Of a stretch of DNA of 64,000 nucleotides, positions 1 through 64,000 are shown one piece after another. The DNA is taken from positions 28,999 through 92,998 of IMG/VR virus record IMGVR_UViG_3300025429_000009; one strand, given 5' to 3'. The position numbers were made by a program, and so were the translations under genes. The first letter of the stretch is position 1. The number at the start of each line of letters is the position of its first letter. The DNA comes from a virus. Taxonomy: Duplodnaviria; Caudoviricetes. Under the pieces are notes generated by a model. The model saw only the letters and a list, made by a program, of their open reading frames with translations. It made no database searches and was not told the origin of the DNA.

Positions 1-1
1 G

Positions 2-73
2 TTGATGACTGGTAGCGGTGGCCTTGCAACAAACGCAGCGAGCATATCAGGATTGCCATCAAATGGGGCTTAA
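2..73 (+). CDS. 3' end of upstream tail/baseplate gene (partial)
   Basis: Open frame LMTGSGGLATNAASISGLPSNGA* ends at TAA 71-73 and overlaps the ATG at 63 of the next gene. Confidence 0.55.
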   Translation: MMTGSGGLATNAASISGLPSNGA

Positions 74-3000
74 CGATTACTTAGGACAATCAGGAACGTT
101 TATCTACTCACCCGACATCAGTGTCGCTGTGAGCACGATAGACAACGGCATTATAGATATCTCGAACGACATCATTAATTTTACCTTAGACAGAGAAATC
201 AACCAAGTAAGCACGTTCACTGCTACACTGAATAATCCAGGCAGAAAATACGTACTGCAAAATCAAAATGGTAATCGTTTGATTAGCACGATGGATAGAA
301 TCACAGTGTTCTTAAAGAGAACGAACTGGGTTCAATGCTTTACTGGTTATATTACATACGCACCATTGCTGACGTTACAGCCAGTGCCAGTTACTATTAC
401 TGCTAACTGCACACTTCGCATCCTTCAGGTCACCTATTGGGATGACACACTTATTGCTTACCAGCAGTTGCTGCTAAATGCGACTGACCAGGCAGCAGTT
501 GGATCAGCGGCTACAGTTACAGATGGTGGTGTTGGCCAAGCAGTGGTTAATGTTTTGTATAAGGTTTGTGGATGGAACCCTAACGCCATTCACATTCAAA
601 GCCTTCCTCCTAACTTCATTAGTTTTGCTGCTGAAACATATATTCAACAGTTGTCTAGCGGTGACTTGGATCAAAACGCCATCGCTGAGCTCAGCCAGAT
701 ACTTAGTGTTAAAGGTATCTCTAGCGGTAATAGTGTGCAAACTGGTGGTTATGCATACGGTTCAACAGAAACGCTTAATAATTCTAAAGCACCAACAGGT
801 ACTTCTGTAACTGCATCAAAAGCAGTGCCGTTTATAACTTCTCCTATTGCTGGTGGCAAACAAAATCACCCAGGGCCAAACACATTAAATCCTGTAAACC
901 AAAAACTTATAGAAGAAGACATTTATTATTGCTCAGCCCCATGGTCTTACCTGCAATACCAAATTACCCCTAGCCTTACACCTTCCGGCAGACAAAGCTA
1001 TCAAAAGATACAAGACCAAGCTAAATCATGGCTAGCAGATAACTGGTCAACTGGAAATAATGACGGTCGTTTGCTTGTTGTGTACAACCAAAAGACTGAT
1101 AATGCTGTCGCCGTAAGAGCGACAAGCATCCCACAGGTGCCTAACACATCAGCAAATGGCTATGCAGTTTATGACGACAAAGCAGATTATTTTCAACTGC
1201 ACCCAAGCGTTGTGGCTTACTTAAACGGTACGGTATCAGAGCCATCTAAGTGGAATAGAACAGATGACCCTGGAGCTTCTTACGTAAGCTTCTCGTGGGC
1301 AGACATGAACAAGATCAACACAGCTGGTGTTATACCAAGTCCAAGTACAACGGTGCTCAGTGGTATTGCTGGTGTTGCCAATCCAAATATTGGCGACTCA
1401 TCTGACCCGTTGGTTATTACTGGTGTTCTCCAAACTCTTGTAAGCAACCTGTTGGGGCAAGTAGGTGACAAATACACAGAAAATACTGCGCCAAAACTAG
1501 GTTACACAAGAGATAACCCAGGCAAACCAGGAACGGGAACAGGATCGTTTGACTGCTCGGGTCTTGCATGGTGGGGGTACTCAACGATTGGTATTCATCT
1601 AGGTGGTACCAAACACGCTGGTACTACATGGTCAGAATGCGGGCCAGTAGATGGTAGCCAAGCTGATAAGTATGGTGCATGGACACCAAACACTCAACAA
1701 CCAGCTTTGGGAGACCTTGTTTTCTGGGAAGTAACCGGAGATAGCGGAAGTGCGCCACAGCACGTATCTATTCTCATTACTAATTTTGGTGATCCAGGGC
1801 CACAAGGCACGCATTTTGCTGGTACTCGTGGCGATCCTGATGTTGCTTACTTGATTGAAGCATCTCATGGTGGTTCTAGTAGTGCTGATCAAAATCCATC
1901 GTATGGTGATCCTGTTTATTACAACAGCAATAACCTTGGACCCAACGTTCAGCAAATTAGATGGAGTTCTATCGCCAATGGTAAATGGTTGCCATGGGGG
2001 ATGAGAGTTATTGGATATCGTAGTCCTATTACTTTGCACCCTAGTTGGACCAGTGCACAACTTCAGCAGCTTTCAATAACTTCTTCGTCGTTAGATAACA
2101 TTCAGGCAGTTGGTACTAGCACTGGTACAAACCCATCCACCACTGCACCTGGGCAGAGCAACCCCAACAATCCATCTAATCCAACAGGAACAGCGAGCTC
2201 GAGCACGCTTAATCCCACAGTTGGCACTGCTTCGGGCACTCAACAACAAAGAGTTTCCTCAACGTTTGCTGGTGCATATAGCAACCTTATGCAGCCACCG
2301 CAGTTTGACGTTAGAGCCTCAATGCTAGCTGGTACGCCAAGAGCATTTTTGCTTGACAAACCTGTCATGAATGACATTTCTCAGATCATGGGTGCTGGTT
2401 TGCGTTCATACCAGAGCGCACCAAATGGTGACTTTGTTGCTTGGTTCCCTGATTATTACGGTGTATATGGCACAGACCCTGTTATGGAAATTAGCCCAGT
2501 GGAGATTCTGGATTTCCAGATCTATCATGATGACAACCAGTTGACTACCCACGTCGGTGTTGTAGGTGACACAAACGGTATTGGTTCTCAAGTTAGCTCA
2601 GCTGACTACCTAAACACCAACGGTATCGTTAGCATCCAGGATGGCACCACTGCACAGATGTTGTTTGGTAAGCAAAGCCCCAATAGTAAAGCAAAAGGTA
2701 AAGCCAAAAAGAATGACAAGAATGGTGCTATGAACAACTTATCTGCATTGTCATTCTTGGGTAAGTATGGCATGAGACCTTTGGTCCAAGAGCAGCAGAT
2801 GATTCACAGTACAACTCTTGAATATATGTATGCTCTGTACACATTTATGAACCAATGGGGTAACCAGTTCGCAAGCAATGTTACCTTTACGTTCATGCCG
2901 GAGTTATACCCAGGCATGAGAATCTCAATAACCATGCCAAATGGCACCAACGTCCCAGACCAGTACAACTTCTATGTCACAGCAGTCACACACACCGGAG

Positions 3001-3089
3001 ACTTTACAGGTGGTTTCACCACACAAGCAACTTTGACTGCGCCAATGGCCAATGGAAATATTATGCACTACGGATTGGATCTGGCATAA
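63..3089 (+). CDS. Baseplate hub / tail-associated lysin with NlpC/P60 peptidase domain
   Basis: N-terminal hub-like region (INFTLDREINQVSTFTATLNNP); NlpC/P60 motifs FDCSGL, GDLVFW, HVSI, EAS; hub-type C-terminus (FMPELYPGMRI...YVTAVTH). ATG 63 is preferred over GTG 18 because it couples to the upstream stop. Confidence 0.8.
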   Translation: MGLNDYLGQSGTFIYSPDISVAVSTIDNGIIDISNDIINFTLDREINQVSTFTATLNNPGRKYVLQNQNGNRLISTMDRITVFLKRTNWVQCFTGYITYAPLLTLQPVPVTITANCTLRILQVTYWDDTLIAYQQLLLNATDQAAVGSAATVTDGGVGQAVVNVLYKVCGWNPNAIHIQSLPPNFISFAAETYIQQLSSGDLDQNAIAELSQILSVKGISSGNSVQTGGYAYGSTETLNNSKAPTGTSVTASKAVPFITSPIAGGKQNHPGPNTLNPVNQKLIEEDIYYCSAPWSYLQYQITPSLTPSGRQSYQKIQDQAKSWLADNWSTGNNDGRLLVVYNQKTDNAVAVRATSIPQVPNTSANGYAVYDDKADYFQLHPSVVAYLNGTVSEPSKWNRTDDPGASYVSFSWADMNKINTAGVIPSPSTTVLSGIAGVANPNIGDSSDPLVITGVLQTLVSNLLGQVGDKYTENTAPKLGYTRDNPGKPGTGTGSFDCSGLAWWGYSTIGIHLGGTKHAGTTWSECGPVDGSQADKYGAWTPNTQQPALGDLVFWEVTGDSGSAPQHVSILITNFGDPGPQGTHFAGTRGDPDVAYLIEASHGGSSSADQNPSYGDPVYYNSNNLGPNVQQIRWSSIANGKWLPWGMRVIGYRSPITLHPSWTSAQLQQLSITSSSLDNIQAVGTSTGTNPSTTAPGQSNPNNPSNPTGTASSSTLNPTVGTASGTQQQRVSSTFAGAYSNLMQPPQFDVRASMLAGTPRAFLLDKPVMNDISQIMGAGLRSYQSAPNGDFVAWFPDYYGVYGTDPVMEISPVEILDFQIYHDDNQLTTHVGVVGDTNGIGSQVSSADYLNTNGIVSIQDGTTAQMLFGKQSPNSKAKGKAKKNDKNGAMNNLSALSFLGKYGMRPLVQEQQMIHSTTLEYMYALYTFMNQWGNQFASNVTFTFMPELYPGMRISITMPNGTNVPDQYNFYVTAVTHTGDFTGGFTTQATLTAPMANGNIMHYGLDLA

Positions 3090-3886
3090 TGAGCGTTTCA
3101 GGAAAGCAATACGATCCTAACAGTGGCGTTCGTCGAGTTATATTGACGACATACCCGGAGCTTCACCCGTTTAGCAAGGTACAGGGCGCACCACAGAATT
3201 ACTACTGTAAAGCAGTAGATATGAAAGGTTTTCAGATCGAGGTTGACCTCCAGGCATACCCAGCTGGTGTAACTCTTGATCAGATTGAACCAAACCAGGT
3301 GTGGTGGGTAGAAAAGCGCACATCTTTGTACCGTTTGTACCTATACGCTGGCACGTACAACCCACAAACGCGTCAGATCGATAGCACAGGTTTGTTGCCT
3401 AATGATACAACTGCTAAGTATTACGCTAATTACTACAGCACTGTAACCCAAACAGCCCCTTTAGCTAATACACCATATGCGACTACCTATAACGCAACAT
3501 CAGATGCTAATGGTTTCAGTGTAGACTCTACGGGTAGTAAAATTACAGCACAGTATGCAGGTACATACCAATTTGTTTTTACAGCACAAGTAATCAACTA
3601 CAACTCTTCTGGTTCTGCTACAAATAATCTTTCTTTCTGGTCTAGAATGAATGGTATTGATGTACCCTGGAGTGCCGGTGAGTACACAGTTTTTTCTAAA
3701 GGTGGTGGAGTTACTCCAGGCCTTGTAGTAGGTTGGAATTTTATTACAGAAATGAATGCTGGAGATTACGTTCAATTAATGTGGGGTGTAGATAACTCCA
3801 GTAACTATCTACAACTTGTAGCTCAACCAAGCCCTCCATATGGTCCAGCAATACCATCTGTAACAATTACAGCACAGCAAATATAA
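3089..3886 (+). CDS. Baseplate spike/tail protein with C-terminal C1q/BclA-like beta-sandwich
   Basis: Lies between hub and gp25-like genes; ITAQYAGTYQFVFTAQV...MNAGDYVQLMW is typical of C1q-like domains. Confidence 0.55.
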   Translation: MSVSGKQYDPNSGVRRVILTTYPELHPFSKVQGAPQNYYCKAVDMKGFQIEVDLQAYPAGVTLDQIEPNQVWWVEKRTSLYRLYLYAGTYNPQTRQIDSTGLLPNDTTAKYYANYYSTVTQTAPLANTPYATTYNATSDANGFSVDSTGSKITAQYAGTYQFVFTAQVINYNSSGSATNNLSFWSRMNGIDVPWSAGEYTVFSKGGGVTPGLVVGWNFITEMNAGDYVQLMWGVDNSSNYLQLVAQPSPPYGPAIPSVTITAQQI

Positions 3887-3918
3887 TGTACTACAACCTT
3901 TATTTTGCATAAGATATT

Positions 3919-4368
3919 ATGAAGACTATTACAGTTAGCAACGGTGACATACAACTAAGCAATGGTAAGATCCAGTTTTCATATGGTTCAGACAAGCTAG
4001 TTCAAGACATACAAAGATGGTTGACTGAGCCATTGGGTACTGGATTCACAACACCTGGTTTTGGTAGCCTTTTGCCCGGCATGATTGGCCAAGGGCAAAG
4101 TAGCTCAACAATAACTAATGTTACTAGCGAAATTAATAGAGTATTGCAGCTTTACCAGGGCCAACAGATTCAAAGCCTACAGCAGTCGCAGAATACCGGT
4201 CAGCTTGCTTACTGGAACAAAAGCGAAATCATTCAAAACATCGCTTCAGTAAACGTTAGTATACAAAACACAACAGTCTATGCTAATATAAGTTTATTGA
4301 CTTTAGCAAATAGCACAGTTAATCTTTCTGTGCTTATTAACAAAAATGGAGTTAACGTAAATGGCTGA
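3919..4368 (+). CDS. Baseplate wedge subunit, gp25/GPW-like
   Basis: 149 aa; KLVQDI..WL.EPLG...PGFGSLL motif; directly precedes the baseplate J-like gene. Confidence 0.75.
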   Translation: MKTITVSNGDIQLSNGKIQFSYGSDKLVQDIQRWLTEPLGTGFTTPGFGSLLPGMIGQGQSSSTITNVTSEINRVLQLYQGQQIQSLQQSQNTGQLAYWNKSEIIQNIASVNVSIQNTTVYANISLLTLANSTVNLSVLINKNGVNVNG

Positions 4369-6808
4369 TACAACAGGAGTGCTAGCTAGGCTTCAGGCCG
4401 CCCTTTCTGTCTACGACCCAACCTGGGACGTTAGCGTAGGAAGCGCAACGTACAAGATCCTTGAATCAGTTGCACAAGAAATCGCTATTGCTAATAATAA
4501 CTCTGTCCTGCAGTCATACAGCTATGACATTACAACCAAGGCTGGTTCTGATCTTGACTCGTTTACCAGCCTGTTCGGTGTGTACAGACAGCTTGGTAAA
4601 AGAGCAACTGGTATTGTAACTTTTAACATTGGTGCAGCAACCAACTCAGTTATTGACATCCCAATTGGTACGCAGGTTGCTGTCCCAATTGGCAATGGTT
4701 ACACATCAGCCATCTATTTTTCTACGATTACACCCGCTATCATTGGTATTGGTGATACTTCTGTAGACGTTCCAGTTTCTTGTACGATCGCTGGCATCGT
4801 TGGTAATGTTCCAGCTGGTGCAATCACCACACTTGTAAGCAGCCTTATGAGCGTTACTTCGGTGACCAATTCTAACCAAACTTCTGGTGGGCTTGAGCCA
4901 GAGAGCGATACAGCACTAAGAGCAAGATGGCAAAATACAGCATTTAGCAACACAACTGGTACATACGGCAAGTACAACCTTACAGCACAGCAGAACCCCA
5001 ACGTAAATCTTGTTAACACAGTTGGAACTCAGATGTATTACAGCGAGCAGTTGCAAGTTTTAGCTTCTGTCAGTGGCACTGGTCCAGCAACCTTCTGTTA
5101 CGTTGCTTACAGCGGTATGACAGTGAACACTAGCTCAGGAACTGTTACGTACTCAGGTGCGCCAACCGTTGTTGCTTACAGTGGTTTCTCTTCAGGTGCA
5201 AGCAGCACTGCCGTTGCCTCTGGCCTCCAAGCCCTGCTCAGCGGTATAGCACCGTCATACTACATTACTATATCTTCAACAAATCCATCGAACACTATTA
5301 CGAACGGCTTCAGCCTTTCTTACAGCAATACTAGCCCGTACCGTTTGATCCTTGGTAGTGGTAATACGATTCCTGGTAACAGCGTTACAACTAGCGGTGT
5401 TACTACCATCAGCGGTACGTCATTCACCACGTATGTCCAAAGTGCTAACCCAGACATCGGTGTGTCGGGAACGATGTCTTACAATGGTGCATTCAATGGG
5501 GCACTGTACCCTGAAGGCAATGAGCTCGTTGGTGTAAACCTTAACTCATTTAATCAAGCTACGTTTGCTCTTACAACTGATTATGTTTACCCAAACAACC
5601 CAACGCCTCAGTTGACTATTAACTTGCCAAACGGCAGCAATAATTCAGCAATGTTTGTTGGTAGCAACATCCAAGTTATTTCTGAGTACATTCCTGCTTG
5701 CAGCAGATCTACTTCAGTTGCTAGCGGTAATTATGTTGATATTTTTATCAATGGTACAACATCTTCATCGGCATACGAACAAGCAGTGTTCAACCCATCT
5801 TTTACACTGTCGTCAGGCAACAGCAACCCCATGCTGAATACGGTGAACTATACAGTTGCTAGCGGTAACGTTGCTGCAACTATCACCGGTACAACAGGTG
5901 ATTACTATGTGCCATTGGATGTGCAACCAGTGATTAACTTCCCATCACAGTTGAACTTGTCTACCAGTGGTGTAGCGGATACATTCTTCTTGTTCAACAA
6001 CACAACTGGTAGCGGTTACACATACCCAATTGCTTTGAACAAGTATCCATATGTTGTTTTTTCTGGGACAGCAGCTAGTGGAACAAACTTTATTTCTGTA
6101 AACAACGCCAGTGGCTTTCTTTACCCAGGTTTGGCTTTGGCCAGCGGTATTGCGACATCAGGAACGCAGTACTTTATTAGCAGTGTAAGTAGCAGCGGTG
6201 TGTATCTGAACCAAACTGTTTCAAACAATGGTGCCCCCACAACTACTACTTTCAGCGGTAAAGCAATAGCGTATCCAATCTATGACACCACGGATAATAA
6301 GAATAGTACCCTACAAACCACAGCAATTGCTATTGACTCGACTACGCCACCAAACGGTTGGCCATCTTTGCCAACGAATGCATCTGTTGTTACATACAAC
6401 CATGGGTACAATAGCGACGTCGTATCTGTTGGAACACTAATTCAACAGAGTAGACCTTTTGGTACTAATACTCTTGTGCATCAAGCTAGTTTCATACCGC
6501 TAATAATCAATGCAAATATTGTGTTTAGTAGCAACTACACACCAAGCATTGTTCAAACAAATATTAGCAACCAATTGAGCAACTACTTTGGTAATTTTAA
6601 CTATCTGGGCACAATTTCTTTCAATGCAATCGCCAACCAGATTCTTTCTGCCCCAGGCGTTGCTAACGTAAAAATCACTAGCATCAACACAACATCTGTT
6701 GATGGTACTATCGTTAACACATTCGCTAAGGATTTTATCCTTGCAAGCAATCAGCTGCCATCACTTTACAACGTTGTATACACAGTCAAGGGAGCTAGTA
6801 CTTTCTAA
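4361..6808 (+). CDS. Baseplate J-like wedge protein with large Ser/Gly/Thr-rich insertion
   Basis: GSDLDSF..LFGVYR...ATG.VTF, IPIGTQV, GIVGNVPAGAITTL, VTN...SGGLEPESDTALRAR are baseplate J hallmarks. Confidence 0.88.
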   Translation: MADTTGVLARLQAALSVYDPTWDVSVGSATYKILESVAQEIAIANNNSVLQSYSYDITTKAGSDLDSFTSLFGVYRQLGKRATGIVTFNIGAATNSVIDIPIGTQVAVPIGNGYTSAIYFSTITPAIIGIGDTSVDVPVSCTIAGIVGNVPAGAITTLVSSLMSVTSVTNSNQTSGGLEPESDTALRARWQNTAFSNTTGTYGKYNLTAQQNPNVNLVNTVGTQMYYSEQLQVLASVSGTGPATFCYVAYSGMTVNTSSGTVTYSGAPTVVAYSGFSSGASSTAVASGLQALLSGIAPSYYITISSTNPSNTITNGFSLSYSNTSPYRLILGSGNTIPGNSVTTSGVTTISGTSFTTYVQSANPDIGVSGTMSYNGAFNGALYPEGNELVGVNLNSFNQATFALTTDYVYPNNPTPQLTINLPNGSNNSAMFVGSNIQVISEYIPACSRSTSVASGNYVDIFINGTTSSSAYEQAVFNPSFTLSSGNSNPMLNTVNYTVASGNVAATITGTTGDYYVPLDVQPVINFPSQLNLSTSGVADTFFLFNNTTGSGYTYPIALNKYPYVVFSGTAASGTNFISVNNASGFLYPGLALASGIATSGTQYFISSVSSSGVYLNQTVSNNGAPTTTTFSGKAIAYPIYDTTDNKNSTLQTTAIAIDSTTPPNGWPSLPTNASVVTYNHGYNSDVVSVGTLIQQSRPFGTNTLVHQASFIPLIINANIVFSSNYTPSIVQTNISNQLSNYFGNFNYLGTISFNAIANQILSAPGVANVKITSINTTSVDGTIVNTFAKDFILASNQLPSLYNVVYTVKGASTF

Positions 6809-7764
6809 TGGCTGGTAATAACTTCCCCGTACAGCTGCACTCTACCTTCTTCAAGAAGGTAAGTAATTTCCCAGTTGATATCTACAACTTCAATGACGGT
6901 GATAATTTAACCACATTGATGCAGATACTTTTGGGTAACAGTGGTACAGGCCAGCTTAGAAACATCCAAACAGCAGCAAGAATTACACAAGAGATTCTTG
7001 AGTTTAGCGACCTAGATCAAATTTTGGGCACTTTGCTTAATGTCAGCAGAGTATCATCAGAAGTGTATAGCTTTCCTACCAATCCTTTTATTGATCAACT
7101 GACTAGCTCTCAATGGCAAGAGATCATTACTAAAGACGCTAGTTACAGAGAAAGACTACTGGGTGCAGCTGAAAGCTACCAGCTTGGCCCAAATCTTTGG
7201 GGTCTTCTTACCCTCTGCGAAGCACTAACACAAACCAAGTTTTATGCAGTAGAGTCATGGAGAACGCCCGGTTACGGCAGAACCGGTCTTAATCCAGCTA
7301 GAGAAATTGTATTTATCCCATTGCTTGACAGTGCTACTGCTAGTGGATTCTTTTCTTTTAATCAGTACCAAAAGCAAACGATCCTTAATACAATGCAAAA
7401 CCTTTTGCCAATGAACTACCAAGTTAGTTTTGGCAGCCCAATACAGACGTTTACACAAGTATCTGGTTCGTACACAACAGCAAGCGGTTACTCAGAATCA
7501 TATTACCTTCAGCCAACAGTAACAACTTCTACCGTTAATTCACCTTCTAATATCCAGCTTGGCAGTGCAACTAGATATTGGATTAAGAACAACAATCAAA
7601 ATGTTGCACCAAACTTTGCACACCTTCAAACAGAAGAAACTTCTATTGACTTGACAGGAAATATTATTTCTGTCACTAGTACTTCTGACACGACTGGCAA
7701 CTTAGTGTTTAGCGTTGCCCCTCCTTCTATAACTGTTACATCAACAATATATGGTGGACAATAA
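6808..7764 (+). CDS. Baseplate wedge protein (gpI-like position)
   Basis: Follows J-like gene; DASYRERL...GP...GL motif typical of gpI-type wedge proteins. Confidence 0.6.
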   Translation: MAGNNFPVQLHSTFFKKVSNFPVDIYNFNDGDNLTTLMQILLGNSGTGQLRNIQTAARITQEILEFSDLDQILGTLLNVSRVSSEVYSFPTNPFIDQLTSSQWQEIITKDASYRERLLGAAESYQLGPNLWGLLTLCEALTQTKFYAVESWRTPGYGRTGLNPAREIVFIPLLDSATASGFFSFNQYQKQTILNTMQNLLPMNYQVSFGSPIQTFTQVSGSYTTASGYSESYYLQPTVTTSTVNSPSNIQLGSATRYWIKNNNQNVAPNFAHLQTEETSIDLTGNIISVTSTSDTTGNLVFSVAPPSITVTSTIYGGQ

Positions 7765-10700
7765 TGCCTATCCTGCCCAACACATCTAACCCACTAAAGC
7801 AATACGTAACAGCGGGAAGCCCACCGCCATTGACAGTTGATGGGCTTGTATACAGCAGCATCTATGCAAATACTGGTGTTGTTGACTCGCTTACCAATAC
7901 CAACACTACTGGCTATACAGACCCAAATTTTAATACGCTTAGCCAGTCAAATGCTTCTACCACTTTTGACAAATACCAAACAGGTCAATGGTTCTCGAGC
8001 ACTGATTTTGGTGGGCCAAACAGCGCACCAATTGTTATCACGTACAGCCTTGTAAACACAACGTATTATAATTTAATTAGTTTTGCAGCACTCAACGTAC
8101 CCTGTTTTATTGAATTGCTTGATCAAAACTTGAATGCTTTGCCAGGATCATCAACGTTTATTGTGCCTGGCGGTAGCGACATCTTTACTACGACTGATTG
8201 GTTAAACCTTCAATACAGTGCACCGAGTACGTTGACTGGCGTTACGAGCATTAACCTGCGCATTACTCGCAATAAGACCGTTCAAGTTAATAACCCAATC
8301 TATGGTCTTGCTGACGTAGCTTATTCTGTTGGCCTTAAGGGTTTTAGAATCAAGCTAAACGTCCAAAGCATTACAGACATCCCATCTGCAGTCGTTAGTG
8401 GAACAACAAGCATCGTTACACAAAACAAATGGGGGCTTGTAGAAAGTTATTCTTACCAAAAGAATGCTGTATCTAACATCTTTTCCAATAATTCATCGTA
8501 TTGGAAGAGTGGACCTCAGCCAGTAGCTGATGCTGTTGTTTTCTTCTATGCACAGGTTAGCGACCCCAACACTACAGCAATAAATCGCCTGTATATTGAC
8601 CCTATCTATAGTGGTTGCAAATTTAATATCTACTACACAACTGCATCAACTTCAGGGAATACTATTGATCCAGGAAACTTTACGTGGACTCCTATCAATA
8701 GAGACTTTACCCTTAGGAAGGGTATATACGATATCCCCACCATCAACTGTACGTACCTAAAGTTTGAGTTCACTCAACTCATTCCTGAAGTATATGACTT
8801 GCCGTTTGACTCTATTCAACGAACAATCAATGTTTTCCCGCTGGACGTAGAAAATTTTTATCAGTCTCTTGAAAACAGCATTATAGACGCTAATTCTGTA
8901 AAGTACTCAACACTTACAAGTAAGATGGCTAACCAAACCGGTAATAATGGACTAAACATCTCAACACGTTTTGGTGTTTCTTCTAGCACAATGGCAAATA
9001 AGAACACATGGCCTAGTATCGGTGCACTTAACCAATCACAACTTGGTGCAGCTGTGACACAAGGCTTGAACAGTTCTTCGCAGATTATTGATCCAAGTAA
9101 AAGCTATAAGTTACTTGATCAGAATGGTAACTATAACGGGTCTACTTACACGCAATTCCTTCAAAGAAGATTCCCATACGCTGAGCAACACAGCTATAAC
9201 CAGATCAACATAAACCAAACATGGCACCAAGCATATTTTACTGGCATACGTTATCTTACGTTCTTTTTTGAAAACACTTATGATGACCTGCGCGGTACGC
9301 CGTACAACCTTTTTGCTAAGAACGGAACAAACAGTGGTTTTTCCACACAAGATGTAAATTATGTAGGTCTTAATCTAGATGACACTGCAACAACCCCATG
9401 GTTCTCAACCATTGATTCGTTTAAAAGCTTTAACATAGGTGGTCTTACAACCGACTGGAGAAGCTTCCTCACGCAGGGCAACCCAATTTCGTTAGACAAC
9501 ACTCTAATGAACAACCTCAACTCTGCACAGCTTGCTAGCATGCAGATCTATTCAACACTAACCAAATATGGATCGCTTGGTAAGTCTACGGTATATACAG
9601 TTAGCGGTATATCAGGTACACAATATGGTCTAAAATCAGCACCATATCAATACGGCAACAACATCATGAATTACTATGATGCCAATTTTATACCTGTATC
9701 AGGTTCTCTCAACTGGAAACCTGTAGGATCAACTAATGTTACTAGCACCGCTGTTGCTTGGGTTAGCGGTACGGCCAGCGGCACAGTTAGCGGTATAACC
9801 GTATCCGGTGGATCAAATGCTGCAACGTATAACTTCACTATCCCCACTGTTTATACGCCCAGTGGTTCTACAGCTTGGACTGTTCAGCTTGGATCGCAAG
9901 CTTACGGTACTGTTGGTTACGCTTCATATGCACCAGGTAGCGGTGTAAACTACTACTTCCTTGCGACGTTGCAGTCTTCTGGTATAACAAACGTGTCAAT
10001 GTACACACAATTTATCAATGCAACAACCAGTGGAGTAATTCCAGGGACTACCGTGTCCGGTGGTCTAGTGCAGTTAAACAATACTGTATCGGGTCTGGTT
10101 ACGATCACAGGAACTAACTACACAGTTAGTGGCCTACCCAGCAATACTATTCAAGTTGTTCTTAGCGGTAGTGCCAACAATGTTCCTTATCAGGTATATG
10201 AAGCAGGTGTTTTTCAGTCGCCAACATCAACATGGGTAACACCATCTGACAGAACAAAGATGCGTGTAAGTGGTGCTGTCAGAGTGTTCTTGCCAGGTAC
10301 AAACAAAGGCACATATAGAGCAAGTCTTTATGGAGTTGACACATACGGCAACACCACTGAGATAGCGTATAAGACCTACGGGTCCTTTAACATGCCATTG
10401 AATACGTGGTTCGATATTGAACTACAATCGTACACAACATATGACTACGTATCGTTCTATACACAACTTATCCAGACAAACACATCTGTACAAGAGATAA
10501 TCTACGTTAGTATGATCGCACCGTTCTATCACCCAGTTAGATATGAGTTCGCCACCACTAGCGGTGGTACAGGTGGTTGGTATCCAATCGTCGAAGGTGT
10601 GAACAACCCCAATTACTTCATCTCAACAACATCAGGTCTGACTGCCAGCGGTATCCAAATCCGTATGACAGCACTGGATCCAAATGTTTTTATCTCAGGC

Positions 10701-10904
10701 GTAAGTGTTGTGCCAAACTACAAGCAGAACCCTTACTATGCCAACCTTGATATAGACTACCAAGGCAGTAGCAAAACAAACGAGAACGATTCACGTCAAA
10801 ACATTGAGCTCAAGCCGTTCTTTCAGCTCAATCAAAACATTTACCCAACAGCGTTCTCAATCAAGAATGTAGCCGGTACTGTCATCTCCTACCAGGCGGA
10901 TTGA
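7764..10904 (+). CDS. Large baseplate/tail structural protein
   Basis: 1046 aa, beta-rich and S/T/G/N-rich; last gene of the translationally coupled baseplate operon. Confidence 0.65.
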   Translation: MPILPNTSNPLKQYVTAGSPPPLTVDGLVYSSIYANTGVVDSLTNTNTTGYTDPNFNTLSQSNASTTFDKYQTGQWFSSTDFGGPNSAPIVITYSLVNTTYYNLISFAALNVPCFIELLDQNLNALPGSSTFIVPGGSDIFTTTDWLNLQYSAPSTLTGVTSINLRITRNKTVQVNNPIYGLADVAYSVGLKGFRIKLNVQSITDIPSAVVSGTTSIVTQNKWGLVESYSYQKNAVSNIFSNNSSYWKSGPQPVADAVVFFYAQVSDPNTTAINRLYIDPIYSGCKFNIYYTTASTSGNTIDPGNFTWTPINRDFTLRKGIYDIPTINCTYLKFEFTQLIPEVYDLPFDSIQRTINVFPLDVENFYQSLENSIIDANSVKYSTLTSKMANQTGNNGLNISTRFGVSSSTMANKNTWPSIGALNQSQLGAAVTQGLNSSSQIIDPSKSYKLLDQNGNYNGSTYTQFLQRRFPYAEQHSYNQININQTWHQAYFTGIRYLTFFFENTYDDLRGTPYNLFAKNGTNSGFSTQDVNYVGLNLDDTATTPWFSTIDSFKSFNIGGLTTDWRSFLTQGNPISLDNTLMNNLNSAQLASMQIYSTLTKYGSLGKSTVYTVSGISGTQYGLKSAPYQYGNNIMNYYDANFIPVSGSLNWKPVGSTNVTSTAVAWVSGTASGTVSGITVSGGSNAATYNFTIPTVYTPSGSTAWTVQLGSQAYGTVGYASYAPGSGVNYYFLATLQSSGITNVSMYTQFINATTSGVIPGTTVSGGLVQLNNTVSGLVTITGTNYTVSGLPSNTIQVVLSGSANNVPYQVYEAGVFQSPTSTWVTPSDRTKMRVSGAVRVFLPGTNKGTYRASLYGVDTYGNTTEIAYKTYGSFNMPLNTWFDIELQSYTTYDYVSFYTQLIQTNTSVQEIIYVSMIAPFYHPVRYEFATTSGGTGGWYPIVEGVNNPNYFISTTSGLTASGIQIRMTALDPNVFISGVSVVPNYKQNPYYANLDIDYQGSSKTNENDSRQNIELKPFFQLNQNIYPTAFSIKNVAGTVISYQAD

Positions 10905-10929
10905 CCCCTACGCATTAATATGCTAGTGT
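10901..10929 (+). promoter_or_regulatory. Sigma70/SigA-type promoter upstream of SNF2 helicase
   Basis: TTGACC-17 nt-TAGTGT with TGn extension, 6 nt before ATG 10936 (possibly leaderless transcript). Confidence 0.5.
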
Positions 10930-10935
10930 GTATGT

Positions 10936-12789
10936 ATGGCTATGGACAACGGTGTATACGTACAGAAGAGCGAGCTTTTAAACGGCGTGCTCCGTTACAG
11001 TTCGCTTGACGGAAGCATTAGCAGGTCAAACCTACTCGACGCTTATGGTACTTTGCGCAATCGCGACAGAATACATGAGTTTCAGCGGTATGTAAAAGAC
11101 TGTGATTACCAATTTGTCTTTGAAGATGAAGAGGCAGAGCGCCTGCACAACGAACTGCTTCAATGCAGCGCAGAACCCTACGAGGTAAATAGCCCCTTCT
11201 TGACTGATCACCAGCTCTTTCCCTTCCAGCACGTTGGATTGAACTACGTGTGGAAACAGATGCACTCAGACAACCCAAGAGTGTTGGTACAGTGGGACAC
11301 CGGAGCTGGCAAGACGCTGCTTAGCTGCATGACTAGCCAGAAGCTCTTTGACAATGGCGACATCGACATCGTTCTGGTGTTCTGTAAAAAGATCAAACAA
11401 TACGACTGGGAACAAGAGTTCCGTAGGATGACCTACCTTGATGTAGATCGTGTCAAAGAGAACATGACACGTGCCAAGCGTCACGCATTCTACAAGCAGA
11501 CCAAGGCTCAAGTCCTGGTCATGAACTATGAGAAGGTACGTGATGGCAACAAAGTACCGAGAAAAAAACAACGTTCCTATGACCGCACTGATCTTCTCCA
11601 AGTGCTAGAATTGGTTAAAAACAAAAAAGTACTAATCATCATCGATGAAGCACAGAAGATCAACAGCGGTGTAAGCCTTCTTGGTGAAGGTTTCTTTCAG
11701 CTAATAAACAATCCAGATTCACAGACAAAAGCATTAGCATTAACCGCTACTCCATATACAACTAGCCCAATCAATATCCGTAACATCTTCTCAGTTATAG
11801 AACCAGAATTACCTGGTGTAAGCGACATGGATAGAGACATGTTCAAGAGAATGTACGGCAAAGAGTTCGGTTATTACAACGCTGGTTATTCACAAGAGCT
11901 TTATGTAAAAGAGTGGGATAGGGGTAAACTTCCACTGCTTGGCAAAAAACATGAGAACTGGACTCATATTGCTATGAAGAGTGACCCAATCATCGCTGCT
12001 CAGTTCCCAGAGAGTATGCCAAAAAAAATTGTGTTTGAGCTTTCTGACATTGACCGTGCTATTTACGATTGGGCAGAAGAGCAAGCTCAAATGAACTACA
12101 ACCCAGACAACCAAGTGCTCAACTGGTCATATATTGACACGTTACGAATGCTGTGTAACACCTCTGAGGGGCTAAAGAACAGTGAAAGTAAGTTCGCACG
12201 TGAGATTGTTGATCAATTTGGCGATGATATCAGCATCAAAAACAGTGCCAAGTACCAGCTAATTGAGAGCAACCTCGAGGTGTACGCCGAAAGCGGCGAT
12301 AAGGTTGTTCTGTTCACGTACTGGACCAATGGCACGCTGTTCCCATACTACGAAGCGTTGAAGGAAAAGTTTGGTGCTGACTTCCCCGTGCTCCCCATCT
12401 GGGGAGTTGGTATGGATAGTGATACAGTTACAAAGAACATCAGCACGTTCAACTCGACTAAGAGCCCTGCTATCCTTATCACATCAGACGTGGGTCAAGA
12501 GGGCCTAAACCTCTATGCACCCTACCTTTGGAACATTGAAGTACCTAGGACATATGCTGCATACAAGCAGCGTGCTAACCGCATCAACCGAGCAGACTCA
12601 AAATCAAAGGGTATCTCACACACCTGGATCTACAGAACTGTTGCGAGCAACACCATCGAAGAGCGAGTTGATGCTAAGGTGCTTAGAAGACGAGACGAAG
12701 CGGAAGCAATCCGTGGAGTAGTTGACGAGCACGTAGACATGTATGATACGATCGATATGACCCCACGAGGGTTCCTATTCTATAAGTAA
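10936..12789 (+). CDS. SNF2-family (SF2) helicase
   Basis: LFPFQ Q-motif, WDTGAGKT, IIDEAQ, LTATP, GQEGLNL, QRANRINR. Confidence 0.92.
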   Translation: MAMDNGVYVQKSELLNGVLRYSSLDGSISRSNLLDAYGTLRNRDRIHEFQRYVKDCDYQFVFEDEEAERLHNELLQCSAEPYEVNSPFLTDHQLFPFQHVGLNYVWKQMHSDNPRVLVQWDTGAGKTLLSCMTSQKLFDNGDIDIVLVFCKKIKQYDWEQEFRRMTYLDVDRVKENMTRAKRHAFYKQTKAQVLVMNYEKVRDGNKVPRKKQRSYDRTDLLQVLELVKNKKVLIIIDEAQKINSGVSLLGEGFFQLINNPDSQTKALALTATPYTTSPINIRNIFSVIEPELPGVSDMDRDMFKRMYGKEFGYYNAGYSQELYVKEWDRGKLPLLGKKHENWTHIAMKSDPIIAAQFPESMPKKIVFELSDIDRAIYDWAEEQAQMNYNPDNQVLNWSYIDTLRMLCNTSEGLKNSESKFAREIVDQFGDDISIKNSAKYQLIESNLEVYAESGDKVVLFTYWTNGTLFPYYEALKEKFGADFPVLPIWGVGMDSDTVTKNISTFNSTKSPAILITSDVGQEGLNLYAPYLWNIEVPRTYAAYKQRANRINRADSKSKGISHTWIYRTVASNTIEERVDAKVLRRRDEAEAIRGVVDEHVDMYDTIDMTPRGFLFYK

Positions 12790-12845
12790 AGGAGGTATCT
12801 ATGGACCCAACCAAAGCGCATTTATAACCTTAGGATTGGAGAATC

Positions 12846-13172
12846 ATGATAAAGAAAGCGATAACATCGTTAGTAGTATTTGCAAGTTTGTTTTTAACTG
12901 CCCACACAGCCTCAGCTACCACTAAGATTGTTCTTAGTGCAGCTACAATTGCCGAATGGCAGCGAGTAGCTATTTGCGAAGAGGGTGGGAATTGGAAGCA
13001 TTTTAGTTATTGGTACCCAAATGCTCTGGGGATTGATAGACCAAACTGGATTCAGTTCGGGGGTAGCGTTACGAAAGTTAGCAGCAAGATTACACAAATT
13101 CTTGTAGCTGAACGGTTCATAAAGCACTATGCTATGAGCGTACCGGATCAATACGGTTGCCACGCATGGTAG
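12846..13172 (+). CDS. Secreted resuscitation-promoting-factor (Rpf)-like lytic transglycosylase
   Basis: Signal peptide (MIKKAITSLVVFASLFLTAHTASA); WQRVAICEEGGNW matches Rpf W..lAqCEsGGNW; W..FGG and Q...AER motifs. Confidence 0.8.
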   Translation: MIKKAITSLVVFASLFLTAHTASATTKIVLSAATIAEWQRVAICEEGGNWKHFSYWYPNALGIDRPNWIQFGGSVTKVSSKITQILVAERFIKHYAMSVPDQYGCHAW

Positions 13173-13185
13173 AAAGAAGATAAAA

Positions 13186-13401
13186 ATGGCTATTAATAAG
13201 TACGACCAGATCCACAGAGATATTATGGACCTGCTCCTAGGCGGAGAGATCCACAGTACACTGGTCGGCAAGCAAGTTACACTCGGCGGCTCTGAGGAAA
13301 GCACTACAAAGCAATCTGAAGAATTTGCAGAATACATTGTAAACCTGCTAAAAAAAGCAGAACAGTTTCGAAAGGACAATGTAAAAAAGAGCAGAAAGTA
13401 G
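13186..13401 (+). CDS. Hypothetical protein
   Basis: 71 aa ORF with purine-rich RBS, in operon order. Confidence 0.6.
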   Translation: MAINKYDQIHRDIMDLLLGGEIHSTLVGKQVTLGGSEESTTKQSEEFAEYIVNLLKKAEQFRKDNVKKSRK

Positions 13402-13530
13402 CTTTAGACAGTGAAGAGGGCTGAACTCTATCGCCCCTTCCTGTAGGGCCTGGTCTTCCTCGGGGGTCGTAGTCGGCGTCAATGCCTTGACTCCCCCCGA
13501 GGCCCTACCAGATCTGCTAACATAAATATT

Positions 13531-13929
13531 ATGGGAAGATCCTTAAATCTACAATGGCAAGATGAAGCTGCATGCAAAAGCATGTCCATCGAAAACTACG
13601 ATGACTTTTATCCAGATAGGGGTAGGTCAGCAGAGAAGCAGCTCAATGGCATATGCAGCTCATGCCCAGTAAAAGATGATTGCTTAAACCACGCATTGAG
13701 CTATGAAAAATATGGCTATTGGGGTGGCACCAACGCTAAGCAACGTGATAAGATGCGCAAACAACTAGGCATAGAGTTGCTTGATATTGATTACGAATTC
13801 ATCATGAAATACGCTGAAGAAAAAGCTAGAATTGAAGAAGCTATTCAGGCTAACAAAATGAAGCGTGGCCCTAAGGGTCCTAGAAAGAAGAAGGAAGTAT
13901 GCGAATCGGACTTGTTGTCCCAGTTTTAA
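13531..13929 (+). CDS. whiB: WhiB-family transcription factor
   Basis: WQDEAAC...FYP...ICSSCPVKDDCL..AL...YGYWGG: four Cys plus G[IVY]WGG. Confidence 0.93.
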   Translation: MGRSLNLQWQDEAACKSMSIENYDDFYPDRGRSAEKQLNGICSSCPVKDDCLNHALSYEKYGYWGGTNAKQRDKMRKQLGIELLDIDYEFIMKYAEEKARIEEAIQANKMKRGPKGPRKKKEVCESDLLSQF

Positions 13930-14588
13930 ATAACTTTGATCAAGCTATCGACTTGATCTACTCAGCCAAGAGCAAGAATGATCTTAAGATCTACATCCGC
14001 CCTCAGTATCGCTACCAGGTTCCATTGGCAGCAGCTTGGAACAAGGGCATACGTGAAGCTATTGCGGATGGATGTGATGTAATCATTGTAAGCAATGATG
14101 ATGCTATCTTTGCGCCTAACACCATTGATCGGTTGGCTGCAGAAACAATGGTTATGCAAGACAAGTTTGTTATGGCATTCCCAGTTGATGTTATGGATGA
14201 ATTAGATGATCCATCAGACATCCTATTCGTAGAAGAAGAAAATTTTTCTGGAAGCAGCAACAAAGAGGACCAGAGCTTCTCTTGCTTTGCTATTCGGTCA
14301 AACTTCTTTGAATTGTGCGGTACGTTCGATGAGAACTTTGACCCTGCATGGTGGGAAGATGCTGACATGAAGTATCGCATCAAGCTACTAGGCTACACGA
14401 CTCTTCAGACAAATGTGCCTTATGTACATCTCCGCCACCAGTCAACAAAGAAATTAACTTTGCCTTTGAACTCTATCAAAGCTGGAGAATATTACGTAAG
14501 AAAATGGGGAAGTGCTAAGAAAGACTTGCACGAACTATATAGAACCCCATATAATGATATTGAATTAAGTCCTAAAGACTGGAGATAG
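13899..14588 (+). CDS. Glycosyltransferase, GT2 family
   Basis: LVVPVLN, AAAWNKGI, SNDD, GTFDENF..AWWEDAD, YVHL. Confidence 0.88.
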   Translation: MRIGLVVPVLNNFDQAIDLIYSAKSKNDLKIYIRPQYRYQVPLAAAWNKGIREAIADGCDVIIVSNDDAIFAPNTIDRLAAETMVMQDKFVMAFPVDVMDELDDPSDILFVEEENFSGSSNKEDQSFSCFAIRSNFFELCGTFDENFDPAWWEDADMKYRIKLLGYTTLQTNVPYVHLRHQSTKKLTLPLNSIKAGEYYVRKWGSAKKDLHELYRTPYNDIELSPKDWR

Positions 14589-14590
14589 TT

Positions 14591-15859
14591 GTGAGCAAAA
14601 TTAGAGTACTGGCATGGGGTGACTACGCATGTGGCACCGGTTTCGGAACGGTGATGAAGAACATCATGTCCGAGATTAATAACACTGGTAGCTATGACAT
14701 CGATGTTGTTGGTGTTAACTATGATGGTGGTCCTTATGACACTGAAAAGTGGCCAGGTAGACTGTGGCCAGCTATTAGTGCATTGCGCACACAAGGACCA
14801 TACGGGGACGTATTCGGTCGACAGGTGTTCTTGGACCTGCTTGCACAGGGTGACTATGACATCGTCTTTATTGTGCAAGACACGTTCATTGTTTTGCCTA
14901 TTGTTCCTCAGATTCTTGAGCTGCAACGCAACAAGCCAAACACGTTCTCTACAATTTACTACTACCCATTTGACTGCACACCACGTGAAGAGTGGGTAAC
15001 ACAGTGTGTAGCAGCGTTCGACTATCCGGTTGCATACACTGAGTACGCAAAAAACGAAAGCCGTAGATTCATTGGCAACCTTGCTGACAAGCAACATGTA
15101 ATCTACCACGGTACAAACACCAGCGACTTCTACCCAATCAGCAAGGCTGACCAGAAGATTGCTAAGGCAAACATTTTCCCTGCAGTTCAAGATAAGTTTG
15201 TTATCCTTAACGTGAACCGCAACCAGGGACGTAAGGATATCTCGCGCAGCCTTATGGTTATGCGTCGTTTGCTTGACATGGGTGTGGAAGATGCGTTCCT
15301 CTACATGCACATGCAGGAGACAGACTTTGGTGGTAGCGTTATCCAGATGGCTAGAACGATTGGCCTTGACCCTGCTAAGCACTATGCTGTGCCAGACCCA
15401 CGTCAGTTTGGTGCACACAGTGGTTTCCCAATCGAGTTCCTTAACCAGATCTACAATGCAGCAGACGTTTACCTGACCACAACGCATGGTGAGGGTTGGG
15501 GTCTGAGCATTACCGAAGCAATGGCTACCAAGCTGCCTGTCGTTGCTCCCAACAACACATCAGTGCCTGAGATCCTGGGTGATGACCGTGGTTGGAGAAT
15601 TAACAGTGGACACACGCCTAGTCATTGGATCATCAAGGAAAATGACAACGAGCGTATGCGTCCGTTGATGGATGTTGAAGAGGCTGCTAACACTATCAAG
15701 TACATCATGGACAACCCTGACGAAGCTGCTCGTCGTGCTGGCAATGCTTACGATTGGATTCAGAAGAATACTTGGGAAGAAATCTGCAAGCAGTGGATCA
15801 ATGTCTTCAACAAGGCAACCAACAAGGCTCGTACGGCTCGCAAGTTTAAGGCACTGTAA
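14591..15859 (+). CDS. Glycosyltransferase, GT4 (GT-B) family
   Basis: TGFG, IYHG, NRNQGRKD, YNAADVY..TTHGEGWGL...EAMAT..PVV. Confidence 0.92.
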   Translation: MSKIRVLAWGDYACGTGFGTVMKNIMSEINNTGSYDIDVVGVNYDGGPYDTEKWPGRLWPAISALRTQGPYGDVFGRQVFLDLLAQGDYDIVFIVQDTFIVLPIVPQILELQRNKPNTFSTIYYYPFDCTPREEWVTQCVAAFDYPVAYTEYAKNESRRFIGNLADKQHVIYHGTNTSDFYPISKADQKIAKANIFPAVQDKFVILNVNRNQGRKDISRSLMVMRRLLDMGVEDAFLYMHMQETDFGGSVIQMARTIGLDPAKHYAVPDPRQFGAHSGFPIEFLNQIYNAADVYLTTTHGEGWGLSITEAMATKLPVVAPNNTSVPEILGDDRGWRINSGHTPSHWIIKENDNERMRPLMDVEEAANTIKYIMDNPDEAARRAGNAYDWIQKNTWEEICKQWINVFNKATNKARTARKFKAL

Positions 15860-16644
15860 TGCCAAAGATAATTAGCATTACTCCGTTCTGGAACGAGGTG
15901 CACATTCTTGATCTTAGGATTGGCATCCTGGAAGGTGTTGTTGACCACTTCTACACGATAGAAGCTGACAAGACATTTACCTTCCATGATAAGCCGATGC
16001 TTGCCAGAACAGTTGTACACCCCAAGCACACAGTGGTAGAGATCAAGATGCCAGAAGATGTTAGTTTCTGGGGCCGTGACTCAAATTGGGGTCGTGACTA
16101 CTACCAACGTGACTACAAGGTTGACTTGTCATCATATGATGATGATGACATCGTATTGATTACTGACCTTGATGAGGTGCCACGACCAGAGTCTCTCGAG
16201 TTCCTGCGAGACAACTTTGATCCAGAATTTTCTTATGCATTCCTTATGCTCACTCATCAGTACTACCTGAACAACCAGAACATTGGTGAAGGTTACATTG
16301 ACAGAGCTAGAGCATACAGCGTTAAGCAGTATATGGATCCTGAGTTCCACCCATCGTATTCACGTTTTCACACTATTGCTGATATAATTATTCCAGAATC
16401 AGGATGGCACTGGACATACATTGGTGACCCGGAGTGTATTAAGGAAAAAATTGAAGCGTTTGCCCACAGTGAGTTCGACAACGATGAGACGAAGAGTCAG
16501 CTCCAAGAACGTATGGATAATAATCTTGACACGCTTGGTCGATCGTTTGAATTAAGAGTTGCCGAACTTGACACGGATTTCTACCCAAAGTATCTTAGAG
16601 AGAACAAAGATAAGTACGCTAAGTACATTAAGGAGTTACCATGA
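15859..16644 (+). CDS. Glycosyltransferase family 17 (GnT-III/MGAT3-like)
   Basis: FWNE..ILDLR, F..IEA.KTF, R.YYQRD, DDIVLITDLDEVP, GWHWTY, KIEAFAHSE. Confidence 0.85.
   Translation: MPKIISITPFWNEVHILDLRIGILEGVVDHFYTIEADKTFTFHDKPMLARTVVHPKHTVVEIKMPEDVSFWGRDSNWGRDYYQRDYKVDLSSYDDDDIVLITDLDEVPRPESLEFLRDNFDPEFSYAFLMLTHQYYLNNQNIGEGYIDRARAYSVKQYMDPEFHPSYSRFHTIADIIIPESGWHWTYIGDPECIKEKIEAFAHSEFDNDETKSQLQERMDNNLDTLGRSFELRVAELDTDFYPKYLRENKDKYAKYIKELP
16568..16596 (+). promoter_or_regulatory. Putative promoter driving the tRNA/small-gene block
   Basis: TTGACA-17 nt-TATCTT inside the 3' end of the GT17 gene. Confidence 0.45.
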
Positions 16645-16823
16645 CATTTGAAGAGTGGCTTGAGTATGGATTTAAGCAGGGCTATTGCAGCGAACAATTC
16701 TGCGACACCCACGACGGTCCACCCATGCATGAGAGCGAAGAACTAGCGTGGGAAGAAGGCAGTGATCCTTGCATGCATATGGTGCGTTTAGGGCAACCAT
16801 CTGATTGGGATATCGGAGAATAG
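16641..16823 (+). CDS. Small Cys/His-containing hypothetical protein
   Basis: AAGGAG RBS; C..FCDTHDG.P...PC.H..RL. Confidence 0.7.
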   Translation: MTFEEWLEYGFKQGYCSEQFCDTHDGPPMHESEELAWEEGSDPCMHMVRLGQPSDWDIGE

Positions 16824-16829
16824 CAGTAC

Positions 16830-16901
16830 GCCTCTGTAGCTCAGCGGAAGAGCAGCTGATTTGTAATCAGCAGGTCGGGAGTTCAAGTCTCTCCGGAGGC
16901 A
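16830..16901 (+). tRNA. tRNA-Thr(UGU)
   Basis: Acceptor GCCTCTG/CGGAGGC, D arm GCTC/GAGC, anticodon stem GCTGA/TCAGC with loop TTTGTAA, T loop GTTCAAG; CCA not encoded. Confidence 0.93.
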
Positions 16902-16903
16902 CT

Positions 16904-17131
16904 ATGAATTTAAAACAAGCAGCAACAATCATGCTAGAGTTGTGTAAGATCCCAGCTGAACCAAAGCTGGTGGCAGCATTCAGCAACTACTCAGCGAATA
17001 GTATGTGGATCAAGTCTGTTCTTAAGGGAGCAGCACCAGCAGCAAACACTCTCAACAACCCGTACTACGAAGAAGCATTGAACGTGTTGCGTGAGAATGG
17101 AATTGATGTTAACATCTTTGACACCAACTAA
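16904..17131 (+). CDS. Hypothetical protein
   Basis: ATG directly after tRNA-Thr (MNLKQAA...), 75 aa. Confidence 0.65.
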   Translation: MNLKQAATIMLELCKIPAEPKLVAAFSNYSANSMWIKSVLKGAAPAANTLNNPYYEEALNVLRENGIDVNIFDTN

Positions 17132-17142
17132 AAGGAGTAAGT

Positions 17143-17319
17143 ATGCATCACGAGACCTGGTGGACAATTCTCACTGATCCCAACCACCTCATTGCAGAAG
17201 CAATAGTAGGGTTTGTGGAAGAACTTCTCGTTCTTGGAATCGGCTATGCTCTTGGTCGCAAGAAACTTTGGCAAAAGATTCACAAGCAGTTCGATGAAGA
17301 GCACAACATCGAGCACTAG
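17143..17319 (+). CDS. Small membrane protein (58 aa, not in ORF track)
   Basis: AAGGAG RBS; MHHETWWTILTDPNHLIAEAIVGFVEELLVLGIGYALGRKKLWQKIHKQFDEEHNIEH. Confidence 0.7.
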   Translation: MHHETWWTILTDPNHLIAEAIVGFVEELLVLGIGYALGRKKLWQKIHKQFDEEHNIEH

Positions 17320-17324
17320 GATTG

Positions 17325-17397
17325 GCCCCAGTAGCTCAGTGGACAGAGCAGGTGGTTTCTACCCATCTGGCCGGGGGTTCGAATCCCTCCTGGGGTA
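17325..17397 (+). tRNA. tRNA-Arg(UCU)
   Basis: Acceptor GCCCCAG/CTGGGGT, anticodon stem GGTGG/CCATC with loop TTTCTAC, T loop GTTCGAA; CCA not encoded. Confidence 0.9.
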
Positions 17398-17421
17398 CGC
17401 AGTTAACAAGTAAGGAGAAAT

Positions 17422-17823
17422 ATGGGACGTAATAAACTGTACAGTAGCAGTAGCAAATATGACATACCATTTAGAGACAGCACAAGCACAGCTAAGTTAG
17501 GCAAGCAGCTTGTCAAACGCGCTGCATTGTTTACTGCTAGTTATGAAGCTGTAGCTATCAGCAAAGCCATGGAAAAGGTAAGCAAACAAAATAAAATGAC
17601 AGAAGAAAATCAAGAAGCTATAGAAAGAAAAAACTTTGAGTTCCTATTGAAGGAGCAAGGGGTGGTATCTATCAAAGAAACTTTGAACTCTTTGTTGGAG
17701 TTACTAGTCACCAACAGTGTTGCAATTGATGATACACTGATAAACAACGCAACAACAATAATGGGTGCAATGGATTACCTATTACAACTAAAGGAAGAAC
17801 ACGAAAATGGAAATCAAGCTTAG
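17422..17823 (+). CDS. Hypothetical protein
   Basis: TAAGGAG RBS, 133 aa. Confidence 0.7.
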   Translation: MGRNKLYSSSSKYDIPFRDSTSTAKLGKQLVKRAALFTASYEAVAISKAMEKVSKQNKMTEENQEAIERKNFEFLLKEQGVVSIKETLNSLLELLVTNSVAIDDTLINNATTIMGAMDYLLQLKEEHENGNQA

Positions 17824-18115
17824 TGTAAACATTGGGGCAACGCTCCAAGTAAAGAACTCACGAGGTGAGTGGGACTGGATTAAGCCAGAGGTTGGTTGTG
17901 AGATCAAGCTCGTTGACGGTGAAATTAAGGTAGAATCATTGCCTACGCAATTCGCTGTCATGTGGGATGAAGTCGTAGGACCTCAGTTTGCAGCTGTAGT
18001 CCAAGAGCTCATCAATGAACAGGCTCCAAAGCAGGAAGAAGTCGAAGAGGCTACGACCGAAGAGACTCTGGTTGAAGACGAGAAGCCAAACGTAGACGAG
18101 GATGACTATTACTAA
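17807..18115 (+). CDS. Hypothetical protein with acidic tail
   Basis: 102 aa, overlaps upstream gene, acidic C-terminus. Confidence 0.7.
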   Translation: MEIKLSVNIGATLQVKNSRGEWDWIKPEVGCEIKLVDGEIKVESLPTQFAVMWDEVVGPQFAAVVQELINEQAPKQEEVEEATTEETLVEDEKPNVDEDDYY

Positions 18116-18249
18116 TGGGAGACTTTGACGATTTCGACGCTTTCGTAGAGAAGCACAAAATCAAGGACGACGAGATCGGCGCAGCATTCGCAGCCTGGAT
18201 GTCAGGTGCTACTGGTTGGGACGGAAACTTTCAGAAGGTAGAAGAATGA
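18115..18249 (+). CDS. Small hypothetical protein (44 aa)
   Basis: TAATG coupling upstream and ATGA coupling downstream; MGDFDDFDAFVEKHKIKDDEIGAAFAAWMSG... Confidence 0.6.
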   Translation: MGDFDDFDAFVEKHKIKDDEIGAAFAAWMSGATGWDGNFQKVEE

Positions 18250-18797
18250 CAGTCGTCGCTGCAGCTGTTACAAAGAAGCATGGTGTCGCTCTTGTTAGCG
18301 ACTCATCTCTAGAATCTCAAACCAAAGATAATGATGGTTACAGCAAGGTTTGGGTTGACAGCAGCATGAACATGGCTTTTGGTGGTGCTGGTGGTCTGAG
18401 AGAAATCCAGATCATCAAACACCACATGGAGTTGCCATACTATCCACCATATATGGACGTAGAAGTTTTCGTTGTTAAGGAAGTGGTACCACGCATGCGT
18501 GAAGCACTTAACGAACATGGTGCCAAGATGGAAAACTACGAGACTTCGTTCATTATTGCCTGGAAGAACACCCTGGTTACAATTGATGAAAGCTTTGCCG
18601 TGTTTACACCAACCAGTGGCCGGTATGCTATAGGATCAGGACAGAGCGAAGCGTTTGGCAGTCTAGGCAACGAAGGTCCTTGGACCAGAGAAGATGTCAT
18701 AGAAGCTGCGCGACGTGCTACAATAACAGCACTGGGTGTTGGTGGTCCGTTGTGGGCAGTCGACACACGCAACCTAACCCCAGAACAAATACAATAA
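18246..18797 (+). CDS. Ntn-hydrolase, HslV/proteasome beta-subunit-like protease
   Basis: M-T-V-V-A start gives an N-terminal Thr nucleophile; DS, K, GGAG and YAIGSG motifs. Confidence 0.82.
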   Translation: MTVVAAAVTKKHGVALVSDSSLESQTKDNDGYSKVWVDSSMNMAFGGAGGLREIQIIKHHMELPYYPPYMDVEVFVVKEVVPRMREALNEHGAKMENYETSFIIAWKNTLVTIDESFAVFTPTSGRYAIGSGQSEAFGSLGNEGPWTREDVIEAARRATITALGVGGPLWAVDTRNLTPEQIQ

Positions 18798-18812
18798 CAG
18801 TAAGGATAAATC

Positions 18813-19502
18813 ATGAAACAGAATTACATTATGCCACCAAAGAAGACACCAGCTACACCAAAGCTTCAGGAAGTAACTGAGCCTACGTATGGTGAGCCAA
18901 CCAAAGCACCAACTCGTGCCGATACACGTCGTGCTTCTGGCACTGGTAACAACATTGCCGAAGCAGTAGAGACCATGGAGAAGCTCAACGAGGTCCTCTA
19001 CATGAACGAGCTTGGTGAAGTACAGCCATTGTCTCCTGTACAGATCGACAACATCGCTGCTGAGTTTGTTGCAGTCCGTAAGGCCAAGGACATTGTTGAA
19101 GGCCGTGAGGCTGCTATCAAGAACTACTTGACCGAGGTCATCAACCTCAAGATCAGCATGGAAGGTGAAGACCCAGCAGCTACCAGTGGTTACCTCGTTA
19201 GCCCTGAGAATGGCGTCAAGCTTTCTAAGGAAGTCTCTGGTGGCAAGCTCACCGTTGACATCGACTTGCTCGAGCAGGTACTCGACGCTGACCAGTTCCG
19301 CTCAGTCGTTAACCTTGTTGAGACTCAGATCACCACTACTCGTCCTGACGGTAGCAAGGTGGTAGAAGTCAACAAAGCGTACGAGCTTAACGAAGAAGCA
19401 CTCGAGAAGGAACTAAAGCTCGGCAACGTTGGTATGGAGCAGGTCGTCAAGGCAACCACCCCAGGTAAGGTTCGCTCAGCCTTCTATGTCCGAAGCCTCT
19501 AG
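18813..19502 (+). CDS. Hypothetical protein
   Basis: 229 aa with codon usage of a highly expressed gene; alternative start at 18831. Confidence 0.75.
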   Translation: MKQNYIMPPKKTPATPKLQEVTEPTYGEPTKAPTRADTRRASGTGNNIAEAVETMEKLNEVLYMNELGEVQPLSPVQIDNIAAEFVAVRKAKDIVEGREAAIKNYLTEVINLKISMEGEDPAATSGYLVSPENGVKLSKEVSGGKLTVDIDLLEQVLDADQFRSVVNLVETQITTTRPDGSKVVEVNKAYELNEEALEKELKLGNVGMEQVVKATTPGKVRSAFYVRSL

Positions 19503-19824
19503 GTATAAATTACCATTACGTGACGATGAGCCACTATTCTCAGTGGCTATGGCTGCAGCCTTCTTTGATGTGAGTGCTCACGCATTCAGACAGAAGGAAC
19601 CATACTTCATTGGCTACAATGGTGAACCACTAGAGATCACTAGGACAAGCGGTGGTAGGCGTAGGTATAGTCTGAATGACATACTTAAAATAGCTCATGC
19701 TTTGCGTAGAGCTAATAAGATGACAGACAGACAACTTCGCCTTATAATATTGCGGGTAGATGCATTCAAAGAACCAGTGAAGAAGCATCGTAAGAAATAC
19801 AGAAAAGGAAACAATCCATTATGA
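19486..19824 (+). CDS. MerR-like HTH DNA-binding protein
   Basis: FSVAMAAAFFDVSAHAFR...RTSGGRRRYSLNDI. Confidence 0.75.
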   Translation: MSEASRYKLPLRDDEPLFSVAMAAAFFDVSAHAFRQKEPYFIGYNGEPLEITRTSGGRRRYSLNDILKIAHALRRANKMTDRQLRLIILRVDAFKEPVKKHRKKYRKGNNPL

Positions 19825-20771
19825 AGAAGTCAACACTGCTTCTATTCGATGGTCACAATGTATTCATTCGTAGCTTCAGTGGTTTGATGAGACAAGGGTT
19901 GAGTGCACCGGATGGTTCCGGAACATGGGGAGTGTTCGGTGCATTCAACGTAGTCTCTAGCCTTATCCGTAAGCATCAGCCATCGCATGTGATGATCGCT
20001 TTCGACAAGGGGCGTAGCGCCAAGCGTCTAGCAATCGACCCTGGGTACAAGGCTAACCGTGATAAAAAGCGTGAGAAGCCACAGCCCATGGAGAATGCTT
20101 TCTCTCAAGACTTTAAGCCACAGCTTGAATCATTCATGGCGCTATGTGCTATGAACGGTATTCCATACCTTCGGATCCAAGACGTAGAAGCTGACGACAT
20201 CATTGCTACGGCTGCGCTTAGGTTCTCACCTGTCTTTGACAAGGTAGTTATCGTCAGCGCAGATCACGACTTACATCAGTTGATTAGGCCAAACATATTT
20301 GTCGTGAAGCCAAGCATTAGCTATAAAGACATCAACGAAGAGGTGTACGACACGTCGACTGTCATGGATGAGTGGGGTGTGGAACCTTGGAGACTGCCAG
20401 AGATTTGGTCTTTGATGGGAGATAAGGGTGACAATGTAAAGGGTATCCCAGGCATTGGCCCCAAGAAGGCAACCAAGCTCATAAGCGAGCACGGTGACTT
20501 GGACACAGTACTTAACCTTGATGATCCTAAGATCTCCGAGCATGTAGACACGGTTCGATTGGCTAAACGCCTCATCGAGCTAAGCATTGATGAAGATTTG
20601 CCGTTCCCACCACTGGGCAACTTGCAGTTCAATCCAGTAGCACCAGGAGATCCTGGGGCAAAAGACATCGAGCTGGCTTATGATGCCCTTGGGTTCGCAC
20701 AAATTAAAGATCGTTGGAAGCACAGAAATCTGTGGGATGATGTCCCACACTTTGGTAAGAAGCTTAAATGA
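19821..20771 (+). CDS. 5'-3' exonuclease / flap endonuclease (Pol I N-terminal-like)
   Basis: LLFDGHN, FD, YKANR, VEADDIIA, SADHDLHQL, GDKGDNVKGIPGIGPKKA. Confidence 0.93.
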   Translation: MKKSTLLLFDGHNVFIRSFSGLMRQGLSAPDGSGTWGVFGAFNVVSSLIRKHQPSHVMIAFDKGRSAKRLAIDPGYKANRDKKREKPQPMENAFSQDFKPQLESFMALCAMNGIPYLRIQDVEADDIIATAALRFSPVFDKVVIVSADHDLHQLIRPNIFVVKPSISYKDINEEVYDTSTVMDEWGVEPWRLPEIWSLMGDKGDNVKGIPGIGPKKATKLISEHGDLDTVLNLDDPKISEHVDTVRLAKRLIELSIDEDLPFPPLGNLQFNPVAPGDPGAKDIELAYDALGFAQIKDRWKHRNLWDDVPHFGKKLK

Positions 20772-21841
20772 GCAGATGGATAATCAACCCTGAAGTCGAT
20801 ATGGTCAGCACGCTGGCACAGTACGGTCGATTCCTGGAAAATGATTATCGTATGATCATCGAGCATCTAATCATCCCACAGGTATTTGAAGAGTATACAG
20901 AGAAGACAAACCGCAAGTTTGTAATCGTAGGTGCTAAAGACAGTCCATGGATACTTGCTAAGAGTGCTTACTTGTGCCTAAAGCTTGCTGGTCCAGATAG
21001 TGTTGTGGTCAAGACACCGAACCTGGATGAAAGCTTTATGGTTCAAAACGTTCTCGAGTACCACGCCGATGATGTTCGCTACAAAGTATTTGTGTCACAG
21101 CATGACGAGATCAAGCTCAGCAACGAATGGCGAGAAGAGGTAGAAAACGCCACTGACATCATAGTGTTTGGCAGCAAGAACGCCATGGAAGCCTTCCGTG
21201 AATACGAGATGGTTGACCGTAGGGTGTGGGAGCACGGGTACCGTTTCAGCTTTGGCATTGTGCAAGAAGAACATCTCACCGCTAGCACCATAAACAATAT
21301 TTGTTTTGATTTCTTTTCGTTCTACGGCGAAGGGAGCCTAGCTCCAAAGTTTTATTTTGTTGTTGGCAAGCTAAAAAAGAAGATAGCTAACCAGTTCAGT
21401 AAAAACATGAGAGCAATTTATGGTAGCTTGATTAAAGAGTACCGTGAGAAGCTGCCGCTTACCAGAAAAAGCGAGCTCACTGAGCAGATGATCAATAGTG
21501 ATTATGCTGCAAAGTTTGTACGCATCAACGATTTGCATGACGATGAGCTGTTTGATACACTCTACGGAGACATTAGGCTGGTGCCCGTTGATGACATGGA
21601 AAGCGTTGAGAATTTCATCAACAAACATAGGGATAACATCAGCACCGTCGCCATTAACATTGACGACGATGTAAAGACTCTAGACCTACTAGAGGAAAAA
21701 ATGATCGTAAGAATCTGTGACATTGGTAGTATGCAATTCCCAGATTTTTTTGAGCAGTACGACAACGTAGATGACTACAACATTTACGTTGGCGAAGAAG
21801 AAGAGGACATCGCTTCTATACAGGGCGATGATTTTATATAA
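20768..21841 (+). CDS. LuxC-like acyl-CoA reductase homolog (ALDH fold), expected catalytic Cys replaced by Ser
   Basis: ATDIIVFGSKNAM, HGYRFSFGIV, DFFSFYGEGSLAPKFYFV, ISTVAI, RICDIGSMQFP..F..YD correspond in order to LuxC motifs. Confidence 0.65.
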   Translation: MSRWIINPEVDMVSTLAQYGRFLENDYRMIIEHLIIPQVFEEYTEKTNRKFVIVGAKDSPWILAKSAYLCLKLAGPDSVVVKTPNLDESFMVQNVLEYHADDVRYKVFVSQHDEIKLSNEWREEVENATDIIVFGSKNAMEAFREYEMVDRRVWEHGYRFSFGIVQEEHLTASTINNICFDFFSFYGEGSLAPKFYFVVGKLKKKIANQFSKNMRAIYGSLIKEYREKLPLTRKSELTEQMINSDYAAKFVRINDLHDDELFDTLYGDIRLVPVDDMESVENFINKHRDNISTVAINIDDDVKTLDLLEEKMIVRICDIGSMQFPDFFEQYDNVDDYNIYVGEEEEDIASIQGDDFI

Positions 21842-21850
21842 GGAAGAGAT

Positions 21851-22147
21851 ATGTTGTTAGCAGATAAACGACGTTCAAACTATGTCAATATGATTGAACG
21901 GTGGTCTGATAGCACTCGCTTTAAAGTGTTCTTGACGATCGCTTTTTCAATAGGTGTTATTATCGTACTACCGTTGATCGTGTTGTTTAGTCCGTTCATA
22001 ATTGCTTGGGATCTCGCGGGTGCTTTCATCCAGAAGATCAACAGCAAAGCACATGAAGAAAATAAGCTTGACTTCAGTGAGTTCTTGAACAAGACAAACA
22101 AGTGGGATAAGATTAATTTTGGGTTCAACTCCTGGAAAGATGAATAA
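21851..22147 (+). CDS. Membrane protein
   Basis: Long hydrophobic segment VFLTIAFSIGVIIVLPLIVLFSPFIIAW. Confidence 0.65.
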   Translation: MLLADKRRSNYVNMIERWSDSTRFKVFLTIAFSIGVIIVLPLIVLFSPFIIAWDLAGAFIQKINSKAHEENKLDFSEFLNKTNKWDKINFGFNSWKDE

Positions 22148-22519
22148 ATGGATAAGTTAGCACAGACCGGTGAAGTAATGTTTGAAAGAAACATTGCTAT
22201 TATTGCGAGTAGAAAGCAAGAAGTACAAGTTTTCAGCGATGAATTCGTGTATGAAGGGTTCGTATGTGGCCTAGACGATGGATGGTTGCAGATATACGGC
22301 CACGAGGAGAACGACAGAGACAACACTGATACACAGTGGCGTTTCCTTCTCATCGGTAAGCACAAGATCTCAGCTGTTGGTCCGACAGGGCGTGGTTTGC
22401 ACGACTATGATGACGTTACTAGAGAATGGATTACCAAGAAGATTCAGATCTTCTCGGATATTTGTGAAAAGTTCCTTGCAGCGAGAGGTATCAAGAGTGA
22501 TAGAAGAGAAAAGCTTTGA
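22148..22519 (+). CDS. Hypothetical protein (possible Sm/SH3-like beta fold)
   Basis: VQVF...YEGFVCGLDDGWLQI...FLLIGKHKISAV. Confidence 0.6.
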   Translation: MDKLAQTGEVMFERNIAIIASRKQEVQVFSDEFVYEGFVCGLDDGWLQIYGHEENDRDNTDTQWRFLLIGKHKISAVGPTGRGLHDYDDVTREWITKKIQIFSDICEKFLAARGIKSDRREKL

Positions 22520-22961
22520 TGGTCCACTATCGAACTACGACGATGACAGCTATGACGAAGTCGTAGAGGTAGTACCAGCTCAGAGCAAAGAAGACCTTGT
22601 TAAGGAGCTCGACCTCACTAGGGCCGACACCAAAGAGTTGCTGATGTACTTTTGCACTAGGTTCAAAGAGACCCATGGGTACGACTACAACGTAGAATGG
22701 GTCAAAGAGATGGCTATACTTAAGTCCTTCAAGGAACGTTACGGTGCAGACTCGGGTCCAATGATTAAGCTCTTGTTCGATAAGCGCAAGGGTAAGGTCA
22801 ACGACCAGGTGATGACAATCACAGCTTTTAGCAAGGGTAGTAAGTGGATTCAAGATACGCTGTATATTGAACTCCAGCAAGACAAGATCAAAGAAGAAAA
22901 CCGACCAAGTTCAGAAGGGTTAATGAGTACAGATGACTTCCTTAAACGATTCGCTGTTTGA
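22497..22961 (+). CDS. Putative replication initiator / helicase-loader partner
   Basis: GTG start; helical protein directly upstream of and overlapping the DnaC-like gene. Confidence 0.5.
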   Translation: MIEEKSFDGPLSNYDDDSYDEVVEVVPAQSKEDLVKELDLTRADTKELLMYFCTRFKETHGYDYNVEWVKEMAILKSFKERYGADSGPMIKLLFDKRKGKVNDQVMTITAFSKGSKWIQDTLYIELQQDKIKEENRPSSEGLMSTDDFLKRFAV

Positions 22962-23733
22962 TTGGCATAAAGACTACGTCAATCTTAAGTATGAGTTTCT
23001 AGACGACGACGAGATCGACTACCTAGAACAGAAGTACCCACAGTTTGAGTCATTCAATAAGCGTGGTTGCCCAACGTGTGAAGACCACACGTGCGGTGAC
23101 TGCAAGACACAGCTCCAGTTGTACAAGCACTACCTGCGTGCAGGCATCGGCCTGAACTACCAGAAGCTTGACTGGACTGACTTCAACGGTGACGAGAAGG
23201 CATCCGACCTCGCTCGCATCTACCTGGGGCAGCACAAGGACTTTGTCAAGGGTGGCATGGGTCTCTTGTACCACGGCACATGGGGTACTGGTAAGACGTT
23301 GCTCACCAGTCTTATCGCCAAGGAGCTTGTCAAGCTGGGCTACAAGGTATACTTCGCCACGTTCACCCAAATGGTTGACGAGTTCACTCGTGGGTGGGGT
23401 AGCAACGATGACAAGGCACGCTTTGAGAGCAAAGTCGTTAAAAGCGACGTGTTCTTCTTGGACGACATTGGTAAGGAGTTCCGCACCAAGAACAACCTGA
23501 GCGAAGCAACCTTTGACCACGTGCTGCGTCAGCGTGCATTGGACAACCGCCCAACGTTCATCACCACAAACATGACGATTAACGAGTTGAACGAAGGGTA
23601 TGGTAGTGCTATCTTCTCATTGCTCAAGGAACGCATGATTGTGCACGAGATGACTGGCATCGACTACCGTGAGTATGCAAGAGACCGAACGCTTGATGAA
23701 ATCAAGAGTGGTTTAGTACGTAAGATTATCTAA
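22933..23733 (+). CDS. DnaC/IstB-like AAA+ helicase loader
   Basis: CxxC...CxxC, GTWGTGKT, FFLDDIGKE, PTFITTN, SLLKE. Confidence 0.9.
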   Translation: MTSLNDSLFDWHKDYVNLKYEFLDDDEIDYLEQKYPQFESFNKRGCPTCEDHTCGDCKTQLQLYKHYLRAGIGLNYQKLDWTDFNGDEKASDLARIYLGQHKDFVKGGMGLLYHGTWGTGKTLLTSLIAKELVKLGYKVYFATFTQMVDEFTRGWGSNDDKARFESKVVKSDVFFLDDIGKEFRTKNNLSEATFDHVLRQRALDNRPTFITTNMTINELNEGYGSAIFSLLKERMIVHEMTGIDYREYARDRTLDEIKSGLVRKII

Positions 23734-23747
23734 CAGAAAGTAAGAAG

Positions 23748-25031
23748 ATGGACATTGAAAAGTCATTAGTAAAGCATTTTGCCGACCTCGAAAGCTTCAA
23801 CGTAATCTGGAACAAGGGTATCCGTAGTGAGCACTTCTTTGACCCGGGTGTGCGTGAGATCTTCGACTACAGCCTTGACTACTACGTACGTAGCGAGTTC
23901 AAGCAGACAGTAGACCAGGACTTCCTGGAGACCAAGTTCGATGATTACTTTGCTCGGAACGAGTGGCCACAAGAGAGCTACCTGGTGGATGTTCTTGTGG
24001 AAGAGATGGTTGCTAAGTACCGCAAGGCAACCACGCAAAGCGTACTGCTCAAGGCAGCTAACGCACTAGACACTGACCCCGAGGAAGGCATTGCCATTGC
24101 GCTCAACAGCCTCTCAAAGATTCAGCACGACACTAGTACTCGTGAACGTATTGAAATCTATGGTGAGGGTTACGAACGCCGTGTGAACGACTACATCGAT
24201 GAGATCGCTAACCCCATGCGAGACAAGAAGGGTATCTACCTGGGCTGGGACCAGCTCAATGACCACATGTATGGCATCCAGAAGGGTGAGCTTGCTGTGG
24301 TCGTAGGTATCCCCAACGTGGGTAAGTCGTGGGTGGGTTCAGTCATCGCTCTAGAAGCAGCACGCCGAAAGAACAAAGTGTACTTCGCATCACTGGAGCT
24401 CCGTAAGGAACTGACGTTGATGCGCTTGGACTGTCTCGCCAGTGGTGTACCATACAGTCGTTACGAGCGTGGCCAGCTGACACCGAATGAGCTCAAGCGT
24501 CTCAAGGAAGCACGTGAAGAGATCATGGAGTTCGGTGAGTACCTACTCATTGACTCGCCTAGCAAGAAGTCTGAGCGTAGTGTCATGGAGCTGTACTCCA
24601 AGGCTAAGCACTGGGGTGCTGACCTCATGGTCGGTGACCAGCTGTCGTGGATCACCAGCGAGAAAAACTTTGGTTCCTCAAGCAATTACCAGTCGCTCCA
24701 GATGGCTGAAGTTATCAACGACGTTGCGTCTACCAACCGTGAAATGGGCATGGCTTCTGTATGGCTAGCTCAGTTCAACCGTGAAGCAACCAAGAGCAAG
24801 AAGGGCCGTGGTGGTCTGGGCAACATTGGGCTAAGCTCTCAGGTCGAGCAGGTCGTTGACATTGCTCTGGGTATTGGTGCTACAGCTGAGATGAAGCGCC
24901 AAGAGGCCCTGGTCATGGACATCATGAAGTCTCGTCGTAGTGACCTCAAGTCATGGATGATGGGGTTCGAGTTGCGCGACCGTACCAGTTTGAGTATTGT
25001 TAGAGAGTACGAAGAAGCAAGTGGAGAGTAA
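23748..25031 (+). CDS. dnaB: Replicative DnaB-like helicase
   Basis: GIQKGELAVVVGIPNVGKS, FASLE, DQL, LAQFNRE, KSR. Confidence 0.92.
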   Translation: MDIEKSLVKHFADLESFNVIWNKGIRSEHFFDPGVREIFDYSLDYYVRSEFKQTVDQDFLETKFDDYFARNEWPQESYLVDVLVEEMVAKYRKATTQSVLLKAANALDTDPEEGIAIALNSLSKIQHDTSTRERIEIYGEGYERRVNDYIDEIANPMRDKKGIYLGWDQLNDHMYGIQKGELAVVVGIPNVGKSWVGSVIALEAARRKNKVYFASLELRKELTLMRLDCLASGVPYSRYERGQLTPNELKRLKEAREEIMEFGEYLLIDSPSKKSERSVMELYSKAKHWGADLMVGDQLSWITSEKNFGSSSNYQSLQMAEVINDVASTNREMGMASVWLAQFNREATKSKKGRGGLGNIGLSSQVEQVVDIALGIGATAEMKRQEALVMDIMKSRRSDLKSWMMGFELRDRTSLSIVREYEEASGE

Positions 25032-25033
25032 GT

Positions 25034-25462
25034 ATGCAAACATTCGTCCCGTACGCAGACTTTAAGGAGTCTGCTCGAGTACTAGACCGTCAACGTCTTG
25101 GTAAGCAGCGCGTAGAAACGTTGCAAGTCATGAAGGCGCTTAACGACCCCGCCTACGGCTGGAATAATCACCCAGCTGTAAAGATGTGGCGTGGTCACCG
25201 TGGAGCTTTGATGCAATACCAGCGTGCTATCTGCGATGAATGGACATCACGTGGCTACAAAGATACATGCCTTGAGAAGACAGAGGCTTTGGTAGTAGAA
25301 ATCCCATCTTCAGAATGGGAGCAGCCAGCATGGCTAGGCAACTATGCACTGCACGAAAGTCACCGTAGCAACTTGACACGTAAAATGCCAGAGTGGTATG
25401 GTCAGTTCTGGGATGAGCCAAATGACCTTCCCTATGTATGGCCAGAGGAGGAACTGGTATGA
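25034..25462 (+). CDS. Pyrimidine-dimer DNA glycosylase-like (MSMEG_6728/DenV family)
   Basis: MQTFVPY.DF..SARVLD.QRLGKQRVETLQ, HPAVKMWRG, HESHRSNL.RK, LPYVWP. Confidence 0.88.
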   Translation: MQTFVPYADFKESARVLDRQRLGKQRVETLQVMKALNDPAYGWNNHPAVKMWRGHRGALMQYQRAICDEWTSRGYKDTCLEKTEALVVEIPSSEWEQPAWLGNYALHESHRSNLTRKMPEWYGQFWDEPNDLPYVWPEEELV

Positions 25463-25743
25463 TTGTTTGTTCAGATTGTTTGCAACCTGTAGGGCTACAC
25501 AAAGACACTAGTAACTATTACCATTTGCCGCCAATGAAAGATCACTGTGATGTGAGTTTTGTTTTCGGTCTCGACATTGGTAAAACTCCTAAGGGAACAG
25601 TCAAGATCATGAGAGAGATGGCAGAAGAAACCAACGAACTCTCAGAGCGCATTGATCGTGCCATCCTTTATCTAAAGAACAAAGACTATGATGATGCTCT
25701 TGCAGTGCTCCAAGACAACTGGGACGATTTAGAAGATGAGTAG
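25459..25743 (+). CDS. Hypothetical protein
   Basis: GAGGAG RBS, ATGA coupling, CxxC. Confidence 0.6.
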   Translation: MIVCSDCLQPVGLHKDTSNYYHLPPMKDHCDVSFVFGLDIGKTPKGTVKIMREMAEETNELSERIDRAILYLKNKDYDDALAVLQDNWDDLEDE

Positions 25744-25758
25744 ATTCAAGGAGTTCAA

Positions 25759-25911
25759 ATGACTCGTGAACAGTTACATGAGAAGCACCATCCACTCTTC
25801 CAGAACCAGGGTAGAGTTGGCGTAGTTAATTACTGTGTAGGGTGTAAAGGACCCAACGGCACACTGATCAATCTGTGGCCGTGTGATGTGATAAGGGCAT
25901 TAGATGCTTAG
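25759..25911 (+). CDS. Small hypothetical protein (50 aa)
   Basis: AAGGAG RBS; H.P...CVGC...WPC..IRAL. Confidence 0.6.
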   Translation: MTREQLHEKHHPLFQNQGRVGVVNYCVGCKGPNGTLINLWPCDVIRALDA

Positions 25912-26074
25912 GGTAAGACATTACAACGTTAGAAAGCGTCGTTACCCTGACATGACAAAGCGTTACGGCATTGTTTATGCAAAGCCTAGGCGCTTACCAC
26001 GAAGCGTCGATATCTACGTACGCAACCACGTATGGTCATTCTGGTCGGAAAAGATAAAGAAAGCATGGGATTAA
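25904..26074 (+). CDS. Small basic hypothetical protein (56 aa)
   Basis: Fills gap and overlaps both neighbours; MLRVRHYNVRKRRYPD... Confidence 0.5.
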   Translation: MLRVRHYNVRKRRYPDMTKRYGIVYAKPRRLPRSVDIYVRNHVWSFWSEKIKKAWD

Positions 26075-26238
26075 TGATGCGTAAGAATGAACAAGGTTTC
26101 TGGGAGTGTAGACTACCCATCAACCCAATGAAGCACCCAAGTAAGCTGCATGAGCAGGCATTGAGCGACCTCAGCCCAAGAGACCGTGAGCTCATGGAAA
26201 ACATTAAGGACGACTTGAAATGGCTGAAGGACAACTAA
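26074..26238 (+). CDS. Hypothetical protein
   Basis: TAATG coupling. Confidence 0.5.
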   Translation: MMRKNEQGFWECRLPINPMKHPSKLHEQALSDLSPRDRELMENIKDDLKWLKDN

Positions 26239-27236
26239 AGGAGATCTTCGCAGGTCTCGATGTTCACGTAGTACTCCAGGAGATGCTGGGCGTGGGTGAA
26301 ATCGTGGAGAGTGGTGACGAATATATCCACTCATGCCCACTGCCCTTTGGCAACCACCGCAATGGGGATAAGAACCCCAGCGCAAGTCTTAACAAAGAAA
26401 CACTACTCTTCAACTGCTTTACCTGCGGTGGTGGGTCAGTCATCTGGCTAGTCCAGCACTGCCTCGAAATCACCCGTGAAGAAGCAATCGCAATGCTCAA
26501 GAATGAGGTGATGGGGCTATCCCTCATTGCCATCGAAGACTTCATCAAGCGTCTAGAAAGCGTCTTTGAGCCCTGCCACCCAGAGAACCTGGAGATACCT
26601 GTCTACAGTGACACGCTACTCAAGCGGTGGGAAGGTACATGCGATTACTTGACCAACAGAGGGGTCTCAGAGGCCGTACAGCGGTCGATGCGCACGGGGG
26701 TGGAAACACGCTCCGAATTTTCAAAATCCTTGACAGGAGAGCATATGGTGACCCTCGATAGGGTCATCCTGCCACACTTCATGAACGGCAAGCTCGTAGG
26801 GTGGGTAGCTCGCAAGATTCAAGAGATCGATGGGGTTCCCAAGTACCGTAATTCCAAAGGGTTCCCACGTGGGGCATGGTTGTATAATTTGGACAACGCC
26901 CGTGCGTACGACGAGGTGTACGTTGTTGAGAGTCCTATGAGCGTGCTCGTGCTGAAGAGTAGAGGAATTGACAATGTGGTGGCCACGTTCGGCGCAAAGG
27001 TCGATAAACAGCAGCTCAACCTGCTCCGCAATTTTTCAAAGGTCAATGTCTTTATGGACGGTGATAACCCTGGTCGGATGGCGACGGAGCACATTACGCA
27101 AGAGCTACAAAATTATACAAAAATTGGTGTAATTTTGACACCGGACGACGAAGATCCTGCTACACTGTTGTCTGTGCCTAGCACAATAAGTTCTTTTGAG
27201 TACCAGTTACAGCACTGCTTGACTCGCAGTAGTTAG
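26220..27236 (+). CDS. dnaG: DNA primase (CHC2 zinc finger + TOPRIM)
   Basis: CPLPFGNH...D.NPS...FNCFTC, PKYRNS, VVESPMS, DGDNPG. Confidence 0.9.
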   Translation: MAEGQLKEIFAGLDVHVVLQEMLGVGEIVESGDEYIHSCPLPFGNHRNGDKNPSASLNKETLLFNCFTCGGGSVIWLVQHCLEITREEAIAMLKNEVMGLSLIAIEDFIKRLESVFEPCHPENLEIPVYSDTLLKRWEGTCDYLTNRGVSEAVQRSMRTGVETRSEFSKSLTGEHMVTLDRVILPHFMNGKLVGWVARKIQEIDGVPKYRNSKGFPRGAWLYNLDNARAYDEVYVVESPMSVLVLKSRGIDNVVATFGAKVDKQQLNLLRNFSKVNVFMDGDNPGRMATEHITQELQNYTKIGVILTPDDEDPATLLSVPSTISSFEYQLQHCLTRSS

Positions 27237-27248
27237 AGCTGCTACACT
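27219..27248 (+). promoter_or_regulatory. Putative promoter for ssb
   Basis: TTGACT-18 nt-TACACT with TGn extension. Confidence 0.5.
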
Positions 27249-27311
27249 CATAAGAAGCAGTAACAAACACCAAAACCACAGCCCTAGGGCTTCTAACAGA
27301 AAGTAACTACA

Positions 27312-28136
27312 ATGGCATTAGCAAAAGGCATGGCTGCCGTAAAGGCCAGTATCGAGCGTTCCCAGCAGGGTGGCTCGGGTCCTAAGACGTACGACCAGAC
27401 CAACTGGTTCTACTGGACCGCAGGAGAGGCCAAGGCCCTCCGTTTCCTCACGGACTCAAACGACATCTTCGTTGTTCCAGTTCACGAGAATGTTCCTACG
27501 CACGACGGTAAGAAGAAGACATTTGTCTGCCGTTCGGTGTTCGACGCTGCTTGTGAGCTTTGCGCTCGTGAGAAGGGTGCCCCTGGTGCCTACCGTCGTG
27601 ACGTGGGCTACGGCGTTGCCGTGCTCCGCGAAGAAGTAAAGGTTGACGGTAAGACCACTGGCTACCGTGACGTGACTTCAGAGTACACGGACACTGTTGA
27701 CGGTAAGGTTGTCACCAAGAAGAAGCCGTACGTGGGTATTATTGCCCAGGGTATGCGCAACTTCTGGAACCAGATTGCTGTCATCTCGGAGAAGTACGGC
27801 TCACTGCGTGACCGTGAGATTGAGATCCTGCGACAGGGTGCCGGTACCGACACGACTTACATGGCGTTCGCTTTGCCCGAGAAGGAGATCGAGAACATCG
27901 ACACTCGCTACGCAAAGTTCATGCCGGACGTCGAAGCGTTCCTCAACCGTATTGGTAGTGAAGAGTACTACCAGGCACAGCTGCACGGTATCGTGAAGCC
28001 TAAGGCCAACGGTGTTGCATCAAACAGCACCAACTCTTCTTTCAGCGATGACGACGAGTACGCTGAAGACGAGTACGTCTCTATTGATGAAGAGACGACT
28101 GCTGACCGCCTCAAGCGTAAGCTGGCTGCTCAGTAA
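27312..28136 (+). CDS. ssb: Single-stranded DNA-binding protein (gp32-like)
   Basis: LRFL...H...C...CELC zinc motif, R.GAGTDTTY, acidic C-terminal tail; sits between primase and polymerase. Confidence 0.75.
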   Translation: MALAKGMAAVKASIERSQQGGSGPKTYDQTNWFYWTAGEAKALRFLTDSNDIFVVPVHENVPTHDGKKKTFVCRSVFDAACELCAREKGAPGAYRRDVGYGVAVLREEVKVDGKTTGYRDVTSEYTDTVDGKVVTKKKPYVGIIAQGMRNFWNQIAVISEKYGSLRDREIEILRQGAGTDTTYMAFALPEKEIENIDTRYAKFMPDVEAFLNRIGSEEYYQAQLHGIVKPKANGVASNSTNSSFSDDDEYAEDEYVSIDEETTADRLKRKLAAQ

Positions 28137-28171
28137 CAAGTTTGCTTAATACCCTCCTCAGGTAAGCAAAT

Positions 28172-28226
28172 GACTGGTACACCCAGGGTGTTCTTGATGA
28201 CACTCTGCACCCTGGGTGTGCTAGTC
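28172..28226 (+). terminator. 19-bp hairpin after ssb (terminator or mRNA-stabilising element)
   Basis: GACTGGTACACCCAGGGTG / CACCCTGGGTGTGCTAGTC; preceded by a TTTGCTTA/TAAGCAAA hairpin; no U-tract. Confidence 0.5.
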
Positions 28227-28246
28227 GACTATAGTAAGGACTCGTT

Positions 28247-31200
28247 ATGACAGACAATCTTGTTCACCTTCACGTTCACACCGAGCACTCATTCTTGGAC
28301 GGTCTCTCTACCGTCGATCAATTGGTCAACCGAGTGGTGGACCTTGGCCAAAGTGCAGTGGCCATTACCGACCACGGCGAATGCTCTGGTCACCTGCGCC
28401 TACAACACGCTGCCGATAAGGCTGGCATTAAACCCCTGTTCGGTATGGAGGGATACTTCACCGAGAACCGTTTCGACAAGAGCGGTAAGAAGGGTGAGAA
28501 CTACGACCACATGACCATTGTGGCCATGAACGCCCAGGGACTAGAGAACCTCTGGGCACTCTCGAGCTTGGCGTACATCGAGGGTAGCTACTACTCTAAC
28601 CCACGCTTTGACTGGGAACTCTTGCAGAAGTACAACGAGGGACTCATCGTCACTGGTGGCTGCATGGGTGGTTGCATTGGTAAGAGCCTCAAGGATGATG
28701 GCAACTACGAGAAGGCTGTGGAGCGCATTGGTCGTTACCAGGCCATCTTCGGTGACCGTTTTCACTTGGAGCTACACACTTACCTCGACCCTGAGAGCAA
28801 CGAATGGAACTTGCGAGTGGCAGAGGCTGCCCTTGACTTCAGTGTTCCGATGATTACCGTGAGCGATGCTCACTACGCTAGCCCAGACCAGTGGTATGCC
28901 CATGAGCTGATGACCGCTGTGCAGATGGGTAAGACCATGAACGACCCCACACGGTTTAGCTATGGTCCTAACCAGCTGTGCATCTTCTCTGAGGAAGAGA
29001 CCCGCAGCAGACTTAGTTATTTGCCCGAGAGCATCGTTGACCAAGCCATCAAGCGCACGTCAGAGATTGCGGACATGTGTGATGCTCGAGTGCCTGGTGC
29101 TCGTAAGATGCCGGTGTTCTACAACACTGCCAAGATGGACGAGCGCAAGCTCCGTGAGACTGCCGAGGAAGGCTTTGCTCGTAAGATCGTTGGCCAGGTG
29201 GCCGATGACCTGCTGCAGAAGTACCGTGACCGCCTTGAGTATGAGATGGATGTTATTATCACTCGTGGCTTCCCTGGTTACTTCCTAACCGTACAAGACA
29301 TTATTAATTGGAGCAAGAATGAGAACTTATTGGTCGGCCCTAGTCGTGGTTCAGTTGGCGGTAGTCTGCTTGCTTATGTTATGGACATTACAGAAGTCGA
29401 CCCTATCCCAAGTGGTCTCATTTTTGAGCGATTTCTTAATCCTGAACGCGTTTCTATGCCTGATATTGACATTGACATGCCAAAGGATGAGCGTATTCTG
29501 GTTCGTCAGTACCTTGAGCGTAAGTATGGCCGTTACAATATCGCTTCGATCGGGACGCTGAACACACTAGGACCCAAGCAGTCCATCCGTGATGCCTGCC
29601 GTGGCCTGGGCATTAACAAAGAAGACACCCAGCAGATGATTGACATCATCGACGACGACTGGAACATCAAGAACCGTGGAGCTGAATGGAAGGACGTAAT
29701 GCGTCAGTACGGCTCAGAGTACTCCGTGTGGATGACTAGGTATCCCAAGCTGTTTGAGAATCTGCCTGAGTTTGTTAATCACATTCGCCACGCTAGTGCT
29801 CACGCTGCCGGTATTGTTGTCAGCAAGGACTCACTCATTGGTGCTATGCCGTTGAGATACAACCCTAGTAACGATGATATTAGAACACAGTTTGATATGG
29901 GAGACGTGGACGAACTTGGCTTCGTGAAGATCGACTTGCTTGGTCTGCGCACGCTGAGTACGCTCATGGTAGCCCTCGACCTGATTAAGGAGACCAACGG
30001 TGGCACCCTACCTTTCCGTCATTTCTACGAATGGAACTACGAGTGGGACAAGTATTACGACGACCCAGCTGTATGGGACTCCATCAGCACCGGTCACAAT
30101 ATTGGACTCTTCCAGATTGAGACAGGTTCCCTTAGAAGTTTGGTTAAGCGATTCCAGCCAAGAAGCATAGAAGACCTATGCACCATGATTGCTATCTACC
30201 GCCCTGGTATCACCAGAGCTGTGGACTCAGAGACAGGTTTGAACCTGCTCGAGATGTATATGCAAAAGCGTGAGGGAAAGCGCCCCGTAAAATTTAAACA
30301 CCCACGACTTAGTGCAATACTAGGTGTATCGTACGGAAGCTTTGTTTACCAGGAACAGATCATGGAAACGTGTGTTGAGCTGGCTGGTTACACCATTGTT
30401 GAGACTGACCGTGTCCGTAAGGCAGTAGCTAAGTCCAACTACGAAGACATGAAGGACGAGGCTGAGATCTTTGTGCAGAAGTGCATTGAGAACGGCGTCG
30501 ACAAGGCCACAGCTGAGTCAATTTTCGATGACATGCGTGCGTTTGGTATGTATGGTTTCAACAAGTCACACGGTTATGGCTACTCCATGCTCTCCTACTG
30601 GACTGCCTGGATGAAGCACTATTACCCACGTGAGTACATGACTGCTCTGTTCCGTACCAACCCAGCTGACAGCGTGGTGTACACCCGAGAAGCTCGACGC
30701 ATGGGTATCGAGGTGCTTGGACCAGACATCAACGAAAGTGGTAGCAACTTCACCCTGACGAAGAACGGTAGCATCCGCTACGGTTTGAGCAGTGTCAAGT
30801 TCGTAGCTAACGCTGCAGCTGAGATTCACAAGCTTGGGCCGTACAAGAGCATGGATGAATTCGTTGCTCGAGTCCCGACACGACGCATCAACAAGCGTGT
30901 TATCATATCGATGATCCGTGCGGGTGTGTTTGATAGCATCTGTGGGGATTCAAAAACAGCACTATACGAGTACTGTAAGGACCGTAAGGAGTTCAAGAAG
31001 TATGTCAACACTACATGTCCTCCGGAATGCGCTTACTGCGCTGGACGTGATAACTATTTTGATTGTTATGCGATTAACGTGGAACACATCCTCGACCGTG
31101 GTGCCAACGAACAAGAGCTTCTGGGCACTATGGTTAGTATTGATCCTCTTGCTGACTACATAGAAGTCATCGAAGAAGAGCACAACTTTCCTGGAGAAAA

Positions 31201-31540
31201 GAAGATGTTTAAGGGTGAGAAGGCTATGCTCGGTGGTATAGTGACAATGATCAAACCATTGGTTACCAAGAAGGGTAAGAACCCAGGCTCAGAGATGTGC
31301 CAACTTTGGGTAGAATTGCCTATAATGTCTGTTGAAGAGGATGGATTGCTTGACGAAGAGAGCGAAGAGAGTTCTGCGAAAGATGAAAGCGTTCAAATCG
31401 TGGCGTTCCCCGATACCTATAAGAGAATCAGAGAAAGTCTTGAAGTCGGCACGCCAGTCCTGGTGGAAGTCGAGAGACTGAAAGACGGTCTGAGTCTTAG
31501 GAATCTTTTCCGACTTGACAAGCTAAAAGAAGCAGTGTAG
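28247..31540 (+). CDS. dnaE: DNA polymerase III alpha subunit
   Basis: PHP motifs HLHVHTEHS, TDHG, DAHY; SRGSVGGSL, FERFLNPER.SMPDIDID, HAAG, KIDLLGL, YQEQIM, FNKSH. Confidence 0.97.
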   Translation: MTDNLVHLHVHTEHSFLDGLSTVDQLVNRVVDLGQSAVAITDHGECSGHLRLQHAADKAGIKPLFGMEGYFTENRFDKSGKKGENYDHMTIVAMNAQGLENLWALSSLAYIEGSYYSNPRFDWELLQKYNEGLIVTGGCMGGCIGKSLKDDGNYEKAVERIGRYQAIFGDRFHLELHTYLDPESNEWNLRVAEAALDFSVPMITVSDAHYASPDQWYAHELMTAVQMGKTMNDPTRFSYGPNQLCIFSEEETRSRLSYLPESIVDQAIKRTSEIADMCDARVPGARKMPVFYNTAKMDERKLRETAEEGFARKIVGQVADDLLQKYRDRLEYEMDVIITRGFPGYFLTVQDIINWSKNENLLVGPSRGSVGGSLLAYVMDITEVDPIPSGLIFERFLNPERVSMPDIDIDMPKDERILVRQYLERKYGRYNIASIGTLNTLGPKQSIRDACRGLGINKEDTQQMIDIIDDDWNIKNRGAEWKDVMRQYGSEYSVWMTRYPKLFENLPEFVNHIRHASAHAAGIVVSKDSLIGAMPLRYNPSNDDIRTQFDMGDVDELGFVKIDLLGLRTLSTLMVALDLIKETNGGTLPFRHFYEWNYEWDKYYDDPAVWDSISTGHNIGLFQIETGSLRSLVKRFQPRSIEDLCTMIAIYRPGITRAVDSETGLNLLEMYMQKREGKRPVKFKHPRLSAILGVSYGSFVYQEQIMETCVELAGYTIVETDRVRKAVAKSNYEDMKDEAEIFVQKCIENGVDKATAESIFDDMRAFGMYGFNKSHGYGYSMLSYWTAWMKHYYPREYMTALFRTNPADSVVYTREARRMGIEVLGPDINESGSNFTLTKNGSIRYGLSSVKFVANAAAEIHKLGPYKSMDEFVARVPTRRINKRVIISMIRAGVFDSICGDSKTALYEYCKDRKEFKKYVNTTCPPECAYCAGRDNYFDCYAINVEHILDRGANEQELLGTMVSIDPLADYIEVIEEEHNFPGEKKMFKGEKAMLGGIVTMIKPLVTKKGKNPGSEMCQLWVELPIMSVEEDGLLDEESEESSAKDESVQIVAFPDTYKRIRESLEVGTPVLVEVERLKDGLSLRNLFRLDKLKEAV

Positions 31541-31570
31541 TATCGTATGCAGTTAGAAGAGGAGGGCTTT

Positions 31571-31705
31571 ATGGCCAAGATGAAAGAATGGCGTTGTCCC
31601 AAGTGCAAGGCAGAAGTCCAAGCACTTGCCAGCGCAGTAGCACACCGTTGCCCAAGCAACAAGAACACATTCACAGCATTTGAACAAGTAGAGGAGAAGA
31701 AATAA
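31571..31705 (+). CDS. Small zinc-ribbon protein
   Basis: GAGGAG RBS; WRCPKC...HRCP. Confidence 0.6.
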   Translation: MAKMKEWRCPKCKAEVQALASAVAHRCPSNKNTFTAFEQVEEKK

Positions 31706-32010
31706 TGAAGTACGCACGCCTAGAACACACCAAGATTGACCTGAACGCACACGAAGAAGGTGAGTGCCAGAGCCCTTATGCCTGTGCCATCCACAACCGT
31801 ACTAACCACCACATGCGTCACTTCAAGCAGTTCTACCGCTTTGAACGTGGCATAATGGAGCGCATCTGTTCGCATGGTGTGGGCCACCCAGACCCAGATG
31901 ACATCAAGACCATCAACGGTACGGACGATGGTGTTCACGGATGCGATGGCTGCTGTATCCGCTTTGCAACAGAAGAAGAATACCTAGATTCACAGAAGAA
32001 CGGTGAGTAA
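31705..32010 (+). CDS. Cys/His-rich hypothetical protein
   Basis: CAIH...ERICSHGVGHPDPD...HGCDGCC. Confidence 0.7.
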   Translation: MKYARLEHTKIDLNAHEEGECQSPYACAIHNRTNHHMRHFKQFYRFERGIMERICSHGVGHPDPDDIKTINGTDDGVHGCDGCCIRFATEEEYLDSQKNGE

Positions 32011-32124
32011 TGCGTATCGAGATCGAAATTGATCCAAGAACATATGCAAACATGATGCGTGATGCTGTATACTACAGAATAGATAACATCGAAGAATTTA
32101 TCGAAACAAAATTGGAGGAGCTAT

Positions 32125-32493
32125 ATGGCTAAAGATGACAACCACCCATACGAAAAAGCACCATGGAAGGATCCATGGTACTCTAAGACATGCCCTTGTA
32201 AGGAATGCAAAACTAAAGAACGCTGCGGTAAGTGCAAGAAGGATAAGAGCATGAGCGTTCACCCAAGCGTGAAACCATTGGAAGAAAAAACACCTTTGCT
32301 TACCGTAGAAGAAGCCATTGAGTTGTATCGCAAGGCCAAGGCTGACAAGGTTACTATGGAGCTTGCTTTGCGTCATGCCCAGGCAAAGGTTATTGAAATC
32401 GAGGCAAAGACTATCTCGGCAGCCAAAGAAGAGAATCGTGCCAAGTTGACTCTGGAGCGTGCATTCGAGAATGAGGCACGTAAAAATGGCTAG
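32125..32493 (+). CDS. Hypothetical protein (Cys cluster plus coiled coil)
   Basis: GGAGG RBS. Confidence 0.6.
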   Translation: MAKDDNHPYEKAPWKDPWYSKTCPCKECKTKERCGKCKKDKSMSVHPSVKPLEEKTPLLTVEEAIELYRKAKADKVTMELALRHAQAKVIEIEAKTISAAKEENRAKLTLERAFENEARKNG

Positions 32494-33601
32494 AGGTACT
32501 GACGCTATTGACAAGCTCATCGCAGATCTAAACAAGTTCACACCAGAGGGATCAACCAAGCCGTTGGTCCTACGAGGTAACGACATCGAGAAGGTGAACG
32601 CTATCCCTTGCTTCACACCAGCACTAGCTTATTTGCTAGGCATTGGTGGTTGGCCTGAGGGGAAGCTCATCGAGTTCTTTGGTAAGGAGCACTCTGGTAA
32701 GACTTCGTTCGCCATCATGGCACTGAAGGACTGCTACGACTACTACAATGGCGAGAAGATGGTAGCTATCATCGACCTCGAGCACCGCTTTAACCCTGAG
32801 TGGGCAGAGAAGCTTGGTCTGAAGATCGATGAGAACCTCATTGTGGTACAGCCACCAGACGCCGAGACAGGCACTGACATGATGGTTGCCCTCATCAAGA
32901 GCAAGCAGATTGGTGCTATTGTCTGGGACTCCGTTGGTGCAGCAGCTACCAAGCACAGCATGCAGCAGCTCACAGACAAGAACGACAAGATGGGTGGCAA
33001 CGCTGCAGTGATGAAGCGTAACGTCCAGACAGTTGCTCCTTTGGCTAACCTCTACGGTGTTACCTGCTTTTACCTGAATCAGCTCCGTGCTGACATGGAT
33101 GGTTACAACCGTCCTATGACCCCAGGTGGTCACGCAGTCAAGCACGCAATGAGCGTACGTATCTACCTACGCCCAGGAAGTGATAAGTACTTTGACAAGA
33201 TCAATGGCGAGAACACTCAGGTTGGCAATCCTATCGTTGTTAAAACGGTAAAGAATTCCTATGGACCTCCCTTCCGTGAGGGTTGGACTGACTTCTACAG
33301 TCAGCCATGTGCATTCCTGGATCACCCAGGCATTGACACACGTAGAGACCTCGCACGTATGGGTATTCTCCTGGGGGTAGCTAACCGTGCAGGAGCCTGG
33401 TTCACTTGGCGTTACATCAAGGCACAAGGCCGTGACGCTTTCTTTGAGTCGATCTGGAACAGCGGCATGGCAGACGAGTTCGAGGCAGAGATTATTGCTG
33501 CTATCAAGAAGGGCTCAGGTATTACAGAGGTTGAAGGCGATGAGTTCTTTGGCCGACCACTAACAGCAGACACAGATGATCTGCACGACCCGGAGGTATA
33601 A
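32486..33601 (+). CDS. recA: RecA/UvsX recombinase
   Basis: LGIGGWPEG.LIEFFGKEHSGKT, IDLEH, WDSV, NQLR, TPGGHAVKH, KN, AGAWF. Confidence 0.95.
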   Translation: MARGTDAIDKLIADLNKFTPEGSTKPLVLRGNDIEKVNAIPCFTPALAYLLGIGGWPEGKLIEFFGKEHSGKTSFAIMALKDCYDYYNGEKMVAIIDLEHRFNPEWAEKLGLKIDENLIVVQPPDAETGTDMMVALIKSKQIGAIVWDSVGAAATKHSMQQLTDKNDKMGGNAAVMKRNVQTVAPLANLYGVTCFYLNQLRADMDGYNRPMTPGGHAVKHAMSVRIYLRPGSDKYFDKINGENTQVGNPIVVKTVKNSYGPPFREGWTDFYSQPCAFLDHPGIDTRRDLARMGILLGVANRAGAWFTWRYIKAQGRDAFFESIWNSGMADEFEAEIIAAIKKGSGITEVEGDEFFGRPLTADTDDLHDPEV

Positions 33602-33603
33602 CA

Positions 33604-33795
33604 ATGCAAGTTGGAGATTCAGTAGTATCAGTATCGTCAGTTGGCACTATTGTTGGTGTAGCTAAGTCTGGTAACCCAGTCATTGAATGGTCTGGAACTT
33701 ACTCAGAATTTGAAGAGGTGGCACCAGAAGACCTTATTGTTGTTGAGCTTCCTAAGCCAACCGAAGAGCTCGACCCATCAAAGGATGCAGAATGA
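33604..33795 (+). CDS. Small SH3/KOW-like hypothetical protein
   Basis: GGAGGT RBS; MQVGDSV...GTIVG. Confidence 0.6.
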   Translation: MQVGDSVVSVSSVGTIVGVAKSGNPVIEWSGTYSEFEEVAPEDLIVVELPKPTEELDPSKDAE

Positions 33796-33962
33796 CTGAC
33801 CACGAAGACGAGTACGAAGGCGTAACCCTATACGTTGATGCAGAAGGCTGGCCCGACAACCTCGCTGGTGTGCGTTTGTTAGAGCAGACAGCTATGCGCA
33901 TGGAAGATGGTCGAGTCAAGATCATTGGTGACCCAGTGTGGAGTCTTGAGGCAAATGACTGA
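33792..33962 (+). CDS. Small hypothetical protein (56 aa)
   Basis: ATGA coupling; fills gap. Confidence 0.55.
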   Translation: MTDHEDEYEGVTLYVDAEGWPDNLAGVRLLEQTAMRMEDGRVKIIGDPVWSLEAND

Positions 33963-34131
33963 GTATGTCCCAAAGAAATCCACGTGCAAAAACTGCTACC
34001 GCAAGTTCGGTGAAAGAAGAGAAGTCTTACAAGGCGCCGATGGCACATGGGTTCACACCTTCAACAACGGTCAACACTACCCAGTCAAATGCAACATATG
34101 GGAGCAATGGGAAGCCGAACCTGATGACTGA
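33955..34131 (+). CDS. Small hypothetical protein
   Basis: CKNC...WVH...C...AEP. Confidence 0.55.
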   Translation: MTEYVPKKSTCKNCYRKFGERREVLQGADGTWVHTFNNGQHYPVKCNIWEQWEAEPDD

Positions 34132-34423
34132 GTTTGAAAAGGTTTTGCAGGAGATCTATGATCTTCATAGCAAAAAGCAATCTGATTACGGACGCCCAGA
34201 ACAGGGGGACCCCTTTGCCAATGTACGTGCCAGCGAAGACTTTGGCATCCCTGGATGGCTGGGCGCCGTAATCAGAGCAAACGATAAGGTACGACGCATC
34301 CAGAAGTATGCACGTGGTGGTACCATGGTTAATGAGTCGGTAGAAGACTCGTTGCTTGACGCAGCTGTTTATTTTATGATAGCATTGTGTTTATTTAGGG
34401 AGCAAAATGGAATCAGCACGTGA
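34124..34423 (+). CDS. Nucleotide modification-associated domain 1 (DUF1599/Nmad1-like)
   Basis: KKQSDYG...PFAN...IRANDKVRRI...ESVEDSLLDAAVY. Confidence 0.78.
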   Translation: MTEFEKVLQEIYDLHSKKQSDYGRPEQGDPFANVRASEDFGIPGWLGAVIRANDKVRRIQKYARGGTMVNESVEDSLLDAAVYFMIALCLFREQNGIST

Positions 34424-34670
34424 GAACATTGCCAAGTGGGTTAAAGAGTTCAGAGCTCGCGACAAAGCACATACTATTTCTATTGATGTAGACTTCTCAG
34501 AAGAAGAGCATGCTTCAACGCTCAGAGCTGCTACCTCATTGGGTATGACTTTTGATGAGTATTGCAACTATGCTCTAGAGAAGGCTTTGTTATCTTATAA
34601 GTGCCCAACATGTTTGCAATACAGACCAGATAGATCAAAAATCTGTAAGTTCTGTGGGGAGATTGACTGA
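34407..34670 (+). CDS. Putative ribbon-helix-helix protein with zinc ribbon
   Basis: AATSLGMTFDEYCNYAL, CPTC...CKFC. Confidence 0.5.
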   Translation: MESARENIAKWVKEFRARDKAHTISIDVDFSEEEHASTLRAATSLGMTFDEYCNYALEKALLSYKCPTCLQYRPDRSKICKFCGEID

Positions 34671-35095
34671 TGAAGCGTAACCTTTGGAAGAAGATTGAAC
34701 GTGAAGGAGACTGCTGGGTATGGACTGGCAGCACTGCCAACCGTGGCTACGGTAGCATCCACCACAACGGACGTAATGGTTATCTACCACACCGATTGGT
34801 GTGGGAACTGCTGCGTGGACCGATCCCTGATGGATTGGTACTTGACCACATGTGTCAGAACCGTCGTTGCGTAAACCCTAAGCATCTTGACCCAGTAACT
34901 AACCGAGTAAACATTCTTCGTGGTAAGAGTGTTGCTGCTCTTAACTTTATTAAGACTGAGTGTGTCAATGGCCATGCATTTGACAGCAAGAACACAAAGA
35001 TTAGGAAGGATGGCACCCGATCATGTCGTCAGTGCGAGAGAGATCGTCTAAAGAAGTTTCGAGAAAACCAAAAGCTAAAAAAGCATCAGAGATAA
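34670..35095 (+). CDS. HNH homing endonuclease
   Basis: CWVWTG...GYG, HRLVW, LDHMCQNRRCVNPKHL..VT...N, CVNGH...CRQC. Confidence 0.9.
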   Translation: MKRNLWKKIEREGDCWVWTGSTANRGYGSIHHNGRNGYLPHRLVWELLRGPIPDGLVLDHMCQNRRCVNPKHLDPVTNRVNILRGKSVAALNFIKTECVNGHAFDSKNTKIRKDGTRSCRQCERDRLKKFRENQKLKKHQR

Positions 35096-35352
35096 AGAAA
35101 GCTTATAAAGAACTCAGAAAAGAGTTCAAAGCTTTGTCCAAGGAGAATAAAATCGTGGGTAGAAAATTAAACGCTGCTATACAGCAGGTGTATGCATTGA
35201 ACGTAGAAGCATACACAAAGATCGAACACTCGCCCAGTGAGTTTAACAATGGCTATGCAGTTGGTCTTACTGAAGCTATGAAAGCTATGCGTGAAGTCGA
35301 GCGGGGTAGATACTTTAAGTTCCCGCTTCTTAATAAAAAGAAGAATAAGTAA
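35023..35352 (+). CDS. Hypothetical protein
   Basis: 109 aa basic/coiled coil; start uncertain. Confidence 0.5.
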   Translation: MSSVRERSSKEVSRKPKAKKASEIKKAYKELRKEFKALSKENKIVGRKLNAAIQQVYALNVEAYTKIEHSPSEFNNGYAVGLTEAMKAMREVERGRYFKFPLLNKKKNK

Positions 35353-35507
35353 TGGAAACAGAAGGTTACTGGCGAAACGAATGTAGGAAGCTCCAAGATG
35401 AGCTCCGTCAGGTGTATCAACAGGTTAACTATTATGTTGTTGAGAATACAAAGCTACGTGAAGAAAACGTAGTGCTAAGAGAGCAGCTCAATGAACAATC
35501 CGTATAG
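35352..35507 (+). CDS. Small coiled-coil protein (51 aa)
   Basis: TAATG coupling; METEGYWRNECRKLQDEL... Confidence 0.55.
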   Translation: METEGYWRNECRKLQDELRQVYQQVNYYVVENTKLREENVVLREQLNEQSV

Positions 35508-35751
35508 CATCTGGGCTATAAAGTATGATGGTAAACGTATGCATGTAGAGTATGCTACACGGTTGCCACGTAAGTTAAAAAAACTTGCAAAGACTGTATT
35601 TGAAGCAATGGGAGATCGGCACGGAGATTTTGTTCTCGTTAGTCCAGGGTTTGGAGAGTTGACAGAGCAATGGGTAAGTACCAACAAAGATTTAGCCAAC
35701 GTCAAGAGCGAGAGCTCGAAGAGCAGTGGCCCCTTGCCAAGCGAACAGTAG
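35491..35751 (+). CDS. Hypothetical protein
   Basis: Overlapping operon ORF. Confidence 0.5.
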   Translation: MNNPYSIWAIKYDGKRMHVEYATRLPRKLKKLAKTVFEAMGDRHGDFVLVSPGFGELTEQWVSTNKDLANVKSESSKSSGPLPSEQ

Positions 35752-36107
35752 GCTCTGGCAACAAGTGGGAGAAGGGTGACCTTTCTACGCAAGAGCAACA
35801 CATGGTGGAGTTCGTCATCGAAGCGAAGGCTACTCAGGCTGCATCGTTTAGTATTACAAAGAAGATCTGGGATGCCATTAAAGGTCATGCTCAGGATCGC
35901 AGCTGGCTAGCTAGACCTATTCTTGCTGTGCGTTTGTACGGTGCTACCGAGCAGGAAGCTGCTTGGGGTGGTACAATCTCACATACCCCTGAGACACTGC
36001 CAGTAGAATTAGATCTTATCTGTATGGACAAGGATGACTTTCTTGAGCTATACTATGACTACATACGATTGAAGGAAAAGGATGCTAGTAACAATGCTAA
36101 CGAATAA
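35670..36107 (+). CDS. PD-(D/E)XK nuclease, Holliday-junction-resolvase-like
   Basis: SQRQE...GSGN..EKGD...IEAKAT. Confidence 0.72.
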   Translation: MGKYQQRFSQRQERELEEQWPLAKRTVGSGNKWEKGDLSTQEQHMVEFVIEAKATQAASFSITKKIWDAIKGHAQDRSWLARPILAVRLYGATEQEAAWGGTISHTPETLPVELDLICMDKDDFLELYYDYIRLKEKDASNNANE

Positions 36108-36224
36108 AATTGTTGACCTAGTGTTTATGGTGCTCGCAGCTTTTCTTATTGAACGAGTAACTAAAAGGAGAAAGAATGGATGAGCAGCAATTGCAGTTTG
36201 ACCTAGAGTTTGACGAGCAAGAAG

Positions 36225-36986
36225 ATGAGTAGCTTCCTTGAGCGTACGCTGGCTGCGTACCAGAACGACGAGCCTATTACCAAGTACATCGAGGAAGCCT
36301 TGATGCTTGGCGACGTGTTCCCTGAAGAGTATCCTGTTAAGGTATTCAACAAGGAACGAAAATTTGATAACATGTATCACCCTTCTTCTGACGTAACTGC
36401 GGGTGAGTTGCGCCTATATTATAGGTTCCACCCCAAAGAAAGGTTAAAATGTCAAGAAGAAAGAATAACACCCACCCTCGCTATGACTTTCCAGGTTGGC
36501 TCGGTTTTTCATTCAGTCATTCAGAATTTGCTAATTCACATGGGCTTTACTTCTCTCGACAAGGTCGAAGTGAAGTTCAGAAACGAAGAGCGGATGATTG
36601 CTGGAGCGGTGGATGTATTGGAACTCACGACGCCTGATGGCACGTTCCTAGTAGACATCAAGAGTACCAACCAGCTTCCTAAGGAAGCAAGCGAGCAATA
36701 CGCCATGCAGCTCAGAGTGTATCAGGATAACTGTCCTGGTGCGCCTGACCGCATGGCTTTGCTATTTATTCAGAAGGCTTACCCTCACAAGATCAAGACG
36801 ATCGAGGTAAAGAAGGACCAGGAAGCCCTGGATAAGCTATACGATAAGTGGGACCGTGTGCGTGTAGCCATCAGCAAGAATGACCCTACTGGCCTTAAGC
36901 ACTGCTGCAACGGACCAACCGATGAAGAGTTCCTGGGCTGTCCTGCCCGTAAGATTTGCTACTATTGGAACAAAGATGAAAAGTAA
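36225..36986 (+). CDS. Cas4/RecB-like PD-(D/E)XK exonuclease
   Basis: HPSS, GSVFH, E, AGAVD, VDIKS, QLRVY, C-terminal CC...CP...C. Confidence 0.8.
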   Translation: MSSFLERTLAAYQNDEPITKYIEEALMLGDVFPEEYPVKVFNKERKFDNMYHPSSDVTAGELRLYYRFHPKERLKCQEERITPTLAMTFQVGSVFHSVIQNLLIHMGFTSLDKVEVKFRNEERMIAGAVDVLELTTPDGTFLVDIKSTNQLPKEASEQYAMQLRVYQDNCPGAPDRMALLFIQKAYPHKIKTIEVKKDQEALDKLYDKWDRVRVAISKNDPTGLKHCCNGPTDEEFLGCPARKICYYWNKDEK

Positions 36987-37137
36987 TGCCTGGCCTCCTG
37001 TCTTATTTATGATTTCTGTTATATCAGTTTTATTAGTGATGTTTGCCTCATACCCTTGGGAACTGACGTTTGTATTTGTTCCGCTCGCCTGTCTCATCGC
37101 CTTTTATGTATGGTTAGATAACCATGACCAATCCTAA
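36976..37137 (+). CDS. Small membrane protein
   Basis: Two hydrophobic segments. Confidence 0.55.
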   Translation: MKSNAWPPVLFMISVISVLLVMFASYPWELTFVFVPLACLIAFYVWLDNHDQS

Positions 37138-37474
37138 CAAGGCCAAGGGTAGCAAGTGGGAACTCGACGTTGCTAAGTACTTCAACGAACGTGGTTTCCC
37201 AGAAGTAGAACGTCGTTACGGCGCAGGAGCTACCTTGGACAAGGGTGACATCAATGGTGTCAAGGATACTGTTGTAGAGGCTAAGAACTGGAAGAAGATC
37301 GAGCTCTCAACCATTATGGATGAGGCACTAGTAGAGCAGAAGAATGCCAAGAAGCGGTTCGGCATTGCTGTCATTAAACGTAGGAATAAGAACGTTAAGG
37401 AAGCCTACGTGATGATGACGCTCGAGCAATGGATCGATCTTTTTTCATTCTTTGTAGATAAAAACCATAAATAA
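37124..37474 (+). CDS. Holliday junction resolvase (Hjc-like)
   Basis: NKAKGSKWE, DKGDI, VVEAKN. Confidence 0.85.
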   Translation: MTNPNKAKGSKWELDVAKYFNERGFPEVERRYGAGATLDKGDINGVKDTVVEAKNWKKIELSTIMDEALVEQKNAKKRFGIAVIKRRNKNVKEAYVMMTLEQWIDLFSFFVDKNHK

Positions 37475-37476
37475 AC

Positions 37477-37505
37477 TTGATACCCCAATGTAATTAGGGT
37501 ATAAT
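37477..37505 (+). promoter_or_regulatory. Near-consensus sigma70/SigA promoter
   Basis: TTGATA-17 nt-TATAAT in an intergenic gap. Confidence 0.75.
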
Positions 37506-37529
37506 TTTACACTATGAGAATGGAAGACA

Positions 37530-38099
37530 ATGAGTAATTTTGGTTTTCGTAAAGGCTTAGACAGTCTTACTGAACCTGAAATGGACAAGCCCCATGACGA
37601 TAAGTTTGGGGACCTGCACCGTTTCGTCGTACGTTCTTTCCGCTGGGAAGGCAAGCCTGAAGAAAAAGAGATGCTCGAAAGTATCGAGAGTATTGTTGAC
37701 AACTTTATGCAAGAGTACATCGACCCAGCTGAAGTAATCATTGCCAGGTTTAACTCAGACAACAGTATAGGTGGGGCAGAGGGTGATCGACTCTTCCTTA
37801 ATCTACAAAGTGCCATTGTCGCTATTGAGGAAGAAGTCACTAGACGATACCTCAGAGCACAATTTAGTTACTACATGCTTGATGATAAGTACAACGCTTC
37901 TTATGTCAAGCATGCCAAGGGTACTACCAATGATCTTAATGCTCGCGCTCGGATGGAAACCCGGGACGATCGTTTATTCTACTTTGTGCAGTACAGTGCT
38001 TGGCGAATCATTAATGATAAAGTCAACAGTCTAAAGGCTACGCAAAGACATATACAGAACCAGCTATATCGTCGGAGCCAAGGTGGGCAATACTCCTAG
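37530..38099 (+). CDS. Helical hypothetical protein (possibly UvsY-like recombination mediator)
   Basis: 189 aa helical; function is inference only. Confidence 0.55.
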   Translation: MSNFGFRKGLDSLTEPEMDKPHDDKFGDLHRFVVRSFRWEGKPEEKEMLESIESIVDNFMQEYIDPAEVIIARFNSDNSIGGAEGDRLFLNLQSAIVAIEEEVTRRYLRAQFSYYMLDDKYNASYVKHAKGTTNDLNARARMETRDDRLFYFVQYSAWRIINDKVNSLKATQRHIQNQLYRRSQGGQYS

Positions 38100-38445
38100 A
38101 AAAAGTCGTAAACAAGAAGTTATCCAGGGTAAGATCACCTGGCAAATACTCGAAAGACTATTAAATAACTATTGGGAATGGCAAGAAGTTTACAGAACAA
38201 CGGGTAACCCCGACCTCCGTTTAGACAACGGAGTAACCGTAAATATCTATGACATTCTCAAGGGTATAGACCGACTGCCTCCACGCCAAAAGCAGGCAGT
38301 CGTTTTGTCATGTCTGGAGAACCGTAAAGAAGTAGAAGTAGCACGCATCATGGGATTTACCAAATGGTCATCACAAGTAGGCATGTATAAGCGTAAAGCA
38401 TTAAAGCAGATTTGTGAAACGGTTTGGGCAAATGAGAATGACTAG
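38083..38445 (+). CDS. Sigma70 region-4-like HTH protein (candidate late transcription regulator)
   Basis: IDRLPPRQKQAVVL..LE.RKEVEVARIMG...V..YKRKALKQI. Confidence 0.78.
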   Translation: MGNTPRKSRKQEVIQGKITWQILERLLNNYWEWQEVYRTTGNPDLRLDNGVTVNIYDILKGIDRLPPRQKQAVVLSCLENRKEVEVARIMGFTKWSSQVGMYKRKALKQICETVWANEND

Positions 38446-38773
38446 TCCAGAAGATCAATACCAGAATCTAGAAGATACATACCGTGATCGGCTCCCTAAG
38501 AACTGGGAAGACATGAACATGCAGGCCAGACTGGACTGGTTTGGCCACAGAATACTGCTTGACTTGCGTGAAGAGACTGGTAAAGAAGGCTCAAAAGACT
38601 GGGGATTCCTCAGCGAGTACCAGTTGGAACGGCGCCGACGCCGTGAAGTTCAAAGCAAGCTCAATGGTTGGGATGATATCCCACCAAGACAAGGCATGTT
38701 TAAAAGAATACACGTAGACAAGAACAACTTGGTCATTGGAAAGAAGAACGAAGATGGACAGAAGAACCCGTGA
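38438..38773 (+). CDS. Hypothetical protein
   Basis: Overlapping operon ORF. Confidence 0.65.
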   Translation: MTSPEDQYQNLEDTYRDRLPKNWEDMNMQARLDWFGHRILLDLREETGKEGSKDWGFLSEYQLERRRRREVQSKLNGWDDIPPRQGMFKRIHVDKNNLVIGKKNEDGQKNP

Positions 38774-39479
38774 ATTTAAAGAGCTAGTGAAGATGACGCC
38801 TACTACGGCGGATCTGCTTAGCGAAGAGATAGATGGCGAGATATTTCTATATAAATATTCACCTCAGTGCAAAATCTGCAACACCAGCGATGAGCTGAAA
38901 AGCGTTATCGACTCTCTATTGTTGTTCCCAAAGACGTACAAGGAAGTTCTAACGCTCATCCAGCCCCTCCAGGAGAAGCTTGGTTTGTCTGAGGAAGAGC
39001 GTATTAACTACGAAAACATCCGCAACCACCAGAAGAATCACCTGCCTTTTGAGAAGAAGATCGTCCGTGACATCGTTGAAAAACGTGCCCGTGAGAAGAA
39101 CCGCAGCATACTGGACGCCGGCGACCGGCTACTTACGGCAGAAGCTTTCTATGAAATTATCGTAGCTAAGGGGTTTGAAGACCTGGCTCAGGGGTATGAA
39201 AAGCCTACGCTAACCCAGACAATGCACGCCATGGAAATGCTGCAAAAGCTGGAAAAGGAAAGCAAGGAAAATTACCGCCCAGAAGATCTTATCAACCAGC
39301 TGGACATTATCTTGCTTGCTATCCGTGACGTTGTCCCCGCTGCAATCAAGGAAGATCTGTTCAAGAAGATCGAAGAGTACCAAACTGGCGGTCTTGACGT
39401 ACCTAGCAAGAATAAAAAGATCAATAAACCCGTACTAGAAGCGGAATATATTGACGAAGATCTCATAGAAGACCTATAA
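38754..39479 (+). CDS. Zn-binding helical protein, candidate terminase small subunit
   Basis: CKIC...NIRNHQKNH and helical C-terminus; TerS role is inference. Confidence 0.45.
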   Translation: MDRRTREFKELVKMTPTTADLLSEEIDGEIFLYKYSPQCKICNTSDELKSVIDSLLLFPKTYKEVLTLIQPLQEKLGLSEEERINYENIRNHQKNHLPFEKKIVRDIVEKRAREKNRSILDAGDRLLTAEAFYEIIVAKGFEDLAQGYEKPTLTQTMHAMEMLQKLEKESKENYRPEDLINQLDIILLAIRDVVPAAIKEDLFKKIEEYQTGGLDVPSKNKKINKPVLEAEYIDEDLIEDL

Positions 39480-39544
39480 ATCCCCATAGTTTTATGTAAA
39501 ACTTGTAGTAAAACGCATGAGATATTGTAATCCTAGGGGAGTAT

Positions 39545-40087
39545 ATGGCCGGTAAGAACAGAAAAGAATTAAGCCCACGCCAATGGTGGCGTCGGATTAT
39601 CCATTCAGATAAAGCAGATAACCCCGTGCGCGCATTCGTAAACGATGAAAAGATTGATAACATTATTCTGCCTATGAGCAGCAACCGCAACCAACGCGAG
39701 GGTCTTATCATTAACAACTTAACTCCTGCTCAAATTGTCCAGATGAGTGAGAGTTACAATCGTGGTAACACAATGTTTATTGGCTTTGGTGAGCTTAATA
39801 GGTCAGTTCAACCAGAAGTATGGGGGTTCAACCCCGGTGACCACTATGAAGCAACAGTTACTGAAGAAGATAACTCGTTTGACCCACCATTGCTGGGTGG
39901 CCAAAAGGCTGATAAGTGCCAACGATGTGGCCGATACGTTACACCAAACAAGCTTAGACCAAGAGATAGAACTGTTGTGAACAGTAACACTGGTGAATCC
40001 TACGTAAAGAAAGAACTTAATTGCATCAACCCTTGTGTCGATGAGAATGCCGACGATAGCGAATTCGGCGCATTTGGAGCTATCTAA
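39545..40087 (+). CDS. Hypothetical protein
   Basis: GGGGAG RBS; CQRC...C...C. Confidence 0.7.
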   Translation: MAGKNRKELSPRQWWRRIIHSDKADNPVRAFVNDEKIDNIILPMSSNRNQREGLIINNLTPAQIVQMSESYNRGNTMFIGFGELNRSVQPEVWGFNPGDHYEATVTEEDNSFDPPLLGGQKADKCQRCGRYVTPNKLRPRDRTVVNSNTGESYVKKELNCINPCVDENADDSEFGAFGAI

Positions 40088-40959
40088 TGAGACCTAGAGA
40101 AGACGAAATCAGAAGAGAGATGCAGTTCCACAGCGATCAAGCTGATAACTTCAAGAAGAACATTAGGTCTAGTATCCCTGATTACGATCCTAATGCTGTC
40201 AACCAAAGTATGGATAGAGCAACAAAGCTTAAGCGCAACGAGTCTGCTGCTCGATCTAAGGTGCCACAGTTGTTTGGTTTGCTAAAAAAGAACGGTGCTT
40301 CCTTTCTGCGTTTTGCTGGTAACTTCACGGCCATCCCATTCAGTAGAGAAGCAAAAAGAGGTAGAGCTTTCCCGAATGCTCCGTTGACGTATGCTGCTTT
40401 GATTAGAAACTTTGATCCGTTAACAAAACTATCTAGCATCCATCTTGATAGCAAGAAGGATGTCAATGGTAATACCATTGGTGGTTGTTTGGTGTCCGAT
40501 GACGGAGGCATGACTGAGCACAGGTTCTTTACCAACAATGGCAAGATTGAAGACTATAAGCCACAAAAGATAGAAAAACTTGATATCTGCACCAACCCAC
40601 AGTGCTATGACTGCGTTGATTGCTTGGAACACCAAGATGCTTTGCACAACGCATTGAGCAATATCTTTCCAGAGAAATCAGACCCAGATGGTCACACTCG
40701 TGGATACCACATTAAGAACCTTATTTCTACGTTGAATAGTTGGGCATCGCACCACGACTCATGTGGCAACGACATGTCAATGATCAACGGTGGTTTTTCT
40801 TGTGATGATATTAACTTTAAAGAATGTGCTGAAAAACACCAACTTTTTGCTGGCCAGCTGCGTTCAATTGCGCGTGACATCGAGCACGCATTTACACAAG
40901 ATGGTGTCGGTAAGCACTTTGACCCAATCAACGGCGACGATCAGGAAGAAGGATACTAA
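40087..40959 (+). CDS. Cys/His-rich hypothetical protein
   Basis: 290 aa, TAATG coupling. Confidence 0.7.
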   Translation: MRPREDEIRREMQFHSDQADNFKKNIRSSIPDYDPNAVNQSMDRATKLKRNESAARSKVPQLFGLLKKNGASFLRFAGNFTAIPFSREAKRGRAFPNAPLTYAALIRNFDPLTKLSSIHLDSKKDVNGNTIGGCLVSDDGGMTEHRFFTNNGKIEDYKPQKIEKLDICTNPQCYDCVDCLEHQDALHNALSNIFPEKSDPDGHTRGYHIKNLISTLNSWASHHDSCGNDMSMINGGFSCDDINFKECAEKHQLFAGQLRSIARDIEHAFTQDGVGKHFDPINGDDQEEGY

Positions 40960-43900
40960 TGAAGATTAGCGAAATTTTTAAGAGAAACAACGTTAAAGAA
41001 GCTGACAATCTTTATACTAATCCAGTACCTGGGGTTACACCAGACGTACGACCTTCAATAAACCCAGGTGAGCAAAAAGAGCTTCTAAACAAAGATAACG
41101 CAATGAGAACGCTGCAGGAACAGTTCAATGTGTTCCCAGCGCCAGAAGGTCAGGCATTTCAAACGGTCCAAGAAAGTTTGCTTGGTGGTCGTTTTAAAAC
41201 GACTGAAGGCGTTATAACACCTAAGACCGAAGGTGGCATGAAGTATGATCGTTCGCCAGAAGACATATTTACCCCAGAAGAATTGGGGAGCTCAATGACT
41301 GCTTGCAACTGTGTAGAAGAAATGCCAGGTTCTATCTCACCTGAAGGTTTTAGAGATCTTAAAGAATGGGTATCTCGTGGGCCTGACTTCAGGGGGCCGT
41401 TTGCTACGCAAGAAGAATACGAAAAAGCAATAAAAGCACCTCGCGATGCATTCATTAAAGACATTCCTAGAAGACGTGCAGAGCACATTAAGTACCACCA
41501 GGACAGAGGGCTCCCCATTCCTCCGTTCCCCTCAGACGATGAGCTAATCGAAAAGTACGATAGTTTACCTTCTCCTGAACAAACCATGCACAGAGAAGTA
41601 GTTAAAAAATTTCTTGGTGCTCTTGATTCTCCACACCTCCCTGAGAGTAACTTAATAATTAATGAGTTTACACGCTCAAGCAAAAATAGTAGATTAGAAA
41701 AAGAAAACCAAGTTAATACTTGGCACCACTTGATTGGTCACATGGTCGCTGGCGGCATGAAGCCAGAAGATATTGGCATGTCTCCTGAGCTCTTCGAGAT
41801 GGCTCGTCATTCTATTAATTTTTTGCGTGAACACCACGCAAGAGGACAGCAAGAGCAAAGCGAAATTCAAAGAACGAATGCACTCCTTACTGGTCAAGAA
41901 AAAGAAGAGGAGTACCGAGAGAATCAGCTCGAGTCCCCCGCTGGATGTCCTACTTGTGAATCTTATCGTAACCATTTTAATGATGGCATTGTAAAGCTCC
42001 AAAACAAAATTCAAAAAAGAATGCTTAGCGGTGGCTCTACGTCGTCACCAGCTTATGCTACTGAGACTGCTGCTGAGCTTGCTCACCACGTTCATGAATT
42101 GTATCGCGATAATGTTCAAGGAAGCGGCCCATTGTCAGATGAATCTGGTGGGGAAGGTTCTTTCGTAAGACAAGCTTTGTTTGAAGCACACGGCAAAGAC
42201 ATTGAAGCCCTTCACGGTATTCTCGGTCAGTGGGATAGACACCGTGATATTCAGCACCCATCAGGAGCATTTTCCTGGGCAGGAAGATCACAGCCTGTTT
42301 CGTTTGAATACAAAAAGCCTGAAAGAAAAGAAAAGCTTCTTGATATTCCTGACCTCGATGTAGATACAGAAGAAGAACCAGAAGAGATTGAACGCGACCC
42401 TGAGATCGAGAGCGTATACGACAGAGTCATTGGTGTGCATGGTGGTTGGGATCTTAGACCACGTCAAGATATCCGCACTACTGAACAAGGTCGTATCAAC
42501 TTTACTGACGAACAGGGTAGAGAAATATCTCCACAAGAGATCATTGATTCCGGTGAAGTAAAGATTACTGGTGGCCCAAGAGAACTTGAACCAAACGCTG
42601 TAATCCGCCACCCAGGATTTGACTCAGGTGAGCGCCTTGTAACGGATGCCAGACCAGTCAACGAGACCAAGACTGTGCAGCTTGAGGGAAGAAACGTTGA
42701 AGGTATCGTCGCGCCTGGCGGTGAACCTCTTAGAAACAGAACTTTTATCAAAACTCAACCTAACCGTGTCGATCGTGTTTGGTCATATGATCCAAAGGAA
42801 GACCCACGTAATTACGAGTTTTTCCAACAGCCAGCAGCAGAAGGCGAACGTCCAGAAATTCTTCCTAGAAACAAGAACTTCATGGAGACTAAGTGTATTT
42901 TCAAGGATTGCAACGACCCTTACAACTGTGATGGTGAGCACGAGTACACATGGGAAAAGCCTGTACAAACTGAAGAAGCTAGACGCGAAGAGCAAAGCGT
43001 TAGATCTACTCAAATCGTTTCAAAAGAACCAACACGCACAATTACACTCTCACCCGAAGATCATTCGCCAGACTGGGAACCTTTTATCTCTAAAGAAGAA
43101 TGGCAAAAAACTGTCAATGAAGAAGGAAGACTTGAGCCTGGCCGTACACTAGAAAGATTTTCACGTCCACAACGTGCTGTTTACCCATGGGGCAAAAAAC
43201 CATTTAGACAGCTGACCCCCGAACAGCAGGAACAGTTTTTTGATTTAACTCAAAAAAATGAAAAAGAACTTCAAGCTTGGGAAAAGATTAATCAATTTAT
43301 AGATGAAAAGAATGCACCTATTCTTGAAGAACGAGAAGAAATTAAAAAAGATTTTGACGATAGAACACAAGCCAGAGGCGCACGCATCCGTGAACTGTCA
43401 GGCACGACAGAAACTAAGCAGTTTGTTACTCGTGGCAACTTCTTGCGTACTCGTTGCTCAGAGTGTGGACGTGGACCAGAACAAGGTCACAGTGGTTGGC
43501 ACCGTGACCCTGATAGAACGTTATACCAGATCCCACGTGAGCATGCATTTATTTTCCAACGTGCTGGTGTTCAACCAGACATTGCTCAATGGCACGAATA
43601 CCTTGACGCACAGAGAGCATACGATTCACAGACTACTCACGTAGAAGACCGCCCTAAGACTGTTACAGAAACCGTCGAGCACGGTGTTGGTGGACTCAGA
43701 ACTCCGTGGAAAGATTATCCTATCGATCCTTTAGATAGAGACATTAAAGCAATAAAATCAGAGGGATACAAGAAATGGTATGACTCCTTGTCTCCTGTGG
43801 AAAAGAGCATCCACGACGACGAGACTAAGGGATACCACGTAAGACGCCGTGAATTCTCAGAAGCTTTGGAGAGAGCTTACCCAACCGTTGCTTCAAACGC

Positions 43901-44636
43901 AACAATTGACACAGAGGTAGCTAGAGCTAACCTGGCAGACCAGATAACTTTGATGGATCGTTGGGAAAAGAACTGGCACCGTAAGTACTCTACTGAAGTA
44001 ACTCGGCACGTACTTGATGATGATGGTAACTATAAAGAAATAAAAAAGTTGGTGCCAAACGGTCGTAGGTATTTGGAAGTTCCTAAAGAGTTCCAACCTC
44101 TCGAGTCAGAACCTATTGACAGAAAGGTTAGGTCCTTTTACAGACAGGAACTTCCAATTAGGACAACGCTTACAAGAACCACTACTACTCCGAAACTTAA
44201 GCGTGTTCCTAAACGTTCACGCATCAAACCTCCTAGTGCCACTATGAAGCGCAAGGCTACCGAGGCATACTACGCTTCGCTCCACGCAGCCCTTGACAAG
44301 GTTTATGGCACTGATCTCTCAAGAGGAAAACAATACAGAATAATGAGAGAAGAATCATCAAACATTGCTCAACGTCTGAGAGAAGTAAACCAAAACAGCA
44401 TTAGGAACCTCGTTAGATCTAACAAGAAAGACACAACCATGGCAAAATTTACTTTTAATTCAAGAAACCACAAAGAAAATAATGATGCTAATAACAGTGT
44501 CTTTTCTGCTATAATTGGTGCAAAGAACAAGTCTTGCGAAACCTGCGGTAAGAAGTGTGCAGACAAGCAAGAGTGTGACCAGAACGTACAAGATCGTCGT
44601 CGCCAGCAGGCAGCTGACTCAATGTACAACGACTAA
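40959..44636 (+). CDS. Large charged hypothetical protein (candidate internal virion protein)
   Basis: 1225 aa, E/R/P-rich with several CxxC/His clusters; no recognisable family. Confidence 0.75.
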   Translation: MKISEIFKRNNVKEADNLYTNPVPGVTPDVRPSINPGEQKELLNKDNAMRTLQEQFNVFPAPEGQAFQTVQESLLGGRFKTTEGVITPKTEGGMKYDRSPEDIFTPEELGSSMTACNCVEEMPGSISPEGFRDLKEWVSRGPDFRGPFATQEEYEKAIKAPRDAFIKDIPRRRAEHIKYHQDRGLPIPPFPSDDELIEKYDSLPSPEQTMHREVVKKFLGALDSPHLPESNLIINEFTRSSKNSRLEKENQVNTWHHLIGHMVAGGMKPEDIGMSPELFEMARHSINFLREHHARGQQEQSEIQRTNALLTGQEKEEEYRENQLESPAGCPTCESYRNHFNDGIVKLQNKIQKRMLSGGSTSSPAYATETAAELAHHVHELYRDNVQGSGPLSDESGGEGSFVRQALFEAHGKDIEALHGILGQWDRHRDIQHPSGAFSWAGRSQPVSFEYKKPERKEKLLDIPDLDVDTEEEPEEIERDPEIESVYDRVIGVHGGWDLRPRQDIRTTEQGRINFTDEQGREISPQEIIDSGEVKITGGPRELEPNAVIRHPGFDSGERLVTDARPVNETKTVQLEGRNVEGIVAPGGEPLRNRTFIKTQPNRVDRVWSYDPKEDPRNYEFFQQPAAEGERPEILPRNKNFMETKCIFKDCNDPYNCDGEHEYTWEKPVQTEEARREEQSVRSTQIVSKEPTRTITLSPEDHSPDWEPFISKEEWQKTVNEEGRLEPGRTLERFSRPQRAVYPWGKKPFRQLTPEQQEQFFDLTQKNEKELQAWEKINQFIDEKNAPILEEREEIKKDFDDRTQARGARIRELSGTTETKQFVTRGNFLRTRCSECGRGPEQGHSGWHRDPDRTLYQIPREHAFIFQRAGVQPDIAQWHEYLDAQRAYDSQTTHVEDRPKTVTETVEHGVGGLRTPWKDYPIDPLDRDIKAIKSEGYKKWYDSLSPVEKSIHDDETKGYHVRRREFSEALERAYPTVASNATIDTEVARANLADQITLMDRWEKNWHRKYSTEVTRHVLDDDGNYKEIKKLVPNGRRYLEVPKEFQPLESEPIDRKVRSFYRQELPIRTTLTRTTTTPKLKRVPKRSRIKPPSATMKRKATEAYYASLHAALDKVYGTDLSRGKQYRIMREESSNIAQRLREVNQNSIRNLVRSNKKDTTMAKFTFNSRNHKENNDANNSVFSAIIGAKNKSCETCGKKCADKQECDQNVQDRRRQQAADSMYND

Positions 44637-44647
44637 GAAAGAAGACA

Positions 44648-45145
44648 ATGACTACAGACGCAAACGACCTGCCCGGTATTAGACCAGAGGATGTAAAGGT
44701 TACGCCTGAACAACAGGCGCAGATCAACGCATACCTTGCCGAGCAAAAGCGTGAAGAAGAAGAGCTTGGTAAGGAACAGCCTATCGAGCTTATGGAATCA
44801 GAGTTGATGGATGTATGGCGTCTCTTGCAGGAGCTGCAGTACAAGTACGGCAACCGTCCCGGTACCTTTGCTAATCTCACGTCTCTTCGCAATGAGGCTG
44901 ACGAGAAGTTCCACGCTCTTGGATTCCAAGTCGTTGTTGACTGGGTTATGCCTGGTCTGATGCAGCTTAACGGTCAAGCATCACCAGAGCCTCCCACCAT
45001 CACTATCGTTGGTCGTGTCGATGGATCAGAGTACAACCCTGAACAGAACCGTTACGAGACTGGTGCCGGTGTGGCAGACGATTACTACAACGCTAAGCGC
45101 AAGTCGCTTGGCATGAGCAACAAGCTCATTCTCCCTGGTCAATAG
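44648..45145 (+). CDS. Hypothetical protein
   Basis: 165 aa with codon usage of a highly expressed gene. Confidence 0.75.
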   Translation: MTTDANDLPGIRPEDVKVTPEQQAQINAYLAEQKREEEELGKEQPIELMESELMDVWRLLQELQYKYGNRPGTFANLTSLRNEADEKFHALGFQVVVDWVMPGLMQLNGQASPEPPTITIVGRVDGSEYNPEQNRYETGAGVADDYYNAKRKSLGMSNKLILPGQ

Positions 45146-45153
45146 AGGTAATT

Positions 45154-46422
45154 ATGCGTTGGATCAAGTTCTCTTTCAGAAAAAATGTTGTTACAGCTGC
45201 TGACGAGACCTCTGACGTCCATCCGCTAATTAAAGCTATTGATGACGGTCATGAAGTAACGATGATCTATCGTGGTAACAACACACACCCCGATGAAAGA
45301 ATAGAACCACGCACTGTTATCCCTACACGTGTTGAAGGCGACCATGTTGTTGCATTTGACATTGCTAAGAATGCATGGAGAAAGTTCTTCCCTGGCCAAC
45401 GACCAGGACCAAGCGGTATGCAAGGTGTTGAAAAGATAGTTAGCACTGCTCCTGCAAGCATCGCACGTGAAGATCTTCCACCAGAAGAAGAGAAGCCTGC
45501 AAAGACTTGGAAGAGACCTGCTCCAGCTCCTGCTCCAGCGGCACCTTCTATTCAGAAGTCTGAACCAGGCCCGCCTGTTTGGTTGAACGATGATGCACGT
45601 CCATGGGAAACACTACCCGGCTCAGTACAAAACTTTAGAAGCGTTGAGCCAACAGAGGATGAGTACAAAGAACTGCAGGCATTAGATATTGATCCTGCAA
45701 CGTTTGACCGTGCCACGGTAAAGCGCCTGCGCAACATGGGTGTCAGCCACCTCGAGCTAAAGGATGCTCTTAGCAACCAGGTTAAGATTCCTCTTGAAGA
45801 TTATGAGACTGCCAGAATCAACAACCCTGATAACCACCTGCAAGCAAAGCAAGAGGCTGAAAGATACCAAACTAATTATTATCAAACACTTATTCAAGAA
45901 AACAATCAGGACATGAGCAAGCCTGAGCTCTCACGCTATGCCGGTAGGCCATTCTTGTCAGATGAAAAGCACGACAGTTTGGTAGAGGACTTGTTCGGTC
46001 ACCACCTTACGCTAAAGAACCTTCCTACTGAGATGTTTGGTTCAATTAATCCTCAATCGTTTACAAGATACCAAGACCCTGATACTATCCCATGGCGTCG
46101 TCGGGCAAACGAATGGATTCTGCATGAGTGCTCAAAGCTTTCACCATCTTTAAGAGATTACTTTACTAGTTCAGATCCTGATGTGTCAGAGCCTTTCACC
46201 ACGCACTATGACACTAACGACCTGCTAAATTCGACAGAACATTCTAAGATAGTTGACACATTATTAAAGCACTATAACTTTAAGATGGTTAACTCTAGAA
46301 CGGTACGCGATCTTATCATTAACAAAAGAAAGCACAATGCGCTTATTAATATAGCAACAAGCCAGCACTTGCCATGGAGCTATTCTCAGGATCAGTACGA
46401 AAGAGAACCTAGGGAGCAATAA
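45154..46422 (+). CDS. Protein with N-terminal WYL-like domain
   Basis: AIDDGHEVTMIY...RTVIP.RV....VVAFD......RKF, followed by a Pro/Ala linker. Confidence 0.6.
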   Translation: MRWIKFSFRKNVVTAADETSDVHPLIKAIDDGHEVTMIYRGNNTHPDERIEPRTVIPTRVEGDHVVAFDIAKNAWRKFFPGQRPGPSGMQGVEKIVSTAPASIAREDLPPEEEKPAKTWKRPAPAPAPAAPSIQKSEPGPPVWLNDDARPWETLPGSVQNFRSVEPTEDEYKELQALDIDPATFDRATVKRLRNMGVSHLELKDALSNQVKIPLEDYETARINNPDNHLQAKQEAERYQTNYYQTLIQENNQDMSKPELSRYAGRPFLSDEKHDSLVEDLFGHHLTLKNLPTEMFGSINPQSFTRYQDPDTIPWRRRANEWILHECSKLSPSLRDYFTSSDPDVSEPFTTHYDTNDLLNSTEHSKIVDTLLKHYNFKMVNSRTVRDLIINKRKHNALINIATSQHLPWSYSQDQYEREPREQ

Positions 46423-47540
46423 TGTACAACTCTAGATACGCTAACCAATTATTTATTCCACCTACTGCGGATCCTTTTTCTGTTAAAGATCATTCAAAAA
46501 GAAAGTACAGCGCAGTTGAATCTCTATACGTAGGGTTTGATACTGAAACAACAGGATTGCTCAAAGACTTTGAAACGAAAAAAGATCTAGATACTTTCCC
46601 ATTGTCGTTCGGTATGTGCGTATATCGCAATGGCGTTCACAGCCCAGAAGAAGACCAGCATTTTATTATGTTACCTCCTCCGAAGGTTGACGAAAGTAAG
46701 CCTACAAAAATTTTGCTTGATTCCAATGGACGACCAATTAGATCAGAATTGTCTGACGAAGCAGAGAAAGTGCACGGGCTAACCGGTGACCTTCTTGCTG
46801 CTAGTTATCAAGGTAGAATTGTTAAAGACAAGACTGGTTCAACTCTGTTGCCTGCATACGAGCACAGCGTAGGAACTGCCAAAGCATTGAGCTTATTAGG
46901 TCAATATCAAAAACAAGGTGCAGTGTTTGTTGGCCACAACATTATTAATTTTGACTGGCCTATGATGCTTAGATCACACTTTAGAGCAACCGGTGAATTG
47001 CCACCATCAACAGCTGGTTTGAATCTGGGTAATGCTATGCGCTACTCCGCTGACACATTACAGCACGCCAAGGCTATGGGTATGGGTGTTAAGGGGTTTA
47101 GAAGAGGCGCTGGTGGTGTCCTTATCCCAGTAAGTGATTCAAAGAGACTTGAAGATCTTTGCCCACACTTTGGTATCCAGGTTGGTGGCCACGCTGCTCT
47201 TGGTGACGCTCGTTCATCGGTAGAACTCCTGCTAAAGCAAATCCAGCTGAACCAGGAGGAAAACGCAGCTAGAGGAATTAAGCTATCTAGCGTTGGTCCA
47301 TCAGGGGTTGACTACAGCATGGCTGGCCCGCACGACCCTAAAGGATGTAACTTCTGCAACCATTTAGACAAGGTAGCAGCCGGTAATATGGATGAAAACG
47401 GCAATCACTTGGATAAAGATGTAAAAAAGTCCATTGATGCTGCACGTGGTTGGCACGTTGACCCGTCATCCGCAAAGGGTACCCACCCTATGGCCCCACA
47501 ACTCGTATTAACTGCTAAGAAAAGAGAAAACAATGCGTAA
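46422..47540 (+). CDS. DEDDh 3'-5' exonuclease (DnaQ-like)
   Basis: FDTETTGL, VHGLT, VGHNIINFD, DTL, HAALGDA. Confidence 0.88.
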   Translation: MYNSRYANQLFIPPTADPFSVKDHSKRKYSAVESLYVGFDTETTGLLKDFETKKDLDTFPLSFGMCVYRNGVHSPEEDQHFIMLPPPKVDESKPTKILLDSNGRPIRSELSDEAEKVHGLTGDLLAASYQGRIVKDKTGSTLLPAYEHSVGTAKALSLLGQYQKQGAVFVGHNIINFDWPMMLRSHFRATGELPPSTAGLNLGNAMRYSADTLQHAKAMGMGVKGFRRGAGGVLIPVSDSKRLEDLCPHFGIQVGGHAALGDARSSVELLLKQIQLNQEENAARGIKLSSVGPSGVDYSMAGPHDPKGCNFCNHLDKVAAGNMDENGNHLDKDVKKSIDAARGWHVDPSSAKGTHPMAPQLVLTAKKRENNA

Positions 47541-47913
47541 AGTATCCAGAGCTGACGAAACGTATGATTTTAACTACCATACAGCTGCTGCAGATAGATG
47601 CGTCACACCTGGTTGTTACAACAAGCCAGAGGGTAACGAACGCCACTGCACTGATTGCGTAGAGAAGGTTAAGAACCCTACTTCTCGTCCATACGACACT
47701 AAGGGTACTACTTCTTCTGCTAAGACAGCTGGTGCATGGCCAAGCGAGACGGATCACAACGCTCACATCTCCAGCATGGAAGAACTCGCAGAGCACCACT
47801 CAAAGGGCGTTGCTTGGCACCACGAGCAAGGTGACACGATTCAAGCTGGTCGCCACGCTGCTGCTCTCGCTGCTCTTACTGGCGCTATCGAAGCTTGCAA
47901 GATTGCAAGATAA
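47533..47913 (+). CDS. Hypothetical protein (Cys/His-rich)
   Basis: C...GC...CTDC; His-rich C-terminus. Confidence 0.65.
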   Translation: MRKVSRADETYDFNYHTAAADRCVTPGCYNKPEGNERHCTDCVEKVKNPTSRPYDTKGTTSSAKTAGAWPSETDHNAHISSMEELAEHHSKGVAWHHEQGDTIQAGRHAAALAALTGAIEACKIAR

Positions 47914-47915
47914 CC

Positions 47916-48092
47916 ATGGACTTCAACACTCGTTACGCTAAAGAAAAAGAGTTCTGGGATAAAGAAGACCCAGACCATGGCGATCACGACAAGCTAACAT
48001 CTGAACAAAAAGCAAAAGCAAAGGCTCGCGCTAAGGCACATGGCCGAAAGTATCCTAACCTTGTGGACAACGCCTGGGCCTCTAAACAATAG
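47916..48092 (+). CDS. Small basic protein with RYA leader
   Basis: MDFNTRYAKEKE...KAKAKARAKAHGRKYPNLVDNAWA. Confidence 0.75.
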   Translation: MDFNTRYAKEKEFWDKEDPDHGDHDKLTSEQKAKAKARAKAHGRKYPNLVDNAWASKQ

Positions 48093-48100
48093 GAGATAAT

Positions 48101-48658
48101 ATGAATTGGAACCTGCGCTACGCAAAGGACAAAGAAGAAAAGGGTGGCGGTAAGTTTAAGCCGCCAGCATCGGTGCAGTCTGCTGCTAAGCACGCATTGA
48201 AGCTGATTGAAGAGGGTAAGGCCGGTGATGGTTTTACTAGCGTAGGTCGCCACCGTGCTCACCAACTTGCTGCTGGTGAGATGGTACCACTCAGTGACAT
48301 CAAGCGCATGCACTCATACTTCTCACGTCACGGCGTAGATAAGAAGGGTAAGGACTGGGACAACGACAGCCCCGGTAAGGTTGCCTGGCTTGCATGGGGT
48401 GGAGACGCTGGTAAATCATGGGCAGCTAGCATTGTAAAGAAGCATGGTGGTGGTGACAGCAAGAAGAAAGAGTCTAGCTACCGTTACGCAGAAGCAGAAG
48501 AGAGTCACGACGATTACTGCCGTAACCCTGATGAGCACTGCTCAACGTGTGCACGCGCAGGTTATTGTGAGTGTGGCGTATGTGGCAGAGGTGGTGTTAA
48601 TAATGGCTTACAAGACATGGAAAGACTACGTCAAGAAGAAAAACGTTACAATGACTAG
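48101..48658 (+). CDS. Head-associated phage domain protein with RYA leader
   Basis: MNWNLRYA; PP..V...A..AL...GFT.VG..RA.QLA...RM.SYFSRH...VAWLAWGGDAG..WA, a domain seen in phage head-gene regions. Confidence 0.7.
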   Translation: MNWNLRYAKDKEEKGGGKFKPPASVQSAAKHALKLIEEGKAGDGFTSVGRHRAHQLAAGEMVPLSDIKRMHSYFSRHGVDKKGKDWDNDSPGKVAWLAWGGDAGKSWAASIVKKHGGGDSKKKESSYRYAEAEESHDDYCRNPDEHCSTCARAGYCECGVCGRGGVNNGLQDMERLRQEEKRYND

Positions 48659-48890
48659 CTTTAACGAGCGTTATGCTAAAGAAAAGAAAGACCACTACCA
48701 ATACATCAAGGAACGTGATGGTAAGTGGGTCATTCTACAGAAGGGTACCGGTAAGGTGCTCTCTCACCACGACACGCGTGAGAAGGCTATTGAAGCATTC
48801 AAGGCTATGATGGCACACAAGCACGGTAATGTTAGCTTAGATCCAAACGACTGGCGCAACGAGTACTTTAATCTAGACGCAGATTGGTAA
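48651..48890 (+). CDS. Small protein with RYA leader
   Basis: MTSFNERYAKEKK...GKWVI..K.TGKVLS.HDTREKA. Confidence 0.7.
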   Translation: MTSFNERYAKEKKDHYQYIKERDGKWVILQKGTGKVLSHHDTREKAIEAFKAMMAHKHGNVSLDPNDWRNEYFNLDADW

Positions 48891-48893
48891 ACT

Positions 48894-49235
48894 ATGGATT
48901 GGCAACGCCGTTACGCAATGAATGAAGATGAGTTCACTAAAGCCATGGGCTATTATTGCAACGTCGGCAACCACTATGTCAATAAAGAACCTGTATGTGA
49001 TACAGAGGGATGTAAGTGGATAGGTTACCCAGAAGCAGAATTGCTTCTTGGTGATGTAGGCGGTAACATAGAAGGCATTGGGAATAACGATCACTCTCCA
49101 CTATGTCAGTTCGCTTGTAATGATCACAGATACATTAAGTGCGAAAGATGTGGTGAGGTTACGAACCCAACATACTTTAGAGGTACTAAACTAAAAAAAT
49201 GCAGAGACTGTCGTCGTGCATTGGGCGAAAGGTAA
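48894..49235 (+). CDS. Cys-rich protein with RYA leader
   Basis: MDWQRRYA; CERC...CRDC. Confidence 0.65.
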   Translation: MDWQRRYAMNEDEFTKAMGYYCNVGNHYVNKEPVCDTEGCKWIGYPEAELLLGDVGGNIEGIGNNDHSPLCQFACNDHRYIKCERCGEVTNPTYFRGTKLKKCRDCRRALGER

Positions 49236-49241
49236 TAAACC

Positions 49242-51239
49242 TTGCCTAAGATTACTAAAAATAGTAATGCTAATATCCTTAAGGGGCAGCAGGACTTCTT
49301 TGAGATTGCAAAGAAATCTCTCAAAGAGAATCCTGAGCTGCCCGATATTGTCACGTTCGCAGAACACCCAGACTTCTTAGGTCGTCGCTTGTATCCACGG
49401 CAGAAGACATTGCTTCGTCTTATCTGCCTGGAAACAGAGCACATGACAGACTACGACTACGAAGTTATCGATGAGTGGACAAAGAACTTTGATAGAAATA
49501 GCAATGCTATTGGTGTATCTCCAGACATCCTGCAACGTGTTGAGTATCTAAAAGCTAACGGTTACAAGCACTTCCGCGAAGTAATTAACATCACCGGTCG
49601 TCGTGGTGGTAAGGGCCACATCGGCGGTATCATTGGTGCATATATTAACTGGGGACTTATCATGCTTGATGATCCACAGTGGTACTACGGTATCGACAAG
49701 TCTAAGGACATGTATATGTTCTGTGTGGCCACGAACATCCAGCAGGCCAAGCAGTTCCAGTTTGCTGACTTAGCTAACACGATCATTGACGCCCCGTGCT
49801 TCCAACCATATATTGCTGACGCTAAAGAACACTTCCTTGCACTACGTACACCTGCTGACGTGCGCCGCATCGCCGCATTCGAAGCCAGAGGTGTACGCCC
49901 TAGCCGTTTGATAGCTAGTGTTAGAAACATGGCAGTAACTAGTAACTCTAAGGCATCCCGTGGTGCTGCCGCTTTCGGCGTTATGTTTGACGAGTTCGCA
50001 CACATGTTGGCCGGTACCGGTGGTGCCAGAACATCTGAAGAAGTATATAACGCTATTACTCCTGCGCTTGACCAGTTTGCAAAGGACGGGTTTATCTACG
50101 TGCCTACGTCACCGTTTACCAAGGTTGGTAAGGCATTCAATCTCTACGAGTCTGCGCTAGAGAATAATGAGGATGGCACCCCTGCATATCCTAATATGAT
50201 GATGGCACAGCTACCATCGTGGGGGCCTTATGAGGACTGGGATAACCCACGTGCCACTGGTGGTTTTAACTTCCGTGCTGCCCCACAGACATACGATGAA
50301 GCTATGAAGCTGCTGGAGAGACGTGAACCAGATGCATTTAGAGTTGAGCGTCTCAGTCAATGGGCTGAAGTTACTGACGCTTACCTCAACCCCAAGATGG
50401 TTGAGCGTATGTTTGAACCATTCACTGATGCAAATGGTGAACTGCGTGAGCTGGAAGAACAAACCGAGGGTAGATTTAGTATCGTTTACCAGGGGCACTG
50501 TGACCCCTCTAAGTCTGGTGCTAACACGGCAGCAATGATTGGTCACGTAGAAAAGATATCTGACCCTGAAGACGGTGAAGAATGGTACCACGTCATCATT
50601 GACTGGATCAAGGTGTGGAACCCTGATAACTATGATGAAGGCCAGATTGACTATGAAGAGATCGAAGAAGAGCTGGTAGATACTCTCTGTAAGTTTAGAA
50701 CAACTAAGGTATTTTCGTTTGACCAGTACGGTGCGTTCGTTACTCTGCCACGTTTGAAGAAGCGTTTGTTAATGGTGAACCCACCGCACAAGGTAAAGAT
50801 CCGCGAAGAGAAGTTCACCAGAGAGAGCAACAACAGAAGAGCTGAGCGTTTCAAGTCGGCGCTCGGTATGAATTGGGTGCACTCGTACCGTGACGTGTAC
50901 GGCCCGGACGGAACTAGCTTGTTGGAACAAGAACTTAAGTTCTTGCAGGAAGTAAATGGCAAGGTAGATAAGCAGAAGTTTGGTCCGATCAGAACGTCAG
51001 ACGTTTCTGACTGCCTTATGGTTATTGTAGACCAGTTGCTAGAAGATAACTTTATTAAGCTAGAAATGCGCGAGCGTTTGAGTAACACAGAACTATACCC
51101 AGGCGCACAGGGTGGATACCACACGCAAAAGGGTGGCAACGAACCTGTTACTGCTCGAGACCGTCTGAGAGTATTTGGTGCTCAACGTTCACAAAGAGAT
51201 TACGGGGGTATGTCCCGTGGAAAACCAGGTAGACGATGA
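49242..51239 (+). CDS. terL: Terminase large subunit
   Basis: LYPRQ, Walker A GRRGGKG, ATNIQQA, FDEFAH, TSP; nuclease HCDPS, FDQY, SDVSD; TTG start. Confidence 0.92.
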   Translation: MPKITKNSNANILKGQQDFFEIAKKSLKENPELPDIVTFAEHPDFLGRRLYPRQKTLLRLICLETEHMTDYDYEVIDEWTKNFDRNSNAIGVSPDILQRVEYLKANGYKHFREVINITGRRGGKGHIGGIIGAYINWGLIMLDDPQWYYGIDKSKDMYMFCVATNIQQAKQFQFADLANTIIDAPCFQPYIADAKEHFLALRTPADVRRIAAFEARGVRPSRLIASVRNMAVTSNSKASRGAAAFGVMFDEFAHMLAGTGGARTSEEVYNAITPALDQFAKDGFIYVPTSPFTKVGKAFNLYESALENNEDGTPAYPNMMMAQLPSWGPYEDWDNPRATGGFNFRAAPQTYDEAMKLLERREPDAFRVERLSQWAEVTDAYLNPKMVERMFEPFTDANGELRELEEQTEGRFSIVYQGHCDPSKSGANTAAMIGHVEKISDPEDGEEWYHVIIDWIKVWNPDNYDEGQIDYEEIEEELVDTLCKFRTTKVFSFDQYGAFVTLPRLKKRLLMVNPPHKVKIREEKFTRESNNRRAERFKSALGMNWVHSYRDVYGPDGTSLLEQELKFLQEVNGKVDKQKFGPIRTSDVSDCLMVIVDQLLEDNFIKLEMRERLSNTELYPGAQGGYHTQKGGNEPVTARDRLRVFGAQRSQRDYGGMSRGKPGRR

Positions 51240-52177
51240 ACTGGTCTATTAGATACGCTATTGATCAACAGAATGAATCAACCAGAGAGCCTGTGAATAA
51301 TACATTATCAGAACAAGATAAGTCTCAATTGCTTGAGATGGGTACAGACTTAAACAGTAAAGTTCATAAGTTTACTTCAACTAAGGCAACTGCTAGACCT
51401 AAACCCAATGCTTCTGATGAAGAATGGGCAAACCATTTAATGCCTGGTGGATTCCATAACTATATAAACCCAAATAAAGACTCTATTACTAGTGACAATC
51501 ATGAACTAGCATTACAACAGAGAGCAAAATATAGTATTTTGTTGAATGGAACATACGACCCTCAACATGGTTGGAGTAACCCTCAGCAAAATACAGCTGG
51601 TGCAAAGGTTTTATCTAGAATAGCTCGTTCTCAAACAACAGATGAAGTTTATGATACTCAACATAGTGATGAAGATAATGGTCCATTAGAAGATAGAGCC
51701 TTGCATTTTCTAACCAATAATGCTCCTAAAGAGAATGTCCCCGAACTACACAGAGGAATTTCTTTTAGAGGGTCAAAAGATGACTTGTTAAAAAAATTTG
51801 CAGTTGGTAGTGAATTTACTGACCAGCATAGGTCATATAGTGCCGATAAAGAATACACTAAATCTTGGGCTATTTACGATCCTATGACATCGGGAGCACC
51901 AGACTCAGTCCGCTCAGGTAATATACCAGTAGTGTTTCACACCCCAGCTAAAACACAGGCCGTACAAGTATCAACATTGCCTAGTGCAGTTCATGAACAT
52001 TTTAATCATTCAATTGCTCAAGAATATATTCATTCTCCCGGTAAATTTAGAGTAAAAAAACATGAAATTGATAATGATGGTGTTCATCATATACATATTG
52101 AACAAACTCAAGTTGGTGGAGTAAGACAAGAAATGCCTCAAGAACAGCAAAAAATTTATGATGTAGGAAGGGCATAA
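51236..52177 (+). CDS. ADP-ribosyltransferase (R-S-E clade, Alt/ModA/VIP2-like) with RYA leader
   Basis: LHRGI, VG..F, RSYSA, QEYI..PGKFRVK. Confidence 0.75.
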   Translation: MNWSIRYAIDQQNESTREPVNNTLSEQDKSQLLEMGTDLNSKVHKFTSTKATARPKPNASDEEWANHLMPGGFHNYINPNKDSITSDNHELALQQRAKYSILLNGTYDPQHGWSNPQQNTAGAKVLSRIARSQTTDEVYDTQHSDEDNGPLEDRALHFLTNNAPKENVPELHRGISFRGSKDDLLKKFAVGSEFTDQHRSYSADKEYTKSWAIYDPMTSGAPDSVRSGNIPVVFHTPAKTQAVQVSTLPSAVHEHFNHSIAQEYIHSPGKFRVKKHEIDNDGVHHIHIEQTQVGGVRQEMPQEQQKIYDVGRA

Positions 52178-53211
52178 TGAAAAAAATGTTAGAGAAAATG
52201 AAGAATCAATGGGCACCAATAGTGACTGCTGATAACTTTTACGATAAAAAGATAGCGTCGTCTAATATAAATTGGTCTATTAGATACTCAGCAGATAGAA
52301 GAAGCTTGCAAGAGATTAGCGAAGCACTGCCCGAAGACTGGCAGATAGTTGCGCACGGTAGAGCCAGCAATACACACTGGTTTACCAGAGATTTTGAAAA
52401 CATTATTCAAGATCGCATTATGGATGGCGTTATTCTAAAAGACGTTAGCCCTATCACTAGACCTGACGTAGTTAAGTTATATAATCACAAGACGGGTAAC
52501 AGCGCGTTGGTGTACGCCCACCCGCAAAGAATACACACAGATAATTTTGTAAACACTGCGTGGAGCGAAGATTATTGGAACTTCAAACACCACAAAGATG
52601 TAATTAATGATATGTTAACTACATTAGATCGACCAGAGCTGAAAGCTGGTAAGACACCACATGTACTTAACCTAGTTAGAAACACACATCCAGACGCAAT
52701 AACGAATTACTCAGCGAATAGCGGTGTATTAGCATGGACAATGAACGATCAATCACCAGATGTTTTTATCCCAGCGCCATCAAAGTTTACTAGTGAAGCA
52801 ATAGATAGAAGAAGAAAAAATACTTATGATCTATCAAGCAATAAGAGCCACTTTGTCAACAGAGACACAGTAATTAATCACCTCATTCACGAGATTGGCC
52901 ACAAGCACATGGTTAAGAATGATTTAGCTATGCAATTCTTAAGACTACAACGTGTTTTTGCTACAAAAATTAAAGGTTATACACCAACTAGCAATTCTGA
53001 ACATAACGTTGCAATGTATAATAAAATAACAGCGCCAAGTGCATACGCTGAAAAAAATTTCGCTGAGAACTACGCAGAAAGTTATGCGCAGTGGCACGGC
53101 CCAGAACCTAAGCCAACACCATTCGTATTGTACGCAGGTAAAAGACTAGGCTGGACTATCACGCCTAAGATTAAAGATTACGCCAGTAAAATTGGATTTA
53201 ATTTAGATTAA
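52177..53211 (+). CDS. Zincin metallopeptidase (lethal-factor/MPTase-like)
   Basis: HEIGH...SAYA..NFAENYAESY; internal NWSIRYS leader. Confidence 0.78.
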   Translation: MKKMLEKMKNQWAPIVTADNFYDKKIASSNINWSIRYSADRRSLQEISEALPEDWQIVAHGRASNTHWFTRDFENIIQDRIMDGVILKDVSPITRPDVVKLYNHKTGNSALVYAHPQRIHTDNFVNTAWSEDYWNFKHHKDVINDMLTTLDRPELKAGKTPHVLNLVRNTHPDAITNYSANSGVLAWTMNDQSPDVFIPAPSKFTSEAIDRRRKNTYDLSSNKSHFVNRDTVINHLIHEIGHKHMVKNDLAMQFLRLQRVFATKIKGYTPTSNSEHNVAMYNKITAPSAYAEKNFAENYAESYAQWHGPEPKPTPFVLYAGKRLGWTITPKIKDYASKIGFNLD

Positions 53212-53466
53212 GTCGTCGTTGACTTCTTTAATAGCAGTTAATTGCTCAATGGCGCGCTCGAGCAAGCCAACCATGTTTACTTTTTCTTCCAAGTAATAAA
53301 TAACCTGATCAAAGGTCATATTCATTTGCTCACACAGTATGTCAGCTGCAGCTTGTAGCATGGTAGCATAGTAATCAATGACAGTATCTACTGCCTCGAT
53401 CCCGGCCTCGGCAGCTATCATGCTCATCTCGAGGTCGTTGTTTAATTCATTAAATAATTCATCCAT
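53203..53466 (-). CDS. Hypothetical protein
   Basis: AAGGA RBS; converges on and overlaps the peptidase stop. Confidence 0.65.
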   Translation of the reverse strand: MDELFNELNNDLEMSMIAAEAGIEAVDTVIDYYATMLQAAADILCEQMNMTFDQVIYYLEEKVNMVGLLERAIEQLTAIKEVNDDLI

Positions 53467-53474
53467 TATTTTCC

Positions 53475-53669
53475 TTAGTTAAGTAAAGCGTGTACGGTGA
53501 TGCACCAATATTGTTCTCCTGTTATTGCCTCCCACATTGCTATGTTTTCATGTTTCTTCCACTCTGCGCCAGGTACGGCAGCCTTAGCTTTATCTAAGCT
53601 AGCATAGAGACCTGAGATCTCCATACTATTGTAGCTAGTGTCATAGAGCAATGCATAAACTAATTCCAT
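53475..53669 (-). CDS. Hypothetical protein
   Basis: VYAL...GLYASLDKAKA. Confidence 0.6.
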   Translation of the reverse strand: MELVYALLYDTSYNSMEISGLYASLDKAKAAVPGAEWKKHENIAMWEAITGEQYWCITVHALLN

Positions 53670-54334
53670 TATCTATCAATCCCTGTTTGGCCGATGTTAG
53701 CTTGACTAGCACTGTGTATACCAGCTTGGAAGCCAGAAGTAGAAGCCAAAGAACGCTTGCTTTGAGGCTTGCGGTCGATAGATTGGAAGTACTGCTCGAC
53801 AGCATGCTGCTTGTTGGCGACTACAAGCTCGACAGACTTGTTATGCGTTTCTTTAATGACTTTAGACTTAGACTCTCTAAGTCGGTCACCAATACCGATA
53901 GCATAACCGCCGAAGAAGCTCTTGACCCAAGTCTTATTAGTAGCATACTCGTTATGCTCTTCGAGAGCGTTACGCATCTGAGACACCATGTCGAGCGACA
54001 GCATACCGTACAGAGCAGTAACTATCTTGATGTCGCTATCGAAGCCATACAGCATAACGTAACCGTCGCCGCGCAATACTTTACAGAAGTTATGCTTGGC
54101 AATATAGTTAAGCAAGATAGCTTTGTCGATAGCCCATGGGCCGGGGTTATCTATACGCATAGATACAACACCACCAGTGCCAGTGTGCTGATTGATCTGA
54201 GCTTCCTCGATCTGATACTTAGTGATTAACTCTTGAGCCATACGTTGAGCGTTCTCTGCTTCGCCACCAACACCTTGGTCAGCTAGACGCAAAAGCTTCT
54301 CAACCTTCTCAATTACATCGGATAACTTACTCAT
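53669..54334 (-). CDS. DUF2786-domain protein
   Basis: IEKVEKLLRLA...EAENA.RMAQELITKYQI; SF..GY; AAAGGAGG RBS. Confidence 0.8.
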   Translation of the reverse strand: MSKLSDVIEKVEKLLRLADQGVGGEAENAQRMAQELITKYQIEEAQINQHTGTGGVVSMRIDNPGPWAIDKAILLNYIAKHNFCKVLRGDGYVMLYGFDSDIKIVTALYGMLSLDMVSQMRNALEEHNEYATNKTWVKSFFGGYAIGIGDRLRESKSKVIKETHNKSVELVVANKQHAVEQYFQSIDRKPQSKRSLASTSGFQAGIHSASQANIGQTGIDR

Positions 54335-54376
54335 ATGTTCCTCCTTTATGAGATAAGTATACTACACGGCGGGGCA

Positions 54377-54529
54377 TTATTCCTCCTTCATCAAATACAA
54401 TACCTCCTTTAACTGATATTCAATGCTAATTAATGATTGATTCATTTGTTCTAAACAATTGGATACAGTTTGGGTATGCTGTTCTAGCACCTGCATCATA
54501 ATGTGCATCAGCTCATTGTTGGTTGCCAT
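54377..54529 (-). CDS. Small hypothetical protein (50 aa)
   Basis: AGGAGGT RBS; MATNNELMHIMMQVLEQH... Confidence 0.55.
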   Translation of the reverse strand: MATNNELMHIMMQVLEQHTQTVSNCLEQMNQSLISIEYQLKEVLYLMKEE

Positions 54530-54540
54530 AATGTGACCTC

Positions 54541-54786
54541 CTAGTTAAGTGTTTCGGATAGTTCGTTCATTAGGATATAGTAGTTCTCCATTTGCTCGTT
54601 CATAGCAATCAATGCTTGTTGGTACATTGCCAACGACGACTCGTATATTTCTGGGTCAAGAATACCCTTATACGAATCGTATATTTGGAAGCCCTCTAAG
54701 ATATTGTCTAAGTGCTCGCCAACCTCAACTAGTTTGTTAAGGATCTGGTTAGCCTGGTGAATACGGACTTCACTGCTCATGTGCAT
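54541..54786 (-). CDS. Hypothetical protein
   Basis: 81 aa helical ORF. Confidence 0.6.
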   Translation of the reverse strand: MHMSSEVRIHQANQILNKLVEVGEHLDNILEGFQIYDSYKGILDPEIYESSLAMYQQALIAMNEQMENYYILMNELSETLN

Positions 54787-55047
54787 ATGTTGCCTTCGTG
54801 TTGCTTAGTTACTTACTGCATGTAAAACGATCGCACTTCGTCGATCTTGCTGATTAGATCAGTCTTGATTGATTCTTCCATGTCCTGTTCATCAATAGCT
54901 GACATTACGTCATCCATGATATCAGTAACAAGGGCATCATAATGCGGACGCATCAATTCGCTAAGACGCTCTAATTGTTCATTTGAATAGTTGATAATTC
55001 ACCTCCCTTCAATTTCATGTAATACTAGGTGTTTGTAATGTGAGGAG

Positions 55048-55200
55048 TTAGTTTTTCTTACGCAAGTGGTCGATCTCCATTGCGAAGATTGTAGCTGCGA
55101 AACTTACTCCTGCCGCCAAGCCGTTCCACCAAATGTGGTGTGCCAACGCAAGGTAAAGGTTGAGCGCGAACGCAACGGCATTCATGATTACATACTTCAT
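55048..55200 (-). CDS. Small membrane protein (50 aa)
   Basis: AAGAG RBS; two hydrophobic helices. Confidence 0.55.
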   Translation of the reverse strand: MKYVIMNAVAFALNLYLALAHHIWWNGLAAGVSFAATIFAMEIDHLRKKN

Positions 55201-55209
55201 ATTATCTCC

Positions 55210-55443
55210 TTAATTAATAAGCTCTTTGAGCTTATCCATGTCTACTCCCAAACGTGCAAGCTCTGATAACTGCTTGTCTACGTGGAAGTTCTTTGTGCTA
55301 AGCGTGGAACTCCCGAGCGGGCACTTAACAATGATATGAGCACCATTGCTACGCATGTCTAAGCCGTAGCGGGACAATGCCCTGACGAGACGTTGCGTCT
55401 CCTTATTCTTGATACGTCGAAGACTTCTCTCCGTAAGCTTCAT
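55210..55443 (-). CDS. HicA-like dsRBD-fold protein
   Basis: LVRALSRYG...SNGAHIIVKCP...L.ELARLG. Confidence 0.55.
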   Translation of the reverse strand: MKLTERSLRRIKNKETQRLVRALSRYGLDMRSNGAHIIVKCPLGSSTLSTKNFHVDKQLSELARLGVDMDKLKELIN

Positions 55444-55444
55444 G

Positions 55445-55675
55445 TTATTCCTCCTTCATTCCGGTTACACTGTAACCTTTTTCTACTACAAACCAGTCGT
55501 CATTCCATCCGTCTACCCAGTCCGGACTTGATTCGTCTGGCTCAGGGTAGTTGGTGTACAACCAGTCCCACCCTTCCTCGAACGAATCGAACTCGATACC
55601 ATCGAACAGGATGTTGTTCATCCAGTCACGGATAATGAACTTCTTCCGTGGCTTTTTTCTTACTGCCGTTGCCAT
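55445..55675 (-). CDS. Hypothetical protein
   Basis: IRDWMNN.LF...FDSFEEGWDWL. Confidence 0.65.
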   Translation of the reverse strand: MATAVRKKPRKKFIIRDWMNNILFDGIEFDSFEEGWDWLYTNYPEPDESSPDWVDGWNDDWFVVEKGYSVTGMKEE

Positions 55676-55801
55676 TATTCTTCCTCCAACATATCGATTA
55701 CTTCGTTGAGCTGGTCACACCGATCTAGCAAATTCTCAATCACTAGCATAGCTTCTATCATGTTTGTTGGCGGTGTAATACCATAATCACTTAATTGTAT
55801 T

Positions 55802-56041
55802 TTAGACATACTTTCTTACTTTCTTATACTTGAAACGTTGCTTGGGTGACATGCCACCATAAATACCAGTTTTGATACTGTTATCTAATGCATAGTCAAG
55901 GCAATCTTGTTTGACTTTACAAGCATTGCAGATTGCTAACGCTTTTTTAAGCTGTGGTGTTGTCTCTCCTAATTCTAGGAAAAAGATATTGATATCTTCA
56001 CCACGACAATTAGCTTGCTCACGCCACATTTCATTCTTCAT
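55802..56041 (-). CDS. whiB: WhiB-family transcription factor (second copy)
   Basis: WREQANC...FF...ICNACKVKQDCLDYAL...GIYGG. Confidence 0.92.
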   Translation of the reverse strand: MKNEMWREQANCRGEDINIFFLELGETTPQLKKALAICNACKVKQDCLDYALDNSIKTGIYGGMSPKQRFKYKKVRKYV

Positions 56042-56703
56042 ACTGTCTCCTTACTTTCTTCATCGTTTTCTTTGTCTGGTCTTGGACAATCTGAGAACCA
56101 GTCTTCTTCATCATTTATAAAAGCACAAATGCATTGATCTTCTTTATCCCTAACGGTATAGTCTGCATGACATCCAGGGATATCCCATGATTCAACTTCT
56201 GTTAGACAATCATCTTCGTATTGTACTATACCTCCCCATCCTTGTTCTTCCTCATAACACCATTGGAACTTAATAGTATCTAAATTATTTTTTTGGATGA
56301 CTTCAACAAGCCCATACATAATACCATCGGGTGCACTCCATGCTGTAGCGAATTTATAACCGATCTCATGTACTTTGTATTTGTCATCGTCGAGTGTAGA
56401 ATAATACATATCAGGGTCACTAGCTTCCCACTTAGTACCCCAGTTCCTGATGTTCCAATCGTACCAATGATTGCTTGGATGTTTAATCCGTTCTTCAAAG
56501 TCTTTGTACTCAGGCTGTGGACCATTGTATTCATCCCAGATATCTTCTTCTGGTGACCTCACACTATAGAAATTAAATACTTGATTCTGATGCACACCCT
56601 TAGCTAATTGAATAAGATGAGGCATGTCAAGCAGTTTCTTTAACTTGTACAAGTCATCTTCACTACCTGTAAAAGTTACGTCGTTATATACCCAATTAGG
56701 CAT
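56038..56703 (-). CDS. DUF1281/YubB ferredoxin-like protein
   Basis: MPNWVYN...WYDWNIRNWGTKW...FATAWSAP...YEEE. Confidence 0.8.
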   Translation of the reverse strand: MPNWVYNDVTFTGSEDDLYKLKKLLDMPHLIQLAKGVHQNQVFNFYSVRSPEEDIWDEYNGPQPEYKDFEERIKHPSNHWYDWNIRNWGTKWEASDPDMYYSTLDDDKYKVHEIGYKFATAWSAPDGIMYGLVEVIQKNNLDTIKFQWCYEEEQGWGGIVQYEDDCLTEVESWDIPGCHADYTVRDKEDQCICAFINDEEDWFSDCPRPDKENDEESKETV

Positions 56704-57082
56704 TGTTACCCTTCCTGTACTCGTTCATGGTCTGGAGACCACTATCTAATGCTACGAGGATTGTTGGAATGTCTTCCTCATCCAAGCCTAATGTATTGCC
56801 GTTAATGTCAACACCACCAGTGATGATGATGTCACCAGCAATAGCATCGGTCATACCGTATTCGTTAACCCACAACGCAGTGCCAAAGTGATTCCATTGG
56901 ATGTCGTTGATGAGTTTGCCTTCGTCATCAATCCACATCTCAGCATTGATGCTAGGTAGACGAACACAATCAAATGTGCCGCCACCAATGGCTTGCTTGA
57001 TAGTGTCATACGACTTTGACTTGTCAAACTCGATGATGTTGATGTCGTTACCTGAGGTAACTGTAATTGCATATGTCTGCAT
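56696..57082 (-). CDS. DUF3846-like protein
   Basis: IKQAIGG...MWIDDEGKL...N...D.IAGDIIITG. Confidence 0.78.
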   Translation of the reverse strand: MQTYAITVTSGNDINIIEFDKSKSYDTIKQAIGGGTFDCVRLPSINAEMWIDDEGKLINDIQWNHFGTALWVNEYGMTDAIAGDIIITGGVDINGNTLGLDEEDIPTILVALDSGLQTMNEYRKGNNA

Positions 57083-57216
57083 GATATCTCCTTACTGGAT
57101 AGGTTGAGTGGGCCCGTTGAGATTCAGGTGGAACCCATACCCAAGACCCCGTTTAATTATTAATGGTGTTAGGTCCCTCACCATGCACAAGCTTCAAACC
57201 TTGTGCTGCGTTGTTG

Positions 57217-57843
57217 TTATTCTGGCCAGGCCATTGGGACTTCAACCCCGTTGATATTAATTGTGGGAACTACTGGAGTTGATGCTTCTTCAATTCCCTT
57301 AATGATACTTGACAACTTAGACATGCTCTCAGAAGATACGTCAAAGCCTTCGTGTTCATCTTGATGAATTACTATGGTATCTTCATTGCCCAAGTCAATC
57401 TCAAAAGGCAGAGACTCAACGTGTGCTGCAACATCAAACTCTTCTACTGGTTCAGCAGTAGAGTTCTTAATCTTGTGAAAGTTGAAGTGCGTATAAGCAG
57501 GCATTGGATTGCCATAAGGATTCATGTATGTATCCTTAGAACGATTGAGCATCTGCTCTAGGAACCAAGCACGTGATGCATTAGTGTCAGTGAACATCGC
57601 GCATGCTTGGTTGACCATGTCCTGAATGAATGCTTTAGCTTCGACAGGATTGTCAAAACCAAACATACCAATGATGCGTTTGGCACGCTGCTGACCAGTC
57701 CAAACACAACGTACAGTGACTGTACATTCGCCTGGGCTGTTCAAACGGCTAACCGTGAACGCAACGTCAAGAACATCACCGGTTCGGTTAGACAACCAGT
57801 TCTTCTTGTCGGGTGTTGGAACCCATACCAGCTTGTTAGGCAT
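57217..57843 (-). CDS. Hypothetical protein (paralog of 58710-59129)
   Basis: GAAAGG RBS; shared motifs AKAFI / WFLEQM. Confidence 0.7.
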   Translation of the reverse strand: MPNKLVWVPTPDKKNWLSNRTGDVLDVAFTVSRLNSPGECTVTVRCVWTGQQRAKRIIGMFGFDNPVEAKAFIQDMVNQACAMFTDTNASRAWFLEQMLNRSKDTYMNPYGNPMPAYTHFNFHKIKNSTAEPVEEFDVAAHVESLPFEIDLGNEDTIVIHQDEHEGFDVSSESMSKLSSIIKGIEEASTPVVPTININGVEVPMAWPE

Positions 57844-57915
57844 GATATACCTTTCTTACTAACTGCCACTTATCCAGCGTGGTAGGCAGTGTGTACCCAC
57901 GCTTTCTCTTTGGAC

Positions 57916-58119
57916 TTAAGAGTCCAAGTCTTCTTCGTCGTCGTCAGAACTTAGTATGTCTTCGACGATTCTCATTACGAGTTCTTCTTCATAAGTTAGA
58001 CGATCGCCACAACGAGGACAATACACACAACTGTATGTGTTTAAAGAACGTTTGACTATACCGTCTTCAATGATAGGAACGCTTTGTATGCGTTCAGTTA
58101 TGTGCTCAACGCAATCCAT
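57916..58119 (-). CDS. Zinc-ribbon protein
   Basis: GGAGGT RBS; CVYCPRCG. Confidence 0.6.
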   Translation of the reverse strand: MDCVEHITERIQSVPIIEDGIVKRSLNTYSCVYCPRCGDRLTYEEELVMRIVEDILSSDDDEEDLDS

Positions 58120-58120
58120 G

Positions 58121-58306
58121 TTACACCTCCTCTTTCTCTGGCATGTGGCAGTCACCATTCTCAATGAGTGCCGTAGCCATACGACCATAGTGTCCTTGTA
58201 GACTCCAGGCCATACCGTTATCGATGAGCTCTTGAAACAACTCTACGGTTTCTTCCCAACCAAGTTCATCCTGCTCATAAGCAATGATCTTACTAGTTAA
58301 ATCCAT
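58121..58306 (-). CDS. Small conserved phage protein
   Basis: IIAYEQ.EL...VELFQELID.G.AWSLQGHYGR.A..LIE.G. Confidence 0.75.
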   Translation of the reverse strand: MDLTSKIIAYEQDELGWEETVELFQELIDNGMAWSLQGHYGRMATALIENGDCHMPEKEEV

Positions 58307-58307
58307 G

Positions 58308-58697
58308 TTAGTTATCTTCCTTGTGCTTCATGCCGTACTCTTCTACGGCATATTTCTTAGCTTCTTCAATCAGCTCATTTGACATCTGAACAAACTCTTC
58401 AGGCGTCTGTGGCAATGACTTTTTAAAGTCATTACCAAATAAGATACCAATTGAGTCAACAATAGTAATCATGTTCTGTACCATCTCAGAGTTGGCCATG
58501 ATTGCATTAACTACTGTAGTCTTGAATGTATCTTGATTGATAAGAACTTCAAGCTCAACTGGTATCTCATTGGTAATTTGCATGCGATGCATCTCAAGCG
58601 TAGTTTGAACGTGCATCATTACCTTAGTTAATAACTCGAGTTGAGCTAACTGCTCTTTGATAATCTCGAGCTTTACTTCATCTGACATGTATTCCAT
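58308..58697 (-). CDS. Hypothetical protein
   Basis: AGGAG RBS. Confidence 0.7.
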   Translation of the reverse strand: MEYMSDEVKLEIIKEQLAQLELLTKVMMHVQTTLEMHRMQITNEIPVELEVLINQDTFKTTVVNAIMANSEMVQNMITIVDSIGILFGNDFKKSLPQTPEEFVQMSNELIEEAKKYAVEEYGMKHKEDN

Positions 58698-58709
58698 ATG
58701 TATCTCCTA

Positions 58710-59129
58710 TTACCAGATACGTCCCCTAGGATGCATCTTCATATAATTTGTTACTGTTTCTGGTTGCTCCGGGATTGGTGCACCAGGGTAATTGCTCAGC
58801 TGTTCAAGCACCCATTTTTCTGCGTTGAACTCATTGTTAGAATCATACATGATACTAGCAAGACCTAACAAGTTATCAAGAAATGATTTTGCAACCCATG
58901 ATGCCTTGAACTCACGCTTCAATAAAACTGTGTTAGCAACCTTAGAGCCGTTTACAGCTTTGCGTACCAACAGCACAGCGTTCTTATTGACAAGCCCGCC
59001 ATACCGTCCGTACTCAATAGTAAATGACAAGTTAATGTTAGCACACCATCTTGGATTTACCTTAGCTGTTGCTACTTGATTGTTAATTGAATCATCATAG
59101 CGTGTTGACCAATTCACCATCCTTGACAT
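58710..59129 (-). CDS. Hypothetical protein (paralog of 57217-57843)
   Basis: GGAGG RBS; AKSFL / WVLEQL. Confidence 0.7.
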   Translation of the reverse strand: MSRMVNWSTRYDDSINNQVATAKVNPRWCANINLSFTIEYGRYGGLVNKNAVLLVRKAVNGSKVANTVLLKREFKASWVAKSFLDNLLGLASIMYDSNNEFNAEKWVLEQLSNYPGAPIPEQPETVTNYMKMHPRGRIW

Positions 59130-59131
59130 AC

Positions 59132-59368
59132 TTATTCCTCCTTCTTACTAGGTATTGCCTTGTTCATTAGAATAGCATCGATATTATCTTCACCAACAAT
59201 GCCAGGCATATCATGACTAGCTACCTGAGTCATCTGTCCACCGTTTTCTTCAGCAAACTTACGAAGCATCTCTTCAAAGTACTGATTAAACAGTGGTACC
59301 TGACCTGGTTCATCAAAGTCAACTTCGATGGTCATTGTCCGTCCGTCAAATTTACCTGTGATATTCAT
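59132..59368 (-). CDS. Hypothetical protein
   Basis: GAGGAG RBS. Confidence 0.65.
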   Translation of the reverse strand: MNITGKFDGRTMTIEVDFDEPGQVPLFNQYFEEMLRKFAEENGGQMTQVASHDMPGIVGEDNIDAILMNKAIPSKKEE

Positions 59369-59370
59369 TA

Positions 59371-59706
59371 TTATTCCTCCTCATCTTGGCAATCGCAACC
59401 GGGTGCATGCCATGTTTTTTCTGCTAACTTTTCACCGTACAAGTGAACAGATATTGATTGGAGCTCAGTCATAAAGATACCAAGCAATTTCTTACCGATA
59501 TCAGATAGTTCTGAGATGCGCTCACCAACCATGCTAATTAAATCGGGATTGTTAACCTCATCCCAATTAGCACTTGCTTCATCAAGCCAAAAAATAATCT
59601 TGCTGAAGTCTAAAAATAGGTCTTTCATCACACCTAGCGTCTCGCCGTAGCGAATACGATCAGTTGACTCGGTACCTAATGCGGAAAAGAATTCATCCTG
59701 ATCCAT
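59371..59706 (-). CDS. Hypothetical protein
   Basis: AAGGGG RBS; C-terminal H..GCDC. Confidence 0.7.
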   Translation of the reverse strand: MDQDEFFSALGTESTDRIRYGETLGVMKDLFLDFSKIIFWLDEASANWDEVNNPDLISMVGERISELSDIGKKLLGIFMTELQSISVHLYGEKLAEKTWHAPGCDCQDEEE

Positions 59707-59729
59707 TGTTTTCCCCTTATATCTAGTGG

Positions 59730-60660
59730 GTGTACGGGCAGTTGTTACGTCATACCCAGGACGAATAGTTTGGTCTTCCTCAAAACCATTACAAAACGTT
59801 AACCAAAGTGCTGGTTACCCACACCAATACTAAGCAATTGGAAGCTCCCATCTATTCAGTAGGTTTCAGGTTACCTTCATACGCTTCCCCGTATGATGAG
59901 TCCGTGTTGCATCACATCGCGCATATGCTGTCCATGCAGACACAAGAGAGGGGGCAGTTTAAACACATACCCAGGTGCTGAGCGTCTTCACCAGTACACG
60001 CGCTCACTTGCACGATGGTTCCTCTACCTTCCTACCAACAAGATGGATTCTCTCGCTCCTCCGCGTGTGTTCTTTACGGCATCCACCATTTTCCGACATG
60101 AGCTTCCCCTCATGCTGAGATAGCAGTACGTTGCTAGCGGGTGGGTGCTTCGTCCAGCGCCACCATTGGACCGCGCCTATGCACACAACGAAGCATGCAT
60201 AGGCTCACCACGTTTTTAGTCGGTGGCCGTGACTATAAGGGGACAGGTTTAAGGAGAGCCTCCGTTCCTACATGAGCTTCCCCTCATGCTGAGTGTGTTA
60301 ACTTATAATCTCATAGGATCATATTCCGGTACATCATAAGTAACAACAGCTCCCGTACACACAACAAAGCATGTACGGGATCATCGATTAAGTCGATGAG
60401 ACTACCACGTTTTAGTCGGTGGCCGTGACTATAGTGGCCAGTTTTAAGTGTTCTTGGCAACCACTACACAAGCTTCCCCTTGTGCTGAGACTTTAATAGG
60501 TAGTATCTGTCTACCAGTACACAGTCCTATATACTGCAAGTACCATGTAAGCATGCGCCCTCTCTACATCATCGCAATAGGTATCCCTGCTTTTTAGGCG
60601 AGTCGAAAAACGCCGGATAGGGTTTAACGCCACCCTCCACCACGTCACACGAACAACACC
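59730..60660 (-). ncRNA. Array of structured RNA modules (GGGAAG-loop hairpins and H-type pseudoknots)
   Basis: About 1 kb with no credible ORF; four copies of a covarying 23-nt hairpin at 59878, 60097, 60271 and 60467; duplicated 28-29-nt pseudoknot at 60207 and 60404. Confidence 0.65.
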
Positions 60661-60701
60661 AAACAATAAATGCTTGGAGTTAGTTCGTAAGAGCTAAGAG
60701 A

Positions 60702-61019
60702 CTATAAGTCAAGCGCAGTACGGGCTGCCGCAATCATATTCTGATAAGAATCCATAGTGGTAGCATTAATGTTGACTTTATCAAATTGACCTGCCATGAA
60801 CTCAATAGTATCAATAAGTTCTGAGCCGACGCGCTGATAGGACTTAGACTTGAACTTAAAAACACTAGCCTTATCCTTGATATCATCAATCATGTTATCG
60901 AACTCGGTTACCATGTCGAGGAGACGGAGAGCAACCTCCCTCATCCCCTCGACATTGTCAAGCTCGTTGATCTGCTGACGGATGTCATCAGCCATCTTCT
61001 TTGAATCTTTATTAGTCAT
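60702..61019 (-). CDS. Hypothetical protein
   Basis: GAAAGG RBS before MTNKDS. Confidence 0.7.
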   Translation of the reverse strand: MTNKDSKKMADDIRQQINELDNVEGMREVALRLLDMVTEFDNMIDDIKDKASVFKFKSKSYQRVGSELIDTIEFMAGQFDKVNINATTMDSYQNMIAAARTALDL

Positions 61020-61032
61020 TGTATTACCTTTC

Positions 61033-61395
61033 TTACTTACGGTAGTGGTCCTGGTGACCACATGTTTCGGTTGTGCCCTCACAATAAGGGCTGTGGTTTT
61101 GGTGCATGGTAAATGGTTCACCAAGCACCTCAACTGACTCAGCCATGAACATGTCATAAAGCTGATTGAGCTTATCAGTAATGACCTTGACTCCGATTGG
61201 GAAGGCAATCGTAATCTCCTTCATGTCCGCCGGAGTACTGTTGGGATTGAGGAGCGTACGCATGACGTCCTTAAATGGCTCAAACAGCTCGCCAGTTTCT
61301 ACTGCCCAGTCCTTGATCTTCTCAAGGAATACAGCATGTGCGATACGAGCCTCAGCTGCATCGTCAAGAGTTACATCAAGTTCAAAGTTATCCAT
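61033..61395 (-). CDS. Hypothetical protein
   Basis: AAAGGA RBS; C-terminal H..H..YC.....CGH..H. Confidence 0.7.
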   Translation of the reverse strand: MDNFELDVTLDDAAEARIAHAVFLEKIKDWAVETGELFEPFKDVMRTLLNPNSTPADMKEITIAFPIGVKVITDKLNQLYDMFMAESVEVLGEPFTMHQNHSPYCEGTTETCGHQDHYRK

Positions 61396-61481
61396 TGGAC
61401 ATTCCTTTGTGGTTAGTGGTGCATCCCATTTGATACACCAACTGATGCCTGGGGGTCATTGCTGACCCCCAGACAAAAGTA

Positions 61482-62969
61482 TTAGTTGAACTGACCAAGC
61501 AAAGCCTGGCGAATGTAACCAGCAGGCTTGTTGATAAGCTTGCCACGCTTGAACATGGCAACGGCTTCTTCAACGCTAGGAACCATGATCATGCGGTGCT
61601 TCTTGAGAAGCTTGGCACACATGATAGCTAGCTGGTTGTTGAAGCCGCCGTAGTTGTTGTTGACGCAACCGTCAGAGATCCACACCATATCCTCGTTGAA
61701 TTTACGGTGACGGATACCCCAAGTGAGAGCAGTACCGTCGACGCCGTTACCGCCGCCGCCGATGTGACCGATCTCCTTGACACGCCAGCCACGGTTGGCA
61801 AGGATCCAGGCGTTGGGCTCGTCTTCGCCCACCTCGCTGTACGCAAGAATGAGTGAAGCAGGGCAAGCCTGGATGATATCGTTGAGATCCTGCTCGCTGA
61901 GGCTCATTGAGCCTGAGATGTCAACAATAACAACACCGCCCTTGGTCTTGACCTTGCGCGTAAAGATGCGACGACCTGGGTCAGTCAACATACGCGATGG
62001 GTTACCAAGGCGACGACCGACGTCAGACGAACGCTTCTTACGACGCATGTAGCCCTCGACCTCGACAGTCAATGGCAAGTCGTCAGCGATACGCAGAGGA
62101 CCGAAGCCACTGGCATCGTCAGGGAACTCGAAGAAATCATCGATGTCGTCAGTATCGAGAGGACTATTCTTGTTGTTTAACTGACCACGCTGGAGAGACT
62201 CATCGTCAATCTCACCATAGTTAGCAGCACGGTCGTCTTCGTCCTTGCGCTGCACAGCCTTGATGTCGTCAGGAGCGTAGTTACCGTTGGACAAGTACCC
62301 GACGACGTCATTGGCTGCGTACAACGCATGACGAAAGCCTGCAGGACCCATGACACCGTGACCGTAGTCGATAGGTGTAGTGCTACCTAAACGACGAGGG
62401 TTGTCACTGAAGTTGCTGTGAATGCGCTTGCTGAGCTTGCGCAACACCTTGGACCAGTCAGGGTTGACTGATCGTACACCAGCAGCGAACGAGTCGAAAG
62501 CCTTGGACTCTGCGTTAAGCAGCGTGAACTGCACAGCATCGTCCCACGCTTGTGGCGTGTTGGCAGTCGCAAGTCGTCGACCCTTGGTCTTCTCGGAACC
62601 GTCAACCTCTTCCTCCATGCCACGAGCAACAGCGAACTGCTCGGTCAATGCATTAACACGAGCATGCTCTGCAGCACGCAACAGATTGGGACTTAAGCTG
62701 TTGTTGTACTCCTTGGAGATCTGACCGTAGAACTCAGGGTCCATCGGTGAGATACGCGCACGAACGAGTTGGGTCAGCTGCACACGCTGGGAATGACTGT
62801 CCCCCCGAAGAGGGACAGTCATCACACCAGCGGTGAAGTCAACACCAACACCGAGGTCGCCGTGTGAGTCGACAACGTCCCATGAGATGGGCGTCTCGAC
62901 ATCGTCACGGAAACCGGTAACTACCCCGGGAAGAGGTAGGATTTCGTTGTTGTTGTTGACCTCGGACAT
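61482..62969 (-). CDS. VWA-domain protein (MoxR partner)
   Basis: MIDAS motif VDISGSM, GGGNG.DG, WISDG. Confidence 0.85.
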   Translation of the reverse strand: MSEVNNNNEILPLPGVVTGFRDDVETPISWDVVDSHGDLGVGVDFTAGVMTVPLRGDSHSQRVQLTQLVRARISPMDPEFYGQISKEYNNSLSPNLLRAAEHARVNALTEQFAVARGMEEEVDGSEKTKGRRLATANTPQAWDDAVQFTLLNAESKAFDSFAAGVRSVNPDWSKVLRKLSKRIHSNFSDNPRRLGSTTPIDYGHGVMGPAGFRHALYAANDVVGYLSNGNYAPDDIKAVQRKDEDDRAANYGEIDDESLQRGQLNNKNSPLDTDDIDDFFEFPDDASGFGPLRIADDLPLTVEVEGYMRRKKRSSDVGRRLGNPSRMLTDPGRRIFTRKVKTKGGVVIVDISGSMSLSEQDLNDIIQACPASLILAYSEVGEDEPNAWILANRGWRVKEIGHIGGGGNGVDGTALTWGIRHRKFNEDMVWISDGCVNNNYGGFNNQLAIMCAKLLKKHRMIMVPSVEEAVAMFKRGKLINKPAGYIRQALLGQFN

Positions 62970-63730
62970 TAGAGCGTCACCGCTGGGTCCAGGGTACCGA
63001 CCTGAAGCGCCGAGACGATCGAGTTGGCCAGCTTAACACCGAACACCATGGTAGCTGCACGCATTGGCGTGAAGTTGGGCGAACGACGCAAGGTCTCGAA
63101 GGCGTGGAACGCACGAAGCGAAGCACGACCATCAGCCTTACCAGCCACAACCATAGCAGCAAGCTGCTGGAGTTCTGGTGGCAACGCAGCGACCAAGGCA
63201 GCTGGGTGAGCAGCGTCAATCTTGATGGAAACAGGGAAGCGGTCCTTGAGAGCCTGAGGCAGCTCGTCAGGGTGCTCGATGTTGGACGTCATGATTGCCG
63301 AGAAGCCAGGCAACGGACGGTACATCTCACCGGTGAACGGGTGCATGTACGACGCAGAAGCCTCGCTGTCAAGGAAGGCAAGCAACGTAGCGAATACGTC
63401 ACCGCCTGCCTTGTCGATCTCGTCAACGACAAGACGACCACCCTGGATACCGTTACCATTCCAAGCGCGCAGAGCAGCACCAGGCGTGAACCCGAAACCA
63501 CCCTGCTCGTTAGGCAGGATAGCACCGGACACGTCGGCATTGGTCATGTCCTCGGTGCAGATTAGGCGGAACGCACCGCCTGCAACGTCACCGTGGTGCA
63601 TGGCCGAGTACGTCTTACCGATGCCGGGAGCACCGATAAGAAGCACGCGGTTGATGCCTGCTTCGATGACATCCTCGAAGTCGATCCAGCATTGTGGAAC
63701 GGGGATGCCGAGGTAAGTGGCTTCAGCCAT
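62969..63730 (-). CDS. MoxR/CobS-like AAA+ ATPase
   Basis: GAPGIGKT, VVDEIDKA, MTSN, ALKDRF, SLR. Confidence 0.9.
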   Translation of the reverse strand: MAEATYLGIPVPQCWIDFEDVIEAGINRVLLIGAPGIGKTYSAMHHGDVAGGAFRLICTEDMTNADVSGAILPNEQGGFGFTPGAALRAWNGNGIQGGRLVVDEIDKAGGDVFATLLAFLDSEASASYMHPFTGEMYRPLPGFSAIMTSNIEHPDELPQALKDRFPVSIKIDAAHPAALVAALPPELQQLAAMVVAGKADGRASLRAFHAFETLRRSPNFTPMRAATMVFGVKLANSIVSALQVGTLDPAVTL

Positions 63731-63793
63731 GTTAATCTCCTATGGGTTGTTAACGATGCATAGGTTGCACCGGGACACTGATTTGTGTACCAG

Positions 63794-63865
63794 CACTGCA
63801 TGTGGGACTCGAACCCACGTTTACCACTATATGAGTGGTCGCTCTACCCGTTGAGCTAATGCAGT
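63794..63865 (-). tRNA. Atypical tRNA-like gene with non-canonical anticodon loop (UCAUAUA)
   Basis: Minus strand: ACTGCAT/ATGCAGT acceptor, TAGCTCAACGGGTAGAGC D arm, ACCAC-TCATATA-GTGGT, GTGGG-TTCGAGT-CCCAC T arm. Confidence 0.75.
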
Positions 63866-64000
63866 CACCCCTACTTAGTTAGCAGGATTGAACCCGAAGG
63901 GTCGGGTGTTGTTTGACGCCTGGATAGTTACTTCACCCAGGCGCTTGTTGTGACGCACGCTGCACGTCTTGTAACCACGCTTACGTGCAACGGCACGCAC

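Follow-up and report, generated by a model that had tools for sequence, protein, structure and literature searches.

In phage P1 and in encapsulins, short terminal peptides (the N-terminal packaging signals of Dar and the cargo-loading peptides) send unrelated proteins into shells of the HK97 fold. The diverse internal proteins of phage T4 (IPI, IPII, IPIII and Alt) have only their capsid-targeting leader, the CTS, in common (PMC3012670). This leader of about 10 residues is the sole feature common to accessory proteins that change fast and include an ADP-ribosyltransferase (ART); their genes are made late, and the leader is separable from them (PMC3012670). Polyvalent proteins join 2–15 domains in one polypeptide, and for those of their effectors that are of ART, MPTase or ParB type and lie among late genes, packaging in the capsid and co-delivery with the DNA have been predicted (Iyer et al. 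2017, PMC5512222).

A group of uncultured freshwater actinobacterial phages, whose hosts rank among the most abundant bacteria of fresh water, carries a short tag on dozens of unrelated late proteins. We analysed it in a window of 64,000 nucleotides from one such phage, in its whole genome and in relatives, defined as phages whose terL is at least about 70% identical. As in T4, a short leader is what diverse accessory proteins share, an ART-like protein among them, and it is separable from its cargo; lateness is read here from strand and from coupling to terL. Unlike the CTS, to which it has no sequence similarity, the tag is also kept inside fusion proteins and marks at least 37 cargo families, compared with a handful in T4. 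Its hosts are actinobacteria, the terL of its phage, which is known solely from metagenomes, is nearest to those of Rhodococcus and Mycobacterium myophages, and its packaging and cleavage are proposals. With polyvalent proteins it shares the ART, zincin/MPTase and ParB-like nuclease set, the late-gene, terminase-portal context and a predicted co-delivery with the DNA, but in the actinophages most of these domains are encoded singly, every gene having a short tag of its own. Effectors fused to MuF or portal offer a further likeness: Atlas clusters near the ART-like protein are often fused to Phage_Mu_F or portal, and no MuF domain was found adjoining the tagged genes. The P1 Dar and encapsulin peptides differ from the actinophage tag in sequence and position, and shell binding by the latter is hypothetical.

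The tag begins six ORFs around an untagged terL. The initial annotation had described these six copies, and rechecking coordinates and translations found each where it had been placed and TerL without the motif (Table 1). The exonuclease leader is present but degenerate, scoring below 9 bits on the position-specific matrix (PSSM) where the others score 19–33 and true copies reach at least 18.9. Likewise, the second copy claimed within the phrog_2859-domain ORF exists but is weak and is not kept in the L004 orthologue. The motif reported near the zincin N-terminus is there as NWSIRYS; since the L002 and L018 orthologues begin right at the motif (M/V-NWS[IT]RYA), the copy in this phage would have either a 31-aa N-terminal extension or a different start. 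Extending the search to the whole genome added one strong N-terminal copy outside the window, at genome 18329 among tail and baseplate genes (GTG start, MSWSERYA, WhiB-like C-terminus). A motif-like N-terminus on the minus strand is absent from the L027 orthologue and is probably due to chance.

Table 1. Genes and motif copies of the terL island, with one minus-strand motif-like N-terminus (window coordinates).
Feature	Coordinates	Strand	Motif	Motif coordinates	Remark
Candidate small terminase (terS), 165 aa	44648..45145	+			Left edge of variable island
DEDDh-type exonuclease, C-terminal Cys-rich module	46422..47540	+	MYNSRYA, N-terminal, degenerate	46422-46442	
'MRKVSRA...' family gene, untagged	47533..47913	+			Within island
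58-aa protein, phrog_34011	47916..48092	+	MDFNTRYA, N-terminal	47916-47939	
phrog_2859-domain protein	48101..48658	+	MNWNLRYA, N-terminal	48101-48124	phrog_2859 3.6e-31
Weak internal copy in the 48101 ORF		+	SSYRYA	48473-48490	In flexible linker
DUF2188 protein	48651..48890	+	MTSFNERYA, N-terminal	48651-48677	Pfam DUF2188 5e-6; 8-nt overlap with preceding gene
Cys-rich 113-aa protein	48894..49235	+	MDWQRRYA, N-terminal	48894-48917	97% identical L019 orthologue
Large terminase TerL, untagged	49242..51239	+			phrog_2 2e-17
ART-like protein	51236..52177	+	MNWSIRYA, N-terminal	51236-51259	Start overlaps terL stop (ATGA)
HExxH zincin-like protein	52177..53211	+	NWSIRYS, internal	52270-52290	HEIGH at 52888-52902
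Motif-like N-terminus	58710..59129	-	MSRMVNWSTRYDD		Early minus-strand block; 9.6 bits on PSSM

Among relatives the motif is abundant and modular. We found 91 distinct N-terminal instances there, out of about 119 distinct copies in all, with the logo M78 N68 W77/F14 N67 x R87 Y91 A83 x E38/D21. The consensus reads M-N-W/F-N/S-x-R-Y-A-x-E/D-K around a core of eight residues, M-N-W-N-x-R-Y-A. The 77 complete tagged proteins (median 113 aa) fall into 37 unrelated cargo families, in agreement with the earlier view of a portable module.

Chance is ruled out by shuffles, a PSSM scan and a cellular-genome control. Across 2000 residue shuffles of a 111-protein set, N-terminal matches averaged 0.03 and never exceeded 1, whereas the crude gene set has 5 and the set with start sites corrected has 7. 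The exact pattern occurs 54 times in IMG/VR, on 30 stretches that often hold 2–4 matches each; in 596 Gb of cellular genomes its 88 matches are single and scattered. Mimicry of a host motif is unsupported because the motif clusters in no host genome. A nucleotide search against cultured phages matched none; by terL, phages of Rhodococcus, Gordonia and Mycobacterium come nearest among cultured ones, at about 40% identity, including Rhodococcus phage E3 and its relatives, and E3 has a single isolated pattern match. A literature search for the peptide strings found nothing relevant. Searching 1.84 billion representatives with a profile of the 32-residue leader alignment gave 8 matches at E <= 0.001, mostly two-copy proteins and one of them (P0003) an unrelated 171-aa repeat protein; the yield is low because a single 8-residue motif is too short.

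Codon usage indicates that selection targets the peptide rather than the DNA, because third codon positions drift freely and the motif Arg is encoded by both AGA (29) and CGN (47). Ser is written both as TCN and as AGY, W alternates with F, and information content along the leader DNA is periodic by codon. Codon identity between leaders of unrelated cargo is at expectation (0.449 versus 0.459), and the 21 nt upstream hold almost no information. A DNA repeat, a recombination linker and an initiation signal were rejected on this analysis.

Tagged genes belong to the late strand. In six whole records, all 38 W-type matches lie on the terL strand, and a control pattern gave 0–1. From terS to the zincin gene, spacing runs from -8 to +8 nt, forming one overlapping operon, and no excess of promoters or terminators was seen in that stretch. 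The tagged genes near terL are co-oriented with it and translationally coupled to it, with stop and start codons overlapping those of terS and terL. Tagged genes do not surround the head genes; they occupy variable islands next to terL, at the beginning of the late arm and within the baseplate cluster. After terL nearly all genes are tagged in this phage (G000) and in L004, L018, L019 and L022.

The cargo includes predicted effectors. The ART-like protein keeps the catalytic Arg, Ser-x-Ser region and Glu in R-S-E order, and R173, S200 and E263 are invariant in four homologues that are 30–35% identical and all carry the leader. Its nearest Atlas clusters are PF03496 (score 0.94), and Foldseek with its AF2 model, a poor one (mean pLDDT 45), placed R-S-E ARTs on top (E about 2e-4); Pfam, NCBIfam and PDB-profile searches gave no match. 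The zincin-like protein, with HEIGH at residues 238-242, lies nearest to the named Atlas clusters ATLF/Peptidase_M90-like (0.94–0.95) and has no match in Pfam or in PDB sequences or structures. Both calls stand as leads. Tagged cargo also includes ParB-like domains (phrog_2579 3e-12, phrog_1033 2.5e-5), a 473-aa amidase and a cupin. By these sequence assignments, an ART, zincin/MPTase and ParB-like nuclease repertoire appears among the tagged proteins.

The phrog_2859-domain protein bears on the flexibility of the tag and on a possible tie of the cargo to head assembly. In its AF2 model the domain (17-118) is confident and residues 1-15 and 119-175 have pLDDT below 50; the leader and the internal copy both fall in these flanking segments. 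Other phages join this domain to scaffold or prohead-protease proteins: some have it within ORFs whose annotation is prohead protease or minor head protein, and Vibrio phage 1.122.A has it at the start of a coiled-coil protein whose gene is flanked by a MuF-like gene and the major capsid protein (MCP) gene. A PDB fold search with the domain gave no match. These comparisons support the view that several cargo families are kinds covalently joined to head-assembly proteins in other phages. The motif is not part of a conserved fold such as the first strand of a zinc ribbon: it precedes DUF2188, phrog_2859, ART, amidase and cupin domains alike and is modelled as flexible.

The motif recurs at the junctions of fusion proteins, as the initial annotation had suggested for one ORF. 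In L005, L019 and L020 a DUF2188 domain follows the phrog_2859 domain as an in-frame fusion, and L005 and L020 retain the motif where the two meet; in L019 the 'MRKVSRA...' family precedes the phrog_2859 domain in a fusion that has ASFNERYASE at the junction. Three further two-domain fusions (P0002, P0005 and P0007) have a junction motif, some still with its Met. In L001, L004 and L005 the Cys-rich module of the exonuclease (VGxSG[IV]DY...CxFC) stands as a separate gene that begins with the leader MDWNLRYA. Because the trailing module of the fusion in this phage has dropped that leader, a single tag per polypeptide may suffice. Genes are mostly single-domain, and the fusions seen have two domains.

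Most likely the tag directs its proteins to one partner that they have in common, which is probably the phage head. We infer partner, packaging, trimming and injection as follows. The sequence [M]-N/S/D-W/F-N/S-x-R-Y-A-x-E/D would be a portable linear address on a flexible segment before each cargo domain, binding one common partner through its aromatic W...Y pair (i, i+4) and Arg. That partner would most likely be an inner part of the head under assembly. Accessory enzymes and small zinc-ribbon proteins made late would be loaded into the capsid, their tags possibly trimmed after loading, and would enter the next infected cell together with the DNA. Such addressing would work like the T4 CTS, having evolved independently. 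We hold this CTS-like capsid address tentatively as the best reading, favoured because of the scale and modularity of the cargo, selection on the peptide, clade specificity, late context, flexibility, cargo type and precedent. In its fullest form the proposal is a shade more tentative: a freshwater actinophage lineage unrelated to T4 may have evolved its own cargo addressing, in which an 8–11-residue helical tag, N-W-N-x-R-Y-A-x-E, loads dozens of interchangeable effectors for injection (ART, zincin, ParB-like nucleases, zinc-ribbon mini-proteins), so that the 'polyvalent protein' arsenal is split into individually tagged cassettes that surround the terminase genes.

A head-loading address would have several consequences. 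T4-style cargo addressing would have arisen more than once, and a sequence rule would be at hand for reading directly from metagenomes which proteins the abundant uncultured phages of lakes inject. It would offer an alternative account of the ARTs of these phages, interpreted in the literature as anti-grazer toxins (bioRxiv 10.1101/670067), and a short portable peptide for trying protein loading into actinophage heads. Even with a non-capsid partner, one peptide on at least 37 unrelated families would be an undescribed shared interaction.

Such a non-capsid partner is unlikely but has points in its favour. The tag would then dock to a host hub (a Clp-type unfoldase, making it a degron or timer; RNA polymerase; the nucleoid) or to a phage chaperone, setting the localisation, stability or activity of accessory proteins in the infected cell. 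Restriction to the late strand and coupling to terL argue against this, as does cargo that suits packaged effectors (ART, zincin, ParB-like and scaffold-associated proteins), yet a short, flexible, peptide-selected segment has the properties of a short linear motif, and mixed cargo with metabolic-looking enzymes requires no capsid. Head proteins without the motif and close relatives with the same capsid and no tag also fit it. Internal copies in fusions speak against a signal requiring a free N-terminus, and host genomes lack motif clusters.

We consider it improbable that the motif is mainly a proteolytic processing site, cut at or beside the motif by either the zincin or the head protease of the phage so that fused and split genes yield the same products and N-terminal copies are the retained P' side. 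Its persistence at two-domain junctions (P0002, P0005, P0007; L005, L020), some with Met, the A-x-E/D continuation of 65% of leader copies and the proposed self-processing of polyvalent phage proteins by MPTase domains (PMC5512222) would accord with cleavage. A cut site would be useless, however, at the extreme N-terminus of single-domain proteins, where most copies sit; the zincin occurs in few motif-bearing phages among the compared loci, head proteins have no such site, and one fusion lost its junction motif. A nucleic-acid element (a linker for cassette exchange by recombination, or a translation-initiation or coupling signal) with the peptide as by-product is highly improbable, for although tagged genes lie in hypervariable islands with overlapping stop and start codons and, of 112 pairs of identical-peptide leaders on unrelated cargo, 5 are also identical in DNA where 0.8 would be expected, codon analysis already largely refutes it, with nearly free third positions, Arg and Ser each drawing on codon families with different first bases, and near-zero information upstream.

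Head proteins themselves are tagless. No scaffold, protease, portal or capsid protein of this phage and 80 relatives has the motif, which counts against a capsid address; for the same reason the suggestion that capsid propeptides share it fails, and a general head-protease site was rejected. The distance of the head genes from the tagged genes also counts against a capsid address. The head protease matches phrog_18299, 'head maturation protease', and nothing in Pfam, NCBIfam or PDB; because it has no family assignment, neither A-x-E/D nor R-x-A is more than a lead as the place of cleavage. In the MCP a variable N-terminus is followed by a conserved PR[TV]A[KR]K, which contributes R-x-A-K as a lead but is a pattern low in information.

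Sister phages with a 92% identical MCP lack the tag throughout a complete 124.7-kb genome, a further point against a capsid address. A search for a receptor co-varying with the tag found none. The tag-less sister L203 lacks a zinc-ribbon gene that lies between those for protease and scaffold, but L211, whose 15%-complete record showed no motif, has it, which makes the contrast uninformative.

Individual island genes vary among relatives. The exonuclease matches Pfam RNase_T (3e-6) and phrog_192 (1.5e-19), and its orthologues begin with MFNAKYA or MFNSRQA or have no leader at all; these tagless orthologues count against a capsid address, as does cargo such as a replication-type exonuclease, an amidase and a cupin, for which injection as an effector is not an obvious role. 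The candidate terS owes its assignment solely to position, since a family search gave no match. It is kept in 18 relatives at 49–95% identity, lies directly upstream of terL in the motif-poor L014 and L015, and is separated from it by one 275-aa ORF in L012. Orthologues of the 58-aa protein begin with MSWLERYA, MNWNTRYS or MNFNERYA, and a 115-aa L005 protein starting MNWSERYA forms a family distinct from the Cys-rich 113-aa protein.

A short N-terminal tag recurs on unrelated proteins in the phage under study, G000. The six N-terminal copies and the internal ones described in the initial annotation are all present at the positions it gives, and the motif withstood a shuffled control, in which residue shuffles predicted 0.03 N-terminal matches. 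Three copies carry qualifications. The exonuclease leader (MYNSRYA) is a degenerate member, and in orthologues it becomes MFNAKYA or MFNSRQA or is absent altogether; the second copy in the 48101 ORF (SSYRYA) is weak and not conserved in an orthologue; and the zincin copy is internal in G000, with orthologues in two relatives (L002, L018) beginning exactly at M/V-NWS[IT]RYA. Scanning all six frames with a motif score matrix gave seven matches of 18.9–33 bits, all on the plus strand at or near gene starts, and the next-best match scored 10.6 bits. An additional strong N-terminal copy outside the window, MSWSERYA, lies amid tail and baseplate genes on a protein with a WhiB-like C-terminus; its gene starts with GTG one base past the preceding stop.

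Relatives carry the tag on many proteins. Across 23 IMG/VR loci with related TerL, many ORFs beside terL bear the motif. The exact M-N-W-N-x-R-Y-A DNA pattern matched 54 times in 30 viral stretches, often in two to four tandem genes each; among bacterial and archaeal genomes totalling 596 Gb it matched 88 times, always singly and scattered over taxa, at about the level we estimate for chance. The pooled loci contain 91 different N-terminal copies, whose logo is M-N(68)-W(77)/F(14)-N(67)/S-x-R(87)-Y(91)-A(83)-x-E(38)/D(21)-K/R. The 77 complete tagged proteins (median 113 aa, range 41–473, many with CxxC pairs) form 37 families whose mutual similarity is limited to the tag. When whole records were scanned, those of the clade (terL identity about 70% or more) each had 3–10 W-type copies; the complete 124.7-kb DTR genome from which L014 comes and the record of L015, two sister loci, had none. 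A full-text literature search with peptide strings of the motif returned nothing relevant. P0003, a 3169-aa database protein with thirteen tandem repeats, mostly ~171 aa apart and each with SLTFSWSSRYATACYAND, was rejected as a system member: the repeat is folded and matches the motif core by coincidence.

Gene fusions indicate that the tag works as a self-contained module set before each unit of cargo, with no requirement for a free N-terminus. Internal copies sit at fusion junctions: L005 and L020 encode the phrog_2859 domain and DUF2188 module in a single ORF with the motif in between, modules that G000 has on two genes with an 8-nt overlap, and in L019 the motif joins an MRKVSRA N-terminal part to the phrog_2859 domain. 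Three database proteins (P0002, P0005, P0007) keep the motif's Met inside the fusion, and a Cys-rich module fused behind the G000 exonuclease no longer has its leader. A single tag may suffice for a polypeptide. AF2 modelled the 48101 protein with low confidence at the leader (residues 1–15) and at the linker that contains the internal copy (119–175), and with confidence in the intervening domain; helical propensity in the leader is weak, and a helix there would place W3 and Y7 on one face. Other termini are shared as well. One orthologous family in the island (orthologues in L001, L004, L009, L016, L019, L022) has a shared N-terminus of its own, MRKVSRA[DES]E; its L019 member is fused ahead of the tagged phrog_2859 domain. 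The C-terminal tail ...KHGNV..D.[SN]DWRN[DE]Y..LD[AS]DW*, also found at ORF C-termini in L005, L019 and L020, is conserved and closes whichever protein immediately precedes the 48894-type gene or terL; its W-x-x-x-Y spacing echoes the leader.

Several cargo proteins resemble known enzymes. The 51236 protein appears ART-like: its neighbours in the Atlas protein-cluster resource belong to PF03496, several of these clusters being fused to Phage_Mu_F or portal; R173, S200 and E263 do not vary across diverged homologues, all of which keep the leader; and R-S-E ARTs top its Foldseek list, with a weak model as query. Profile searches with this protein gave no match. The 52177 protein has a HEIGH motif and ATLF/M90-like Atlas neighbours. 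Other tagged proteins include a DEDDh exonuclease, DUF2188, an amidase (match 1e-70), cupin and ParB-like domains, an HTH/Cys-rich protein, a WhiB-like protein and numerous zinc-ribbon mini-proteins. The phrog_2859 domain heads a 661-aa coiled-coil protein in Vibrio phage 1.122.A, between MuF-like and capsid genes; the ORFs that contain it in Actinomycetia phage DSL-LC01, Halogranum virus HGTV-1 and Nodularia phages carry the annotation capsid maturation protease, prohead protease or minor head protein. Freshwater-phage ARTs have been taken as anti-predator toxins, with no mention of the leader (bioRxiv 10.1101/670067).

Tagged genes cluster in variable islands around the terminase genes. A conserved 165-aa gene, which had no family match, is probably terS, and in G000 4.1 kb of variable genes is inserted between it and terL. 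Between successive genes from this candidate through the zincin gene, the gaps measure 8, -1, -8, 2, 8, -8, 3, 6, -4 and -1 nt and no promoter or terminator excess was seen, which argues that the tagged genes share a transcript with the terminase genes and are in part translationally coupled to them. The terS–terL gap and the stretch past terL, where nearly all genes are tagged, differ in content in every relative. There are more islands where the plus-strand arm begins, past this contig's end (L027, L031, L038, L052), and after a 287-aa tail-region gene (18329 in G000; L033, L039). In six whole records, all 38 W-type matches fall on the terL strand. Directly upstream of the candidate terS lies a gene for a 1225-aa orphan protein that has several CxxC pairs and contains NWHRKYS, a single motif-like sequence scoring 9.5 bits; its orthologues are 842–1022 aa and very divergent.

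Positions of features in G000 (window coordinates unless marked genome; a single number is a start)
Feature	Position	Strand	Remarks
Portal, head protease, cement, major capsid genes	genome 2-10 kb	plus
248-aa zinc-ribbon protein	genome 6039-6785
Tail and baseplate genes, replication block		plus	helicase, DnaB, primase, polymerase, UvsX-like; upstream of region under study
Tagged gene, WhiB-like C-terminus	genome 18329
1225-aa orphan	40959-44636
Candidate terS, 165 aa	44648-45145		conserved; abuts or nearly abuts terL in L012, L014, L015
Exonuclease	46422
MRKVSRA[DES]E family	47533-47913
Tagged ORF	47916
phrog_2859 ORF	48101
DUF2188 ORF	48651
KHGNV-type tail	48840-48887
Tagged ORF	48894
terL	49242
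ART-like	51236
Zincin-like	52177
Block with WhiB-like gene	end of contig	minus	after region under study

We tentatively favour the proposal that the tag is a head-loading address. The diverse internal proteins of T4 have only the capsid targeting sequence in common, which loads them onto the scaffolding core (PMC3012670), and capsid packaging has been predicted for ART, MPTase and ParB effectors in late-gene context (PMC5512222). The G000 system resembles this logic in five features: a short tag, its modularity, late context, hypervariable loci and effector-like cargo. In addition, host-directed enzymes produced at the same time as the terminase would be of most use if carried in the virion. 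The 248-aa protein encoded between the head protease and a scaffold-like gene (L024) evolves fast and has two zinc-ribbon motifs; it is a possible adaptor because it was undetected in the tag-free sister L203; its correlation with the tag is not clean. Against head loading, the capsid is common to tag-free sisters and tagged clade (the L014/L015 capsid protein is 92% identical), and part of the cargo looks metabolic or replicative; nor was the motif found in head proteins of G000 or 80 relatives. The head protease had no match in Pfam, NCBIfam or PDB, and 'A-x-E/D' after RY and 'PR[TV]A[KR]K' past the variable N-terminus of the major capsid protein (MCP) are low-information leads only. That the tag is a non-capsid docking or degron motif is unlikely in our estimate. 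We regard a pure processing site as more doubtful still.

Constraint acts on the peptide. The information content of leader DNA has codon periodicity, with positions 1 and 2 fixed and third positions drifting (AAC/AAT, TAC/TAT, GCN). Arg is encoded by AGA (n=29) and CGN (n=47), Ser by both TCN and AGY, and W interchanges with F; the 21 nt 5' of the leader hold almost no information. Leaders on unrelated cargo have a codon identity of 0.449, against 0.459 expected from pooled usage. A nucleic-acid element is largely refuted, and we give it very little credence. Identical-DNA leaders are in slight excess (5/112 versus 0.8 expected), consistent with a leader being copied now and then onto new cargo.

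G000 is a single 92,998-bp viral contig, of which the window spans bases 28999–92998. Its TerL shares ~40% identity with that of Rhodococcus phage E3 and with those of Gordonia and Mycobacterium phages, so uncultured actinophage is a reasonable label; a nucleotide search against cultured phages gave no match. The MCP is 88–99% identical across the clade and 92% in the tag-free sister, whereas TerL falls to 65% (L146–L225 compared with L001–L023), a contrast that suggests either mosaic evolution or constraints that differ strongly between the two genes. TerL is 911–912 aa in L018 (659–3394) and L022 (10001–12739) versus 665 aa in G000; the match splits after ~residue 292 around an in-frame insertion of ~247 aa, possibly an intein.

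Follow-up and report, generated by a model that had tools for sequence, protein, structure and literature searches.

A covarying RNA module, probably a compact pseudoknot, heads tandem structured units in a non-coding island of uncultured phages

The antitoxin RNAs of type III toxin–antitoxin systems are tandem pseudoknot repeats, made as one precursor that is cut into units, and they occur in settings of conflict between phages and bacteria, some of them carried by phages (PMC3401426, PMC5086642). xrRNAs are compact pseudoknots, often in tandem, that engage their own 5′ end and stall a 5′–3′ exonuclease without the help of protein, thereby setting the 5′ ends of stable non-coding RNAs (PMC5760640, PMC8374639); they have three-way-junction or ring folds, belong to eukaryotic RNA viruses and act against Xrn1, and none of the xrRNA papers that we found reports one from a phage. 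Phage tRNA and stable-RNA clusters, such as the T4 tRNA region with its species 1 and 2 RNAs and the tRNA/tmRNA clusters of cluster C mycobacteriophages, are gene-free, one-strand runs of structured RNAs that are co-transcribed and processed and that vary in order and content. In CRISPR arrays and solitary-repeat RNA anti-CRISPRs, a repeated hairpin element punctuates a non-coding array. The PeSL repeats of T4-type phages, attributed to work by Arbiol et al. in 2010, reportedly mediate modular shuffling; each carries a sigma-70 early promoter, and the genes between them are protein-coding ORFans.

The array described here, from an uncultured lake phage, shares something with each of these systems. 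Like ToxI, CptI, TenpI and the phage pseudo-ToxI arrays, it consists of tandem same-strand pseudoknot-forming repeats; ToxI, CptI and TenpI are near-identical 34–45-nt repeats and nothing else, directly beside a toxin endoribonuclease gene, whereas the ~50-nt phage module heads different bodies of 170–310 nt and its stems vary freely. With a period of 174–219 nt and no ToxN-like Pfam or PHROG match in the flanking ORFs, the locus was rejected as a type III system (ToxIN, CptIN or TenpIN). As in flavivirus and plant-virus xrRNAs, the 5′-most conserved bases of the module are predicted from comparative sequence to sit in a pseudoknot, but the phage element, two stems in a pseudoknot followed by a hairpin, is far smaller and belongs to a DNA phage. 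The gene-free, one-strand organization, the variable order and content and the nearby tRNAs recall phage stable-RNA clusters, although the units are not tRNAs: their length is 2–4 times greater, and each is headed by a common 5′ pseudoknot module with no counterpart in tRNA clusters. As in CRISPR arrays, the repeated hairpin probably marks processing sites; the phage copies, however, differ in sequence but not in structure, and their ‘spacers’ are 150–280 nt long and conserved between phages, unlike identical 28–37-nt repeats with unique 30–40-nt spacers. No cas genes or similarity to known repeats were found for the array, and a CRISPR or RNA anti-CRISPR identity was rejected. Like PeSL cassettes, the module is a short stem-loop element at module boundaries in a phage early region, shuffled among relatives, but these modules are non-coding, lack a promoter consensus and form a covarying RNA pseudoknot. 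A single pseudoknot ‘cap’ that heads one or more mRNA leaders as well as many different structured RNAs, with units shuffled among genomes, is an arrangement that we did not find described; the 8,495 unnamed IMG/VR candidates of PMC10690425 lie outside this literature comparison.

The window (the whole 64-kb stretch of DNA that was analysed) is part of a 92,998-bp viral record that is ~62% complete, from a lineage related to the cluster C mycobacteriophages and to Rhodococcus phage E3. A preliminary description of the window had reported four spaced hairpins in a non-coding island of about 1 kb, and both observations hold. Four copies of CTCA-N, a 6-bp stem, GGGAAG and the returning stem lie on the minus strand at 60489–60467, 60293–60271, 60119–60097 and 59900–59878, at copy-to-copy distances of 196, 174 and 219 nt as reported. 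A degenerate pattern with ≤2 mismatches recovers exactly these four in the window (0.00 in 100 shuffles), and the full motif has no further copies in the whole record. They are mutually 72–97% identical, with compensatory stem changes. The island, bounded by the minus-strand ORFs 60702–61208 and 59371–59706, contains no plausible conserved ORF between 59707 and 60701 and has a GC content of 0.52–0.54, against about 0.41 in its flanks. Because unit order differs among phages, no ORF can span the unit junctions consistently, and a 16-amino-acid ORF of the leaders in relatives L005 and L014 is missing from the window leader. The island gave no match to GenBank phages by DNA similarity. It opens as follows:

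59707–60701, minus strand: non-coding RNA island comprising the leader and units A–D, with syntenic islands in relatives
60490–60701, minus strand: leader, the first ~35 nt of which (TTAGCTCTTACGAACTAACTCCAAGCATTTA) are conserved in the closest relatives
60677–60659, minus strand: terminator-like hairpin of the leader
Directly before unit A, minus strand: leader hairpin GGTAG...CTACC

The preliminary description took the changing stems as a sign of selection on structure, and comparison with related phages bears this out and shows that it acts on RNA of the minus (gene-sense) strand. We gauged covariation by pair counts against slid and shuffled controls. Among 27 unique instances from related phages, 162 of 162 cells of the first stem (H1) pair, with double-sided changes at all six pairs (41 cells), compared with merely 15–53% pairing in slid controls. 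Pairing is 100% in these 27 and 99% in 79 distinct sequences, with shuffled and slid controls far lower, a signal far stronger than that seen from four copies. The query CTCA-N7-GGGAAG, which carries no pairing requirement, retrieves the identical set, so the covariation of H1 is not an artefact of selection.

H1 is thus real, but it is only part of what is conserved. The module spans ~50 nt and appears to comprise an H-type pseudoknot, a 1-nt gap, a second hairpin (H2) and a UUAA-type A-rich stretch; conservation sets in sharply at CUCA, and the preceding 6 nt are unconserved. The loop, described earlier as invariant, is the same GGGAAG in the four window copies but varies in the family (GAGCAA/GAGCAG, AGGAAG and GGAAAG). 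Its GGG is probably base-paired with the 5′ CUC, forming a compact H-type pseudoknot, so that a loop free for protein binding, as first envisaged, is probably not what the module offers. In the alignment fitted to the model, from which the counts for S1 and H2 were taken, this helix (S1) pairs in 79 of 79 distinct sequences, and its variants all preserve pairing (CUC:GAG, CCC:GGG, CUU:AGG, UUC:GGA, UUC:GGG and UCC:GGA); with ~10 distinct variant sequences, the support is consistent, not overwhelming. The predicted layout is S1 CUC:GGG, L1 A-N (2 nt), S2 the 6-bp H1, L2 of 0 nt and L3 AAG (3 nt). The helices run in the order a-b-a′-b′, all six S2 pairs covary and the S1 variants are compensatory or wobble; a 2-nt L1 across a 6-bp stem and a 3-nt L3 across a 3-bp stem are classical H-type geometry, and the element was classed as an H-type RNA pseudoknot. 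H2 played no part in any search pattern; its pairing reaches 97%, and three of its four pairs show double-sided changes. Wobble pairs recur, with U·G in 74 of 79 sequences at S1, 15 U·G at one H2 pair and G·U in four of eight sequences in a further pseudoknot, PK2. On the opposite strand these would be A·C mismatches, which places the structure on the gene-sense strand, that is, in RNA; the arrays of the window and its relatives are invariably co-oriented with the flanking genes. No T run follows any of the four H1 stems, as an intrinsic terminator would require, and a terminator scan skips H1 and flags HP3 and leader hairpins.

The modules head separate units of about 170–220 nt, in line with the ~200-nt pieces of the preliminary description, and the bodies of the units are distinct:

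60439–60491, minus strand: unit A 5′ module (model R1, 29.7 bits, E = 2e-7)
60489–60487 with 60478–60476, minus strand: unit A S1, CUC with loop GGG
60484–60479 with 60472–60467, minus strand: unit A H1
60465–60462 with 60450–60447, minus strand: unit A H2, AGUG with CACU, then UUAAAAC
60402–60432, minus strand: unit A pseudoknot PK2, stem AGUC/GACU, with a GCCAC loop that pairs with GUGGU past an A-rich linker
60381–60399, minus strand: unit A hairpin UCAUCGA-CUUAA-UCGAUGA, found by eye
60351–60380, minus strand: unit A long hairpin HP3, apical CAUGCUUUGUUGUGUG conserved, then GCUGUUGUU; terminator-like
60244–60295, minus strand: unit B 5′ module (R1, 38.2 bits, E = 1e-10), in the order CTCAG-CATGAG-GGGAAG-CTCATG, H2 AGGA...UCCU, UUAAAC
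60204–60236, minus strand: unit B pseudoknot PK2
60176–60203, minus strand: unit B hairpin HP3, CCUAUGCA...UGCAUAGG
60140–60171, minus strand: unit B 3′ pseudoknot, GUCCA/UGGAC stem, with a GGUGG loop that pairs with CCACC after GAA
60069–60121, minus strand: unit C 5′ module (R1, 34.4 bits, E = 3e-9)
59979–60006, minus strand: unit C hairpin UGAGCG/CGCUCA, whose 16-nt loop (CGUGUACUGGUGAAGA) is conserved
59951–59978, minus strand: unit C ‘CCUGGGUAUG element’, a 3-bp covarying stem, 10-nt conserved loop, A-rich linker and CUGCCC
59853–59902, minus strand: unit D 5′ module (R1, 68.7 bits, E = 3e-22), in the order CTCAT-CATACG-GGGAAG-CGTATG, H2 AGGU...ACCU
59736–59763, minus strand: unit D CCUGGGUAUG element, followed after ~20 nt by the next gene with its RBS and ATG (59706)

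Judged from comparative sequence, the bodies are distinct, conserved, pseudoknot-rich structured RNAs and not generic spacers. PK2 is 98.6% paired, with double-sided changes at four pairs (eight sequences). By eye, the CUUAA loop of the unit A hairpin is conserved and its stem covaries with CGCUAG/CUGGCG in L014, and the unit B 3′ pseudoknot covaries with GAGUCU/AGACUC and UGUGG:CCACA in L007. In unit C, the H2 CGG...CCG covaries with AGG...CCU elsewhere and the UGAGCG/CGCUCA stem with UAAGCG/CGCUUA in L014; we propose that the CCUGGGUAUG element forms a pseudoknot via CUGCCC.

A search of related phage contigs, suggested in the preliminary description, found homologous same-strand arrays in dozens of contigs from related uncultured phages, where each genome has a single non-coding island holding 1–6 copies. 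The bodies of the units have orthologues in other phages even where the neighbouring protein is only ~50% identical, and orthologous bodies keep exact 20–30-nt blocks plus covarying pseudoknots and hairpins. Changes in unit order and number from phage to phage (A-B-C-D; C-x-B-A-D-D′; C-B-D-v-v) speak for units that are autonomous. The module is absent from two cultured relatives. Across 596 Gb of prokaryote genomes we obtained eight single motif hits, against ~17 expected by chance for 18 fixed bases; all eight score low and lack H2, and host or prophage copies were rejected on these grounds.

The module also occurs outside the island. The preliminary description had noted a fifth, variant hairpin at 57186–57210; it exists, and it belongs to a mini-unit that is homologous, in diverged form, to the entire module and begins 7 nt past a stop codon:

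57100–57212, minus strand: detached, diverged, intergenic mini-unit (R1, only 9.4 bits at E = 1, with a like architecture by eye), in the order CGCA-G, H1 CACAAG/CUUGUG with an 8-nt loop, H2 AUGGUG/CACCAU, UUAAUAAU
57145–57136, minus strand: degenerate CUUGGGUAUG element of the mini-unit, then the RBS of a DUF3846 gene

The order module, CCUGGGUAUG element, RBS and ATG is found at the 3′ end of the island here and in L005, L009 and L012, and the mini-unit repeats the order module, element and RBS before its gene. This recurrence indicates that the module also heads mRNA leaders; there, the space between the genes leaves no room for a promoter.

No described family accounts for the locus, as the preliminary description had supposed. 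Rfam 15 at the gathering threshold finds three tRNAs only in the window; at E ≤ 5 with permissive filters it gives one chance miRNA hit in the island, and at E ≤ 0.5 nothing within the islands of five relatives’ loci. The families covered include GOLLD, ROOL, Y RNA/YrlA, pistol, hatchet, twister, hammerhead, preQ1, 6C and tmRNA.

We favour, at a probability of roughly 45%, the reading that the island is a tandem set of separately folding RNAs in which the shared module, as a boundary or cap at the 5′ end, defines each RNA and protects it. The host RNA polymerase would read the minus-strand array together with the small genes on either side into one long precursor, which would be cut in the unconserved A-rich linker upstream of the module or trimmed 5′ to 3′. 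By burying the fresh 5′ end, the pseudoknot could set and protect the 5′ end of the RNA downstream. In most cases the protected RNA would be a non-coding body, a chain of pseudoknots and hairpins that differs per unit, which may itself act downstream; for the last unit and the detached mini-unit it would be an mRNA leader. The 5′–3′ exonuclease concerned may be of the RNase J type, a choice made only because DnaE and Phage_Hfq show actinophage affinity. The module would also be a recombination handle, at which units are shuffled, duplicated and lost between phages.

The transcription context is compatible with a single precursor. A sigma-70 promoter before each module was rejected, as counts equal the shuffled expectation and no consistent −10 is present. 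At some junctions (window unit B, L009, L017 and L018) a −10-like TAAGTT lies 6 nt upstream of CUCA, and some of these units could have their own promoters. Neither a phage RNA polymerase nor an RNA-processing enzyme was found among the annotated large or mid-size ORFs of the window; as the record is ~62% complete, its absent portion could encode such a polymerase or an RNase.

Only a handful of phage-encoded non-coding RNAs are understood, and the comparative support here is unusually clean: three helices covary in the module, and the bodies add others. Should the cap block or direct RNases, it would set bacterial 5′ ends by a compact means that needs no protein, and it might be used as a tool to stabilize transcripts; should the bodies act in trans, they would be a new source of regulators or anti-defence RNAs for phages of a lineage that carries an Hfq-like protein. 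We think it doubtful that both hold in the strongest form, with the module an autonomous RNA device (a phage counterpart of xrRNAs or a new ribozyme) and the bodies a trans-acting toolkit that works with the Hfq-like protein. By stalling a host 5′–3′ exonuclease, an xrRNA-like module would break up a polycistronic transcript into small RNAs that are stable and mRNAs that are protected; a ribozyme would achieve this by cleavage, and the bodies released by an autonomous device would be decoys or regulators.

The Hfq-like protein also bears on an unlikely alternative, in which the pseudoknot and H2 are a recognition handle bound or cleaved by a dedicated phage or host protein and the bodies are its cargo:

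22148–22519, plus strand: Phage_Hfq (PF23874) gene, a possible RNA chaperone of the phage lineage, not array-specific

It might be an endoribonuclease resembling Cas6 or ToxN, which would cut the units out, or a chaperone of the Hfq-like type, which would load them. Invariant bases held in a fixed three-dimensional frame with free stems are reminiscent of CRISPR repeat hairpins and coat-protein operators, A-rich linkers are plentiful within the units and Phage_Hfq is encoded in all five of five array-bearing genomes. It is also present in the module-less phages E3 and Colt, however, so it is a lineage marker only, and was rejected as an array-specific partner. Hfq is commonly considered to be missing from actinobacteria. 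None of the islands has a gene for an RNase or an RNA-binding protein beside it, the adjoining genes being ORFans or encoding an AAA_5 ATPase and a vWA protein; near the island we identified no nuclease or module-specific binding protein, the flanking ORFs being ORFans by Pfam and PHROG. Moreover, the ‘loop’ bases that a protein would read appear paired and not displayed.

That the island is instead one giant ornate RNA of 1–1.5 kb in the manner of GOLLD and ROOL, with the modules as architectural repeats that serve, for example, multimeric assembly, is improbable. Ornate RNAs of large size are known in association with phages (bioRxiv 10.1101/2024.12.08.627333), and the island, an unbroken run without genes that is enriched in GC, dense in pseudoknots and close to tRNA genes of a lake phage, fits that picture. 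A fixed three-dimensional architecture, though, would not tolerate units that vary in number (1–6) and order between close relatives, nor does it sit well with a mini-unit that occurs singly, and the Rfam GOLLD and ROOL models give no match.

A self-cleaving ribozyme, in which the ~50-nt module would cut at or just 5′ of CUCA and punctuate the transcript autonomously, is likewise improbable. Twister-sister, pistol and hatchet were discovered in the genomic company of hammerheads, and type II hammerheads occur elsewhere in the relatives; the size, the pseudoknotted fold, the ~10–14 near-invariant nucleotides and the tandem placement at unit boundaries are typical of, or suited to, small ribozyme classes. 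Yet no ribozyme model matches the window island or the islands of the relatives, and because S1 pairing explains most of the invariant bases, few catalytic candidates remain (the A after CUC and the AAG in L3), with the GAGCAA/GAGCAG loop variants altering L3 itself.

It is very unlikely that module and CCUGGGUAUG element are purely cis-acting leaders, that is, 5′-UTR or intercistronic controls of stability or translation, with the gene-less units as ORF-less relics. The last unit always adjoins an RBS and the mini-unit is intergenic, as this would predict; the gene-less bodies, however, show strong purifying selection and covariation beside a flanking protein that is only ~50% identical, and relics would have decayed. 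A DNA-level signal, with hairpins extruded as N4-like promoters, priming sites, an origin or recombination sites, is extremely unlikely: units are clearly shuffled at the shared module and N4 early promoters likewise have a variable stem with conserved loop and flank, but the G·U-rich helices, strand asymmetry, pseudoknots with A-rich loops and RNA-type covariation over whole units point to RNA, and an N4-type promoter was rejected on a flank-paired loop of 6 nt not 3, a motif confined to one island and not placed ahead of many early genes, and no phage RNA polymerase among the annotated large or mid-size ORFs of a record ~62% complete.

Targets and partners were also sought directly. Antisense searches of the phage record with two conserved loops returned only control-level, same-sense hits. 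The 495-amino-acid neighbour has a vWA domain with the MIDAS motif DxSGS; it gave no tblastn match and no Pfam hit to a TROVE domain at E ≤ 10, and its AF2 model (pLDDT 87.7) matches generic vWA domains only, and not Ro60, in Foldseek. A Ro60/Y-RNA system was rejected by Pfam, PDB sequence search, AF2 model and Foldseek, and a Y RNA architecture because the unit 5′ ends lie in a local pseudoknot and not in a terminal stem; YrlA and Y RNA models give no hit in the island or the relatives’ loci. ARAGORN and Rfam detect no tRNA or tmRNA in any island, and tRNA genes lie near that of the window. The island of L014 ends in a tRNA-like element, the two ends of which, unlike those of YrlA, lie at the acceptor stem.

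The window carries a member of a genuine, well-supported family of RNA arrays in phages that is apparently undescribed: a 995-nt island (59707–60701), which lacks credible open reading frames, has a GC content of 0.52–0.54 compared with ~0.41 in its flanks and lies in a block of minus-strand genes running from ~54.3 kb to the window end. The four hairpins of the preliminary description were reproduced at their exact positions, strand and spacings: CTCA-N, a 6-nt stem, GGGAAG and the complementary stem recur in four minus-strand copies at intervals of 196, 174 and 219 nt. A degenerate pattern matches only these four in the window (shuffle expectation 0.00), and neither pattern nor covariance model finds further copies in the whole 92,998-bp record.

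That record (IMG/VR; completeness ~62% by CheckV estimate), whose right-hand 64 kb form the window, derives from a myovirus-type phage. Annotated structural genes include baseplate J protein, tail proteins and large terminase; replication genes include a DnaC-like loader, DnaB, primase, SSB, Pol III alpha (DnaE), a UvsX-like recombinase and a Cas4-type exonuclease. DnaE places Rhodococcus phage E3 and cluster C mycobacteriophages (~34–35% identity) closest among cultured phages; this phage has a Phage_Hfq (PF23874) gene in common with them. Genes relevant here are:

22148–22519 (+): Phage_Hfq ORF, 123 aa, matching nearly the whole PF23874 profile (24.9 bits; cut-off 24.2)
61482–63730 (−): AAA_5 (MoxR/CobS-like) ATPase, then a 495-aa protein
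63793–63865 (−): tRNA immediately 5′ of the AAA_5 gene, syntenic in the related loci L005 (5096–5168), L010 (10187–10257) and L013 (11007–11078)

The 495-aa protein combines a novel, mainly helical N-terminal domain of ~260 residues with a C-terminal vWA domain (MIDAS DxSGS at 350–354). Its 79 homologues are all uncharacterised and none has a Pfam domain; in one relative, L012, the island lies directly 3′ of its gene.

Each unit of the island is headed by a shared module, and the selection on structure claimed in the preliminary description is borne out by all three of its helices. In 27 unique instances the stem H1 is paired in 162 of 162 cells (just 15–53% in slid controls), with double-sided changes at all six pairs (41 cells). 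Because a CTCA-N7-GGGAAG search without a pairing requirement recovers identical instances, this pairing is not a selection artefact. A second helix, S1, joins the invariant 5′-flank CUC to the first three loop bases, which explains why flank and ‘loop’ are both invariant. In the model-fitted alignment from which the S1 and H2 counts come, S1 is retained in 100% of 79 distinct sequences; its variants are few, and all those read pair (CUC:GAG in five distinct units, CCC:GGG, CUU:AGG, UUC:GGA, UUC:GGG and UCC:GGA). The first part of the module is a compact, stereochemically ordinary H-type pseudoknot, with A-N (2 nt) as L1 across the 6-bp stem, no L2 and AAG (3 nt) as L3 across the 3-bp stem; it starts at the first conserved nucleotide. 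One nucleotide 3′ of H1 begins the third helix, H2 (AGGN...NCCU, 5–16-nt loop), which was absent from every search pattern, is 97% paired, has changed on both sides at three of four pairs (AGUG/CACU, CGG/CCG, GGUG/CACC and GAGA/UCUC) and is followed by an A-rich UUAA-type stretch.

Pattern scans located the module in 14 IMG/VR stretches and 60 metagenome stretches, and our covariance model gave 178 matches from 80 sources, the best 150 of which comprise 79 distinct sequences. L005, with 52% identity in the neighbouring 495-aa protein, carries six copies on the gene-sense strand of the syntenic gap. In four relatives that are 79–89% complete (116–132 kb), matches are confined to one island per genome, with 1–5 copies. 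The module was not found in Rhodococcus phage E3 or Mycobacterium phage Colt, and prokaryote genomes (596 Gb) yielded eight single, low-scoring matches without the second helix, which is chance level. The motif, not recognised as a described family at the outset, indeed lies outside Rfam 15, no family of which matched this island or those of five relatives. Many metagenome loci (L036, L041, L043, L067, L075, L083 and L088) break off within or beside the island, with module matches at ~100 nt or less from a locus end, and some short contigs contain little beyond the island. The assemblies may have broken at the repeated module; copy numbers in fragmentary loci are therefore lower bounds. An isolated UGAGGGGAAGCUCA mini-hairpin within the UvsX-like gene (32656–32669, +; 14.7 bits) has the H1 core only, without the CUCA flank or H2, and is most likely due to chance.

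The stretches between modules are structured units rather than spacers. Units A and B have orthologues in L005, L014, L009, L017 and L007, with several elements in common: PK2, which is another H-type pseudoknot; a hairpin whose CUUAA loop is conserved; and HP3, a long hairpin with six stem versions and a conserved apex. PK2 is 98.6% paired, with both-sided changes at four pairs (eight sequences), in its stem (GUC/GAC to AUC/GAU) and in its loop-tail helix (GCCAC:GUGGU to GCUAC:GUAGC and to GCUAUG:CAUAGC). One A/B subtype has an additional 3′ pseudoknot (GUCCA/UGGAC with GGUGG:CCACC, replaced elsewhere by GAGUCU/AGACUC with UGUGG:CCACA), and unit C and its orthologues form a hairpin whose 16-nt loop is conserved. 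Identical 20–30-nt blocks occur between phages whose neighbouring protein is just ~50% identical. The window has its units in the order A-B-C-D, L005 has C-x-B-A-D-D′, and L014 has C-B-D, two variant-loop units and a tRNA-like element. By this differing order the units behave as autonomous, shufflable modules, and the separate-unit organisation first proposed holds: bodies are distinct and orthologous, and their order varies between phages. At the 3′ end of its island, the L014 element (2317–2449, +) folds with a 7-bp acceptor stem (GGGUGUG/CACACCC), a U8-A9-type junction, a D-like arm and a canonical T arm (GGUGG-UUCGAAC-CCACC), while a long extended arm replaces the anticodon arm; neither ARAGORN nor Rfam calls it. 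The island leaders of L005 (~8473–8523) and L014 (~1264–1314) hold a conserved 16-codon ORF (M-x-VAYYGLSWKRYGSW) directly 3′ of a GAGGAGGAG Shine–Dalgarno-like run; it is absent from the window leader.

U·G is the commonest middle pair of S1 (74/79) and occurs at one H2 pair in 15 sequences, and G·U occurs in PK2 in 4 of 8; read on the opposite strand, these helices would contain A·C mismatches. Array orientation equals that of the flanking genes in every locus read. Both observations point to RNA made from the gene-sense strand, favouring the RNA-level reading of the preliminary description. The interpretation given there is supported in part: structure, RNA level and unit organisation stand, while processing and a decoy role are hypothetical.

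Units C and D contain a recurrent CCUGGGUAUG element, consisting of a 3-bp stem, a conserved 10-nt loop, an A-rich linker and CUGCCC. Occurrences, including one outside the island, are:

59736–59763 (−): CCUGGGUAUG element, unit D
59951–59978 (−): CCUGGGUAUG element, unit C
57136–57145 (−): degenerate CCUGGGUAUG element, detached mini-unit
Relatives: L005 ~9805; L009 ~3866; L012 ~7318; L014 ~1913, 2066 and 2290

Its stem covaries (CGU/ACG, GCA/UGU, UGU/ACA, GGU/ACC and AGU/ACU), and a GGG:CCC pseudoknot is possible. Its frequent position 20–30 nt 5′ of an RBS suggests a possible role in translational control. All island 3′ ends read (window unit D, L005 unit 6, L009 unit 2 and L012) run from module to CCUGGGUAUG element and, after ~20–30 nt, to an RBS and ATG. 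What had been noted as a ‘fifth variant’ of the hairpin proved to be a diverged mini-unit with this same layout (57212–57100); it starts 7 nt past a stop codon, leaving no room for a promoter between the genes, and extends to the RBS of a DUF3846 gene. Together, these arrangements indicate from sequence that the module also heads mRNA leaders.

We favour, with a probability of roughly 45%, a reading of the module as a 5′ boundary or cap; beyond a structured RNA on the gene-sense strand, we infer its every step. The whole block would be transcribed as a single precursor and cut or trimmed within A-rich linkers that are not conserved; the pseudoknot, whose start is the first conserved nucleotide, would then bury the new 5′ end, defining and stabilising each downstream RNA. 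Such a cap would account for the sharp 5′ conservation edge and the engagement of the 5′-most bases in the fold, for the module’s place before non-coding bodies and mRNA leaders alike, and for modular shuffling and the absence of consistent promoters upstream of modules.

That the module is instead a protein-recognition handle is rather unlikely: the phage’s Hfq-like protein is a candidate, PF23874 being present in five of five array-bearing genomes, but it is not specific, as the family is also present, at far higher scores, in E3 and Colt, which lack the module. One large ornate RNA spanning the island is improbable, contradicted by the varying number and order of units, and a new self-cleaving ribozyme in the module is less probable again. 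Still more doubtful are purely cis-acting leader relics, against which the gene-less bodies are strongly conserved. A DNA-level signal is scarcely credible: an operator, origin or N4-like DNA hairpin promoter is disfavoured by the G·U asymmetry and co-orientation, and no phage RNA polymerase was found among the annotated ORFs of the window (record ~62% complete).

Among known systems, the closest functional analogues of the array are tandem xrRNAs (PMC5760640, PMC8374639) and processed phage stable-RNA clusters. Compared with type III antitoxin arrays, CRISPR arrays and RNA anti-CRISPRs, intrinsic terminators and N4 promoters, the array lacks a defining feature in each case. A Ro60/Y-RNA system, suggested by the occurrence of Ro60 in cluster C phages (PMC4201824) and by the tRNA-like element of one relative, was considered and rejected: the 495-aa neighbour, a helical plus a vWA domain, lacks the TROVE ring. 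A literature search found no description of this RNA family. PMC10690425 reports 8,495 unnamed candidate RNAs predicted from IMG/VR, which may include pieces of the island.

Type II hammerhead ribozymes (gathering score 37 bits) are matched in two relatives several kb from the islands, at L005 1005–1066 (+; 40.0 bits) and L014 8323–8395 (+; 35.5 bits). The syntenic tRNA has odd anticodons that vary among relatives: AUA (‘Tyr’), AUU (‘Asn’), UCA (‘SeC’, opal-suppressor-like) and one unassignable loop.

Follow-up and report, generated by a model that had tools for sequence, protein, structure and literature searches.

What could a phage gain from a stretch of about 1 kb that contains no gene and is instead occupied by hairpins and small pseudoknots? 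Such a region, a non-coding and strand-specific RNA region, is found in a freshwater actinobacterial phage, whose host is taken to be probably an actinobacterium because the phage record has two WhiB genes. The window analyzed here is a 64,000-nucleotide stretch of this record. An ORF-free gap within it (60701-59707), flanked by two minus-strand ORFs, holds all five pseudoknots that had been proposed in an earlier sequence-only reading of the minus strand, and each was recovered where that reading had placed it. On this strand the gap, hereafter the island, combines hairpins that have a GGGAAG loop with compact pseudoknots of the H-type, of which there are at least five. These pseudoknots are built from a first stem (S1) of 3–4 bp, a loop 1 of 1–3 nt, a second stem (S2) of 4–6 bp and a loop 3 that is rich in A and has AAAC at its end. 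A coding function was rejected, as the longest frame is interrupted by stops and 1-nt indels in a relative with 90% nucleotide identity (L017). In the window and 11 relatives there are 27 matches with scores of 15 bits or more, and all of them are oriented along the gene strand. A promoter scan gave a signal no higher than that in shuffled sequences, and a terminator scan found no convincing candidate.

Comparisons with Rfam recovered no match in the island at E-values up to 10, including flaviviral xrRNA and preQ1, and none at the knots of the relatives or of the MAG loci; RF03003 (GP20-b) matched none of the knots in five records. A tmRNA or tRNA was similarly discounted, since the three tRNAs that ARAGORN predicts in the window lie elsewhere and none falls in the islands. 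Ten flanking ORFs scanned against Pfam contain no known family, GenBank phages show no match to the island or to a neighboring 495-aa protein, and a protein-guided search using the small downstream protein found nothing. The 495-aa protein possesses a vWA-like motif at its C-terminus. A Ro60/Y-RNA system was considered and set aside: a profile of 24 homologs of this protein matches no Ro60 chain in the PDB at E-values up to 1, the TROVE domain of Pfam is detected in none of the 24, and just 4 of them show a weak VWA_CoxE signal.

Organization of the array

Read 5' to 3' on the minus strand, the island begins with a leader pseudoknot (60619..60646; S1 ACG/CGT, AGGG in the loop, loop 3 TAAA, S2 tail CCCT). 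Inspection by eye of its copies in four relatives (L015, L024, L016 and L018) showed that the loop and tail are kept while S1 is changed (ACGAT/ATCGT, CATGAT/ATCATG). The units that follow are each opened by a GGGAAG-loop hairpin, namely hairpin 1 of unit A (60467..60484), whose stems covary (family D1), hairpin 2 of unit B (60271..60288), hairpin 3 of unit C (60097..60114) and hairpin 4 of unit D (59878..59895), all on the minus strand. The hairpin word GGGGAAGC occurs five times in the window against an expectation of 0.88, and four of these occurrences are in the island. The order of hairpin, pseudoknot, pseudoknot proposed earlier for the clearest units holds for the first two of them (starts at 60484 and 60288).

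In unit A, the opening hairpin is followed by pseudoknot A1 (60437..60465, minus strand; S1 AGTG/CACT, loop 3 TAAAAC, S2 GCCA/TGGC) and pseudoknot B1 (60404..60431, minus strand; S1 AGTC/GACT, a 9-nt loop, loop 3 AAAAC, S2 GCCAC/GTGGT). Directly 3' of B1 are two hairpins (60351..60398, minus strand), one with the stem CATCGA/TCGATG (60398-60382) and the other with a 12-bp stem (60380-60351); they occupy the position of the second hairpin (hp2) of coremin, and the same layout is repeated after the B-type copies of L009, L011, L015, L018 and L024. Unit B has a weaker pseudoknot-like element, A2 (60241..60269, minus strand; S1 AGGA/TCCT, loop 3 TAAA, a short S2 AGG/CCT), copies of which in L015, L016, L018 and L024, judged by eye, retain S1 and the 3-bp S2, with U.G, U-A or a mismatch at the fourth S2 pair. 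Next to it is pseudoknot B2 (60207..60235, minus strand), which has an exact 24-nt repeat in common with B1 (family D3) and a loop 3 that is one A longer. A 9-bp hp2-like hairpin with covarying copies (60175..60204, minus strand; family D2) begins 2 nt after B2.

Unit C contains a weak candidate pseudoknot, A3 (60067..60095, minus strand; S1 CGG/CCG, loop 3 TAAAGAA, S2 at most GTG/CAC), whose loop GTGGATG and tail AACACACGC are kept in L016, L017 and L018, followed by pseudoknot C1 (59952..59978, minus strand; S1 GCAC/GTGT, loop CTGGGTAT, loop 3 TTAAAC, S2 GGGTA/TGCCC), which is of a coremin-like type widespread in phages and matches our model R1 of this type with 42.3 bits. Pseudoknot C2 in unit D (59736..59763, minus strand; S1 CGTC/GACG, loop 3 TAACAAC) matches R1 with 34.4 bits and ends 29 nt before the ATG of a 111-aa ORF (59706). 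The claim that C1 and C2 have S2 in common and differ by compensatory changes in S1 is borne out: loop and tail are identical, and S1 reads GCAC/GUGU in one and CGUC/GACG in the other. A detached group of a hairpin and two pseudoknots (57109..57210, minus strand) lies 2.6 kb away, before the ribosome-binding site of the next gene. Its second knot (S1 GGGT/ACCT, S2 GGGTTCC/GGGCCC with one bulged T) also closes the islands of L017 and L018 and is present as a variant in L015, with S2 changes between U.G, C-G and A-U as judged by eye.

Island modules occur in a different order in different relatives, and even within one lake population, where DNA contigs show a related strain with re-ordered modules, and the number of units differs between strains. 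In its variable number of units the island is comparable to the non-coding RNA arrays of the UG27 reverse transcriptases of gut phages, which, according to a recent preprint (bioRxiv 10.64898/2026.09.22.753630), are likewise intergenic, consist of a variable number of ~150-nt hairpin and pseudoknot units, and gain or lose single units. However, the units of the island (174–219 nt) are heterogeneous and dissimilar to one another, and the reverse transcriptase profile PF00078 has no match in the 92,998-base record, which is 62% complete.

Small pseudoknotted RNAs in repeated form are also typical of the type III antitoxins ToxI and CptI, which are encoded as exact tandem repeats of 34–45 nt beside a toxin gene. 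Under the corresponding hypothesis, the array would be a decoy of this kind that neutralizes a ToxN-type endoribonuclease of the host. The likeness is a general one, in that small A-rich pseudoknots are repeated in a phage, whereas the exact tandem repeats and the toxin gene are both missing: Tandem Repeats Finder returned no rows on 59500-60900, there are no near-identical short tandem repeats, the units are of the length and mutual dissimilarity noted above, and no ToxN/AbiQ-type gene is found among the flanking ORFs (10 by Pfam, 7 by PADLOC). Furthermore, the B-type sequence in its exact form is restricted to this lineage of phages, as its 17 pattern matches comprise 3 known relatives and 14 chance occurrences without S1, and the commonest knot type is found as a lone element behind stop codons in numerous phages and bacteria. 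We therefore regard mimicry of a type III antitoxin as highly improbable. The sequence-only reading had offered such decoys and nuclease-resistant ends as the two possible functions; the former finds no support here, and the latter is retained by resemblance to coremin only.

Statistical and covariation support for the folds

A strict scan for H-type pseudoknots (a 4-bp S1, a 7–12 nt loop, an A-rich loop 3 of 4–8 nt including AAA, and an S2 of at least 4 bp) identified four distinct pseudoknots on the minus strand of 59700-60720, with C2 being missed because its loop 3 lacks AAA. In 500 dinucleotide-preserving shuffles of this region 0.26 ± 0.48 pseudoknots were found and none of the shuffles reached four, while the rest of the window predicts 0.39 pseudoknots per 1021 nt (Poisson P 7e-4).

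Model R1 of the C-type knot (the CUGGGUAU type; 59978-59952 and 59763-59736 in the island) recovered 85 matches, corresponding to 84 distinct rows, in which 98.3% of 755 cells are paired; none of 500 shuffles attained this value, and slid controls gave 21–62%. Compensatory changes are seen at all three modeled pairs of S1 (in 28, 26 and 16 rows), each of which is 100% paired. Although R1 left S2 unmodeled as pairs, 97.4% of the S2 cells pair, with double changes at three pairs (2, 7 and 1 rows), a U.G to C-G change in 12 rows and a U.G to U-A change in 5. For the B-type knot (the GCCAC/GUGGU type; 60431-60404 and 60235-60207), an alignment of 10 copies picked by eye (A8) shows pairing in 98.9% of 89 cells, against 16–42% in slid controls, and compensatory changes at 5 of 9 pairs. 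Its S2 is 100% paired, with two pairs doubly changed; in two of the copies three of the five S2 pairs are replaced (two double changes and one G.U to G-C) and pairing is retained. In A1 the CCA/UGG core of S2 is invariant and there is little covariation among its only three homologous copies (the window, L015 and L017; by eye), so that this S2 is a candidate stem. L062 and L069 were excluded from alignment A5 because each of them falls within a long frame and has a loop 3 that is not rich in A, and duplicates were removed from the counts (L010, L013, L020, L021 and L022, and L001-L008 where identical). The compensatory base-pair changes in relatives support both predicted stems of the C-type and B-type knots.

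Distribution and placement of the C-type knot

The C-type knot is not special to this array: it recurs in IMG/VR contigs of unrelated phages and in MAGs of cellular origin, in every case on the same strand as the genes, and is commonly single, at gene boundaries far from hairpin arrays. In 40 of the 85 copies S1 begins 4–14 nt past the stop codon that closes a frame 60 or more codons long, and never at 0–3 nt; among random positions this spacing was matched by 78 of 1700. Given the known footprint of the ribosome, a spacing of 4–14 nt would place the knot at the mouth of the terminating ribosome without its being unwound. An ORF starts within 120 nt downstream in 64 of the 85 copies, mostly at 18–32 nt, and the genes so positioned are unrelated to one another. 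Stop-codon readthrough was considered and rejected, as in L011 the frame past the stop closes again inside the knot (by eye). Short stems, a loop 1 of 1–2 nt and an A-rich loop 3 that occupies the groove of S1 are features of the pseudoknots at luteoviral frameshift sites and in the leader of gene 32 of T-even phages, and the distance from the knot to the preceding A-site codon is similar here to that at frameshift sites. The knots described here differ in that they have no slippery site, follow stop codons and are not tied to a fixed gene context.

Other placements are also observed. The C-type knot is found 3–6 nt before tRNA genes in L040, L109 and L144, and just before promoter-like TTGACA...TAAAAT boxes, resembling those of sigma-70, in L036, L075 and L091. 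In nine cellular loci it shares sequence with the end of a conserved micro-ORF that precedes Rrf2 or GrdB-like genes. A larger riboswitch was considered for these nine loci and rejected, as the seeming RNA domain upstream of the knot is the micro-ORF itself. Loop and S2 sequences of the knot are strictly conserved between phyla, though partly by ascertainment, as the search patterns fixed those letters.

The fixed distance to the start codon, this conservation of the loop, the nine micro-ORF loci and the in vitro block of ribosomes by coremin (PMC10520033) would all be consistent with a translational operator or very small riboswitch, in which the C-type knot would have a protein or metabolite as its ligand and govern either initiation 20–35 nt downstream or termination and re-initiation. 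Yet the Shine-Dalgarno sequence lies outside the knot, the downstream genes are mutually unrelated, and there is no start codon to control for the island copies or for those that precede promoters and tRNA genes. Such a regulatory role appears quite improbable to us.

The knots might alternatively punctuate polycistronic RNAs, serving as processing sites or protecting the 3' end of the upstream cistron from 3'-5' exonucleases, with the cassettes also being joints for the shuffling of genes and modules, in a manner that may be likened to the promoter-early stem-loops that T4-type phages carry as repeated cassettes. The closeness of 40 of the 85 copies to a stop codon, the copies before tRNA genes and promoter-like boxes, and the re-ordering of modules between relatives and within the lake population are in keeping with this proposal. 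However, no nuclease site is defined, several of the island knots have no cistron to protect, and it is known from the frameshift and coremin literature that H-type knots with a bracing, A-rich loop 3 resist force from the 5' side. On balance, punctuation of this type seems rather unlikely.

A third possibility is that the island is a protein sponge or RNP scaffold in the style of CsrB/RsmZ, offering its four identical GGGAAG loops, and perhaps the knot loops, to an RNA-binding protein of the host or phage; the knots would then serve for binding or as rigid spacers and would not block nucleases. The stems of the hairpins covary around an invariant loop, the loop word is present in relatives in 1 to 6 exact copies, the number of units is strain-dependent, and the cross-phylum conservation of the C-type loop and S2 letters is as expected of a sequence-specific partner. 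Set against this, no candidate binding protein was found, with the flanking ORFs lacking any Pfam family, and the C-type knot occurs mainly as a single copy at gene boundaries, distant from hairpin arrays. We consider such a sponge unlikely.

Resemblance to coremin and a possible nuclease roadblock

Coremin (xrRNA-C) is a 20-nt Xrn1-resistant motif of eukaryotic RNA viruses such as beet necrotic yellow vein virus and the cucumoviruses, and its 20-mer is printed in PMC10520033. The motif follows a set of rules, namely a loop of the form YGAD or YGNNAD, A15-A17 and C18-A20 as essential bases, and hp2 (PMC10520033, PMC6546385). The C-type knot has in common with it a total size below 30 nt and a short first hairpin (hp1) of 3–4 bp, which in coremin is often GUC/GAC; GUC...GAC is seen in 32 of the 84 distinct C-type rows, and in the window C2 has CGUC/GACG and B1 and B2 have AGUC/GACU. 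Coremin begins its loop with a pyrimidine and ends it with A followed by D; C-type knots have C as the first loop base in 84 of 84 rows and A as the penultimate one in 83 of 84. The UUAAAC spacer of coremin followed by U(A/G)C is matched by AAAC in 72 of the 84 rows and by CU(A/G)C next to it in 76, counts that are partly forced by the search patterns, though the 11 relatives found via protein show the spacer free of that bias. Coremin is also located in UTRs and intergenic regions, sometimes in tandem, as is the knot here.

The loop rule of coremin, on the other hand, is broken by the 8-nt CUGGGUAU loop, which has U at position 2, where coremin needs G; overall the loops here are of 8–9 nt and form 5–6 Watson-Crick pairs. 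One octaloop coremin nevertheless still withstood Xrn1 (PMC10520033). A closer parallel for the second stem is offered by xrRNA-WCC, a variant with a Watson-Crick S2 that stalls Xrn1 and stimulates -1 frameshifting, and in which, as in the C- and B-type knots, the loop of hp1 pairs in antiparallel with the bases after the AAA spacer; this S2 was established by mutation and rescue (PMC10321173). It differs in having a 3-bp S2 and G as its loop 1 base, against an S2 of 5–6 bp and C in loop 1 here, and it came from a screen and two viral species, not from phages. A stable, hp2-like hairpin is present 2–5 nt behind the B-type knots. Most C-type copies have none and lead instead into an A-rich leader and Shine-Dalgarno sequence, which counts against a roadblock, since both coremin and xrRNA-WCC need hp2 against Xrn1. 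Finally, the carriers of coremin are eukaryotic RNA viruses, while here they are DNA phages or bacteria, in which the enzyme encountered would be RNase J rather than Xrn1. The literature searched contained no paper linking coremin and phages, the genome-language-model preprints were without mention of it, and the 10,006 candidate viral RNAs of PMC10690425 may include the knot.

Among the readings considered, that of the pseudoknots as xrRNAs appears best supported, by resemblance only, because the stem, loop ends and UUAAAC spacer of the C-type match coremin and its Watson-Crick variant. Our preferred, though still tentative, explanation is therefore that the knots act as coremin-like mechanical roadblocks. 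The A-rich loop 3, lying in the S1 groove, would brace S1 such that the knot resists enzymes threading the RNA from the 5' side, and actinobacterial RNase J, a 5'-3' exonuclease, and possibly ribosomes too, would stall at each knot, as a result of which the RNA downstream of it would survive. Where an ordinary phage operon carries a lone C-type knot, the knot is squeezed between the space covered by the terminating ribosome and the ribosome-binding site that follows, and there it might constitute both a plug and, for the cistron behind it, a protected 5' end. In the island, several knots together with hairpins that look protein-binding could give rise to one or several nuclease-resistant non-coding RNAs, analogous to the sfRNA that arises from the tandem xrRNAs of flaviviruses. 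In these viruses, nuclease-stopping folds stand one behind the other at the start of a non-coding RNA, an arrangement resembling the array, but their fold is a three-way-junction ring of ~70 nt, unlike the island knots (PMC5760640, PMC11702639). One flaviviral xrRNA halts bacterial RNase J1 in vitro (PMC5760640). A knot just upstream of a promoter or tRNA gene cannot shield the 5' end of a transcript that starts downstream of it, and a role at 3' ends or in processing fits these copies better. Also against the roadblock, the strict conservation of S2 and loop letters between phyla, part of which is ascertainment, exceeds what a purely mechanical block would require. A stronger version of the roadblock proposal would hold that bacteria and phages possess true coremin-like exoribonuclease-resistant RNAs, with sequence and fold in common, and that RNase J trims a 1-kb precursor of knots and hairpins into stable decoy RNAs, as a prokaryotic counterpart of sfRNA; we view this version as unlikely.

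To our knowledge, programmed exonuclease resistance is known only from eukaryotic RNA viruses. The knot described here is a fold of fewer than 30 nt, backed by covariation and with a coremin core, that lies where genes meet in many DNA phages and in bacteria belonging to several phyla. The phage lineage studied here represents a natural experiment, in which the knot was multiplied and diversified within a non-coding RNA, and this multiplication makes possible direct tests of stalling, of RNA accumulation and of the effect on infection. If the knot does stall RNase J or ribosomes, it would represent a general mechanism, not catalogued until now, by which prokaryotic messages are shaped, as well as a very small portable stabilizer for synthetic operons.

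The RNA island and its knots

The island is a minus-strand gap (60701-59707) without a conserved reading frame, flanked by 106-aa and 111-aa ORFs; comparison with relatives showed none of the longest frames within it to be conserved. A coding island was rejected: the best frame lies in sequence with 90% nucleotide identity to the related locus L017, yet two stops and 1-nt indels occur there. The phage record spans 92,998 bases, of which the window is the final 64 kb, and is ~62% complete by estimate. As it contains two WhiB-family genes (about 55835-56026, minus; 13555-13755, plus), its host is likely an actinobacterium; among 14 control genomes the family was matched in Corynebacterium only.

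The sequence-only reading had reported five H-type pseudoknots (A1, B1, B2, C1 and C2) in the island, and each was recovered where it had been placed. B1 (60431-60404, minus) and B2 (60235-60207, minus) have an exact 24-nt repeat in common. C1 (59978-59952, minus) and C2 (59763-59736, minus) have a common loop and tail, with first-stem (S1) strands that differ while staying complementary. A strict search for H-type folds required S1 of 4 bp, a loop of 7-12 nt, an A-rich third loop (loop 3) with AAA and a second stem (S2) of at least 4 bp. It detected 4 separate knots in the island, compared with 0.26 ± 0.48 in 500 dinucleotide shuffles, none of which reached 4, and with 0.39 predicted from the rest of the window. 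Further elements are a leader knot (60646-60619, minus) and two weaker knot-like ones (60269-60241 and 60095-60067, both minus). Four GGGAAG-loop hairpins each open a unit of 174-219 nt, and stable hairpins stand 2-5 nt behind the B-type knots. An ~85-nt module directly upstream of C1 (59981-60066, minus), in which the 5-bp stem GAGCG/CGCTC closes a loop of 16 nt, is 85-90% conserved in L015, L016, L017, L018 and L024.

The suggestion that these elements mimic antitoxins did not hold up, as neither tandem near-identical short repeats nor, among the flanking ORFs scanned, a ToxN-like gene, the type III antitoxin features looked for, was found at the island. A UG27-type ncRNA array (bioRxiv 10.64898/2026.09.22.753630) is not supported either: no reverse transcriptase was found in the record, at its 62% completeness.

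The island in related phages

Nothing similar to the island, or to the 495-aa protein encoded 0.8 kb upstream of it, was found in GenBank phages. Homologues of this protein number 79 (E up to 1e-10), and alignment of 24 of them led to 16 IMG/VR loci, or 11 distinct relatives with near-identical loci set aside. The island lies downstream of the protein in all 15 loci examined. The hairpin word GGGGAAGC occurs in every one of these (1 to 6 exact copies each), and CTGGGTAT in 14, with L018 carrying a paired variant in its place. The modules are common to the relatives, with their order differing between genomes. A lake metagenome contig from another freshwater sample (1,895 nt; compared with window 59908-60382) has the modules re-ordered and skips one 200-nt unit, so the number of units is variable within natural populations.

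An AAA_5 (MoxR-like) ATPase and the 495-aa protein (61482-63730, minus) are encoded just upstream of the island in all relatives found; the latter belongs to no Pfam family, with a weak signal for VWA_CoxE in 4 of 24 homologues. At 63793-63865 (minus), ARAGORN and Rfam detected a tRNA, given as tRNA-Tyr, whose anticodon, ATA, is unusual. Type II hammerhead ribozymes were matched in L002 (1005-1066; 40.0 bits, gathering score 37) and, below that score, in L004 (8323-8395; 35.5 bits), and none was found in the window at the gathering threshold. The 3' end of the L004 island has a T-arm-like stretch (2405-2450), in which ARAGORN found no tRNA or tmRNA.

Covariation, spread and placement of the C-type knot

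The covariance model R1, built from 42 C-type copies with only three S1 pairs modelled, gave 85 matches with E of 0.01 or less, from 58 sources. In their alignment 98.3% of 755 cells are paired, as against 21-62% in slid controls, and double changes occur at each of the three S1 pairs (in 28, 26 and 16 of 84 rows). In S2, which was not modelled as pairs, three positions change from G-C to A-U (in 2, 7 and 1 rows), and C-G takes the place of U.G in 12 rows and U-A in 5, with no unpaired cell at these core pairs; the helix is also kept in variants such as GAGCA/UGCUC, GGACA/UGUCC and an inserted A-U pair. The B type, aligned from ten copies chosen by eye in the window and seven relatives, has 98.9% of 89 cells paired and double changes at 5 of 9 pairs; in L015 and L017 its S2 changes from GCCAC/GUGGU to GCUAU/AUAGC with pairing retained. 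Its exact sequence is confined to this phage lineage. The A1 knot is unproven, because it has three copies only and an invariant S2 core. Taken together, the pseudoknot folds are very probably real.

In a gapped pattern scan of IMG/VR, 31 among the 120 matches listed have a perfect 4-bp S1 (about 2 expected by chance, at 0.375 to the fourth power), and in nearly all of these, among the matches listed, loop 3 ends in AAAC. Five whole phage records carry 2-6 C-type copies each; the window's own record has the two island copies only. A tighter pattern recovered 20 stretches from GTDB genomes, 18 with at least 3 of 4 S1 pairs, in MAGs titled Omnitrophota, Deltaproteobacteria, Saccharibacteria, Planctomycetales and others; some of the contigs are 150-416 kb long, and Rfam gave no match at any of these stretches.

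At 15 bits or more, the window and relatives give 27 matches, every one of which lies on the gene strand. In 40 of 85 C-type copies, a frame of 60 codons or more has its stop codon end 4-14 nt ahead of S1, against 78 of 1700 random positions; a distance of 0-3 nt occurs in none of the 85. Downstream, 64 of 85 copies have an ORF start no more than 120 nt away, mostly at 18-32 nt. The proteins encoded upstream are unrelated to one another, and in some phages the knot is instead followed by a tRNA gene or by a pair of promoter-like boxes, TTGACA...TAAAAT. In nine cellular MAG loci (L155, L156, L161, L162, L163, L164, L167, L169 and L170) a canonical knot lies across the stop of a conserved micro-ORF (18-31 codons, core AHC.EGC) or immediately behind it, and 7-37 nt ahead of genes for Rrf2, GrdB-like or small membrane proteins; micro-ORF and knot look like a leader-peptide device.

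The unrelated phage record L036, complete at 117 kb, has three small genes in a row (3700-5000, minus), and 5-10 nt after the end of each comes a C-type knot. The S2 variant GAGCA/UGCUC is present in two of these knots; a TTGACA -35-like box stands directly behind two, and TAAAAT too behind the first.

Likeness to coremin

Coremin, found in plant and other RNA viruses, is 20 nt long: a hairpin of 3-4 bp whose loop reads YGAD or YGNNAD leads into a conserved spacer rich in A, and a second hairpin (hp2) is needed as well; in vitro it stalls Xrn1 and scanning ribosomes (PMC6546385, PMC10520033). In a Watson-Crick variant the loop pairs with the bases behind the spacer to form a 3-bp S2, as mutation and rescue proved; this variant causes -1 frameshifting without hp2 and resists Xrn1 only with it (PMC10321173). 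Bacterial RNase J1 is blocked in vitro by a flaviviral exoribonuclease-resistant RNA (PMC5760640). The C-type knot resembles coremin in its stem GUC/GAC (32 of 84 rows), first loop base C (84 of 84), penultimate loop A (83 of 84) and spacer AAAC (72 of 84) followed by CU(A/G)C (76 of 84), although the conservation of loop and tail letters is inflated because many rows came from search patterns that fixed them; S1 was fixed in none. It differs in its 8-nt loop, its 5-6 bp S2, U rather than G at loop position 2, and the usual lack of hp2. Within the literature covered, which did not include the supplementary tables of PMC10690425, no paper linking coremin to either phages or bacteria was found.

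By this analogy, we tentatively favor as the most likely mechanism that the knots might act as a coremin-like roadblock to enzymes arriving from the 5' side. Its distances to stop and start codons suggest that a knot could stay folded in the gap that separates two ribosome footprints. Within the island, several knots together with the hairpins would yield nuclease-resistant non-coding RNA. Three rival readings are less likely: that the island acts as a protein sponge, that the knots serve as 3'-end or processing punctuation together with a shuffling joint, and, least likely of these, that the C-type knot is a translational operator. To this family of knots the window contributes a tandem array, lineage-specific S2 variants and hp2-like hairpins.
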